This document shows, in pieces, positions 1 to 64,000 of a stretch of DNA of 64,000 nucleotides. The stretch spans positions 76,694,001-76,758,000 of the forward strand of contig OX597822.1 of the NCBI GenBank assembly GCA_951406725.2, in the 5' to 3' direction. Positions within the stretch are counted from its first letter, which is position 1. The number at the start of each line of letters is the position of its first letter. The notes beneath the pieces are model-generated. The model was not told the DNA's origin. It ran no database searches and was given only the letters and a program-made list of their open reading frames with translations. This DNA comes from Octopus vulgaris. Its lineage: Eukaryota. The translations under genes were made by a program, and so were the position numbers.

Positions 1-564
1 CATCTTGAAGAATTGCCTTCATCACAGCATCAGCTTTGTGAGCGAATTGCAATAGTTTAATGGTATGGACATGGTGAGAAAGAGAGAGAGAAAGTCAGGC
101 AGACAGACTGACAGATCAATAGACTGATCTGGAAAGAAACAGCTCATTCTGCCATATATTCAAATTATTCTTCTCTTTTTCATTGCTATTCTTTCAAATT
201 CTTATTATGTCCATATTTACATCCCCCCACATCTTCCTCTCTCCCACTCACCACTGCCTTACACACACACACACACACACACACATTCTCTCACTCCAAC
301 GTTGACACCCTCTACAAGTTTATGTGTTAAACAATTTATTTGCTTGTCTTTGTAAAATATCTCTAACAGATCTTTCTAAACACAGTGGAATTCCTTGGGT
401 AATGCTGGAGTCTAAGCATAGGGTGTGGGGGAGTATGCAGGGTGGTGTGGTACATGATGATGGCTTGTGGGGTAGTTCTGCTGTGGCGTGATGTGGTGTG
501 GTGTGGTCTTGTAGAGAGAATGCAAAGAAAATGTGAAGGAAAAACGAATAAGAAAAATACCGAC

Positions 565-711
565 AATACCGCCACCACCACCATCATCATCATCACCACC
601 ATCACCACACTCGCCGCCGCCACCACCACCACCACCATCATCATCACCACTACCACCTTCACCACCACCACCACCACCACCATCACCACCACCACCATCA
701 TCACCATTGCC

Positions 712-742
<31 letters not shown>

Positions 743-840
743 CCACCACCACCAACACCACCACCACCATCACCATCATCATCATCACTACCACCGTGAC
801 CACCACCACCATCATCATCACTACCACCACCACAACCAAT
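565..840. repeat. Compound (CAC)n/(CAT)n trinucleotide microsatellite
   Basis: Direct reading; source of the poly-V/T/P pseudo-ORFs at 363-855. Confidence 0.95.
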
Positions 841-3004
841 AAACCTTCACTGTAAATTCCACCATCAATACTACTGCCATCTTGAAACTACACCGCCATC
901 TTTGTCATCTCTGATAAAGATGAAGAAAGCAAACACACATATACAAAAAAACAAAAAGAAATGTAATAATTGGTGAGGGTGAGGGTTGGTGGTGGTGATG
1001 GGTTGACTGTAGAAATGGTGTTGGTGGAATGATGATGCAAAAGATAAAATTAATTTCGTTGCACCACAGATTTTATGATGAGTTAATCAATATAATGCAC
1101 ATTTTGCTCAGTGAAAGGTTTTTATGTACGTTTTTTATTAATTTTCTTAATTCGTTTTTTTTGTTGTTATATCTAAGGAATGTGTGTCTTCATATATGTA
1201 TATGTGTTTTACGTATGTCTTCTGCATCTGTGTGCATGTGTAAGAGCATGTGTGTGCGTGTGTATGGTGAAAATTGTGTATGAGTGTGTGTGAAATGAAA
1301 ATTGCGCTTTAAAAATGTCGAGAGCGAAGAGAGAAAATATAAATAAGATAACTATAAAACCAGGTGTGAAGTGAAAACTACCATTGCGATCATCCACCGC
1401 ACCACCTTCTAGTTAATGTCCACATAATTTTAAAATATGCCACCAGATGCTCACCAAATGTCTGGCTAATTTATAATTGTATGAGTTTATTCCATCCATA
1501 TGCAATTTAGTATTATTGCTTCAGCAGTATTTTTTAAATTAACTCTTAAATTGATGTCTCCTTTTTCAGACCTTACTTTAGCAACTTATATTAAAGATAC
1601 TGATGCTGTCTTCAAGCATTTATGCTATTCACAAAAGCTTTAGCCACATTATTGATATGTAATGGCTAAAATTTTTCCATAAGAATTGGTTTCAAGTGCA
1701 AAGGAGTGACTCCAAGTTTCAAGCAAGCATTGGCAGCTGGTTAGGAAGTTTGTCTCATGACCAGGCACATTGCATGACTTTTAGAGGCCTCCTGCAACTT
1801 TTTGCTTTGAGGCCCCATCCATTCAATCAAAATTCATAATCTACGCACCTTTTATTCATAGCTATATTTTACTTTATTCTATCTGAAATTCAATATTTCA
1901 CGTTATCCTAAAGAACATCTTTAGTACAAGTTAAATTTATTTAAGATTATTACAAATTTCAATAAATACAACTTCCAGATATGTGAGTATTAAGGACCAG
2001 GGTGTACAAAGCCTATTTAGGTAAGGACGTTCGTGGTGCAATATAATATCTTTACAAGAACTTTTGCAAATACAATGTATTACCGTTTTATTTCTTGAAA
2101 ATCTAAGTTAATATAGTCTAATTCTTGTTTACCATCTTAACTAAAGTAAATAGCTGATATGTACTTTGATAATAACATGGGGTCCCTCAACTACGGAGGC
2201 CCCCTTCGACCACAGGGGTTCGATCTCTCTTTCCTACTATGCACCACGTTGAGCAAATGTCTTCTATCATATCTTTGAATTGATTAAGTTATTGCAAGTG
2301 GAATTTGATAGGCAGAACTGGTAGAGAAACTTATAATAGATAAATAGACAAATAAATAAATATGCAAATAAATAAATATGCAAATAAATAAATAAAGCTC
2401 TTACACAAAATTTTCTTTCCATCAGGTCTGTGCTAATCTTTTTTTTTTTTTTTAAGATTCTAAATATGATTTATTCTTTCTAATTTTGGGACAAACCAGC
2501 AATTTGAGAGGAGTAGATAAATCATTTGCATTGACCTTAGTTTTTGACTGGTATGTTATTTTATTGACTCTAAAATCAAGGATTTTAGGTTAAGTTGACC
2601 TTTGCAGTATTTAAACTCAGAACATAAAGAAGAGCCAAAGGAAATGTTGCTACAAGTCATTCCTGTCATTACCATCCTCATTTTTTTATATATCTATGAA
2701 TGCACCTAAAATACATACTGGAAACTGCTGTAAGTCTGTGATGCCCAAATAAAGAAATGTTTGAGGTTCATTATTTATGTTTTTTCTTACAATCACTTTG
2801 ATCACTCTGTGAAAACATGCCATATTAATTGAAGAATGCAACCATGGATTTAAAAAGTCAACGGCTTATGGACTTCAACTTTGAGTCTTGTCTTAGGATT
2901 ACCTGGAGTTTTATACCAATAAGAAAAACTTTTGTTAACCTGGTGTATTTGTATTAGCAGAGACTCAAGAAGTATTTTGCCAGATTAGCAATAATAATCC
3001 CTCA

Positions 3005-3185
3005 TAAAGCACCCACTACACTCACGGAGTGGTTGGCATTAGGAAGGGCATCCAGCTGTAGAAACATTGCCAGATAAGACTGGAGCCTGGTGCAGCCTTC
3101 TGGCTTCCCAGATCCCCGGTCGAACCATCCAACCCATGCTAGCATGGAGAACGGACGTTAGACAATGATGATGATGATGATGATA
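3005..3185 (+). mobile_element. 3' tail of RTE-type LINE (family C), ending in (GAT)n
   Basis: aaagcacccactacactc...ggaagggcatccagctgtagaaa...ggacgtta+(gat)n; the same sequence ends the RTE ORF2-bearing fragment at 18690-19714. Confidence 0.8.
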
Positions 3186-4229
3186 TATATATATCTTTCT
3201 TAGGGGAAATTTGGCTACTATTTCTAGCAGGTTGATTGATGAACAGAGAGGGGTTTACTTGCTGATTTGTCTAATTCAACTAAAATTAAATCAGAAGGGA
3301 AAGGAATTTCTTTTTGGACAGGATACAAATCAATTACTAGCGTTGCATCAAAATCTGATGCGTATTTGTTGCAAAATAGGTGAAGTAGGGTTTATAAATC
3401 TGTAAGATTGTTTTGCTCATAGATATGGCACGTAATTGTGTGTGACTTAGTTCAGATAGTTGTGTAGAATAGCAATGAGATTTATTGTGCAGCGAATATG
3501 AACTTATGACTCATGTTTCGGTATGTCTGTAATTTATTCACTCGGTAATTTTGCCTTTAACGAATATGCAAATCTATACGAATTTGTAAATTAACATGCC
3601 ACAAGGCCTGGAAGGTATGGCTTCTCTGATGATTGTTCCGATCACATGGATATTTAAATAAAGTCGGTGAAACTCTACACTTCTTTCGGATGTACACGCA
3701 TACACACACATATGCATTTATTTGCACATATGTGCATACACGCAATTGCACACTCACACACATACACACATGAATGCACACATACATGTGCACACCCAGA
3801 GCAAGCCAACTAAACATGTGTAAATTTTTAATTTTATTTATGACTTAATGAAGAGAATGAAAGCAGGTCCCATGATCTTATTGCAAGGTCTTTGGGTGGG
3901 GAAAAGAAAGAAATAATGCACATTTTATGGGAAATCATCAAACCAGAGACTAATTTGAATAATGCATGCAAAACTGAGTGGTGTCTGCTGAAGGTATCAA
4001 AGGACCAAGCAGTGATATTAAACCAGGTGACTACTTATAGTGCTGGACTGTGCTTATTACTACACATATTTAGCGCTAGTGAAGTATGCTATTGAAGTGC
4101 TGGTGTTTGTGCAGTATCAGTAACATGTTACAGACATATCAAACCCTCATTTTGGTCATAAGGTACTCTTTCGACTAAGCAATCTCTTTCAACTGAGCAT
4201 ACTTACCAGTGCTAACATGGCAAAAATTA

Positions 4230-4465
4230 AAGGCGGCAAGCTGGCAGAATCGTTAGCACGCCGGGCGAAAAGCTTAGCGGTATTTCGTCTGCCGTTACGT
4301 TCTGAATTCAAATTCCGCTGAAGTCGACTTTGCGTTTCATCCTTTCGGGATCGATAAATTAGGTACCAGTTATGCACTGAGGGTGATGTAATCGATTGAA
4401 TCCCTTTGTCTGTCCTTGTTTGTCCCTTCTATGTTTAGCCCCTTGTGGGCAATAAAGAAATAAGG
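4230..4465 (+). mobile_element. tRNA-derived SINE family A, full length, with 16-bp TSD
   Basis: A-box-like gctggcagaatcgttagc, B-box-like gaattcaaattcc, central tttcatcctttcgggatcgataaatt domain; TSD AACATGGCAAAAATTA at 4214-4229 and 4466-4481. Confidence 0.9.
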
Positions 4466-4688
4466 AACATGGCAAAAATTAGCAAGAGAAATATTAACAG
4501 GGCGTGACCGTTTGGTTAAGAAACTTGTTCAGAAATCACATAGTTCTAGGTTCAGTCCCACTGTACAGTAGCTAGGGCAAATCTCTTCTACAATGACTCT
4601 GGGCCACCCAATGTTTGTTGTAGATGGAAACTGTGTGGAAGTCCATTGCATATATATATGTGTGTGTGTGTGTGTGTATTTGTATGTA

Positions 4689-4925
4689 TAGGGTTGGCCA
4701 AAAGTCACCTGACAGTAACTCAAAATTCCATAAATATATAATATTCAATTTTATTTATTCATTCCAATTATGAACGTTCAATAATTGAATGCTGTGAGTT
4801 AAAATCACCATTTTTTTTTTCAACATTTGTCTATTTATTAGCAAAGTCTCATATAAAATAATTTGTTTTTATCTTGGAATTAAATGGGTTTTGATTTACT
4901 GTTAGGTGACTTTTGGACAACCCTG
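4689..4925. mobile_element. Tc1/mariner-type MITE
   Basis: About 30-bp TIRs (agggttggccaaaagtcacctgacagtaa / ttactgttaggtgacttttggacaaccct), flanked by TA. Confidence 0.85.
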
Positions 4926-4933
4926 TACATATA

Positions 4934-4980
<47 letters not shown>

Positions 4981-5613
4981 CAAAAAATTTTATACAAAGG
5001 AGACTATAATAAAAATAATAATAATGGTGAAATGAAGAACAAGTATGTAGTGTGTGTGTTTAATTGGTAAAAAGATATCCCCAAATATAACAATATATAT
5101 ATACAGTATATATATTCCCTTTTTCTCTTCCTCTCTTTTTCACCATTTTCTATCTGTCTCTCTCTCCTTCCCCTCTTTCTCTTTTTCTCGTTGCTAACAC
5201 CATTGTTTCTTTACCTCATGTGACTATCTTTCTTTTCCTGCAAGGAAAGTATTTCTCCCAGCATTCACTATTTTCCTCTCATTCTGGTCTAATGATCCTT
5301 CATGTTTGTTTTCGTTCAGTTTCCTTACATGTATCGACTGTCCTGTTTTTGTTCTCAACTCCCCCCCCCCCATAAATCCTAAATTATATTTTAGAATTTA
5401 TGGGAGCAACAGTCTTTGAAGACTCATAGTGTCACTGAATGCTTGAGATGAGGAGTAGATAGACAGCCGGCAACTGATGAAGGGTCCTTTCTCTGTGCTT
5501 ACTTGTCCTATTTTCCATTTTTTACTCTCATTTACATATTTAACTCATATGTTTATGTATTTTATGTTGTTTGCACAATTGCTGACATCCTGTACTCATA
5601 TATGCATATATCG

Positions 5614-5619
<6 letters not shown>

Positions 5620-5649
<30 letters not shown>

Positions 5650-5654
5650 TTATA

Positions 5655-5694
<40 letters not shown>

Positions 5695-5699
5695 CGAAT

Positions 5700-5783
<84 letters not shown>

Positions 5784-5818
5784 CATTATATATATATATG
5801 TATATAGATATTATCGTA

Positions 5819-5852
<34 letters not shown>

Positions 5853-5890
5853 CATTATTATATATATGTATATAGATATTATCATATATA

Positions 5891-5922
<32 letters not shown>

Positions 5923-6000
5923 TGTTTATCATCATATATATATTATATATATACACACAGTATATTTATATATATTATATAAATATATATATGTATATAT
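5620..6000. repeat. Long imperfect (TA)n microsatellite
   Basis: Direct reading. Confidence 0.95.
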
Positions 6001-6001
6001 A

Positions 6002-6350
6002 TGGAATAATGGAAGCACTCCGTCGGTTACGACAATGAGGGTTCCGGATCCGATCAACAGATCCGATCAACAGAACAGCCTGCTTAACGTAGTTCTTGGG
6101 GATATTCAGCGTGACACAGAGAGTGACAAGGCCGGCCCTTTGAAATACAGGTACAACAGAAACAGGAAGTAAGAGTGAGAGAAAGTTGTGGTGAAAGAGT
6201 ACAGCAGGGATCACCACCATCCCTGCCGGAGCCTCGTGGAGCTTTAGGTGTTTTCGCTCAATAAACACTCACAACGCCCGGTCTGGGAATCGAAACCACG
6301 ATCCTACGACCACGAGTCTGCTGCCCTAACCACTGGGCCATTGCGCCTCC
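6002..6350 (-). mobile_element. tRNA-derived SINE family D
   Basis: Minus strand begins ggaggcgcaatggcccagtggttagggcagcagactcgtgg...ggtttcgattccc (A and B boxes); inserted in a (TA)n tract. Confidence 0.85.
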
Positions 6351-6404
<54 letters not shown>

Positions 6405-7554
6405 TATATTTATATATATACTGTATATATATATTTATATATGTGTATGTATATATATATGCATGTATGTATGTATATATGTATGTTGTATGCATGTATA
6501 TGTATATATGTGTGTGTATTGCATCATCATCATCAGCAGCAGCATCATTTGATGTCTGTGTTCCATGCTGGTCTAGGTTGAACAGTTTAACTTAGAATCT
6601 GATGAACCAAAGAACTGCATCAAGCCTGTATGCGTGTACGTCTTTGTGTCTGTTTGTCACCCTCCACCACCACCACCACCACCACTTCAGAGTATTGGTG
6701 TTGGTTTATTTACATTCCTATAATTTAGTGGTTTAGCAAAAGACATTAATGGCATCACTACCAGATGTAACAAGACAAATACTGAAGCTCCTTTCAGCTG
6801 AAACCCTTTAAGGTGGAGCCCTCATCGTGGCTCTTGTCCAATGACTGAAACAAACAAAAGATAAAAAAAAACAATTAAAGAATGGCTAAATAAAGAACAG
6901 AATTGCAGAATGGTAAAACCAATTACAAAACGAATAGCAAGAATTAAAATAGAGTAAATAGTAAAAGAAAAAAACACAGCAAACCATAACTTTTGATTCA
7001 CTGAAATATATTTTTGGTTTTTCAGCATTTTGTTAATCTAAAGAAAGGAAGTGGTATTCTTAGTTTAAGAGAGGAGATTTACACCAGAGAAGAAACAGTT
7101 AATAAGATGTGATAATTAAGTCTAATAAAAGACTTTGGCTTTAATGAAAATTTTAACTGGGTTTTCCCTTTAATTAGTCTTACTGACGTGATTATAGATT
7201 GATGTTATGCATGTACCGGAAAGCAAGAGATGATCGAATAATAGCACTTTCTGTTTCTTCTCATTGGTTGGTTTGTTTTATTATTCTTATGAAGAATTCT
7301 TCTGGCAGAAAATAGAACAAGAGAGGAGAAAACAAGAGAGGTAGATAGAAAGAGAGAAAGAAACAGAGAGAGAGGGGGGAGGGAGGAGCGAAGGTAAGAG
7401 GAGAATGAAAAGACAAAATTAAGAGAAGAAATAAATTAGCAAAATGGAAGAAGAAGAAAAACAAAAGAGAAAAACAATGTAAAAAAAAATGTTTACGAAA
7501 GTGCATATGAGGTTTCAGAATTCCTTAAAGGAAGGAAGAATTGAGGAGGATTTG

Positions 7555-7975
7555 TTGTGATTGTGATGATGATGATGGTGATGGTGACGATGGTAAAGGT
7601 GATGATGATAATGACAGTGATGGTGATGATGTTAGTGATGATGACGATGATGGTGACGATGAAGATAATGGTGATGATGGTGAAGGGGATGAGGATAGTG
7701 ATGATGATGATGACAGTGATGATGATGATGATGGTGATGATGATGAGTAGATAGAGGAGTTGGAGTCTGATAACAATGATGATGCTAACGATAACGATGA
7801 TGTTTATGATAGTGACTATGACAATGGTTACAAGGAAGACAATATAATCGCTGAATTTGATAGAAATGATGACAACGACGATGATGAGGGTGGTGGTGTT
7901 GATGATGATGCCACTGCTGTTAACGATGATGATAACGATGATGATGATAGCAATGAACAAATGATGATGAGGGAC
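7555..7975. repeat. Degenerate (GAT)n trinucleotide tract
   Basis: Direct reading; gives poly-D/M pseudo-ORFs. Confidence 0.9.
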
Positions 7976-8821
7976 TGGTGCAGTAATTGTTGAGGAATTC
8001 AATTTAAGAAGCACAGCAAATCAGAATTTCAATGGAAGAAACAGGAAATGAGATGTTGCAATATTTGTGACCTTCTGGAAAAAGGTACAGATACAAGAGA
8101 ACAAAAAAAAAATATTAAAGGGTTCTAATTCTGATCTGAAACTAGAATACATTCTCATTTCACCCATAATCTACCAACAGACTGTAGTATCTCTCCCTAA
8201 CAAAAAACAAAATCTTCTGTGCACCTGAACTAATGCAGTGCACCTGAAATATTGTAGTGCACCTGAGCACTGTATACATTAAATTCATTATTATTAGATA
8301 AAAACTGTAATGTAGGCAAGCTGGAAGAATCGTTGTCATACCAAATTGCTTCATGGCATTTATTCTAGCTTATCAAATGCCACTCATGTTAATTCTGCCT
8401 CTCGTAATTGCTGGGTCAATAAAATAAGTACCAGTTAATCGTTGGGGGTCAATGTAATTGAGTTCCCCTCCCCACAGTATCGCTGGACTTGTGCTAAATT
8501 CAGAAAGAATTATGTACAATCCCTTTTAGTAAAGTAGTATAAATTGCATGCATGTAACATATGAAAATGTGCACTTGGTTAAAGAGTATGAATTACATAG
8601 ATATTTCTGTGAACATCCTGGCAAAGACACCAAATTCTTCAGTTTCTGTTTTTTTGATTTCTTAGAAAAATTATCAGCAGTAAATTGGCTTATAATTCTA
8701 AATTCAAATTCTACCAACAAACTGACTTTATTTCCCATACTTTATATTCTACACAAGGTCACGCTAAACTAAGTTGTACTTTAATGAACCAATTATAATA
8801 GTTACTAACAAGTTGTGTCTT

Positions 8822-8950
8822 ACAGTTCTATATTTAAGAGATGAATTATTTACATTTGACCACTATGCCATATGCCCATGGGCATATGGCGTAGTGGTTA
8901 AGAGCATGAGCTACTAACCCCAAAATTCCGAGTTCGATTCCAAGTAGTGA

Positions 8951-8992
<42 letters not shown>

Positions 8993-9132
8993 GGAAAAAT
9001 ACCTTAGGAATGAGAACCCAGGTTCGAAATTTCCCCAAGATACCTGATGAAGGCTGGAGGGTATATCAGCCGAAATTTTGTGTTAGCAACAAACAATATG
9101 AGGACAAATATCCGTCAAATGTAAATAATGTG
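8822..9132 (+). mobile_element. Family E: non-autonomous Penelope-derived element (tRNA-like head, (AAT)n, hammerhead) with an inverted 5' segment
   Basis: 12-bp TSD AAGTTGTGTCTT (8810-8821 / 9133-9144); 40-bp palindrome 8859-8898; A box TGGCGTAGTGG and B box GAGTTCGATTCC at about 8887-8941; HHR at 9039-9084; related copies at 41431, 42698 and 52469. Confidence 0.85.
9039..9084 (+). ncRNA. Minimal type I hammerhead ribozyme motif (family E)
   Basis: GATAC-CTGATGA-A-GGCTG(gagggtatat)CAGCC-GAAA-TT-TT-GTGTT: core intact, stem II GGCTG/CAGCC, stem I GATAC/GTGTT; family consensus stem III is the palindrome AACGTT. Confidence 0.75.
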
Positions 9133-10071
9133 AAGTTGTGTCTTTATACATAAGAGTGAACAAAAATTTCACTTATAGCTGGAGCTGTTTCACTTCATTC
9201 AAAATATGTATCAGGCCTCTGTAGAAAGGCATGAATGTCGAACAATCTCGATTCCACCCTTCCCTGCTGTAAATCAAATGTGTTTGACCCTATGTAAGAA
9301 ACGGCGGTGCGTTGATGCCAGACTTGGACATCAAGTGACTGGAGCTGTCTGCAGAAAGCATTCTGCCTGAAAGACAGTTTGGAACCAAGCCACAAACATC
9401 CTTCAACAAAAACAAAAGGAAACGAAGCTAGAAATAAAAACAGAGAATAAGTAAAATGCACAAGACAAGTGGAAACTCATTTATTATAGGAAATCTTTAA
9501 AATAAAATGACATTTTGGCAAAACTGTCTTTCAGGTTGAATTTTTATAAATAAGATAAATATAGTTACATTAATTATCTCCCAAGATGTGAATGTAACAC
9601 ATCATAACACAATACAGCGCTGCATGGGGTTTGCAGCAACATAGGGTGAGCTGAATATAGACAGGGGTGTGTGCCTGTGGAGATGAGAATGGTTGTGGTG
9701 GGTCTGGTGATAGTGATGGTGATGGTATAGGTCTTCTGTTTCACCATGTTATAAATATGTCTGATTTTCTTCCATGTTTAGAATTTTAACTATTTTCTTT
9801 TTAATTATATATTGTTTTTATTTATTTTGTGTATATATGTTTGTTTGCTTTTTTTGGTGGGGTATATTTTTGTTTTTAAGGAACAAAACAGTTAGTTTTA
9901 AAATCTCTGGTTTGTTTGTTTGTTTTCTTTTTTTTTTCTTGTTTTTTGCCAGTTTCAAAAATGCAAAATTTTCAGAAAAATTTTAATAGACTTGACCAGA
10001 TTTCAGAACCAGTTTTTGAAATTCTACTGCTGCTCCATGAATCACTCATACACACACACACACACGCATGT

Positions 10072-10109
<38 letters not shown>

Positions 10110-10578
10110 GCACGCACGCACACACACACGCACACACACATGCACGTACGCATGCAAACACACACATATTTTCTCCCATACTTTCTCTTAGATTCTGTTT
10201 CTCTTTCTCTCTCTCTCTCTTCCTCTCCCTCTCTCTCTCTCTCTGTCACACACACACCATGCAAATTCGAATCTATTACTTTTTCTTCCTTTCTCAGAAA
10301 ATTTCTCCCCTCACCCCTCTCTCTTTCTCTCTCTATCTCTCTCTCATATACATATAACCTCACACTTTCTTTCTCACCCCTTCTATCCATACACACGATT
10401 TTTCTCTTATTCTTTCCTTCCTTCTCCCACAAACAATTTCTCTCACATACACACATACACAAACACACATGCACACACACACAAACATACACCTGCATAC
10501 CGTGATCTAGAGAAATAATGAGCTACTTTTATTTCCTACCTCAACACCTCACACACACACACTCTCTTTCTCTCTTCC

Positions 10579-10616
<38 letters not shown>

Positions 10617-11977
10617 CCTCTCTCTTTCTCTCTCTCTCCCTCTCTCCCTCTATTTGCATGTAACAGTTCCTTGACACCAATGTAGTGTGTACATATAAAC
10701 TGCTACCAAACACTTCTTTGTACTCAGATACAATCAGTAATGAAAAGGAAAGAGCGTATACAGAAGGGGGTGGCTAAGGTGTTCCCCTCCTTTCCAGCTC
10801 ACTATGACGTATGGCTTATAGCATTTTCCTGCACCATCTCAACCTCAGTCTTCTGGATCTTAAATTATCCTCTAGTCCCTAATACCAGTGGTTAGAGTGT
10901 CGGGCTTCTGATCAAAGACTTTGCAATTCAAAAAAGTGGAATGAAACTTTTCAAATATAATTAAAGTAGAAAAAATAAACATTATTTTCTCCCTTACTCT
11001 TAGCTTTGTTTCATTTTGAAAAATAGAAATTTATTTTAATGTTTATTGTTGTTTACATTTCGAATTATATATGGAGACACCAAAATCTTTTGACTGCTTA
11101 GGGCCTCTATGGATCTTAATCTGGCCCTGTGCATGACACAGATGTTAGCAACATTATAGCTGTGCTAAGTTAGTTCTAGAATGTTTCTGAAAAATGACAT
11201 TTTACTTGCAAAAACAAAACAACAATTCTAAACCATTCAGATCAGATCAATCATTAACCAACTTGGTTTTCCCAACATTAGTCAATCCATTCCCCAGGCC
11301 ACAGCTCCTGTCCATCACATTCCTCAAGTATGATATCTCACTCAGCACAACATCTCCTATTCTTGGTAAAAATAATGAAACAAAAGATGAAAAAATTTTC
11401 AATGGAAAGATATGAAAATAATATCAACACTGTATGTGAACTCATCTGTAAAATTATAGAAGACTTATGGTTTAAAGCACTGGGTTATAAAGATCAATAA
11501 AAAAGGTCTCCAAGAGATCATACTCTCTTCTTTTAAGAAGGAACAATGTTTATTTTGACCTGACCAATCTGAATGGAGAACTAGGTTAGCACTTCTAATT
11601 CACCGTCGAATGGTTTAACTTGATAAAATAGTTGCTCTCCCATACTGCTGTGCTTTTCTCTAATGCACATATGCTTGTCTGTCATACATACGAATATATC
11701 TCATCATCGTCATATATCGCCATGCTGGCATGGGTTGGAAGAGTATGGCAGGAGTTGGTAAGCCAGAGGACTGCGCCAAACTTGACTGTCTGCTTTGGTA
11801 TAGTTCATATGGCTCAACCACTTTACAGAGTGTGCTGGGTACTGTTATGTAGCACCACATGGGTGCTTTTACGTGATGCTTCACGGGCTCTTTTCCATGG
11901 CACTGCACAGGTGCTTTTATGTGACACTGCACAGATGTGTGTGTGTGTGTGTGATCCTCATTATTAACATCCACTTG

Positions 11978-12668
11978 AAGGCAGCAAGCTGGCAGGCAGA
12001 AATTTTAGCACACTGGGCGAAATACTTAGAGGTATTTTGTCTGTGGCGAGCTGGCAGAAACGTTAGCATGCCGGGCGAAATGTGTAGCCGTATTTCGTCT
12101 GCCGTTACATTCTGAGTTCAAATTCAGCCGAGGTCGACTTTGCCTTTCATCCTTTCAGGGTTGATTAAATAAGTACCAGTTATGCACTGGGGTCGATATA
12201 ATTGACTTATTCCCTTTGTCTGTCCTTGTTTGTCCCCTCTGTGTTTAGCCCCTTGTGGGTAGTAAAGAAATAGAAATAGGTATTTCATCTGCCGTTACAT
12301 TCTGAGTTCAAATTCCACCAAGGTCAACTTTGCCTTTCATCCTTTCGGGGTTGATAAATAAAGTACCTGTTACGCACTGCGGTCGATGTAATCGACTTAA
12401 TCCCTTTGTCTGTCCTTGTTTGTTCCCTCTATGTGTAGCCCCTTGTGGGCAATAAAGAAATAAGGATCATTAGCATCTCCGGCGAAATGCTTAGTGGCAT
12501 TTTTGCTGTTGCTATATTCTGAGTTCAAGTTCTGCCAAGGTCGACTTTACCTTTCATCCTTTTGGTGTCGATAAATTAAGTACCAGCTTCACACTGGGGT
12601 CAATCCAACTGACTTAAACCCTCCCCCTAAGTTTCAGGTTTTGTACCTATATTAAAAAGGATTATTAT
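11978..12668 (+). mobile_element. Nested or tandem cluster of three family A SINEs
   Basis: Three copies of the gagttcaa...tttcatcctt...agtacc body; inner copy 12044-12277 is flanked by aggtattttgtctg / aggtatttcatctg. Confidence 0.85.
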
Positions 12669-12924
12669 CGTCCACTTATACTTGCTCACATGGACCGGAT
12701 GGATTTCACTGAGGCAGATTTTCTATAGCTGGATGCTCTTCCTGTCACACATCTTCACCTGCTTCCTGAGATGATAATTTCCCAGAATTAAACTGAAGAT
12801 TGGAAAAGAACAACTTCACATGCATGACGGTTACACTTATTCAAAACCGTCAAATGGTGTCTAGACAAGGATACACACTAAAACACACACACACACAATG
12901 TAGTGTGTGTGTTTGTATATATAT

Positions 12925-13258
12925 ATGGAGACAAAGTGGCTGGGCTCCTTTCAAGTGTCGGCCTTCATGGAGGCAATGACCGTGATCTTTGGCGTGATGT
13001 CGTGCTTGAGAAAAATCACCGTTGCAGCACATACCGGTGTCACACAACTGGTACCCATGCCAGTGACACATAAAAGCACCCATTACACTCTCGGAGTGGT
13101 TGATGATAAGAAGGGCATCCAGCAGTAAAAAACCAAGCCAAATCAGACTGGAGTCTGGTGCAGCCTTCCAGCATGCCAGTCCAGTCAAACCGTCCAACCA
13201 TCCATGCCAGCATGGACAACAGACGTTAAATGATGATGATGATGATGATGATGATGAT
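12925..13258 (+). mobile_element. RTE LINE 3' fragment (family C)
   Basis: gaggcaatgacc matches the RTE ORF2 end near 19154; followed by the family C tail and (GAT)n. Confidence 0.75.
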
Positions 13259-13268
13259 ATTAAATATA

Positions 13269-13480
13269 CAGGGTGGCCCAAAAGTACTTTTACAGCTATT
13301 CAACTATCTCCTTCGCATTCACATATTAACAGTTTAGATCTTAATTATAAATATATATGAAACCATTATTTTATGCTAATTTAGTTAATTGTAAAATAAA
13401 GATTTAAATGTAATAAAATGTTTTAAAAGAAATTTAAAGTGCCTACATAATAACTGTAAACCTACTTTTGGGCTACCCTG
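13269..13480. mobile_element. Tc1/mariner-type MITE
   Basis: TIRs cagggtggcccaaaagta / tacttttgggctaccctg with TA flanks. Confidence 0.85.
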
Positions 13481-13504
13481 TACATTCATACATATATATA
13501 TATA

Positions 13505-14070
13505 AGACATGGCAAGCCAAGTGAGACCATAAACCTTAGCCTATGCCAGTGGTGTATAAAAGCCCACTTATGAATGCCCTTCGTTCATTGGACAATAAAC
13601 TTTGCTTGTGAAAACCTATCGAGGCAAGTGAAATCAAAATCACTGACATGGCCAATGACAGTACTGCCTGATTGGCACCTGTGCCAGTGGAATGTAAAAA
13701 GCACCATTCGAGCGTGATCATTGCCAGTGTCACCTTACTGGCACCTGTGCTGGTGGCATGTGGAAAACAACATTCTAGTGTGGTCATTGCCAGTGCTGCC
13801 AGATTGGTTTCTGTGCAGGTGACATGTAAAAAAACACCTTTTGAGTGTGGTCGTTGCCTGTGCTGTCTGACTGATCCTCGTGCCAGTGGCACATAAAAGC
13901 ACCCACTAGACTCTTGGAGTGGTTGGTGTTAGGAAGAGCATCCAGCTGTAGAAATTCTGCCAGATCAGATTGGAGTGTGGTGTAGCCTTCTGACTTACCA
14001 GTCCTCAGTCAAACCGGCAAACCTATGCCAGCATGGAAAGCAGGTGTTAAACGATGACAATGATGATGAT
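13505..14070 (+). mobile_element. RTE 3' UTR fragment with internal ~57-bp tandem repeats
   Basis: Repeated gtgccagtgg..tgtaaaaagcaccattcgag..tggtc..tgccagtg units, then the family C tail. Confidence 0.8.
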
Positions 14071-14071
14071 G

Positions 14072-14149
<78 letters not shown>

Positions 14150-14384
14150 TAGATATATATATATTGCCAGATCGAATAATCGAACATTAAAAATAACAAT
14201 AAACAAAACAACAAGATGACATGCGCTTGGAATGTATTAGTTTGACTTTTAGTGTCAGTGGAAAAAAGAAAGAGCTTTTTATGTTTTGAGCATAGCTCTT
14301 TGTCAGAAAGGAAAAGAGAAAAGTCCAGAGAAGGTAAAATATCATGAACAGCAGATGTGCGGTAACACAGCTTATATGTATGTA

Positions 14385-14415
<31 letters not shown>

Positions 14416-15004
14416 TTATTATGGGTTGCTTTTAGTTTCCATCTATCAAATCCACCCCACGGCATTTGTTGGACTTACCCAAGGTACCAAGCAGTGGGAT
14501 TGAACCCCAAACCAGGGGGTTGGGAAGCATATGTGTGCATCTATGAATAATATAAACGCTTACATGGTGATGATTATGATGATGGTGGTGGGGGGGCAAT
14601 ATGTATGTCTGTGTGTGTGTATATATTTATATGTATGTTTGTATGTATGTGTTGTATGTTTGTGTGTGCATGTGTGTGTGTGCATATGTGTAATCAATAT
14701 ATATGTATATCCCAACCAACTTTGATACCTGTACTTTTCAAACCCCGTAAATAGTAAATAATTATTCGTTTCCTTTCCCATGTCAATGTTGCTATAGTAA
14801 CAGCTTACAGGTAAATCAATCAGGTGACACTATTCAATTGCTATCACTTATGCACACACACATGCATACAAACACACACACAGATGCACACATACATACA
14901 CACACACACACATTTGCATACAGACATATATAAATACATCTGTATATATATATATATATATATATAGCTGTTTCAAATACAGTGATGCACACACACACAC
15001 ACAC

Positions 15005-15040
<36 letters not shown>

Positions 15041-15118
15041 ATACATACATACATAGATACTCTATTACATTAAGAGAAACAAATACTTAAATTGTGTATG
15101 TGTATGTATAAATATATG

Positions 15119-15149
<31 letters not shown>

Positions 15150-15346
15150 ATTTATGTGTGTATATATATATATGTATATATATATATGCATATACCTAAA
15201 ATATGTACATATGTGTGTGTGTGCATATGTATATATATATATGTGTGTATATATGTATATATAAATATATATTTGTGTATATTTATATATATATATATAT
15301 ATGTATATATATTTATATATATATTTTTATATACACACATACATAG

Positions 15347-15392
15347 CTTTCTGATAGTATCAATCTGCCAAGTATTTTATATATATATATAT

Positions 15393-15429
<37 letters not shown>

Positions 15430-15561
15430 GATATTTGTGTATATTTATATATATATATGTATATATATTTATATATATATTTTTATATACACATACATAC
15501 ATACATATATGTGCATGCATGTTTGCATATAGATATAAATATGAATATAGATGTGTGTGTG

Positions 15562-15601
<40 letters not shown>

Positions 15602-15607
15602 TATCTA

Positions 15608-15655
<48 letters not shown>

Positions 15656-15750
15656 TAAAATACTTGGCAGATTGATGCTATCAGAAAACTCACAGGTAAA
15701 AAAAAATACAAATAGTTAATGTTCATTTTAACCAAACTGTCATGAATAAC
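15347..15750. mobile_element. Fold-back remnant in a (TA)n tract (Penelope-like architecture)
   Basis: tttctgatagtatcaatctgccaagtattttata (15347-15380) is inverted at about 15654-15688, with a unique extension on one arm. Confidence 0.55.
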
Positions 15751-17699
15751 CTTCACACACACACACGTGTGTGTGTGTATGCTTGTATGTATCTTCCCAC
15801 CACAAGCACCCACATACATGTGCATCAAATGCATTGGTGCACTTACCCTTTAGGTAACAAATCATACGGACCATTTATTAATCACATTATGCATAGAAAC
15901 ACACAGACACACACACAAACACACACACTCACATATAATCGTTCTCACCCACATGCTCACACATTGCACAATGCACACATTGCATGCGCCACCAAAACAC
16001 AGTTGTCTTTGTGCAGATGCAAACGCACACATACGTACAAACAACTCGCTGCACAACATAAACAGATGCACAACATAAGCCATTTATGTGCAGTTGCAAA
16101 TAACACAGGCCTTCCAAAATCACACACACACACATGCACACATAGATTTACACATGCACAGAGAATCACATGCACCACACTGCTAATACCTCATGCACCA
16201 TGTTAGTTGATGCACATATAGATGCACACAATACACTGCATTTGCATCATATGCAACATAGACCAAGTGTGTATGCATGCGAAAATATAAACATAACACT
16301 GCACATGTCATATACAATACATACGATACACATGTGCAGCAAACACACACAAACTGCATGCTGCGCCTGTCATCTGCACTACTTAGTGCATAAATGTGCA
16401 AACATAAATGTGCATATACCACATAGACCATAAATTTGTATACGCAACCGCACAGGTCACATATACTGTACATAGGCCATCTATGTGCACAATGCATGCA
16501 AGACAGACACATGCATCTCATACACACACAGTAACATGGCAAACGCATGCAAGCACACACCACAAATTCAATTAATACAAGCATGATTATGATTATGATG
16601 ATGATGATGATAATGTTGATGATGATAATGTTGATGATGATGAGTACATACACAACACATAGACTGTCAATGTGCAAACATACACAAGACTAATAAATAC
16701 ACACACACACACAAACACACACATTCTCTACACACTAGAAATACCATTAATACAAACATGATGGTGATGGTGATGATGGTGATGGTGATGATGGTGATGG
16801 TGATGATGATGATGATGATGATGATGATGACCATCATCATCATCATCATCATAACATACACAACACATTAACCATCCATGTACAAACACACACAAGGCTA
16901 ACTCACATACACAAACACACACACACACACACACTCACTGCACAACACATCATAACATGCCATACACACATACACGCCACAAATCCTGTTCATACATACA
17001 TTATATATGCAGCACAAAGACCATCCACATACAAACACACACACATATGCATATGCATACACACATACACATATGCGTGTGCATACATACACACACACAC
17101 ACGCATGCACAAAAGCCATTCACACAGACATTACACGGTATATAGCCATAACGGCACACAAATGCTTTAACCAGCAACGCTCCCCCCCCCCATTGCCAGT
17201 AATCGATACTTCCTTCCCTTTTACCCTCACCCCTCTAGCTGTAATAACAACAACAATAACAACCAGGGTAGCGCTCTGCATGGCCTTTTGATCTGCTAGA
17301 AAGAGAAAGTAAATTTCCTTCAAATGAAAACTGTTTGAAATGAGGAATATTATATGTCTAATAATGTACTTCTGACCAACCCCCTGTCTTCAAACAGATG
17401 GGCATGGTTGGGTTTGGAATGAGGATTTCATCGTAGCTCTGTTCTATCAATACTGACCCAGGGTTAAACAGCACCGTTGCCACCATTCACCATCACCAAC
17501 CACCACCACTACCACCATCCTCATCAATGTCACCATCATCATCTTCATCAGTATCACCATTAGCATCATAACCAACACCAAACATCACCACTACCCCCAC
17601 GCCCACCCCCACGCACAGGCTTTCCATTAACATGTCAATGCGATTAATGAAACCAAGACCATTGGAAGGAAAACGAATATTGCAGTATTAGGTATTTGG

Positions 17700-18290
17700 T
17701 GTGGTGACAGAAGTAGTGGTAGCAGCAGCAGCAGCAGTAGCAGAGATAGTGGTGGTGGTGGTGGTAGTAGTAGTAGTAGTAGCAGCAGTAGCAGTGATAG
17801 TGGTGGTGGTAGTAGTAGTAGTTGTAGTAGCAGTAGCAGAGATAGTGGTGGTGGTAGTAGTAGTAGTTGCAGTAGCAGTAGCAGAGATAGTGGTGGTGGT
17901 AGTAGTAGTAGTAGCAGTAGCAGAGATAGTGGTGGTGGTGGTAGTAGTAGTAGTAGTAGCGGCAGCTGTAGCAGAGATAGTGGTGATGGTAGTAGTAGTA
18001 CTAGTAGTTGTAGCAGCAGCTGTAGTAGGAGCAGCAACAGCAGCAGCAGCAGTGGTAGTAGTAGTAGTAGTAGTAGTAAGAGGAGGAGTGGCAGCAGCAA
18101 TAGTGGTGGTGGTCGTGGTTGTCGTAGTGGTGGTAGTTGTGACGATGATGGTGGTGGTGGTCGTGGAGATGGTTGAAGTGGTGGTGGTGGTGGTCATGAG
18201 AGTGGTAGAGTAATGTTGGTGGAAGTGATGTGCTAGCGGTGGAATTAGTTGTGGTCATTGGAGTTAGTGGTGGTGGTGGTGGTGGCAGAA
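17700..18290. repeat. Compound (GTA/GCA/GTG)n tract with a higher-order gcagagatagtggtggtg unit
   Basis: Direct reading; related copy at 20215-20530. Confidence 0.9.
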
Positions 18291-18689
18291 TGCACCAATT
18301 AATTAAAAGTCCAACTGACAATTGGAATGTCTCAGTCCTTAATGACTTCGCACAGAAACAAAACCTCAGCCCGACAGAGCATTCATCTTGAAATAGCTTG
18401 TAAAATGGTGACTCTGAGATCCAATGTGTCAGTTAGATTCAGGAGAAATCTTCTCTCTGACATGGAATATTTAATTTTCTTCCAAATCTAATTGTTACAA
18501 TTACAACTGCTCTGGCAGGCACTTTATTTTGTATGCAAGAGAGTCTCTCCTTTAAACCACTGGCAGGGTTGTGTATCATTATAGAGAGAATATCAAATTG
18601 ACGAACATCATGGCTCCTTTCTTTACCTCAAGCTTCAGCAACTTCTGCCACATGTAGACCCGTTGCATCCCTTTAAGATGTTTTGCAGA

Positions 18690-19714
18690 GAAATGTTAAA
18701 CATACGAAGCATCATATGTGGCATGCAAGAGAGATGTTTGCATTGGTATGGTCATGTACTGCGGGTTCGAATCTCAGACTGGGCAATGTGTGTGTTTACG
18801 AGTGAAACACCTAAGCTCCACGCAGCTCCAGCAGAAGGGAATAGCGAACTTCTGCTGACTCTTTTGCCACAACTTTCTTTCACTCTTTTCTCCTGCATCT
18901 TGCAGCTCACCTGCAACGGACTGGCGTTCTGTCCAGGTAGGGAACCTAAACGCCGAGGAAACTGGGAAACCGGCCCTTATGAGCCAGGCATGGCTCGTGA
19001 AGGAAGAAACAACAACATGTACTGCGGATGGAGAAGGAGGGCTGTGTGAAGAAGTGCCACTCCCAAACAGTGGAAGGAATCCGGGGTAGAGGGAGACCCA
19101 GGAAGACACGGGATGAGGTGGTAAAGTATAACCATTGAAAGTTGGGCCTCACAGAGGCAATGACAAAAGGCCGAGACCTCTGGAGGTATGCTGTGACTGA
19201 GAAGACCTGGTAAATAAAGTGAGTCCACAGCTGTAACCTACACCAGTGCTGCATAACCAGCCCACTCAAAAGTACCTTAGATCATAGGGCAACATGCTGT
19301 GCTTGAGAAGACCTATTGAGTCAAGTACATCAACATCAACAGCAATATCAAAATCAAATCAAATGGAAATTGTAGTTGTGACCCCCGTGCCAGTAGCATG
19401 TAAAAAAGCACCATCCAAACATGGCCGATGCTAGTGCCGCTTTGACTGGCTTCCATGCCAGTGACATGTAAAAAGCACCATCTGATCATGGTTGATGCCA
19501 GCTCCTCTGGTTCCTGTGCCGGTGGCATGTAAAAAGCACCCGCTACACTCTTGGAGTGGTTGGCATTAGGAAGGGCATCCAGCTGTAGAAACACTGCCAG
19601 ATCAGATTGGGTCCTGGTGTAGCCTCCTGGCTTCCCAGACCCCAGTCGAACCATCCAACCCATGCCAACATGGAAAACAGACGTTAAACGATGATGATGA
19701 TGATGATGATGATG
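18690..19714 (+). mobile_element. 5'-truncated RTE-clade LINE (ORF2 C-terminus and 3' UTR), interrupted by a SINE
   Basis: Removing the insert and one TSD copy gives ...QERCLHWYGHVLRMEKEGCVKKCHSQTVEGIRGRGRPRKTRDEVV..., matching the RTE LRWxGHVxR...RxRGRPR motif; ends in (GAT)n. Confidence 0.85.
18765..19015 (+). mobile_element. 5'-truncated SINE (family D body with a different tail), 12-bp TSD
   Basis: Starts at the B box gttcgaatc; TSD CATGTACTGCGG at 18753-18764 and 19016-19027. Confidence 0.9.
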
Positions 19715-21705
19715 TAATGTTTTTATTACATTATGCAGTGGAACACGATTTTTATCCTTGGGTAGGAACTGTTATTTCCTATTTGCTGAACCCTAGAGAG
19801 TATGACATTTGCCTGACATTTCCTTCAAACTTTGCTTTTGTTACATTTATTCAAACCCCAAAGAATTCCTCTCGCTACATGGCTATGATGCTCCCCCACT
19901 ACTCCTGCTCATGATCAGAGATACACATATTGTCAGCCACTAAAGGACATGCTCAACTGGTTAAGGTCAAGACACTGACAAGCAAATCTGTGGTACTGAG
20001 CAGAATATTTATCATAACGATATTTCTGCTTCAGCAATTCAATACTGAATCTGTCTGAAATGTAATGGAAAACAGGTCAGTTTCAAAACATTCTTGCCCA
20101 GGTCAGAAAGGCAAAGTTTGAAGGTAATGGTAGTCATTTCCTTTGATTTCTCGCTAGAAACAAATAGGAAATAACACTGACCAAAGACAAAAAAAAAAGA
20201 AATTTGTTACACAGTGCAGTAGCAGAGATAGTGGTGGTGGTGATGGTAGCAGCTGCAGTAGTAGCAGCAGCAGCAGTAGTAATAGTAGTAGTAGTTGTAG
20301 AAGCAGTAGTAGCAGAGATAGTTGTGGTGATAACGGTAGTAGTAGTAGTAGAAGCAGCAGCAGCAGTAGTAGTAGTAGTGGTGGTGGTGGTGGTAGTAAC
20401 AGCAGCAGAGATAATGGTGAGGGTAGTAATAGTAGCAGCAGCAGTAGTAGTAGTAGTAGTAGTAATAGTAGTAGTAGTAGTAGTAGTAGTAAGAGGAGGA
20501 GGAGTGGCAGCAGCAATAGTAGTGGTGGTTGCATTAGGAAGGGCATCCAGCTGTAGAAACACTGCCAGATCAGATTGGGGCCTGGTGCAGCCTCCTGGCT
20601 TCCCAGACCCCAGTCAAAAACCATTATGAAAATCATCATCGTTTTAATGTCCGTTTCCCCCCCCCCACACACACACACACACACTTGTTTTGCTTTGAGG
20701 TGTTTGTGATGGTTGCTGTTGAGGTGTTGGTGAGAGAAAATGCATTTCTTGAGTTGTGTGAAGAAGTAACTAACGACAGTAAACGATTAACTGAAGATTT
20801 ATTTACTGCGCCGAATGTTTTCTTCTGCGTTGGTCTTTTACAAATACTAACAGCAATAATTACATACTGGAAGAGACATGTTGCTTGGGATTTACGACAA
20901 ATTAACTGATATAGCAATCTGTGGCTAGCCCATCACAACTGGAAAATAACTGCGCTATAGTCCTGGTGATGAAAATTCCTGTCTGCTATTTGCCATCTGT
21001 CTTAATTGGTTGGATGTGGAGATGAGAATGGAGACGACTTGCAGCTGCCACAACATTCTGTAATTATTACCAAAAACTGCATTTATATAGAAGCACAATG
21101 AGAAAGTTCTAGAAAATTGAATCATGCAATGGCTTGATGCTGATTGGTTGCTTAATAAGCCAATCGTGTGAAACTATCTGGTTTGATTTTGAATCACTGC
21201 TACCCTTGCATTGGGTCACACAGAATTTATTGAGGCAGACTTTCTATAGCCAGAAGGATGCTCTTCCTGTTGCCAACATCACTTGTTTTTCCATGCAAGT
21301 TAATATTTCCCCATGGCCAGCAAAACACTTTATTTCTCATTGCTGTTGTGCTGCATGGGGGGACCAACGTGTCAAAGAATAGACCCAACATTTCTGCTGC
21401 ATCTCATAAAAGAGAACTAAAAGAGATTGAAGTAAGGTTTGCACTAAAACCACGTAAAACCCTCATCAGTAACAAATACCCATGGGCTGGAAAGTTGTCA
21501 CTTCAGTGGTACAAAGGTATCGTCCACCAAGTGTAGCCAGGGAATCACCAACAAATGGTGGATGCAACAATGCACTGTTAGAGCACATGCCTCCATACCA
21601 GACATGATTTGCAGAAAACTAGAAATGTTATATCACAGCCAACCATTACCAAAACTGTAAAGAAGAAGCAATCTTCCAGGCTGTCAAAATGAAAACAAGC
21701 AATAT

Positions 21706-22105
21706 TTTTTTCTACTCTAGGCACAAGGCCCGAAAATTTTGGGGAGTGGGGGCCAGATGATTAGATCAACCCCAGTATGCAACTAGTACTTAAATTTCCA
21801 ACCCTGAAAGGATGAAAGGCAAAGTCGAACTTGGTGGAATGTGAACTCAGAACATAAAGACAGATAAAATACCAAGCATTTTGCCCAGCGTGCTAACGTT
21901 TCTGCCAGCTTGCCACCTTGTATTTTATATAATAATCATTTCTATTGTAGGCACAAGGCCCGAACTTTGGGGGGGGGGGGGAACCAGTTGATTAGATCAA
22001 CTCCAGTATGCAACTGGTACTTAATTTATCAACCCTGAAAGGATGAACGGCAAAGTCGACCTTAGCGGAATTTGAACTCAGAACCTTTCTGCCAGCTTGC
22101 CACCT
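21706..22105 (-). mobile_element. Dimer of family A SINEs inside a single 16-bp TSD
   Basis: TGAAAACAAGCAATAT at 21690-21705 and 22106-22121 encloses two head-to-tail copies. Confidence 0.85.
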
Positions 22106-22340
22106 TGAAAACAAGCAATATCAGCAGATTAAAGCTCTCTCAAGTTTTGTTTTGAATTTGTGTTTCATAGCTGGTATCAATTAGCTACATGGTAAGAAGT
22201 TTGCTTCTCAACCACATGGTTCCAGGTTCAGTCCCACTGTTTGACATCTGGGAGAGTGTCTTCTTCTATTATAGCTTATAGCTCTGAGCTGACCAAAGCC
22301 TTATCAGTAGAATTGGCACACCAAAACTGAATGAAGACAC

Positions 22341-22556
22341 ACTGGTAAAAAAGCTGCACCTCCAAATGGAAACCTTACCTGTCATTGTGGTTTTGTGGCA
22401 CAAAGCAGAGCAGGCTTTGTTGTCCACTCATGAAAACACATAGTAAATGATCTACAAGCACTCGAACAAATTGAGTCCTCAACTTGTTCCCTTTGCCAAA
22501 AGGTTTGCAAGGTACCAGCAGGCTTCAAGAGACACATTTGTGTCCATAGAACATGA
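22341..22556 (+). pseudogene. Decayed reading frame with two zinc-finger-like motifs, probably a LINE ORF2 C-terminus
   Basis: TGKKAAPPNGNLTCHCGFVAQSRAGFVVHS*KHIVNDLQALEQIESSTCSLCQKVCKVPAGFKRHICVHRT*; the second motif is an exact C-x2-C-x12-H-x3-H; one in-frame stop. Confidence 0.55.
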
Positions 22557-22611
22557 TTACCACTTTATTTTATAGCATCCTCAATTGTTGTTCACGATGA
22601 GAGAATCCACC

Positions 22612-22652
<41 letters not shown>

Positions 22653-23249
22653 TGGTGCCTTGGTTTCACCTGGTCGGTTTGGATGATGTGGCTGTAAAAC
22701 CTGCTCTCTGTAAGCATTCGACTTGTTTGGGTATGCTTACGTTAAAAAACATTTTAAGATAACTTTTTTTTTTTTAAATGCTAAAAATAACTGACCAACA
22801 AGAAAAACCAAGATTCAACCAAATCAAAAAATAAACCCAAATACTAAGTGAAGATGAACCATCCCACTTCCATTGCACATGCACACACACACACACATTC
22901 ACATACCCCCCCTTTTACATACACATATATTCATACAGAGTTGAAGCGCTGTTTGATTTTTTTTTTCAGATTACAATTTTCATCATTCCTCTATGAAGTA
23001 TGGCCACTCCTTCCTTCCTTATTCATCTATCATCCCTTCCTTTCTCATTCATAAACACAAGAGTATTATCATAGTAAATTATCTCAGTAACCATGGAATC
23101 TATGAAATAATACAAAGCCCAACATCACCACCATACCATTCTACACATCTGTGTAATTTTTCGCGCAGCAATTCCACCTAGCCGTTTGACCGAGAATCCT
23201 AAGACAAATAAACGTCCATGTCAAATTTATATGTGCATATATATATATG

Positions 23250-23477
23250 TATTGTTGTGTCAGGGGAGAGTCACATTCTCTTTTAGTGCCTTATTGTTTA
23301 ACACACTCTATGAAAAACATTTATGAAAAATAAATAGGTAAATGAGTGGAAATTGAACTGGTGTGTGTGTTAAATGATAAGGTAGTAAAAGAGAATGACT
23401 CTCCCCAAACACAATAAAATATGGCCTCAACACACAAACTCACATAAAGAATCTTGCAAACCAAATCTAAAAACGAA

Positions 23478-23480
<3 letters not shown>
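23250..23480. mobile_element. Fold-back element (about 60-bp inverted arms) in (TA)n
   Basis: ttgtgtcaggggagagtca...ttaacacac inverted with gtgtgttaa...tgactctccccaaacacaa; another copy at 48947-49058. Confidence 0.7.
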
Positions 23481-23518
<38 letters not shown>

Positions 23519-23567
23519 TCGTTAGCCACTACTCACATTTTTTTTCTCTCCTTGTTTTTCTGTGTCC

Positions 23568-23603
23568 CTTTCTGTAGAAGAGCGTAGGCTCAAAATGTAA
23601 AAG
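23568..23603 (+). ncRNA. Degenerate minimal hammerhead-like motif, CTGTNGA core variant
   Basis: CTTT-CTGTAGA-A-GAGC(gtag)GCTC-AAAA-TG-TA-AAAG; G12 lost, consistent with CpG decay. Confidence 0.5.
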
Positions 23604-23687
23604 ACTTTTTCTATTCCTGAGCGTTATATTAATACATCTGTTTGTTTTGTACACCACCTGTCTTTTGTTTTTTTTGTAAACTCTCCC

Positions 23688-23721
<34 letters not shown>

Positions 23722-24099
23722 TTATTACCATTGCCATTTCATGTCTATTTACATGGGTTAGGTGGTTTGACAGGATCCAGTTAGCTACAGGGGAGCACCA
23801 AACCCTAGTGTGTATGTGTGTGTGTATGTTTGTATCTCCTTGTCTTGACATCATGTGATAGTTGTAAATGTAGGTTGTTTGCCATACAAAGCAATATCAT
23901 TCATTTCCGACAAATTCTGCATAGACATATCTAGCCATGGAAAAATATCCCCCTTCTTGGAAACAAACGAAGTTTGAAAACAGGGGGCGGGGGCAACTAG
24001 TCACAGAAAATCTGCCTCAGTAAACTCCATCCAATTTATGAAAACAGAGAAAATGTTAAAATGATAGGGAAGGTCTTTCCTTAAGTGTTCGTAATTTAT

Positions 24100-24590
24100 T
24101 ATATGCTGTGACTGTGAAGACCTGACAAATGAAATGAATTCATGGCTTGCAGGGCAGCCTGCTGTGCTAACCTTGGATCATAGAGTGACCTGCTGTGCTT
24201 GAGGAGGCTTATTGAATCAAGTACATCAATGTCAGCATCAAAATAAAAATCAAATGGAAATTGTAGTTATGATACCTGTGCTGGTGACACATAAAAAGCA
24301 CCATCTCGAACGTGGCTGATGCCAGTGCCGCCTGTCTAGCATCTGTGTTGGTGACACGTAAAAAGCACCAACCAATCGTGGCCATTTGCCAGCATCCTGT
24401 GGCACATAAAAAGCACCTACTACACTCACAGAGTGGTTGGCATTAGGGAGGGCATCCAGCTGTAGAAACGCTGCCAGATCAGACTAGAGCCTGGCGCAGC
24501 CTCCTGGCTTCCCAGACTCTGGTCAAGCCGTCCAACCCATTCTAGCATGGAAAATGGACATTAAATGATAATGATGTTGATGATGATGTA
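24100..24590 (+). mobile_element. RTE 3' end and UTR fragment (family C)
   Basis: tatgctgtgactgtgaagacctg matches 19187-19209; then the UTR repeats and tail. Confidence 0.8.
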
Positions 24591-24983
24591 CAATTCTTTA
24601 CATGGAAAAATTTCCTAAGGACAGAAAGGTCTTTCTTAGAAACATATCATATTGATTTGGATAAATGAGTTCAATGTTTCATTTTTTATTCTATAGAACC
24701 ATGCAGGAAAGTTACCATTTCAATATATTAACTGACTTGAGGATTGCAATGCATGAAACTTTAGGAAAGGCCAAATCTTTTGATTAATTAGTAACATGAA
24801 AAAAATCTACATCGTATATTGAATATTATCATGCTTTTTCATTCACCAAGTGTAATATTTGGGTGTATATATGGATGTGTATGTACATATGTATATATGC
24901 ATGTGTGTTTCTATACACACACACATATGTATATATCTATAAATCTATTTATTTATTAATCTATTTATTTATCTATCTATCTA

Positions 24984-25016
<33 letters not shown>

Positions 25017-26235
25017 TTATGTATTTATGTATTTACATATATGCACACACACACACACACACATATAGACACTCACACACATATAGACACTCACACACAT
25101 ATATGTACATACCTAAATATATATATATAAATATATATATATACACACACACACATATATTTGTGTGTATATATGCATAGTATATACATGTATATATATA
25201 TATATACATACATATATGTGTATATATATATATATATATATAAGAGCATGTATGTGTATATATATATATGCATGTGTGAGTATGTATATATGAATACATA
25301 CGTATATGTATATATATATATGCTTATACATACGCACACACATACACATATATGTATATATGTATACATAAGATGTCTATATATATAAGTATGTCTGTTT
25401 TATATATATGTATGTATGTATGGATAGATATACACATGTGCGTGCACACACACACACACACAGAGGTGGGGGATGAACTAAATTGGTGTTCTTGGGAAAA
25501 GTACCTAGAGGTATACATTTTAGTCTCCTTTTAAGAGGAGGCTGACTTCCCTTTCATCTTTTATGAGATCAATAATAAAAAACAAAAAAAAATATACCAG
25601 GGAAAAGTACTAGTGTTGATATAATCGACTAAAACAATTACAGGTGGCAGTGCAACATAGCTGCCATCGAATGACTTCAGCCAGTCATGTGTAATGCATG
25701 CACACGCACGTGTGTGTGTATACGTGCTTATTAACTCTTTTTCTCTAAATAAATATGTAGGTACATGTGTGTATGTGTGTGTGTGTATGCACGCACACAC
25801 ACATATACAAACATAGATACATGCACATATACACATACATATATATATATATGTATATATACACACATGCATGTGTGTATATATATATATATGGATATAC
25901 ACATATATATACATGTATGTATGTATGCATAAGTGCATGTGTGTGTGTGTGTGTGTGTGTATAAACTCTTGCATACAGAGATCAGCAACACGCATAGTGA
26001 AACAAACACACGCACACACATATACACGGATACACCCACACATGCAATAATTCATAAAGTTAAAAAAAAAATAAGTATAAACAGAATTAGGCTCCTCGTT
26101 AACGTCAAAATGCTTTAGAAATTCAATTAACGCATGTTCTATTCTCACTGCTGCTAACAAAGTAATTATATAAAAACATATACATGGATGTAAGTGTGTG
26201 TGTGTGTATGTGTGTGTCTATTTGGTTGCATATAC

Positions 26236-26271
<36 letters not shown>

Positions 26272-26272
26272 A

Positions 26273-26502
26273 GTGGCGAGCTGGCAGAGACGTTAATACG
26301 CCGGGCGAAATGCGTAGCCGTATTTTGTCTGTCGTTACGTTCCAAGTTCAAATTCTGCCGAGTTCGACTTTGCCTTTCATCCTTTCGGGGTCGATAAATT
26401 AAGTACCAGTTATGCACTGGGATCACTATAATCGACTTAATCCCTTTGTCTGTCCTTGTTTATCCCCTCTGTGTTTCGCCCCTTGTGGGTAGTAAAGAAA
26501 TA
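26273..26502 (+). mobile_element. Family A SINE, well preserved
   Basis: Close match to 4230-4465 with many CpGs retained. Confidence 0.9.
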
Positions 26503-26600
26503 TATATATATATGAAAACAATTTAACATTAAACTGAAGAATCATTTAATACAGTGTGGTGAAGTACATGTTAATTAAAGTTTTACAAGAAGTGGGCATA

Positions 26601-26644
26601 ATAGTGACTTCGAAGTTTCAGCTCTCTAGCCCTCATCAGCCTGT
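26601..26644 (-). ncRNA. Type I hammerhead-like motif
   Basis: Minus strand: acagg-CTGATGA-G-GGCT(agag)AGCT-GAAA-CTTCGAAG-TC-actat; palindromic stem III and GTC cleavage triplet, but stem I pairs poorly. Confidence 0.55.
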
Positions 26645-27109
26645 GTATAATGATATTATGAGAACAAATTTATAATGTACAGTAATCCGGTACTCTACAA
26701 CTCATCAGGAGAAAGGACTCCAAAGTACATGTAGAGTACATGGAATAATGCACGGAAAGTGTTCAGTGAATAAGTCATTTAAAAAATAAATTGATAAATT
26801 GACTCGATCAATTCCTAGCAATATCTGAAGAAAGAATTTTTGTATTCTGAAATATTGCTATTATATCAGACTATGGATAATTAAATTATAACAGTCATTA
26901 TGGTCCACTCTGCATTATTGTGCCATTCAAGACACGTTAGATTTTATAAAAATAAAAAATGGGGGGAAAATTTTGGGAAACATGGAAGTTTTGAAGAATG
27001 TAGAGTTCTGATAGCTAACAATAATAGTTTATTCCAAGCTTCAGCAATTCTGAATGTAAAAAGTTGCTTCCAAGTCTTGGATGCTGTGTTGCTTTTTGAT
27101 TTTACCATT

Positions 27110-27360
27110 CCAGCTCTCTTTAATATCATATCAAATTATGTCAAAATGGAAACAGATCCCATAAAATTCCAAAGTTCACTGGACAAATTTCTTCAAAAAA
27201 TCCTGAACCAACTTCCTACACTCGGATATGTCTCCAACAATAATAACTCTTTGCTAGAGTGGGCCACGGTGCCCCACATGTGACTAAAAGACTTCACCAG
27301 ATGGTGCTATTAAGTTAGACATGGCCTGAGCTTATACTGGTCGAAACCTATCAAAGTTAT
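27110..27360 (+). mobile_element. CR1/L2-type LINE 3' fragment
   Basis: PALFNIISNYVKMETDPIKFQSSLDKFLQKILNQLPTLGYVSNNNNSLLEW resembles the P.LFN....FK..LDKFL..IPDQP...Y....NSL ORF2 end of invertebrate CR1 elements. Confidence 0.7.
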
Positions 27361-27555
27361 TACGTTTACGGCTGTTAGACATATGGAATTCAAAAAGGTG
27401 GCTGATGGTGAAAAGATTAATAGAATTATGGTCATGATATAAATGCTACTCTTTTGGTTCCATTATTGCCATTTTTGTTCTGTTGTTGTTGTTGTTGTTG
27501 TTGTTGTTATAAAAATATATTTAATTTTTCCTTTTTTCCTGCTTTCTTCTTCCAG

Positions 27556-28023
27556 GAGGCAACAAAAGAAACAGTCCAGAAAGCTTAAAATTCAAAAACA
27601 GGAATTTTACATCCAACAGTGCTGATGAGAAGCTGAAACTAAAACATAACAATGTGTATTTAGAAGTGGACGGTACCCTAAAAGGCTACAAACATGTTTC
27701 TGAAAGTCTCAACAGTGATCCAATGGACCAGTCACATGGCCTTACCAAAGACGACAAATCACAAACAGAGAAAGAAAACAGCTTCAAAGCATCTGAGAAG
27801 GCAAAAGCCAAAGAAAAGGATGATAAACCATTCTTGGTAAATCCAGATCTAAAGCCACCTGGTGGAATTGAACATGTGGAATTCCTTACTGAAACATTCA
27901 ATGTGGCTTGGTTGGAGATATGTGGGAATTATCCTTGCCAGAAAAACAGCACTTGTGTTGTGGAAGGTAATGAGCCCCGATGTGACTGTCCTCTTGGAAC
28001 GACAGGGAAATTCTGCGAAGACG
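27556..28023 (+). CDS. Internal coding exon of an extracellular EGF-like-domain protein (agrin/pikachurin/EYS-like)
   Basis: Strong acceptor ttttttcctgctttcttcttccag| and donor G|GTAGGT; 468 nt, phase 1-1, open throughout. Encodes a charged linker followed by CGNYPCQKNSTCVVEGNEPRCDCPLGTTGKFCED, a six-Cys EGF module. Exact orthology cannot be determined from one exon. Confidence 0.88.
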
Positions 28024-28339
28024 GTAGGTAGACGCCACTTGGTACAGATTGTATAACTCTCTCTCTTTCTCTTTTCCTCTCTCCTTCTCTTCATCTCTGT
28101 TTTTTCCTCTCTCTCTCTCTTTTCCTCTCTCCTTCTCATCTCTCTTTCTTCCTCACTCTCTCTCTCTTTCATTTTCTCTTTCTTTTTGTCTCTTTCTGTC
28201 TCTCTTAAATCAAAATTGCATAGACATGCACAAATGCTCACAGCTTTTCACCATAATCCTCACCATCACCATAATCAACAGCAGCAGTGTAGCATCTCAA
28301 TCATGGTATCATTCTTGCCAGCATCTTTATCCTTTTAAT

Positions 28340-28800
28340 CAAAGGTGACGAACTGGTAGATTCATTAACAAGTCAAACAAAATGCTTAGCACAATTTCTT
28401 CTGGCTCTTTACATCCTAGGTTCAAATCCTGCTAATGTTAACTTTATCTTTTATCCTTTCTGGGTCAATAAAATAAAGTACAAGTTGAACACAGGTTGAT
28501 GTACCTCTTGACTTGTCCCTTGTTTTAAAATTGCTGACCTTGTGCCCAAATTTGAAGCTGTTATCTTATTTCTTTGTTGCCCACAAGGGGCTAAACATAG
28601 AGGGGACAAACAGGGACAGACAAAGGGATTAAGTCGATTGCATCAACCCCAGTGCATAACTGGTACTTATTTAATCAACCCCAAAAGGATGAAAGGCTAA
28701 GTCAACCTCGGCAGAATTTGAACTCAGAACGTAGCAGCAGACGAAATACAGCTAAGCATTTCGCCTGGCATGCTAACATTTCTGCCAGCTCGCTGCCAAT
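28340..28800. mobile_element. Old + strand family A SINE with a younger - strand copy (about 28569-28797) at its tail
   Basis: Near-duplicated flanks aatttgaagctgttatctta / aatttgaaaccattatctta around the minus copy. Confidence 0.8.
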
Positions 28801-30379
28801 TTGAAACCATTATCTTAATTACGGTCATCAGTGTTGTTACTAATGACTTCATCATAATCATGATCTCATTATTTTTATTGTAAAATACAATTTCAGTCAG
28901 CCAGTTGAATGCCTCTTCAAATACTCACACACCGTATCATCTTCATACGTCTGGAACCCACACTCATTTTTGAATCTCAGTTTTTTTGCCAAATTCTATG
29001 GAAAAGCAGCAATGCCAACAAGCATTCACAAAACAATCTTGAACACAGGCACAAAAACCAGGCATTCCTCTGTGAAAATCTGACGAAAATTAACCCTACA
29101 CTTATATGATCAGTACTTATTTTACTGAGCTCTGTAAACATTAAACCCAAGGTTGACCCCCAATAAGGTCTGAATGTAGAACAGAAAAGAAAAGTGTAAT
29201 TAAATCTATAAGACATTTTGTCTGGAATTTTCCAAATTTTGCTCCAAAGTCTGTAGTAAGATTTAAACAATATATACATATTGTAAACGTCAACAATAAA
29301 ATAAAATATATAGCCTAAGGAGGCAGCATATACCCAAAAAGGGAACCAATTTCCTTGGGCAACTTCAAGTTTTCTATCACATTTCTTCATATCCATCCTT
29401 TGATGTCACTTTGCCACTGCTTTTGTTCTCTTCCTTTTTCCCTATTACATATTTGCTAAAGATAAGCTGTTGTGATATTGTGTCACATGATCAAACTATT
29501 CATTTCCACATTTTTAACAACTAAAAAAAGAGATTTTGAGCAATCTTTTGATTTCTCTTGAATGGTTCTGACATAAAACCAAATGTATATCATAACATGA
29601 ATAAGTTTAGTGGTAATTCTGTATGTATATATGATAGGATTTTTAATTGTCTTTATATTTGTCCTGATTTTAATAAGCTTTTATTAGTTGGATGAGCCTC
29701 CTATCACCAACAACTTTACATCTAAAACCGATTGCATTTCTATCTCACTGCCAGCACTTAAAAAGCTGTCTGCCAGTTTTAAGATGTGCCCTCAATGCTA
29801 CATCACTTTTTATTCAAAATTTCTGCTCTCCTGGATGAGTTACCTTCACTGCACCTTACTGAAGAATCCACATCTCCTCCTTGTAAAATTTTCAAAGTTA
29901 CCATTCTCTTAATCAGGTTGCCTGCAATACAGCTCATGTTTCTCCATAATGGTAGAGTGCTCACAAAGTGTAATTATAAGAGGAAGTTAAAGGGTTACAG
30001 GGGGCTGGAAAGGTTGACATACAAGAGCACAGGGACATGGAAGAGAGTATCTTGCAGAATGGTTCTAATGATGACTATGTTCCTTATGTAGGGGTGTAAG
30101 CAGAGTTTACTAAGCTAGACATTAAGCACACACTGCTTAAGGAATATTGATTATTATCATTGTTTCTAGAAAAATAAATGATAATAATCTATTTATCTTA
30201 TTGGAGTGGTTGGCATTATGAAGGGCATCCAGCTGTAGAAACTCTGCCAGACCAGATTGGAGCCTGGTGCAGCCATCTGGTTTGCCAGTCCTCCGTCAAA
30301 TCGTCCAACCCATGCTAGCATGGAAAGTGGACGTTAAACGATGATGATGATGGTGATGATGATGATGATGAATGTATGT

Positions 30380-30672
30380 GTGACATAGTGGTGAGGATGT
30401 TGCATTTATGATCACCTGATCAAGGGTTCAATTCCTGCACCGAGCAATGCATTATGTTCTTGAGCAAAACACTTCATTTCTCATTGCTCCAGTCCACTAA
30501 CCTGTAAATGGGTCACCCTATGACAGAATGGCCTCCCAAACAGTGGGAAATGTAGGCCTGCTCACCTACCCAGCTGAGCGGTATCATTTGAAAGCTAAAA
30601 CAATGTAAAGCACACTGCGACCAGTGATGTATAACAACATCCAATAGTCTGATTGATCATGTGATCACGTGA
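30380..30672 (+). mobile_element. Family H-related SINE with an alternative tail
   Basis: tRNA-like head (gggttcaattcc) plus tgttcttgagcaaaacacttcatttc core shared with 46874 and 63338. Confidence 0.65.
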
Positions 30673-31565
30673 GTTTTGCAAAAGTATATATACATGTACT
30701 AATGCAACTAAATTTAAATAATAATAATAACAATAATAATGATAGGATACAGTGATAATGGAGATTAAAGAGCAAGAAGTAGGTAAAAATATCAATGATA
30801 TCAAATAATAATGATGTGGTAGTTGAGATTTGTGTGTGGGAGGGGTGCTAGGGAGATTGGGTGGGGGTGTATGAGCAGTGGATGTAAGAAAATAAAAATA
30901 ATGATAATAATAAGGTGCCACACAGTGGGACTGAACTACAGAACCATGTGGTTTAGAAGCAAACTTCTTACCACACAGCCACACCTATAGAATAATGGTA
31001 CATTTGGCCATATGCAAGTTGCTAAGGAGAGGGACAGGAGGGTGAATACCAGCCCTATTATGCTTCAGACATGTTTGCCTCTCCACTATGCAGAGTAAGA
31101 TATGCTTCTAATATAATGAAAAATAATAACGATAGAAATGATAATAACCACATCAACACTAACAATTACTCGCTTAAAGCTTATCTTATCAGCTGCCGTC
31201 ATCATTCCAGCTCACCAATACAAAGAGATATAAATATTCGATATGGTCAAGTCACCATATCAGCTATACTCAAATACCTTGGTTAAAAATGATTTTTCTC
31301 ACTATAAAAGCCATTAGGAGAGAGTGATAAGGAGAAAATGAGGAGACAGGAAAAAGACAGAGATGAAGAAAAGCAGTATAAACATTTCTGTACTTCCTCT
31401 GAGCCTTTTAACTTCAATGTATAAACTACCTGCATTTTAAATCTAAGAGCAATGAGTGATGTTCTAAAATACATTATATATAGTATCATAATAACAGAAA
31501 ACTTTCTGATTTTTCACTTGGTTTCTTTGCAGAGTTAGAAGAGTAAGGGGTGTATGCTTCATTGC

Positions 31566-31965
31566 TTTACTCTTTTACTCTTTTACTTGTTTCAGTCATT
31601 TGATTGTGGTCAAGCTGGAGCACCGCCTTTAGTTGAAGAAACTGACCCCAGGACTTATTATTTGTAAGCCTAGTACTTATTCTGTCGGTGTCTTTTGCCA
31701 AACCGCTAAATTACGGAGACATAAACACACCAGCATTGGTTGTCAAGCGATGCTGGGAGACAAACACAGACACACACACACATATATATATATATACATA
31801 TAGTCAACAGGCTTCTTTCAGTTTCCCTCTACCAAATTCACTCACAAGGCTTTGGTCAGCCCGAGGTTATAGTAGAAGACACTTGCCCAAGGTGCCACAC
31901 AGTGGGACTGAACCCAGAACCATGTGGTTGGTAAGCAAGCTACTTACCACATGGCCACTCCTGTG
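31566..31965 (-). mobile_element. tRNA-derived SINE family B (CORE-like ggcaccttgggcaagtg domain, internal TA/TG microsatellite)
   Basis: Minus strand: gtggccatgtggtaagtagcttgcttacc...gggttcagtccc...tail gactgaaacaagtaaaagag; more than 10 copies in the window. Confidence 0.85.
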
Positions 31966-32604
31966 CTTGTGTGTTTGGAGCTGGTGTTTCAGCTATCTTT
32001 TTGAGACGTGTTTTGTTTTTTGTGCATTATGAACGCTGTGGAGGCACGGTTATGACTCTGTGGTTTAAGAGGCTTGCTTCCCAGCCATATGGTCTCAGGT
32101 TCAGTCCTGCTATGTAGCACCTTGGACAGCTATTTTCAATTAGAAAATTGCCAGTTTCAAATTTCACAACGTGAGATATTCAGCAACAGTACTTTGTAGT
32201 AAAGATTGTTTGTCAACATAACATGGCAGTCCTGGTTTAGGACTAATGTCCCTCCAAGTGGGGAATTTATACCCAATGGAAACAGAGAAGCTGGCCCTTA
32301 TTAGTCGGCATGACTCGAGAAGGTAACTCACCCGTTTTTTATTCACAGGACTTTGGTCAGCCTTGAGCTATAGTATAAAAGACACCACGAACCAGGATTT
32401 TATAAAAGGTACCATGCAATAGCACTGAACACAGAACCATGTGTTTTGCCTGGAGATAACATTTTTATGGAAATTCTATGTTTAGCCCTTAAACAGCAAG
32501 AAAGGGTTGCATGGCTGTGTGTACCAAATGGACAAAAAATATGATGCATTAAGGGTAATTTTTATACCTATTTTCGCTTCAAATAAGTACAAAAACTAAC
32601 AATT

Positions 32605-32744
32605 GTTAGCTTGCTTACCAACCACATGATCGCAGGTTCAGTCCCACTGCCTAGCACCTTGGGCCAGGGTTTTCTACTATAGCCTAGGGCCAACCAAAGC
32701 CTTATGAATGGATTTGGTGGATGGAAACTGGAAGAAGCCCATCA

Positions 32745-32785
<41 letters not shown>

Positions 32786-33005
32786 GTGTGTGTGTGTGTA
32801 TATGTTTGTATGCCTGTGTTTGTCCCCCAATATCGCTTAACAACCGATGCTGGTGTGTTTATGGCCCCATAACTTAGTGGTTCAGCAAAAGAGACTGATA
32901 GAATAAGTACTAGGCTTACAAAGAATAAGTTCTGGAGTCATATTTGCTCAACTAAAGGCAGTGGTCCAGCATGGCCACAGTCAAATGACTGAAACAAGTA
33001 AAAGC
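32605..33005 (+). mobile_element. Family B SINE
   Basis: Matches the reverse complement of 31566-31965. Confidence 0.85.
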
Positions 33006-33122
33006 GTAACTTGCAAGACAAAAACCCTGTCATCCAACATCCGTTTTCCATTGCTGGCATATATCTATATTTATCTACTTACCTACCTACCTACCTGTGT
33101 GTCTACCTACCTATCTACCTAC

Positions 33123-33178
<56 letters not shown>

Positions 33179-34176
33179 TTACCTATCTCTATCTATCTAC
33201 ATATCTCCATCTATCTATCTACCTGTCTCTATCTATCTATCTATCTATATGTCTTTCCATATGAAATTTAGAATTTCATTATTAAAAAGAGCTGTAAAAT
33301 CTCCATGTCCTGATGATGATGGCCATATTCATGTAAAATTAATGAAACATCAATTGATGATGTCCACTATTTCAGGGTTAAAACCCCAATATTTATCAGA
33401 GGGAGACAAAAATCCTCCCAGCAGTGGCCATCAAGAATGCCATATGTATGTTTGCCTCATTGGGCATTGCTAATGGGGTGGATTCACTGCCAGCCACAGG
33501 CCTAAATGAGGTTTGTCACCATTGATATATAAGAAAGTGGTGAATAAACATCCGTTGGTATCGTCAGTTGTCGCTTGGCTGAAGAAAAATCTGTTATATG
33601 CAGTAGAAGCGGTTTTAGACTACGATAACCATGCATGTGTACATACATGTGTGTGAGTGTATGTGTGTGTGTATCTGTATGTGTGTGGGTGTATGTGTGT
33701 ATATGTATGCATGTATGTATGTAGATATGTAAATGTGTATGTGTGTATGTATGTGTATGTGTGTAAAATGGATGTGTGTATGTATGTAGATATGTATGTC
33801 TGTAAATATGTATGTATGTATGTAGATATGTATGTCTGTAAATATGTATGTATGTAAATGTGTGTGTGTATGTTTGTGCGTATGTATGTGTATATATGTG
33901 TGTATGTATGTGCATATGTGTATGTATGCTTATGTGTGCATGTTTATGTGTATGTGTATATGTATTTGTGTATGTATGTATGTGTGTATGTATATATAGG
34001 TAAGTGGAAGTGTTACTACATGGTAAAAAGTTTACTTTCTATCCGCATGGTTCTGGTTTCAGTCCCACTGCATGGCACCTTGGGCAAGTGTCTTCTATTA
34101 GAGCCTCAGGCCAAGCAAAGCCCTGTGAATGGATTTGGTTAGTGAAAACTGAAGCTGCCATATATATATCTATATA

Positions 34177-34221
<45 letters not shown>

Positions 34222-34329
34222 GTATAGTAAATCCCAAAAAAAAAACGAAGAACAAATACAAAAAACAACAATGTGAGGATGTGGTACATGTAAAGTATTA
34301 GCAAACGCTCAGGAAAGGAAAGAAAGATG

Positions 34330-34364
34330 GTTTAATGTTTCAAGCAAAGCTCTTCCTAAGGAAC
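34330..34364 (-). ncRNA. Degenerate minimal hammerhead-like motif
   Basis: Minus strand: gttc-CTTAGGA-A-GAGC(ttt)GCTT-GAAA-CA-TT-aaac, within a repeat (about 34230-34420) embedded in (TA)n. Confidence 0.4.
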
Positions 34365-35327
34365 AGAGGAAAGTCCAATAGGGGGGGAAATCATCAACGA
34401 TTCACGTGGTTACATTTTGATGTATATATATATATATATAAACAGAGGAATGACCACTAAAATGGATTCCTATATGCTAAAAATAGACGTCTAATTGCCT
34501 TCCCACGAAAAGTGTGTTCTCAAGAAAAAGATCTCAGCAAATGCCAGGATGTAAAAATAAGCAAGACAAATGAAAATATACAAAATAAAATGATTACCTC
34601 CGTATCATGATTAATTTATATTTAATTTACATATATATATTTAATTTATATATATATATATATATACAAAGAGACTGAGAGAGAGGGAGAGAGATGTGTG
34701 TATGTGTGTGTGTACATGATTGGGTTTATGGTCCACCGGTTTTTGACAACTGGTGTTGGTTTGTTTACATCCATGCAGCTTAGTAGTTCAGCATTCAGTG
34801 ACTAATAGAATAAATAGCAAGCTTGAAAAACAAAATATGAGTACTGGAGTTGATTTGTTCAACAAAAAAAACCCTTCGAGGTAATGCCCCAGCATGTCCA
34901 CGTTCCAATGACTGAAACAAGAAAAGATAAAACATATGCAGCAAGACATCGATTTCCTGTCTTCCTGTTCCTTTAATCTCTCATCGACTGGCATGAAGCC
35001 ATGCCTTCAGTAATATTCCTCACTTCCAGTTGTCTGGGTTTTGCCGTGTAAGTTGCTTAGTGTACCGGTTGGTGATGATATCATCTAAAATGCATTGGTG
35101 CTGATGCCAAATGAAAAATGCTAGTGCTGGTGCCATGTAGAAAGCACCCGGTACCTTCTGTAAAGTGGTTGGCATCAGAAAGGGCATCCAGCTGTAGAAA
35201 TCCTGGCAAAAGAGACAATGGAGCCAACTGTAGTTTCCAGGCTTTGCAGCTCCCATCAAAACGTCTAACCCATACCAGCCATGGGAAATGGATGTTAAAT
35301 GATAATGATATGTATACTTTATATCTA

Positions 35328-35383
<56 letters not shown>

Positions 35384-35720
35384 TCTAGAAGCTGTAATAA
35401 AAGGTGTAAAAAAATATAAATGATAATTTTATTTTTAATATATAAGAATTCTTCAATTTATTTAAAGTCATTGATATAAAAAATATTGCTTAAAGTAACT
35501 AATCAAAAATGTTCTTTATTTATTTAGCTTATCAGAGGGAAAATTCCATAAAAATATATGTGGAGAAACCTAAAAAAAATAATCTTTGTTTACTTAATTT
35601 ATTGTAGGGAGAAATCCATAATATATATTAAGATAAACTTAGGGCTACAATCACTAGAAACTAAATTACTGCTCTCTATCATGTGTGTGTATATATATAT
35701 ATATATGTACATATATATAC

Positions 35721-35768
<48 letters not shown>

Positions 35769-35908
35769 AGAGAGAGAGAGAGAGAGAGTTTTACTATATA
35801 CATACCTACAATAGCAACAACAGGAATTTCTTCCATCTTCTTACTCTGTTAAAATATTTCATGAAAATTATATTAATGTGTCCAACCTGTTAAAATTCCA
35901 TTTATTTG

Positions 35909-35994
35909 TGCAGCTGAAGATGGCACTGCATTTAAATTGATGTAATAATTGCACTGTTCAATTAAATGGAGCTGCTTGAAATGGTCATACTGCA
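35909..35994 (+). ncRNA. Type I hammerhead motif with extended stem II
   Basis: TGCAG-CTGAAGA-[long hairpin]-GAAA-TGGTCA-TA-CTGCA; perfect stem I; same family as 53554-53805. Confidence 0.65.
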
Positions 35995-36031
35995 TCACTA
36001 CTTGGTATCCTGTTGCTTATTTTGAGATATA

Positions 36032-36077
<46 letters not shown>

Positions 36078-36111
36078 TATATATATGTATATATATATAT
36101 ATATATATATT

Positions 36112-36575
36112 TATGAATAAATAAATGGAGTTTAACGCAGGTGTAATCAAATACCTTTACTTTCGACACATGTCTCGAAAATTCCACTGATACTATTCAA
36201 AAGAATAAATGGTATAAAGAATGCAATCTTCTCCTCAGGAAAGTGAAAAAAGCGAAACTCTTCAATAAGACGTTTTAGCAAAAATTCACTTTCCTGGGGA
36301 GAAGATTGCATTGTTTATACCATTTATTCTTTTGAATAGTATCAGTGGAATTTTCGAAACATGTGTCGAAAGTAAAAATATTTGATTACACCTGCATTAA
36401 ACTCCATTTATTTATTCATATATTATTCAAAATATTCAACGTAAACACGAAGTTTCTACCTTTATAAACAAGGAGTTACAACATTTTTACTTGTGAGATT
36501 TTTGCTACCCTGGTAACTATTTATTTATTTTTTCCGTGTTAATTGTTAACAAGGTAAAAATACACTCATCTATTT
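36112..36575. mobile_element. Penelope-like fold-back: about 135-bp inverted arms, each with a hammerhead, plus a one-sided tail
   Basis: Arms 36112-36247 and 36285-36420; HHR consensus ACTTTC-CTGAGGA-GAAGATT...AATTTTC-GAAA-CATGTG-TC-GAAAGT (+ at 36288-36373, - at 36159-36244). Confidence 0.8.
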
Positions 36576-36756
36576 ATATATATATTTATATATATATATA
36601 TATATACACACACATATATACACATATATATACAATATATACATATATATATATATATAACAGGAAGCTTTATGAAAATAAACAAAAGACGAAGGCAGGT
36701 GGAGTACAAACAAATAATTGTATTAGTATGGCGCTCATGAATATAAATAAAACAAG

Positions 36757-36794
36757 TCTTTTATGTTTCGAGCCTACGCTCTTCAACAGAAAGA
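36757..36794 (-). ncRNA. Minimal hammerhead-like motif with CTGTTGA core
   Basis: TCTTT-CTGTTGA-A-GAGC(gtag)GCTC-GAAA-CA-TA-AAAGA; lies in repeat 36660-36870, same family as 23517-23690. Confidence 0.6.
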
Positions 36795-36869
36795 TACACA
36801 GAAAAGAAATACGGAGAGAAACAAGGAGAGAAAAAAAATGTGTGCAGAAGCTAGCGATTCAACATGGCG

Positions 36870-36902
<33 letters not shown>

Positions 36903-37057
36903 ACATAGTGAGCAGTTGCCATATTTCATTCCATAACAGCTACCTCTGATGAGTGCAATGTTATGTAGTGAGACTGTTACCTAACAATCTGTTGAAGGCT
37001 AGTGCAAAACCAATTGTCAAGATCAGCCATAATATATGATACTGTAAACTCCAATTA

Positions 37058-37089
<32 letters not shown>

Positions 37090-38205
37090 GTACATAATAT
37101 AGTTTACTCTTCTTCTAATGTAAGATCAACAAAAATACCATGTACAAACACATGCATATACAAATATATACACACAATGTTCATGTACATATATAAACAC
37201 ACATGTACATGCAAATATATGCACGCACACACTCACACAAGAACACACACATATAGGCGCTATGCAATCTGGATGATATCCAATGACATCTGCATACTGA
37301 TAGAAAATATCAAGTCAGGGTGGGATAGAGACCTAGAGCAACGTAGTAAAATATAAAGATAGACAGTTCTATGAAGCAAATAGAGAGGGGAAGTATTATG
37401 TTGAAAGAAAGAAAGAAAGAATGAAAGAAAGAGGGAAGGGTAGAGGATTGAAGCAAAAAATGGTGCATCTATTCATCAACTCATCTATGTTTGAATGCAA
37501 GAATTTTGTGTCATTCGCCTCTGACAAGACGAATCAAAGCGTTTTGTATATATTTCATTGTAGCATTCTGTCATTCTCTCTATGTTGTATCCTTTGTGTT
37601 GGAGACATTTATCTTCTCACAACATTCATCACCATTATTCCATTCTGACAACTTTTGTGTACACAGCTATTATGTGAAGTTTTTTTCCTTGTTGTTGTTG
37701 TTGTTGTTATGTTGGTGGTGGTTGTTTTTGTTTGTTTGTTTGTTTTTTTTTTGTTATCTCTCTCTCTCTTTCTCTCTCTCCAAGAATCCATTACGTTAAA
37801 TTCTCTCACTCAATCCGTTCCACCACAACTTCTCTAAGCAGAATTTTTTTTTTATCTCATTTTATTTTATTTTTGTTTGATTTTGATTTTTCATGTATTT
37901 ATTTCATTTTTTTACACAAACACGCACACACACACACACACACACACAATCACACACACACACATGCATACACACACACACACACACACACACACTCTCA
38001 TCCCCCTCTCTTTGTGTCTCTCATACACACATACAAACCATTAGAATGATTTACCTCTCTCTCTTACCCACTCATGCTCTCTCTCTCTTTCTTTCCCCTA
38101 TGTTTCTCACCTTTCCCCATTTTTCAATCTTTTTATCACTGTTTCTTTTTCTTTCTTCTTTTTCTCTTATTGGTATCTTGCTCCCTCTCTCTCTCACACA
38201 GGTTT

Positions 38206-38311
<106 letters not shown>

Positions 38312-39974
38312 ACGTGTATGTGTATATGTATGTATATATGTATATATGTGTGTGTGTGTGTATATATACATATATAGCATATACATATGTGTGTATGTGT
38401 ATATATTCATATTTTTGTTTTTATAATTTTTCTTCTTTCTTTTCTTATTTTTCCTCACCCACCACCCTCTTGCTCTCTATCTCTTTTTCTCTCTGTCAAT
38501 TTACAACAAGTCTCTTTTTTCGCTTTTTCCCTCCATTTTTCTATTTCTTTGTCTATATAATTCTTTGCTGCTAATATTTCTTTCTTCTTTTCATTTTTCT
38601 TTCCACCCTCTACACCCCCACTCTCTCTGTTTCTCTCTATCTATCTCTCTCTCTCTCTTTCTCTCCTTTGTCACCCACCTTCCCTCTCCAGCTCCTTTTC
38701 CACCCCATTACTATGTTTTTGTTAACCATTAAAGGGAAATGAGTTTAATTAAAAGACCCCCATACTCCCCACAGCACAACCAATACCCACCAAAAAGCCA
38801 TTACACGGAATCGATGGAGTTTCTGTAGAAAAAAAAAGGCAGTGTGATGCATCTGTAATGTGGTGTAAAAGTGTGACATCCACACAGAGTCTAGTATCAT
38901 GTGATGGGGAAGGGCTATTGTTTTTCTTGTTGTTTAGCCCCGGGGTCAAATCTGACTGAACGGACCTATGATCAAAGGTGCTCAAGCTATGACCATTCCA
39001 TCCTTGTTTCGTTCAGGCTGTGTGTATCTAGGCGCACATTATTGAATGCATCTGTCTTTTAAGAAAGTAGGGTGCGATATTTGGAGAAAGAATTTTCTTT
39101 GTGGATACGTTTCTCTTCTTGATCATCGTTCTGTATAAGGATGAAGAAGTCTTTGAAATACAGGTTCTCTACAAGTGTGCCAAAGATTTTGCCACTATAT
39201 TTGTGCGACGACTGGTTGTATTGAATATATATTTATTTTATATTTTTATATCTTTCCTATTTTACTGGTTTCACTCATTAGATTGTGGCCATGCTGGAGC
39301 ACCACTTTGAAGAATTTTAGCTGAATGAATTGATTTGATTCCAGTTCATATTTTTTAAAAACTGGTACTTATTTTGGCATTTAGCCTCCCCCAGTTCACT
39401 ACCTTCCTCCCAACGCCTCCTTTTTCTCTACCACCCCCCACTGCCTTTGGCACCAGCACCCACCTGGAGGGCAGTAGCACCCACTTTTGGAATCTATGCA
39501 CTAAGTTAAGGGAATGGGAACATATCAACACCAATTGCCAAATGGTGGTGGTGGTGGGGGGGGTAAACACACAGAAACACACACATACACAGATGCATGC
39601 ATATATATTATATATCATCATCATCATCGTTTAACATCTGCTTTCCATACCGGCATAGAGTTTGACCGAGGTATGACAAGCTGAGGTCTGGTGGGCCGCA
39701 CCAGGCTCCAATCTGATCTGGCAATGTTTTTACAGCCAGATGCTCTTCCTAATGCCAACCAGTCTGAGAGTGTCGTGGATGCTTTGGTCGGCCCGAGGCT
39801 AGAGCAGAAGACACTTGCCCAAGGTGCCACACAGTGGGACTGAACTGGAACCATGTGGTTGGTAAGCAAGCTACTTACCACACAGCCACTCCTATGCCTA
39901 AAGTCTCTTTACATCCTCAGAATTCACAATCCTGTTAGGCCAACTTTGCATTTCAACTGACTCGGATCAACACC

Positions 39975-40350
39975 TTAAAGCAACATCCATGGATTGAGAT
40001 TAATGAAAACGACCACTACGCTATATCTTAAAATGCATGGCCTCCTGCCTATCGTCGTCACTGTCATCGTCATCATTGTTGTTGTCGTCATCGTCATCAG
40101 TACGATCACTACCACCATCATCATCACCACCACCAATAGCACCACTACCACCACGATGATCATCATTATCACCACTACCACCTCTGCCACCAACACCACC
40201 ACCGTCATCAACATCATCATCACCACCACCCCATTACTATCATTATCAGCAGCAGCACCACCACAACTATCATCATCATCATCTTCCTCACCACCACCAC
40301 AACTATCATCATCATCATCACCACCACCACCATCATCGTCATCATCATGA
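39975..40350. repeat. Compound (CAT/CAC)n tract
   Basis: Direct reading. Confidence 0.9.
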
Positions 40351-40689
40351 TGTTATGTCCACGTTTTATGCTTGCATGTATCAGAAAGAATTTGTTGACA
40401 CAGATTTTTGTATGACCAGATGCTCTTCCTGTCATCAACCATCATCCCTTTTCGAGTATGTTTAAATTTCCCATGACTAGACATAGCGGCAGCGGTGGCG
40501 GGAAACCAAGTGTTGAGTTCAGTCAACCATCCAAACAGGCCTTGATAGGATTTGAACACAAAATGTGAAGAGCTGGAACAAATACTTCAAGGCATCTGGA
40601 CTGATTTTCTTACAATTCTGCCAATCCACTGCTTCAGATCGTTTTTCTGTTGACCTTGAGAGAACGAAAGGTTAAGGTGAACTCAATGA

Positions 40690-41260
40690 AATCCAACCAT
40701 ATCCAACCAAAGTATTTTACTTGTTTTATGTTCAAACTGGCCACAGCTGGCCTCTCACACCTAACCTATAATGTCATTCTAAAAATAAACAAGAGCACTC
40801 AGAGAGCACAAACCTCCACCAAAGGCAACACCAATATCATCTCGATGATTAGCCAGAGATGATTTTTAGAATGAGAATATCTGAAATAAACTCGACTGCT
40901 TTCACAAACGAGAATACTAAACATGAACCCAACCGCTCTCAAAAATTAAGTAAAAAAAGAGGAAAAATAATCCAGAATCCTTGTCCGGTACCAGATTGAT
41001 CCCAAAATCTAATCGGATGTTTGCCAGTCATGAGGTCAAACATCCCTGAAAGTTTCATCCAAATATCCAGCTGTTCTTATGACATCTTGTTCACAGACAA
41101 GCAAAGAAACACGGCTGGAAATATTGCATCTGGCTTCGCTAAGGTGGAGGTAATAATCACATTGTCAAAATCTCGAAGCTATGGGATAATGTATGATTAA
41201 TTCAAAACAATATAACTACATAAGCATTACATTTGACAGGGTAAACTGTGTACTAAAGGG
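40690..41260. mobile_element. piggyBac-type MITE (left end eroded), interrupted by a HINE-like element
   Basis: Ends ctaaaggg|TTAA at 41260; internal sequence resembles the reverse complement of 43339-43392 plus 43861-43984. Confidence 0.65.
40789..41153. mobile_element. Helentron-associated (HINE/DINE-1-like) non-autonomous element
   Basis: Asymmetrically placed subterminal inverted repeats acctccacc (40812-40820) / ggtggaggt (41143-41151); no clear TSD. Confidence 0.6.
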
Positions 41261-41430
41261 TTAAACTCAGACTGAAAATAATCACTGCAAACATTCTATA
41301 CTGTCTCTCTCAACTCAGCACATTCTACCTTCTACAGATTAAACATATTCTACATCATCAATCTACCACTGTTTTGCTGAATATTCATGTCATATGTTTA
41401 AGCTTATGATAAGAGATAGAACAAATCATA

Positions 41431-41900
41431 ACATTATTTACATTTGACGGATATTTGTCCTCATCTTGTTTGTTCTTAACACACCATTTTGGCTGATATA
41501 CCCCACCAGCCTTCATCAGGTGTCTTGGGGAAATTTTGAACCTGGGTTCTCATTCCTAAGGTATTTTTGATATTATTATTATTATTATTACTACTACTAT
41601 TATTATTATTATTATTCAGGTCACTGCCTGGAATTGAACTTGGAATCTTGGGGTTAGTAGCCCGTGCTCTTAACCATTACACCATATAACCGTGGGCAAT
41701 TATGGAGTGAATTTTTAGGGCTTATCTAATATTTTCCTATCCTTCCTTAATACTGGTTCCCATATGCTATTCATATCTGCACCTGATGAAGGCTGGAGGG
41801 TATGTCAGCCGAAACGTGTTAACAACAAACAAGATGAGGACAAATATCCATCAAATATAAATAATGTTCATAATTCCTCATCTCTTAAATATAAAGCTGT
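41431..41900 (-). mobile_element. Family E Penelope-derived fold-back: ORF end, tRNA-like head, (AAT)n and HHR, plus an inverted HHR arm
   Basis: Flanking duplication AAATCATA(ACATT) at 41423 and 41901; minus strand IWEPVLRKDRKILDKP* ends at 41715, tRNA-like head from about 41691; HHR motifs at 41478-41524 (-) and 41779-41820 (+). Confidence 0.85.
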
Positions 41901-42697
41901 AAATCATAACATTTTAATCATAACATTTGAAATGAGTTAGGCACAACAGATTGTTTAGCTTAATCATTAATAATTTATAAGGAAGTGGAAATTCCTCACA
42001 TCACCTTAGAGTAGCAAGACAATGTGAGACTAATGAGAAAATGGTGATCGCTATATCAGGTAATTAGTCATTTCTAAGATAGTGTTAATTTATTCTCAGT
42101 TTTATAATTAAAATTTGTTTCTTATTTTGTATGTAAACTGGAATTCTGTTGATTGTTTTACCTTATTTGGTATCCTATGTCTGGAATACTCTGGCTTCAT
42201 TTCAATAAGTTTCAAAGCAATGAAGAATTCCTCTTTGATCTTTAACTGCTTTGTCTTTGCACCACCTTGAAGAATTTTTGTCAAACGAATAGACCCCAGG
42301 GTTTTTTTTTTCTTCATGCCTGATACTTACTTTATTGGTACCTTGTACTGAACTGCTAAGTTACAGGGATATAAACACACCAACATCGGTGGTGAGGGAC
42401 AAACACAAGCACAAAGACACACACATTTAAATATATCTATATACGATGGGCTTCTTTCAGTTTCCAACCACCAAGTCCTTTCACAAGGTTTTGCTCAGCT
42501 CAAGATTATAATATAAGACACTTGCTCAAGGTGTCACACAGTGGGACTGAAACTGGAACCATGGGATTGGGAAGCAAACTTCTTAAAATAACTTTTATCA
42601 TATAGAAAAAGGAGTAGTTATAAACCCTTCATGCCCCAGGCCTGACATTTATAACTTCAATAATTACTCTATGTACAAAAAGTACCAGGAATGGTCC

Positions 42698-42957
42698 TTT
42701 AATACTGGTTCCCATATGCTGCTCCTATCGCCACTCAGTCTGCTAAGGAGCTTATTATGTCCTAGCATATGTACTGCTTCTTTTAGTTTTCCTATTTTCC
42801 AGTGGTGTTCTCTGTCTATTATTTTAACTTCATCCCACAGGGGGAGGTGGTCTCCATTTTACCATATGCTGTGTTAACAACAAACAAGCTGAAACATTGT
42901 GTTAACAACAAACAAGATGAGGACAAATATCCATCAACTGTAAATGATGTACAAATA
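42698..42957 (-). mobile_element. Penelope-like GIY-YIG endonuclease C-terminal fragment with an inverted family E tail
   Basis: 42870-42697 (-) reads IW*NGDHLPLWDEVKIIDREHHWKIGKLKEAVHMLGHNKLLSRLSGDRSSIWEPVLK; 8-bp TSD AATGGTCC (42690-42697 / 42958-42965). Confidence 0.8.
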
Positions 42958-43392
42958 AATGGTCCAATGGTTGAACATCAGGAGGTAGACTGTGTTGTGG
43001 ATTAGTCTTTTCTGTGAAATTGGGAATTGTGGTTGATGTAGTAATCTTCAACCATGTTGCCATAATGTTTTCAATGTCATATTCATCACTTTTGTTTTTA
43101 TCGCTTTCATTATCAAAATCTTCCTCGTCCAATGAAGATTCATAAACATCAATATCATATTCATCCAAAGAGAAATCACTTTTTTGTATATTTTGTGCAT
43201 CATCAAGAGTAAAACCTTCAAAGACAGAATTGCTTCTTGCTGCCACCATATCATTAAAAACTAAGATATACACTTCTCTTCAAACATTAAAAAGACCAAG
43301 CAGTCTCAAAAATATCACAGTATTTTTATTTGAATAAAGGCAGGAAAGGTTTTATCTTGCATTATCTCAAAGCTTCAAGAATTCAGTAATGT

Positions 43393-43854
43393 CATCATCA
43401 TCATCATTTAAAATCCGCTTTCCATTCTAGCATGGGTTGGACGATTTGACTGAGGACTGCTGAACCAGATGGCTGCACCAGGCTCCAATCTGATCAAGCA
43501 GAGTTTCTACAGCTAGATGCCCTTCCTAACGCCAACCACTCCGAGAATGTAATGGGTGCTTTTACATGCCACCAGCATGAGGGCCAGTCAGGCGGTACTG
43601 GCAACAGCCATGCTCAAATTGTGTTTTTTATGTGCCACCTGCACAGGAGCCAGTCCAGTGGCACTGGCAATGACCTCGCTCAAATGTTTTTCATGTGCCA
43701 GTAAGAGGATGCTGGTAATGATCACACTTGAATGGTGCTTTTTACGTGTCACCTGCACAGAATCCAGTTAGTTGCTCTGGCAATGATCACGCTCGGATGG
43801 TGCTCTTAGTGCTCCACTAGCATGGATGCCAGTCATCGAATTTGATTTCGATTT
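43393..43854 (-). mobile_element. RTE 3' UTR fragment (family C) with 6-bp TSD
   Basis: TAATGT at 43387-43392 and 43855-43860. Confidence 0.8.
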
Positions 43855-44237
43855 TAATGTGATTAAAACATTTTTTTTTTTAGCAATTTCATAGAGAAAT
43901 TAGATACGGCTGGATTTGGCTGGTTCAAACAAAGAAAGGGAAAATTATTTTCAGCCAGTTTTGGTCAATCTGAACACTAAAGGGTTAAGGTTGGAAAGCG
44001 AGCAGAATCGTTAGCATGCTGGGCAAAGTGCTTAGCAGTATTTCATCTGCCTTGACATTCTAAGTTCAAATTACGCTGAGGTTGACTTTGTCTTTCATCC
44101 ATTTGGGATCTATAGAATAAGTACCAGTTGAGTACTGGAGTCAATGTGACCAACTTAACCCCCCCCCCCACACACACACACAAATTTCAGCCCTTGTACC
44201 TATAGTAGAAAGGATTATTATTATTATTATTATTATT

Positions 44238-44296
<59 letters not shown>

Positions 44297-44637
44297 TATT
44301 ATTATTTATAGGACTGAAGTAATTCCTCCAGAAGATACAGAAGCAAAAAAACAGAAGAGTTCCATTGTCATCAAGTGAATGATATTTCAACTTCTCGTAT
44401 GTCTTCAAAAAAATAAACGTGTTAATCTATTCTTTTTTTTTTTTTTTGCTTCTATATCATCTGGAGGAGTTACCTCAATCCTATAAATATTAACCAAAAT
44501 GAAGTAGATTGACACATTTATTTTTTGAACTTGTGGAAGACACACAAAATGTCGAAATATCGTTCACTTGATACATTGGCACTCTTCTTTTTTTTTGCTT
44601 CTATTATTATTATTATTATTATTACTATTATTATTAT

Positions 44638-45175
44638 TGAGTGAGAGAGCAGTGCATTCCATCAAAGTGACACTGGAGTAAAATATATGAAGCCCAGTAT
44701 CTCCATCATGACTATCTGTTTGATAAGGGTACACTAGGCATATGCATCACAACCATATGTGTGCGACATGGTGATCTCATATCAAGATAAACGGCATATG
44801 ACCTTGCAGGTGGGGCCCAGTTAGAATTTTTGTCTGGTCAAGTAACCCATCCTGCTCAAAAGGTCCCTGATTAAGGGTTGTTTAAGGATGTTGAACGAAA
44901 CACCCATGTTTCCAAAGGTGAATTATTCAAACCCCAAAGAATCCCTCTCAACACATGGCTATGATGCTCCCCAACTAATTCTGATCAGCTGGTTAAGGTC
45001 AAACAACTGACAAGCAAATCTGTGGTATTGAGCAGAATATTTGCTGTAGCCCATCTTTTATACCAAGACAAAACAATGTACATGATGACACTTCAAATTA
45101 GTTAAGATGAGGAGCCATGAAAGCCACTGCCTGGTATTGCATCAGGGTATTAGAGCTACTGCCTGGTACTGCATC
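44638..45175. mobile_element. Unclassified interspersed repeat within (ATT)n
   Basis: 44922-45045 recurs at 19846-20012. Confidence 0.6.
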
Positions 45176-45224
45176 AGTATTATTATTATTAGTAGTAGTA
45201 TCATCTTTATTCTTTCTTCTCCTG

Positions 45225-45515
45225 GGTTATCTATGTCATGTCTCAGCTCCTTCCTGCAGCAACACATTCCTCAACACATCAGCTCTTCCAAGTATTGCTG
45301 TCAACTGAATACTTCCGACAAAGTTTGGTATTTTCAACTTTACTTGCCAGACTATTGCTTTCTGTGACACACTGCCAAGTGCGCTGGTAACAATAGGGAT
45401 CACATTCACTTTTGAGGCTCCATGGATTTATTTCACTTCCAATGCTAGATCCTTGTAATTTTCAACTTCCTCGTCCTCTGCCTTCACAAAATTCTGGTCT
45501 TCCGGTATTGAACAT
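45225..45515 (-). mobile_element. R4/Dong-type non-LTR fragment (restriction-like endonuclease C-terminus)
   Basis: SIPEDQNFVKAEDEEVENYKDLALEVK*IHGASKVNVIPIVTSALGSVS...IQLTAILGRADVLRNVL matches the E.EK..KY.DL..E...V.PIV.GALG...LG.A.ILR.VL pattern. Confidence 0.75.
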
Positions 45516-45660
45516 TGTAGGTCCATTCTTTGGATTCCTTCCACAGGAGACTGACATCTTATTGGTTACATTGGAGCTCATACTACTTGTTCTGACATTC
45601 TACCACACGGTCCCTGCACAATTCCCAGTGTATTCACACTATCATCATCACCATCATAAA

Positions 45661-45693
<33 letters not shown>

Positions 45694-46335
45694 TATTATT
45701 ATTATCATTATTATAATTATAGTTTTTATTGTTCCTCTTTCATCTCACTTGAAGCAAAATATAGAGATTGTTGTGTTGTTAATGTTGTTGTTGCTTTTAT
45801 TGTCGCCATTAGTCCAACTGTGTTAGCAAATAGGTTCTTTGGATATACCTGTGCTATGTACCTGACGGTAACATCTGCTGTTAATTATTTCCTGGCATTT
45901 GTGTGCATTCATGTGTATGTGTGTGCACATATGTGTGTATGTGTGTGCACATATGCGTGTATGTGTGTGTGTATGTTTGAGCTTACATTAATGAGAACAG
46001 CTGGAATATATTAACACAGATTATTTTCTGTGCCAAAATTTAAAGAAGCCATTTCATTTGATATAAATATCAACTCACATAGACAACAGAGTCTTTGAAT
46101 TAAAGCAGTAAAACTGGGGCTTTTTTGCTGCAGGGGTTCTGAGAGGGTAAGAGAATATAGATGTGGAAAAAATATACAGAACTGAAGTAAATATGAAGAT
46201 TAAATAATAAAAGCAGAGTGGTACCTCTTATAATTTCTAACCAGCAGAGTAGTGCCTTGCACTAACAATAACAGGGTTAGAGATTGAATACCTCATAATG
46301 ATGGTACAAAGATTAACTGTTTTCCTCTATATGTA

Positions 46336-46409
<74 letters not shown>

Positions 46410-46470
46410 AACATATATGTACACATACATATATACACACATACATGCACACATATATACATATATATAA

Positions 46471-46525
<55 letters not shown>

Positions 46526-46621
46526 TATATGTATATATATATATATACATATGGATATATGTATATATATATACATATAGATATATGTATATATATATAT
46601 ATATATATGTATGTATATATG

Positions 46622-46674
<53 letters not shown>

Positions 46675-46801
46675 CATACATACATATATCATCATCGTCA
46701 TTTAACATCCACTTTCCATGCTAGCATGGGTTGAACGGTTTGACTGTGGGCTGGCGAACCAGGTGGCTGCACCAGGCTCCAGTTTTGATCTAGCAGAGTT
46801 T

Positions 46802-46873
<72 letters not shown>

Positions 46874-46878
<5 letters not shown>

Positions 46879-47130
46879 TGCATGGCTTGGTGGATAGAGC
46901 ACCGGGCTCACAACCATTAGATTGTGAGTTTGGTTCCTGGTCCGGGCTGCCCATTGTGATCTTGAGCAAGACACTTTGTGTCACGTTGCTGCAGTTCACT
47001 CAGATTTAGAAATGAATTGCGACGTCATTGGTGCCAAGCTATGCCGACCTTTGACTTTCCCTTGAATAACATCAGTGACGTAGAGCGGAGAAGCTGTTAT
47101 GCATGGGCGACTGCTGGTTTTCCATAAACT
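46874..47130 (+). mobile_element. Family H SINE (3' truncated)
   Basis: Matches the reverse complement of 63420-63673. Confidence 0.8.
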
Positions 47131-47772
47131 TTTTACCCTTTTACCCTTTGTGTATGTATACTGAGAAAGAAAGATAATGATGCCAACAAAAAATTGTTGG
47201 GCTAGATATATAAAATATACATACATGTAAATAGAGGGGAAACAAGAACTGCAAATTTTCAGATGATGAACATTCATGTTTGAAAAAAATATATGTATTT
47301 ATATATTAACAGAGCAGACTCATACAGAGAGCAGAGACACAAAAAAATTAAGGAGAGAAGGCGTGGTATTACAGGTCGGACAGTGCTAAGTGTTTTCTAT
47401 ATTGAGCATCAATGGATCTCATCTGCTGTCTCCCTCTCTCACTCTCTCTCTCTTTCTAAATGCATGCATATATATGGCGGTGCCCCAGCATGGCCACAGC
47501 TCATGAGCTGAAACTAGAATCAATCATAGAGAGACAGACAGACAGAGAAGGAAAGAGAAATACATACATATATATACATATTTATATAGGCATAGGTATG
47601 GCTGTGTGGTAAGAATTTTGCTTCTTAACTGTAGGGTTTCAGTTCAAGTCCCACTGCATGGTACCTTGAGCAAATATGTTTTACTATAGCACCAGACCAG
47701 CCAAAGCCTGGTGTGTAGATTTGGTTGGTGAAAATCGAAAAAGCCTGTCACTTACAAATATAATATATACAT

Positions 47773-47819
<47 letters not shown>

Positions 47820-48026
47820 AATTTAGCTAAAAAAAAATTTCAGTTGGACAAAATTTATAAAATTTTTTTGAAATATTATATTTACATAGTCAACTGGTTT
47901 CACTTGTGCTAATCATAACTATGAAGTTAGTGATAATGTTGCAATTTCATGCTACTATAAGAAGGTGGAAGGATATTTTATAAATGAAGGAGGAAAATAA
48001 ATTTATATTTAAATATAATGTGTATA

Positions 48027-48890
48027 CAGAGTGCGATGGGTAAATTGTCACTAATTTATATTTTTAATTTGACAGATGTACATCGTTTAATTTTGATTTT
48101 GTCTACTACACAGTATAGTAGGATCGGTTTGGCACCATCTGTGAAAAAAAAAGCACCATGATGCAATTCACTCTGCCAGAAATTTGGAAATGACATGCTG
48201 TTCTGCTTGGCATTCACACTGTAAGCTCTAATACCCATATTTCAGAGTGTTTGAGTGTCAACCTCAGGACATGTACCAAGAGTGATAAAAATCAAACATC
48301 CAGTCAACATCGTGGTATTTGGTGTGATCACTAGTGATGATGATGTTATGCCTCCATTTATCTTCTCACATGACATCATACCCACACAGAGGCCTACATC
48401 AAGTCCCTGGAAGAGATGGTGCTGCCCTGATTAAAGAGGGTGTCTGCTGGAAGACTTTATATCTGGCAACAGGACACTGCACCATGCCACACAAGCAAGA
48501 GATCCCAGTCATGGCTGTCAAACAATTTCAGTGACCACATCACCCCCAACATCTGACCACCTAACTCCCCAGACTGCAATCCCCTTGATTATTATGTGTT
48601 GGGTGCAGTTAAGTGAAAGACCAACAAAACTCCTTGTAACACCAAAGATGAACTGAAGGCAAGGTTTGTGGTAGCATTCACCAACTTATACAAGGAAACT
48701 GTCCAGGGGAGTTGCAGAAGATTCTGAAGTCATCTGAATGCCTTGGTTGAAGCCAATGACGATTTTATTGAATAAATTTACTCTTTAGTATTCCAAGATA
48801 GTTTTATGTCATTTTGGTAAATATATCTGAGATGTCAGTGTTATTTCCATTTTTGCGTAATTTAGATGACAGTATATTCACCGCGCCCTG
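48027..48890 (+). mobile_element. Internally deleted Tc1/mariner-superfamily transposon, DD37D (maT) type
   Basis: TA flanks; imperfect 24-bp TIRs; decayed ORF WQQD-TAPCHTSKRSQSWLSNNFSDHITPNI*PPNSPDCNPL-DYY with 37 residues between the second and third Asp. Confidence 0.88.
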
Positions 48891-48894
48891 TATA

Positions 48895-48947
<53 letters not shown>

Positions 48948-49084
48948 TGTTGTGTCTGGGGAGAGTCATTTTCTTTTTGTGCCTTATAATGTAACACACT
49001 CACCAGTAAAATTTCCACTTATTTTTATTTTCCTAAAATTTTCGTTGCATCTTGCAACACACACACACACACACATATATATAT

Positions 49085-49286
49085 ACTCTTTTACTTGTTT
49101 CAGTCATTTGACTGTGGCCATGATGGAGCACCACTTTTAGTCAAGCAAACCCACCCTAGGACTTATTCTTTGTAAGCCTAGTTCTCATTCTATTGGTCTC
49201 TTTTGCCGAACTGCTAAATTATGGGGACGTAAACACACCAGCATTGGTTGTCAAGCAATGTTGGGGGGACAAACACACACACATAA

Positions 49287-49325
<39 letters not shown>

Positions 49326-49485
49326 TATATACGATGGGCTTCTTTCAGTTTCCGTCTACCAAATCCACTCACAAGGCTTTGGTCAGCCTGAGGTTATAGT
49401 AGAAGACACTTGCTCAAGATGCCACGCAGTGGGACTGAACCCAGAACCATGTGGTTAGTAAGCAAACTACTTACCACACAGCCAC
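49085..49485 (-). mobile_element. Family B SINE
   Basis: Near full-length match to 31566-31965. Confidence 0.85.
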
Positions 49486-49707
49486 AAGCTGGAGCTGAAT
49501 TTGTCTTGCTACTCAGATTTCATGCCAATATAGTCATCAAGCAAGCTATTTCACCTGATGATTGCATCAGTGTGAAGCTCAAGTCATGTGACAAACTCAC
49601 AGCTTCAGTTTTTATTAAACACCAAATCATCTACAACATGGATTGAAATCCCGTTTCTCATTTGTCTAACATTAAGCAATTTACATACACACATATGTGC
49701 ATGCATG

Positions 49708-49750
<43 letters not shown>

Positions 49751-49756
49751 CATAAA

Positions 49757-49787
<31 letters not shown>

Positions 49788-50019
49788 ATACATTTTTTTC
49801 CCGAAAAAATTTTTATCCTATATCAATGATAAATAGATTACTGTTCACTTCTGGATTCTATCACTCTGTGAAAGTTTCTAGTTCGAATCACATGTGTCTC
49901 GAGGTGCGCCGAAGATTTTTCTATTTTGGATATATTTGGGGTACTTAAGTCTGCTCGGGACTTGGTGCTTGCTTCTTCCATGGGTATGAATAAGTATTTC
50001 ATTTATATCTCGCATATGT

Positions 50020-50076
50020 GCCGCTGAAGAAGGGAAAATTTCTTGTGAATTAACCCCGAAATTGGACCAATACTGT
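50020..50076 (+). ncRNA. Type I hammerhead motif in a CpG-rich repeat (about 49790-50260)
   Basis: gccg-CTGAAGA-A-GGG(aaaatttcttgtgaattaac)CCC-GAAA-TTGGACCAA-TA-ctgt; core intact, one stem I mismatch. Confidence 0.65.
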
Positions 50077-50256
50077 AATAACGAATATTTTTAGAGATTT
50101 CTATCGGTTTGTTTCGAGACTCATAAATTTAATGGTTATCGACAATTTTTTTGTTTCGGCGTATCTGGAATTAGAATTTTTCTTCTGCCCTTATCTTGTA
50201 AATTATATATAATACATGTATATTTTTCCCTGTAAGCTTGGAATTATATTCCCTAA

Positions 50257-50351
<95 letters not shown>

Positions 50352-51649
50352 TATATATATATACAAAAATACAAACATCACCTTGCATTATGGATCCATT
50401 GCGTTCCTGAGCATTTTCTTGTAATGTGAAATGCCATAATGCGAACATATTTCCCATTATAGAATTCCATATTATGGCAAAATTTCCAAGAACACATCAG
50501 TTTTGTAATGCAATAGGGATGCCTGTAGATTTATTACACGTGTATATGCATATATACTTGCGTGTGTGTGTGTATGTATGTGTGTGTGTGTATAAGCCTT
50601 ATGAAGAATAACATTGCTGCATATTCTTCATCTCAAATTGTGTGTCAGTGATCAACTGCACGCTTTTAAATGTGCATGTGTATATATTTGCATGCATGCG
50701 TGTACATGTGTGTGTGTGTGTTTGTGGGAGAGTACGACTGTTGCTGTATATATATGTGTGTGTTTGTATGTGTTTGTGTGTATGTGTAAGTGTATATAAG
50801 TGTGTGTTGGTGCATGTGCATGCTTCTGTGTGTGTTGCACATACATACATGTCCAAATAACACTTGATTATTTGAATTTTGCATATATATATATATCTAC
50901 AGATGTATTTGCATGTGTATGTATACACATTTGTGTGTGTGTGTGTGTGTGTATGTGTGTGTGTATCTATGTGTATATATATATATATGTATGTATGTAA
51001 ATGTGTATGTGTGTATTGCATGGTTCTTAGTATGCATGTGTGTGTGTTTAAATTTATCCATGTGTATGTGTGTGTATGTATATATATATATATATTATAT
51101 ATATGTATATATTTATGTGTGTGTGTGTGTGTGCGTGTGTTTGTATGTATCTGTATTCAAATATACATGTGTTTATATTTATTTATGTGTATGTGTGTTT
51201 AAATTTATACATGCATATGTGTAATATATATATATACCTTTTTATGTTTGTACGTGTCTATATTGGAATGTGTGAATGTGTGTTTATATTTATGTGTGTG
51301 TGGGTTTATTTAAATTAGACAGAAATTCACACGAGCTGGCTTGCTTTTGTTTTTTTTTTGTTTATTATTATTGCTGGTTCTTTTTTTCATCAGTTATTTT
51401 CTTTTAGTATTTCTATTTATTTACCTTTTTACAACCTTTTTTTTAAATTCTTCTTACATTTTTGGCTCACTTGTTAATAACTTCTTTCAGAATTCATTAA
51501 ACTGTTTCTGTAGAATTGACGCCAAGAAGAACATGAAGAACGAGAAGGGCTGGTGGAGTATGTGTGCAATGTTATGTATCTACATATAAACTACACACAC
51601 ACACATATATGTGTGAATATGTCTATGTGTCTGTATGTGTGCATGTATA

Positions 51650-51686
<37 letters not shown>

Positions 51687-51721
51687 GTACATTGCTTGCA
51701 TTGCATGTGTTTATGCATATA

Positions 51722-51762
<41 letters not shown>

Positions 51763-52468
51763 ATGGATGGATGCATGCATGTATGCATGCAAGTATATGT
51801 ATATATGTGTTTGTGTGTGAGGATTTATGTGTGCAACAGCATATATGCAAATGGGTCTGCTTGTGTTTTCACTGGTGAATATTCCTGTTCTTTGATCATT
51901 GGAAATACATAGTCATTGAATTAGTATGCATGTGGCTGAGTATCCCACAGATAATTGGTCTCTTAATATAACCTTTAGGTAAAATCTGCTTCACATAATG
52001 TAAAGAAGCAACATTACATAATGTGGCAATTCTTGTTGAAAGGTTTCCTCGCAGTTTCCATGTATCCACCTTCATTCGAAAGATGTTGGTTGATCTGAGG
52101 TTATGGTAAATATTTGCCTAAGATACTATGCAATGGAATTGAAACCTGAACCTCTTGATTACAAAATTAACTTCTCAGTCACTCTGCCATGTCTACAAAC
52201 ACACACATACACATGTGCACACATACATTCATATACACACACAAACGCACACATCCTCAGGACTGTGTGGTGCTACTAAATGTCGCACTCAGGAATGTCA
52301 GGACAGTCTGTAAAGTGGTCTGTAAAGACATCTAGAAATAGAAACTATACTTAACTTGTAACATGGCAGCAAGATTCAGTTCCTCACCAATGTCCAACAA
52401 CAGAAACTCCAAATTAGAAGTTGACCTGAACAACAAGATCACACCCAACACATGCCAACATAGAAAGC

Positions 52469-52642
52469 ACATTATTTACATTTGACAGATATTTGTCCTC
52501 ATCTTGTTTGTTGTTAACACAACGTTTTAGCTGATATACTCTCCAGCCTTCATCAAGTGTCCTGGGGAAATTTCGAACCTGGGTTCTCATTCCTGAGGTA
52601 TTTTTTAATGTTATTGTTGCTGTTGTTGTTGTTGTTATTATT

Positions 52643-52737
<95 letters not shown>

Positions 52738-52957
52738 CATTCAGCTCACTGCCTGGTAATGAACTCAGAATCTTGGAGTTAGTAGCCTGCTGTTTTAATC
52801 ACTATGCCATATGCCCATGGGTATATGGCGTAGTGATTAAAAGAGCAGGCTACTAACATCAGCCAAAACGTTGTGTTAACAACAAACAAGATGAGGACAA
52901 ATGTCTGTCAAATGTAAATAATGTAAATAATTCCTCATCTCTTAAATATAGAACAGT
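52469..52957 (-). mobile_element. Family E fold-back with 80-bp central palindrome
   Basis: TSD ATAGAAAGC(AC) at 52460 and 52958; palindrome 52778-52857; decayed HHR 52516-52561 (-); internal microsatellite expanded to (ATC/ATT/GTT)n. Confidence 0.85.
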
Positions 52958-53178
52958 ATAGAAAGCACGTGTTAAATGGTTAAATGGTAATGATATATAA
53001 TACATGTGAGTGTGTCTATAGGTATGGCTGGGTGGTAAGAAATTTGCTTCACAACCACATAGTTCCTTGTTCAGCTCTCCTGCCTGGCAATTTGGGCAAG
53101 TGTCTTCTACTATAGCATCAGGCCACTTGTGCAATAATTTCATGAGCAGGCTGTTTCATTGATTGGGTCAACTGGAAC

Positions 53179-53338
53179 TACTAGTGTAGCTAGAGTGGGG
53201 TGAATGGGTGTGGACCACCCCTGGCAGCACTTTTATGGGAGTGGCCCCACTTTTGGGTCTGCTGTATTTTTTGTGGAGGCCCAGATGCTGCAAACTGAAG
53301 GGCCACCCTGGGTAGCACACACTCTAGCTACAATGTTG
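53179..53338. mobile_element. hAT-type MITE
   Basis: 8-bp TSD ACTGGAAC (53171-53178 / 53339-53346); inverted tgtagctagagtg / cactctagctaca near the ends. Confidence 0.85.
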
Positions 53339-53444
53339 ACTGGAACACACATCATAATAACCATTAGAACACCAATTTTTTTTTTTTTTAATATCGATTA
53401 CTACTGATTCATATATTTTCATGTGTTATCTAAGGGGTGAATAT

Positions 53445-53805
53445 ATATAAGTTCAGCAAAAATTTAGATTCAGATAAATATGGTACTTAAGCTGAGGCAC
53501 CAGAATTTAGTATGGTATTATCCATGCAATTTCAAAATAAGGTCATTAAAATTAAAATAAGGAACAAGGATATCCAGAGGTAATGCTGTACTATCGTTTC
53601 ATGCAACTCCATTTAATTGAACAATGCAATCATTACATCAATTTAAAATGCAGAGTAATCCTCAGCTGCACAAATATTGCTCTACATTTGCAGCTGAAGA
53701 TTCCTCTATATTTTAAATTGATGTAATGATTGCATTGTTCAATTAAATGGAGTTGCATGAAACGATCTTACTGTATTACCTCTGGATATCCTTGTTGCTT
53801 CTTTT
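53445..53805. mobile_element. Penelope-like fold-back with a hammerhead in each ~117-bp arm
   Basis: Arms 53554-53670 and 53689-53805; TGCAG-CTGA(A/G)GA...GAAA-CGAT(CT/AG)-TA. Confidence 0.8.
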
Positions 53806-53839
53806 GATATATATATATCTGTGTGTGTATGTATGTGTG

Positions 53840-54298
53840 TATTAGGAAAAATATACAGGGTAGGAAAAATTATAGAAACTTTTTCTACCAGTGGCCTAGC
53901 ATGCAGGAAATAGTCAATAGACTATATATTATTCAAATAAAATTAGTGTACATTTAAACACATAAGAGGTGCCTTGACAGGACACCTATCATTCTAGAAG
54001 GAACAGTCAAATCCAAATCACAGTTAGGGGTAATTTCGAAGGGAATGAAAAATAAAGACCTTTACCATATTTAGTAACATGACCATTGTTTCGAACTTTA
54101 ATTAGCAAATAAAATAATTTGCTAGGCAAAGTTCTTATCAATGAGTATGGCAAAGATTAACATATAAGTATGAGGCAGAATAGCGCATGTCTCATCTGTA
54201 TATATTATTTTTCAAATCCATCATGCAAGCACAGTCCTTCTAGTATACTAGGTGTCTTGTCAAGGCAACTCATATGTGTTTAAATATACACTAATTTC
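53840..54298. mobile_element. Fold-back with about 63-bp arms and a decayed hammerhead-like motif in the spacer
   Basis: Arms 53940-54002 / 54235-54297; minus 54076-54145: ttgataa-GAACTTT...AAAGTTC-GAAA-caatgg-TC. Confidence 0.6.
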
Positions 54299-54300
54299 AT

Positions 54301-54368
<68 letters not shown>

Positions 54369-54374
54369 GTTCTG

Positions 54375-54493
54375 TGTAAGCCTAGTACTTATTCTATCAG
54401 TCTCTTTTGCGGAACCAACAAGTTACAGGAAGATAAACACACCAACATCTGTTATCAAGCGATGGTGGAGGGACAAACACAGACACACAACTG

Positions 54494-54547
<54 letters not shown>

Positions 54548-54705
54548 CAATGGGCTTCTTTCAGTTTCCATCTATCAAATCCACTCACAAGGCTTTGGTC
54601 GGCCTGAGGCTATAGTAGAAGGCACTTGCCCAAGGTGCCATGCAGTGGGACTGAAACCAGAACCATGTGATTGGTAAGCAAGCTACTTACCACACAGCTA
54701 CGCCT
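54375..54705 (-). mobile_element. Family B SINE
   Basis: Match to the other family B copies. Confidence 0.85.
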
Positions 54706-56193
54706 GTACACACACAAACACACACACATATATACAGACACATACACATATTTTTTACATAGGTAGATATATATATATATAGATATATACATACCTACAT
54801 ATGCACACACTCACGCACACACACATACACACGTACATGTGTGTACATACAAATATGTGCTTTTACATAAATTCGGGATTAATCACATATATTTGCAATA
54901 GAATGCAGCACCCCTTAAGGTGTATGGCGACATAAACATTACGAATACAGTTGTATGGGTGTGTGTATGGCTGTATGTGGAACAGTGTATCTGTCTGTGA
55001 GCGTATCAGTGTATGTGTGTGTGTGTAGTCTGTATGTGTGTGTGGAAGGGATGTGATTTATGCCAACAAACAAATCAAATGAGCCCTTTCAACCTTGTGA
55101 ACTATAGTCTCCGTTTTGTCGAATAAATATTCATAATTATTCTCATTAAGGAGAGGACGACTCACACGTAGCTACTTGTACGGACATACATATATATATT
55201 GTCACACACACATGCATACATATGTGAATTTGAACACAAGCATACATGTGTACACGTACGCACTATCTTGCATGCATAAATGCACATGCACATACATTTG
55301 TGTGCGCACCTATACATACTGACATGTGCATGCACATGTAATTCAACGCAGACATACATGTGTACACATGCTGCCTTCTGCACATATATTCAGATGCAAG
55401 TGTGCACATTTGCTGTACACACTTGCACATAAAGTATTGGGTACACATGTGCACTTAACCCCAAACGTTTATGAACACATACAGTCCTGCACACATGAAT
55501 GCATCTGCACACAAACATTTGCATGTGCACACTTATATATATACATGGACACCCACATGCACTTGAATACAAGCATACATATATACACAGTCTTGCATGC
55601 ATAAATTCGCATGTACACATACAATTGCATGTGTGCATTACCACATGTATTGTCATGTACAGGCTTGTGCACTTAAACACACAGCCTTGCATGCATAAAC
55701 GCACATTCACACACATATATATATGCAAATGTGCACACATTCAAAGAAAGAAATCATCTTAAGCATATAATCTCTTGAATTAATGGTTCTCAGGATAGAC
55801 TTGTCTCCTTAATCTTGGCGTTTGTTGTTTCCCAAACTATCATAGCAATTTATTGGAAGGTTCTTAAATTTTTATAGATTTATCATCATCACCACCATTA
55901 TCATCACCACCACCATCATCATCATCATCATTATCATCATTATCATCATCATCATCATCATTATTTAGGTGGCAAGCTAGCAGAATCATTTCAATTTCAG
56001 ACAAAATGCAAAGTGACATTTCTTTCAACTCTTTAGATCCTAAGTTCAAATGCCACCAAAGTCGACCTTGCCGTACATTTTTTTGGGGTGGGTGGGTGGG
56101 GAGGCATTAAACTAAGTACCAGCTAAGCTCTGGTGTTGACATAATTGATTAACCTCCTCCCCACAAAATTTCAGACCTTATGCTAACAGTAGA

Positions 56194-56224
<31 letters not shown>

Positions 56225-56633
56225 CATTATTATTATCATTATTAACAAAGTGGTTGGCGTTAGGAAGGGCATCCAGCTGTAGAAACACTGCCAGATCAGA
56301 CTGGGCCTGGCACAGCCTTCTGGCTTCCCAGACCCCAGTTGAACCGTCCAACCCATGCTAGCATGGAAAGTGGACGCTAAATGATGATGATGATGATGAT
56401 GATGATGAAGGCAGTATGCTGGCAGAAACATTAGCATGCTGGGCAAAATGCTTAGCAGTATTTCATCTGTCTTTACATTCTGAGTTCAAATTCTGCCAAA
56501 GTAGGCTTTGCCTTTCATCCTTTCTTGGTAAACGAATTTAGTACCAGTTGCATACAAGGGCCAATCTAATCAACTGGCCCCCTCCGCAAAAGTTTCAGGC
56601 CTTGTGCATAGAGTAGAAAAGATTATTATTATA

Positions 56634-56663
<30 letters not shown>

Positions 56664-56665
<2 letters not shown>

Positions 56666-57270
56666 GTCTCTTATATTCCTTCTGGGCTAGTGGCGTACAT
56701 TGGCTGGTAATATGCGATACAGTTTCACCGTTTTGTCCACAGATTCTGCACTTATCACTTTCTACTGCGTTGTCTATTCTGTATTTTATGCAGTTTGTTC
56801 TTAGTGCTTGCTCTTGGGCAGTACAGATTAGAGCCTCCGTTTCCGGTTTTAAATCACTTTTAGTCATCCACAGCCATCTTTTTTCTCTGTCTATCTTATC
56901 TTCAACATCCCTCTGAAATTGACCATGCATTATTTTCTTTACTCACCTATTTTCAGTTTCATTCATTTTCAGTTTCTTGTATAGTGATTTATCTTTGCAA
57001 TCTTTTATCCTACACAAGCCTGACCTTCTTACTTCTAATAATAGCAGTTCTGTGGCATTTTTTACATACCATGCTACATTGTTTTCTTCTTCTTTAATCC
57101 TGTGTTCACATCCACTAAGTCCTCTTCTCCCTCTTTTTTTTGGTACATACAGTTTGTCTGTGTCACTTTTTGGGTGGAGTGACCATATCTAGTTAGTAAC
57201 TTCTTTGTCTTTCTGTCTAAGCTGTTTAGTTCGTCTACTGTCCATGCAATACCCCTGCTCCAATACCTTT
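56664..57270 (-). mobile_element. R4/Dong-type non-LTR fragment (post-RT region with CCHC knuckle), within (TAA)n
   Basis: HPKSDTDKLYVPKKEGRRGL...MHGQFQR...WMTKSDLKPETEALICTAQEQALRT...CRICGQNGETVSHITSQC; (TAA)n on both sides. Confidence 0.88.
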
Positions 57271-57292
57271 ATGATTATTATTACTATTATTA

Positions 57293-57353
<61 letters not shown>

Positions 57354-57805
57354 CATTACTATCATCATCATCATCATTATTATTATCAATAAGGTGGTTA
57401 GCTGGCAGAATTACTCTGCCACAAAATGAGCTTTGTGGCATTCCTGCCAGCTTTACATTTTGAATTCAAATTTTGATGAGGTCAACCTTAGACTGGAACA
57501 CCTTTAATAATAAGCCTGGTCAGTCGTGGCTGACCCCCGCCCCCATGCTAAACAATAACAGAGTAAAAAAAACACAAAATAGGATACTATCCAATATAAA
57601 CTGCCGCAAGGTAATACATAGAGAGTACATATGAACTTGAAGTAGTTTGCATCGATGAAATTACCATAAGATAAAATATAACACATGGTGAATATTACTC
57701 CAAAACATGAAATATTCTACAAGATAAGCAACTGTGTTCTGCGTCCATTGTTGTAAGAAGAATAGTTGTAACATAATGTACAGAAGCACATAAGGAACAG
57801 GATTA

Positions 57806-57842
<37 letters not shown>

Positions 57843-59304
57843 GCTCTGGAGGATCTTCTATGTCACAGCATAAAATTTATTCCGCTGTTTTTATTATCTC
57901 TGCTCCCTTTAGGAGTACAGTGCTATAAATGAAGCCTGACGAAAGCCCCTGTGAAAGGATTTGGTACCCAGGAAAAGAAAGAAGTCTGTCATGTGTGTGT
58001 GTGTGTGTGTATACATATATACACATGCATGTAAATACATATACATAAATATATATATATGTATATATACATGTATGTATGTATGTATGTATGTATGTAT
58101 ATATGTATATATGTATGTATATATGTATATATATATATATCATCATCATCATCGTATGTATGTATATATATATATATATGCATATATATATGTGTGTGTG
58201 TGTATATATATATATATGTACATCTATTCATATATATGTATATGTATACATGTACATATATGCATATATATATGTGCATATATGTACGTGTATATATATA
58301 TATATATATATATGTATTCTGTGTGTGCATGTATTTGTGTGAGAGATTCCATGTTCCCCTCATCTACATGTGTGCTTGTTCACCGTTTGTAAACCGAAGG
58401 CTAGAAGCAAACAATAATGTCATTCTATCTCTAGATGTGAAAAGATATCTGGCTTGTCTTCTACACGCTTCATGCTAAACCTACCCATATACACCTCATC
58501 AATGCCCATTCTTATACATACATTTCCTTGCATTATCTCCCACACACACACACACACACATTCCCTTCTATTCTCCTCACCTCTCTCTTTCTCTCATTTC
58601 CATTTCTATAGCAATTCCATTGTAGGATTTTGCTATTTACCCAAATTATTATCATGTAAGTATAGGAAAATACCGAAAGCTACTTAAGAATGCAAGATAA
58701 AGAAGGAAAATATTTATTTATTTATTTGCTATTGAATAAATTCATTCCTTTTCTACAGTTTGTGCTTTAAGTGGCTTTCATTATTTTCCTTGTAACATTT
58801 GTTGTTGTTGGGCTCTGTTTGTCAATGATACCGTCGATGTTGTATGTTGGTGACATTATTGGACATCTATTAAGCATGAGGATTTCTTCAAGATCACTTA
58901 ATTCAGGAAAGCTAAAAGTAGGGAAACATGTTACATTAAGGTGTATGGTATGGCTATGAAGTTCAGTTTGTAATCACTTGGTTCTTGGTTCAACCCCCTC
59001 TCACAGCACCTTTGACAAGTTTCTCTGGTTGACGGATACATTTTGGGTGAAATTTGGTATTTTAGACTTCTTTGCGCTGATGTACCTGTTCTCTTAATAT
59101 GCACTGATTTGCAAATATACGTTTGCATTGTATAATGCATAGCATATATATTTGTGCAGACATGTAAACATAATTTATTACACACTGAAAATATCATTAC
59201 ATAAAGACGGCTGTGAAACAACTGTAATCCTAAGGATGACAATTAGTTAAATAAATATATTCACCTCTCCTGGTTTTTATGGGTTATGAATATATAAAAC
59301 ATTA

Positions 59305-59690
59305 TCATTGCCAGGGCTGCTGACTGGTGCTCGTGCAGGTGGCATGTAAAAAGCACCATTCAAGTGTGATCATTGCCAGTGTTGCCTTACTGGCACATGA
59401 AAAACAACATTTGAGCATGATCATTGTCAGTGCTGCCAGACTGGCTCCTTTGCGGGTGGTATGTAAAAAAACACCCTTTCTGAGTGGTCATTGCCAGTAC
59501 TGCCTGACTAGCCTTCATGCTGGTGGCATATAAAAGCACCCACTACACTGTCAGAGTGGTTAGCGTTAGGAAGGGCATCCAGATCACATTGGAGCCTGGT
59601 GCAGCCATCTGGTTCACCAGTCCTCAGTCAAACTGTCCAACCCACACCAGCATGGAAAGCGGACATTAAATGACAATGATACTGATGATA
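59305..59690 (+). mobile_element. RTE 3' UTR fragment (family C)
   Basis: UTR tandem units plus tail. Confidence 0.8.
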
Positions 59691-59699
59691 TATATGTAT

Positions 59700-60055
59700 A
59701 TAGGCACAGACATGGCTGTGTGGTAAGAAGTTTGCTTCCCAATCACACGGTTCTGAGTTCAGTCCCACTGTGTGGCACCTTGGCTAAGTATCTGCTGCTG
59801 TAGCTTCACGCCGACCAAAGCCTTGCGAGTGGATTTGGTAGATGGAAACTGAAAGAAACCTGTCGTATATGTGTGTGTCCCACCATCACTTGACAACCAA
59901 TGCTCGTGTGTTTACACCCCATAATTTAGCAGTTCAGCAAAAGAGACCAATAAAACAAGTACTAGGCTTAAACATAAGTCCTGGGGTCTATTTACTTGAC
60001 TAAAGGTGGTGCTCCTACATGGCCGCAGTCAAATGACTGAAACAATGAAAAGAAT
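59700..60055 (+). mobile_element. Family B SINE, full length
   Basis: Head, core and tail all present. Confidence 0.85.
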
Positions 60056-60820
60056 ATAAAAATATATATATATTTAGAGAGAGAGAGAGAGAGACACACA
60101 TACACACACACACACGTATATCCATGCGTCCTCACTCACACTGGTTTACACACACAGACACATACATGTGTGTATGAATCTCTGCATATCTGGTGTAAAA
60201 TTGAGTTGATTTAAAAGCTAACTGTTATAAACGACAATGGCATCCTGTATAAATTGCTACTCTGGGTTGAAGAGAAGAAACTGAACTGGTGACTTGTATC
60301 TAATAAATTAGATAAAAAGTTATTTAATTTGATTGAATTGGGAAGCTAAAGTGCATTATATTTTATAAAACATTGTTTCATAAGTGATTGGGGTAATGGT
60401 GAAGATGGTTTAAATAACATAATTTAATAAATATTCATATATTTTTGTTTCCAAAATTTCATATATTTAATACAAGGTTTTATAATAACTGATGAAAGAG
60501 GGAACAAATATTAAAAATTAATGTTCATAATTTAACAGAGAGAAAGCAATTTAAAGGAGCATATAAGGAAATTATACAGAATTTATTATTGTTAGTAAAT
60601 TCAGTGGCAAAGAGGGAGGTATGGAAATATTTTGTGTCAGATATAAAGAAATTAAGGAAGAAATAAGAAAAATTGTTGCGCAAAAATTAAAGTATGTAAG
60701 TAATGTATGTAATATCTATTCTGGTAAATAAAAGGTGATTGCAGAGTGGAATAATGGAGCAAAATATAAGATATAATTTGGTATGATTAAAAGATTTAAA
60801 GAGAAATTTAAGATAAAAGT

Positions 60821-61060
60821 ATATTAACAAATTTAGAATGATAAAAATATATTAAGGAATATAGAATAATAAAAATATTTAAGCAATATAAAATAATAAA
60901 AATATTTTAAGCATTATATAATAATAAAAATATATTAAATTTAAAATAATGAAAATATTTTAAGCAATGTAAAATAATAAAAATATATTAACAAATTTAA
61001 AATAACAAAAATATTTTAAGGAATTTAAAATAACAAAAATATATTAAGGAATTTAAAATT
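60821..61060. repeat. AT-rich minisatellite, about 28-bp unit, roughly 8-9 copies
   Basis: Unit approximately aatttaaaataataaaaatattttaagc. Confidence 0.8.
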
Positions 61061-61552
61061 AAGTTTATATTTAAAATTAAAATATTTGCAAAAAAAGTTT
61101 TTTGATATTAGCAATTACCTGACTATTAAATTATGAACATTAATTTTCAATATATTTCTTTTTCAATCTAACAGTTTTTGTTTTATTTTGCTTTTTTTTC
61201 TACTTGTTTCAATCATTGGACAGTGGCCATGCTGGGGCACTTCCTTGAAGAGGTTTTAGTCAAATAAATATAACCAAGTTTTTCATTTTTTTTTTTAAGT
61301 CTGGTATTTGTTTCATCAGTCTCTTCTACTGAACTGCTAAGTTATGAGGATGTAAACTCCCGTTGATAAATGGTTGGGCCAGAGACAAATGTAAAGACAT
61401 ACACACACATGCATGCACATGTCCACATGCACATGCAGACACGTGCACACACACACACATACACAGGCAGGGAAAGAGATAAGAGACCACTGCTATAGCC
61501 TGAGTCTGACGAAAGCATAGATTTGGCAGATGGAAACTGCAAGAATCCCTTC

Positions 61553-61605
<53 letters not shown>

Positions 61606-62423
61606 ATGTGTGTGTGTGTGTGCATATGTGTTGTGCTTGTATGTGTTTGTGTGTGTATGTGTGTGTGTGTGTTACTTCTTGTCATGACAAATGTCCTTAT
61701 CATGCAAGGAGTCTTCTCCTTTCCCAGTTTTCTGAAGAAAGCATTGCAAGTGGATTTGGCAGATGGAAACTGCAAGAATCCCTTCTATATAAATATGTGT
61801 GTGTCCATATGAGTTGTGCTTGTGTGTGTGTTACTTTCTCCTTGTCTTGACGAATGTCCTTATCATACAAAGAGTCTCCTTCTTTCCCAATCTTCCATGA
61901 AAACATGTCTGGTCTTGGGGAAGTATTTGCCTTTCTTGGAAACACGTGAGGGACACTAACAGGAAGGACATCCAGCAGAAGAAAATCCACCTCAGCACAT
62001 GCCAGCATGGGAAACTGGACCCTAAAGCGAGACAAAGAAAAAAGAAACCAACACAAATATGAAGAGAGTCAGAAAGAGAGAGGGAGAGAGAAAGACAGAG
62101 AGAGAGAAAGAGAGAGAGGTTTATAAAAATGTTGGACTGGAAAACAATGATGATGGTGGTGATGATGATGATATAAATAATTATTTGGAGCTGATGTGAT
62201 TGACCATCCCCCCTCCCCTCAAATTCCAGGCCTTCTACCTATAGTAGAAAGGATTATTATTATTATTATTATTAATAACTTATGATGAGCAGAATAATTT
62301 TATGAGGAGGAGGCAGAGGAAGATATGATGTCATTGTAATGACAGAAATAATGATAAGAAGGAAGATAATGTCAAAATGATGATCCTCATGTTATATTTC
62401 ATAATGATTGTAAGAATGATACC

Positions 62424-62780
62424 ATGACGATGACGATGATGATGATGATGATGACGATGACGATGACAATGGTGATGATAAAGGCAATGATGATGAAGAC
62501 AGTGATAATGATGACGATGATGATGATGAGAATGATGATAACGATGACGATGATATTGATGATGACGATGATGATGATGCTGATGATGATAAAGGCAATG
62601 ATGATGAAGACAATGATGAACATGATGACAATGATGATAACGATGATGAGAATGATGACGACGACAATGATGATGATGATGATGGTGGTGATGATGATGA
62701 TAGGGAGAAGGAGGAGGAGGATGGTGCTGGTGATGCTGGTGCTGTTGTCAGTGATGCTGATGCTGGTGATGGTCATGATA
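62424..62780. repeat. (GAT)n tract with an internal ~109-bp duplication
   Basis: gatgataaaggcaatgatgatgaagaca occurs near 62474 and 62585. Confidence 0.85.
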
Positions 62781-63337
62781 ATGTGTTTCTGTGCAGGACA
62801 CGTTCATTTTTTTTTGTTTTTCATCTATATTTCAATCTTTTCTGATGATGATAATTTCATGATGATGATCAATGATGATGCAGATAAGGTTGATGACAAC
62901 GATGAGGATAGAAAAGAGAGCAATGATGATAAGGGTGAGGATTATAGATAATGCCACACTGGAAATATGATGATGATGATGATGATATCGATGATTTCTC
63001 GTATTTGCCACATGGGCAATGAATGAGGGGACAATAAAATTTGTGGGGTTTTGCAGAGAATTGATAGGTATGGACAATAAGAATATAGAAACTGCATGAA
63101 ACAAAATGACACATTAAGGGGACAAGCTTTTAGGTAAAATTAAGGAACTCCTCAGAGCAATGATTGCCTCGTAACATGGGTATTTGTTCTTCCTCCCAGT
63201 TATGTTTGACAGGTGCTTGTTATGTGTAAGGCTATTTACTCAAGCAGTAATTATATAAGAAAATATAAAGATTATGAAGTTATAATAATAAGAAGAAGAA
63301 GAATAAAAATAATAATAATAATAATAATAATAATGAG

Positions 63338-63673
63338 GAGACCCTTTTGGTCATGAATGACCATGGGATTGCACCTAGAAAGTTACCCTCCAAGGCACAA
63401 GTCCAGCCAAGGTTGTTTGTGGAAGGCCAGCAGTCACCCATGCATATCAGCCTCCCCTCTCCACACCACTGCTGTTATCCAAGGGAAAGGCAAAGGGGCC
63501 TATACAGCTTGGCACCAGTGATGTTGCAATTCATTTCTACAGCTGAGTTAACTGGAGCAATGTGAAATAAAGTGTCTTGCTCAAGAACACAACACGCAGC
63601 CTGGTCCGGGAATCGAACCCACCACGTCACGGTTGTAAGCTCAACGCTCTATCCACTGAGCCATGTACCTTCA
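63338..63673 (-). mobile_element. tRNA-derived SINE family H, full length
   Basis: Minus strand: tggctcagtggatagagcg...gggttcgattccc...ttgtgttcttgagcaagacacttt; embedded in (TAA)n. Confidence 0.85.
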
Positions 63674-63674
63674 C

Positions 63675-63709
<35 letters not shown>

Positions 63710-63711
<2 letters not shown>

Positions 63712-64000
63712 CTAAACAGAAAAGAAATAGACAAAGCAAAATCCCAACAATGGCTGAGAATCTCGGGACGCAAAGCAGAGACTGAAGAATTTTTAATTGC
63801 ACAAGACCAAAGCTTTCCCACCAGAAATTACCAAAAGCATGTAATGAAAAGAAATACAAGTAACTGCAGAATATATGGTGATGGAGAAAAAACAATTAAT
63901 CATATTGTCTCTGGCTGCCCAGTCCTGGCTAAAAAGCAATATATTCACAGACACGATAGAGTTGGTACCTGTATACACTAGAACCTATACCAACACTATG
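63710..64000 (+). mobile_element. Second R4/Dong-type fragment (different subfamily), following (TAA)n
   Basis: IDKAKSQQWLRISGRKAETEEFLIAQDQSFPTRNY...CRIYGDGEKTINHIVSGCPVLAKKQYIHRHDRVG; runs off the window end. Confidence 0.85.

Follow-up and report, generated by a model that had tools for sequence, protein, structure and literature searches.

The terminal repeat (pLTR) of a coding Penelope-like element (PLE) in Octopus vulgaris opens with a tRNA-derived head, which probably acts as a polymerase III (Pol III) promoter whose transcripts would mostly give rise to short solo-pLTR copies. The original prediction had held that the autonomous element itself carries a tRNA-like promoter; the segment is indeed part of the pLTR, while we infer its promoter function from the places where copies end and from sequence signatures. 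Penelope/Poseidon elements as such are already known, and what appears to be new is a tRNA-headed pLTR with copies piling up at its head.

Two broken insertions and the element behind them

The window, i. e., the whole stretch of 64,000 nt of the 2.8-Gb octopus genome that was analyzed, holds on its minus strand two separate, broken Penelope insertions, A and B, which lie 0.9 kb apart (Table 1). The ORF piece of insertion A reads DHLPLWDEVKIIDREHHWKIGKLKEAVHMLGHNKLLSRLSGDRSSIWEPVLK (minus strand) and breaks off after EPVLK, where unrelated DNA and another repeat follow and no tRNA head is found. A Penelope-like endonuclease C-terminus had been proposed at 42870-42697 (-), and this identity stood up in BLASTP and in genome matches, while the frame is not stop-free, having an in-frame TAA just before NGDHL. 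The repetition of IWEPVL at 41768-41748 was recovered as SIWEPVL, and the proposed frame stop at 41715 (41717-41715) with a tRNA-like head about 25 nt further on turned out as described, the head starting 24 nt later at 41691. This stop is peculiar to insertion B, in which a 4-nt deletion has taken out the family stop together with an overlapping TATA-like word; in most copies, the ORF terminates with ...KILDL-stop. The hammerhead of insertion B is predicted to be inactive because GAAA has become AAAA and the cleavage triplet is altered as well, i. e., it is changed at two core positions.

Table 1. Features of insertions A and B in the window (positions counted from its first letter)
Feature	Position	Strand	Remark
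Insertion A, inverted arm: 3' part of the pLTR (hammerhead end and downstream sequence)	42887-42953	+	short duplicate at 42866-42892
Insertion A, GIY-YIG endonuclease C-terminal piece, broken, 168 nt	42699-42866	-	one in-frame stop near its start
Insertion B, inverted arm: hammerhead core to end of the ~30-nt Penelope tail	41780-41901	+	
Insertion B, likely target-site duplication of 8-13 nt, left copy	41901-41913		right copy 41423-41435, overlaps the element end by 5 nt
Insertion B, last ORF codons (22), ADMNSIWEPVLRKDRKILD	41715-41782	-	
Insertion B, linker from ORF to head	41692-41714	-	last 7 nt and first head bases form a short palindrome
Insertion B, tRNA-derived head	41616-41691	-	by alignment and inspection
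Insertion B, (AAT)n tract	41571-41616	-	length differs among copies
Insertion B, ATG, likely start codon	41551-41553	-	shares the hammerhead frame and, in full copies, also that of the ORF
Insertion B, minimal type I hammerhead	41478-41524	-	helix I 5 bp, CUGAUGA, extra A, helix II 6 bp
Insertion B, 3' end of the pLTR	41431-41477	-	stops at the first of two family 3'-end clusters; no tail here

Reading A and B as one interrupted element was ruled out, since an inverted pLTR arm of its own precedes each of them (88 % similarity between the two arms) and they differ in the ORF stretch that both contain. The claim that the long peptide (42866-42699) and the tRNA-headed module form a single element thus had to be given up, and a direct joining of ORF end and tRNA-hammerhead module holds in insertion B (22 codons in cis) and genome-wide, not in A. 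The window contains two further modules, at 8868-9131 and 52469-52831, each of them a fold-back that begins at the head. ARAGORN and Rfam, run on the window, called neither head nor hammerhead, both of which were recognized from alignments and by inspection.

Some neighboring features of the window deserve mention in their own right. Between insertions A and B lies a repeat of ~300 nt (42585-42275, minus strand) with about ten relatives within the window, which we take to resemble a common octopus SINE. Insertion A sits at the end of an acidic open frame of 125 codons (43279-42905, minus strand), presumably similar to a piggyBac transposase N-terminus, and a further open frame of 168 codons with ordinary composition (27525-28028, plus strand) is possibly a host-gene exon.

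In BLASTP, the window peptide matched the C-terminus of the protein P0001 with E 6e-21 (63 %) and the full-length P0005 with E 2e-15 (pairwise E-values, 19 proteins), and in the genome it gave 2,848 first-look candidates, of which 150 were scored, all 150 at E <= 2e-17. This comparison with genome and PLE proteins, foreseen as a possible refutation of the original prediction, identified the peptide as a PLE endonuclease C-terminus. A 282-aa piece from another locus (L031) led to 19 longer proteins among 823 candidates, the best being P0001 (68 %) and, at full length, P0005 (847 aa, 55 %); a precomputed RT domain is present in 18 of the 19. One genomic copy (L095) is stop-free over 563 aa and matches RVT_1 with E 2.6e-6 at 27.7 bits, just below the cut-off of 29.6. 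The endonuclease (EN) of the family aligns with P0017, for which Pfam GIY-YIG gives E 1.2e-6, with two tyrosine motifs, R, E, and two Cys/two His in register; the Pfam GIY-YIG model did not match the family's own EN, and EN pieces yielded nothing useful in Pfam or in a PDB sequence search. The family is an EN+ Penelope-like element with RT and C-terminal GIY-YIG endonuclease in one ORF. A zinc-finger-like CxxC motif, which the available text of PMC8557442 reports for the RT-EN linker of Neptune and Nematis, was looked for and is absent from the linker of the octopus family, and the EN is not N-terminal. Because the motif is lacking in the linker, the linker criterion of that paper, taken by itself, would place the family with Penelope/Poseidon.

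Near-full-length copies exist, all of them with stops or frameshifts and about 89-92 % alike to the majority sequence. In one copy (L102), the frame from the ATG before the hammerhead continues through the hammerhead into the ORF, and the N-terminus of P0005 has the same words as its translation (TPDDG...PKRCVNNN). Relatives were furthermore found at nine loci of metagenome contigs (30-55 % best-segment identity), none with the A/B-box pattern; one of these (L288) has a T-rich 3' UTR that lacks a head and is followed by a similar minimal hammerhead. Viral contigs gave no relatives and prokaryote genomes one weak match. A second, C-rich PLE family was met amid (CA)n repeats of the octopus genome (L327:3045-5458; G000:C4, about 90.475-90.477 Mb, plus strand). 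It has an open RT frame of 724 codons, a CxxC linker, and an overlapping GIY-YIG frame, is Neptune-like, and served as a control (see below).

Linkage of ORF, head, and hammerhead

In the majority unit, the order is ORF, 35-nt linker, head, (AAT)n, hammerhead, and tail, with the ORF frame crossing the hammerhead. The latter is of the minimal type I, with its core, the extra A, a 6-bp helix II, a palindromic 15.2-16.2 element, and a 5-bp helix I (read against the available text of PMC4209133). A head lies within 170 nt of 89 of the 99 distinct ORF ends, with the ORF-head junction at the same base in these 89, and a hammerhead is also present within 450 nt in 70 (head calls with a cut-off of 40, the highest shuffled score being 24). 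The 99 ends are loci from ORF queries, i. e., top-scoring matches and not a random draw. The ten ends without a head call comprise five with linker and partial head, two with linker only, one that goes no further than the stop, one into which another repeat cuts, and one that jumps to the AAT tract. Locus L332 represents a full unit with a module at both ends, the upstream head being truncated, while L330 and L331 are partial tandems, and inverted arms occur in many of the loci L043-L107. Most ORF ends might have turned out to lack the tRNA-like segment, which is clearly not the case; because of the headed ORF ends and of the module-ORF-module arrangement in L332, the autonomous element itself carries this segment, as had been anticipated.

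The copies bear a Penelope-type insertion footprint. Their 3' ends in 96 anchors (defined in the next section) cluster at 129-138 and 162-169, two sites ~30 nt apart that correspond to the Penelope tail, and RNA read ends on L094 (at 1230 and 1194-1200) have the same two-site spacing. Over 218 positions, no difference separates the majority sequence of 64 linked modules from that of 82 short ones, because of which we regard the short copies as solo pLTRs and not as a separate family. Treating them as a non-autonomous SINE lineage of their own was rejected on the same grounds and because their 3' ends are the PLE tail sites. A related scenario, in which a separate tRNA SINE that uses Penelope enzymes landed beside, or recombined with, some ORF ends, is largely refuted and hardly credible. 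It would fit the ~5:1 excess of short over ORF-linked modules and the slightly lower divergence of the short ones (in a set that includes 30 copies picked by likeness to the window copy), but leaves unaccounted for the constant junction base, the shared majority sequence, and a hammerhead part that doubles as ORF start. A non-LTR retrozyme with head-to-tail arrays of short units was likewise rejected, since in the sample copies occur singly and dispersed, as inverted pairs, or joined to an ORF.

Two observations concern other arrangements of the same sequences. Six matches of the linker 19-mer with ~150-nt spacing, beside an ORF-end match, form a small tandem array of ORF end and linker (G000:C2:16238330-16239247), and other repeats recur inside the (AAT)n tract of modules, seemingly their target (L078:2330-2990, L139, L151, L166, L188, L237).

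The tRNA-derived head and the starts of copies

When 15 host tRNAs found with RF00005 (eight isotypes, tRNA-Arg-ACG not among them) were compared with the head, tRNA-Arg matched best, with z 7.0 and 7.1 and 0 of 1,000 shuffles reaching these scores. By these alignments the head classifies as tRNA-derived, with A and B boxes at tRNA spacing. In the window copy we take the A box to lie at 41684-41674 and the B box at 41640-41630 by standard tRNA numbering; in this B box C56 is intact and G57 is changed to A. A functional tRNA was rejected as a candidate, since ARAGORN, applied to 147 heads, called none with default settings and 27 with a relaxed threshold, Rfam gave no tRNA or hammerhead match on eight loci (at E <= 5 only microsatellite-driven miRNA-type matches), and a cloverleaf fold was not found (z 0.29), the T stem being broken; part of the acceptor stem is still able to pair. 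Elsewhere, seven tRNA-Cys-like genes or pseudogenes are clustered within 3 kb (L263).

Copies pile up at the 5' end of the head. Exact, CpG-free 19-mers occur genome-wide 759 times at about -175 (ORF), 833 times at -23 to -5 (linker), and 4,043 times at +29 to +47 (head), i. e., copy number is flat over 150 nt and then rises by a ~fivefold step within 50 nt at the head's 5' end; reversed 19-mers as controls gave 0 matches. A 23-mer located before the hammerhead has 6,471 exact matches in the genome. From these, the 96 anchors were drawn by using the majority of the initial 100 listed for C1 and leaving out duplicates and those with <900 nt upstream; some anchors are two arms of one insertion, so that the counts are not fully independent. 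A head is present in 62 of them; most of the other 34 start in the AAT tract, a few very long tracts having been missed. While 18 of the headed anchors start inside the head, 44 reach its 5' end, where 37 stop at -17 to +4 and seven pass -60. The 18 internal starts and the 34 headless anchors count against a promoter at the head. The same start pattern was obtained with 30 loci picked by the head. In favor of RNA starts at the head, L328 begins at the head's first bases and extends 381 nt into the ORF; against them, of four ORF-front upstream pLTRs that reach the head's 5' end, three continue into an upstream ORF end (L114, L119, L136) and one stops (L124).

The pile-up could also arise if the head were a mere passenger, i. 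e., an old tRNA or SINE piece in the 3' UTR of an element read by Pol II like D. virilis Penelope, with the RT stalling and folding back at the palindrome. We consider this main competing reading unlikely, although several observations would suit it: the palindrome straddles exactly the head start, both further modules of the window begin there as fold-backs, three of the four upstream pLTRs just mentioned read through the site, and among the 37 head-starting copies 22 have an inverted arm in front and about 13 keep the upstream palindrome arm. Moreover, the available text of PMC3846280 reports for Adineta PLEs that self-priming occurs and that pLTRs have palindromes at their 5' junctions without a tRNA. 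However, the stem is merely 5 bp with a loop of 2 nt, only five of the 37 copies are contiguous fold-backs by a strict pattern, about 24 of the 37 start at -5 to +4 without the arm, many of them joined straight to flanking DNA, and a passenger predicts neither the C56 bias nor the missing TTTT described below.

Very improbable, in our estimate, is a role of the head as processing signal, with RNase P cleaving a long RNA where the tRNA-like fold begins and thus creating an RNA end. A start precisely at the first base of the head, seen in six copies, would agree with such a cut, as would the fact that most copies start within a few bases of it and the partly pairing acceptor stem. Against it, many copies still contain native sequence at -2 to -7, which lies upstream of the RNase P site, and the head has no cloverleaf fold and a broken T stem. 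Because native bases are retained to -4 or -7 in many copies, an RNA start near -6 is favored over a cut at +1.

Possible Pol III signatures and a proposed mechanism

If the head is a Pol III promoter, as we think probable, traces of its use may be expected in the copies themselves. The B-box base C56 is intact in 50 of 58 head-starting as compared to 53 of 82 ORF-linked copies (P 0.006; the 30 copies picked by likeness to the window copy are left out), a signal that was noticed post hoc at one of ten positions, amounts to about 0.06 after correction, and was re-tested on largely the same copies. No such difference between head-starting and ORF-linked copies was present at nine further CpG positions, one of them G57, at which A is tolerated. 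The C56 bias would be expected if a working B box in the template were a precondition for copies that start at the head.

The second signature is the lack of TTTT, which in the sense strand of the majority unit (2,718 nt) occurs 0 times, as compared to 30 times for AAAA. For the ORF (2,391 nt), 2.74 occurrences are expected from synonymous shuffles (P 0.036), which is a modest deficit in an A-rich sense strand (22 % T); the test was split into two ORF segments to avoid a variable site at which the majority ORF suffers from an alignment artefact. By comparison, TTTT occurs six times in the ORF of the Neptune-like control PLE of the same genome (4.93 expected) and 12 times in a LINE-like control (11.65 expected; five short pieces, two of them doubtful).

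In three raw RNA runs and one contig set, reads fall along the whole unit on L094, equally on both strands, and 74-79 % of the raw reads run on into unlike sequence, because of which these data are consistent with copies lying inside host transcripts. A pile-up of read ends at the head was not seen in the three raw runs, which are unstranded standard RNA-seq.

A start of the RNA at the head could also be due to Pol II, with the TATA-like word across the ORF stop (~30 nt upstream) as the guiding element and the A and B boxes being incidental. In the majority sequence this word lies at -36 to -29, the right distance for a start at -6 to -2. An upstream TATA assists some Pol III genes, too, so the word does not discriminate between the two polymerases. 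A TATA and an Inr-like word have been proposed for Adineta Pen2a (PMC3846280, available text). The short copies, however, lack the word and could not fire again, and both the C56 bias and the deficit of TTTT speak for Pol III, which makes a Pol II start decidedly improbable.

With the head as Pol III promoter, the following course of events is conceivable. TFIIIC would bind the A and B boxes, and Pol III would start about 6 nt upstream of the head. The RT-endonuclease would then prime at the tail inside the ORF start, like anole PAc does in vitro, and reverse copying to the RNA 5' end would yield a ~250-nt tRNA-hammerhead copy with an inverted arm, while priming at the downstream tail may lead to 5'-truncated ORF copies such as A and B. 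Since solo copies retain both boxes, they could fire again in SINE-like fashion. Whether this extends to the ORF is a more tentative matter: that the ORF-bearing RNA itself is made by Pol III from the same promoter is possible, though we lean against it. The same doubt applies to the element as a whole being a Pol III unit, in which the upstream pLTR head would drive a terminator-free RT-endonuclease ORF of 2.4 kb with cap-free translation and a SINE-like swarm of tens of thousands of copies.

PLE transcription and the need for a partial tandem are settled for one fly element only, and a recognizable type 2 Pol III promoter as pLTR would make the question of PLE transcription accessible to standard promoter assays. 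If true, the proposed role of the head would be a new mode of transcription for Penelope elements and a new source of short, SINE-like copies. It would furthermore suggest concretely how an autonomous PLE may give rise to a short, tRNA-headed hammerhead element of the Sm-alpha type and extend the SINE-LINE rule to Penelope enzymes. Should the ORF RNA be made by Pol III, it would be a rare protein-coding Pol III unit, and if the whole element is read in this way, a coding retrotransposon on a SINE-type promoter, LINE and SINE in one. On the practical side, repeat libraries would divide these copies between 'SINE' and 'Penelope'.

Comparison with known systems

A description of a tRNA-derived pLTR was not found in the literature searched; supplements, Repbase, Dfam, and subscription journals may hold the family. 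Cephalopod repeat papers (PMC13282606, PMC8967140, PMC6962438) name Penelope and SINE families, with no tRNA-Penelope link in their available text. In Schistosoma, Sm-alpha and Sj-alpha are tRNA-related, SINE-like hammerhead repeats with tens of thousands of copies that are reportedly transcribed by Pol III (PMC2770079, PMC6765202). According to the available text, these are non-coding, often tandem, and equipped with a canonical hammerhead, with no ORF or partner shown, whereas the octopus tRNA-hammerhead module is the terminal repeat of a coding element.

The short octopus copies also resemble animal non-LTR retrozymes and non-autonomous PLE derivatives (PMC7229834, PMC7761336, bioRxiv 10.64898/2026.07.22.740005; Chlamys MRC1, PMC8557442), which the available texts present as short, pLTR-related hammerhead copies thought to be moved by PLEs. 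Retrozymes, however, form tandem arrays and are said to be promoter-less (available text of PMC7229834, PMC7761336), whereas the octopus copies have A and B boxes and lie scattered as monomers or as inverted pairs. A word search of the available text of bioRxiv 10.64898/2026.07.22.740005 found neither 'tRNA' nor 'promoter'. With tRNA-derived SINEs (SINE2, as far as covered by the available text of PMC5786205, in which a word search did not find 'Penelope'), they share a 5' tRNA head with A and B boxes, a copy length of ~250 nt, and a 3' part from the autonomous partner. They differ in that this partner is a PLE and not a LINE, that the 3' end has no poly(A) or simple repeat, and that head and tail both lie within the autonomous element, with no separate lineage detectable.

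Closest in architecture are Poseidon_Ac of the green anole (PAc, PMC11167929), D. virilis Penelope (PMC2377424), and Adineta Pen2a (PMC3846280). As described in the available text of these papers, the three share with the octopus family a single ORF with RT and C-terminal GIY-YIG, a minimal pLTR hammerhead that overlaps the ORF start, and a ~30-nt tail, as well as partial tandems, an inverted 5' arm, and a short target duplication. In the anole, the PAc ORF starts inside the hammerhead and PAc primes at the tail in vitro (PMC11167929), and minimal hammerheads are general in pLTRs (PMC4209133); both statements follow the available text. The only promoter that has been dissected, according to the available text of PMC2377424, is that of D. 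virilis Penelope, which is internal, TATA-less, and LINE-like, with a spliceosomal intron. Unlike these three elements, for which the available text of the papers mentions no tRNA-derived segment, the octopus family has a tRNA head at the beginning of its pLTR and an accumulation of copy starts at the 5' end of that head.
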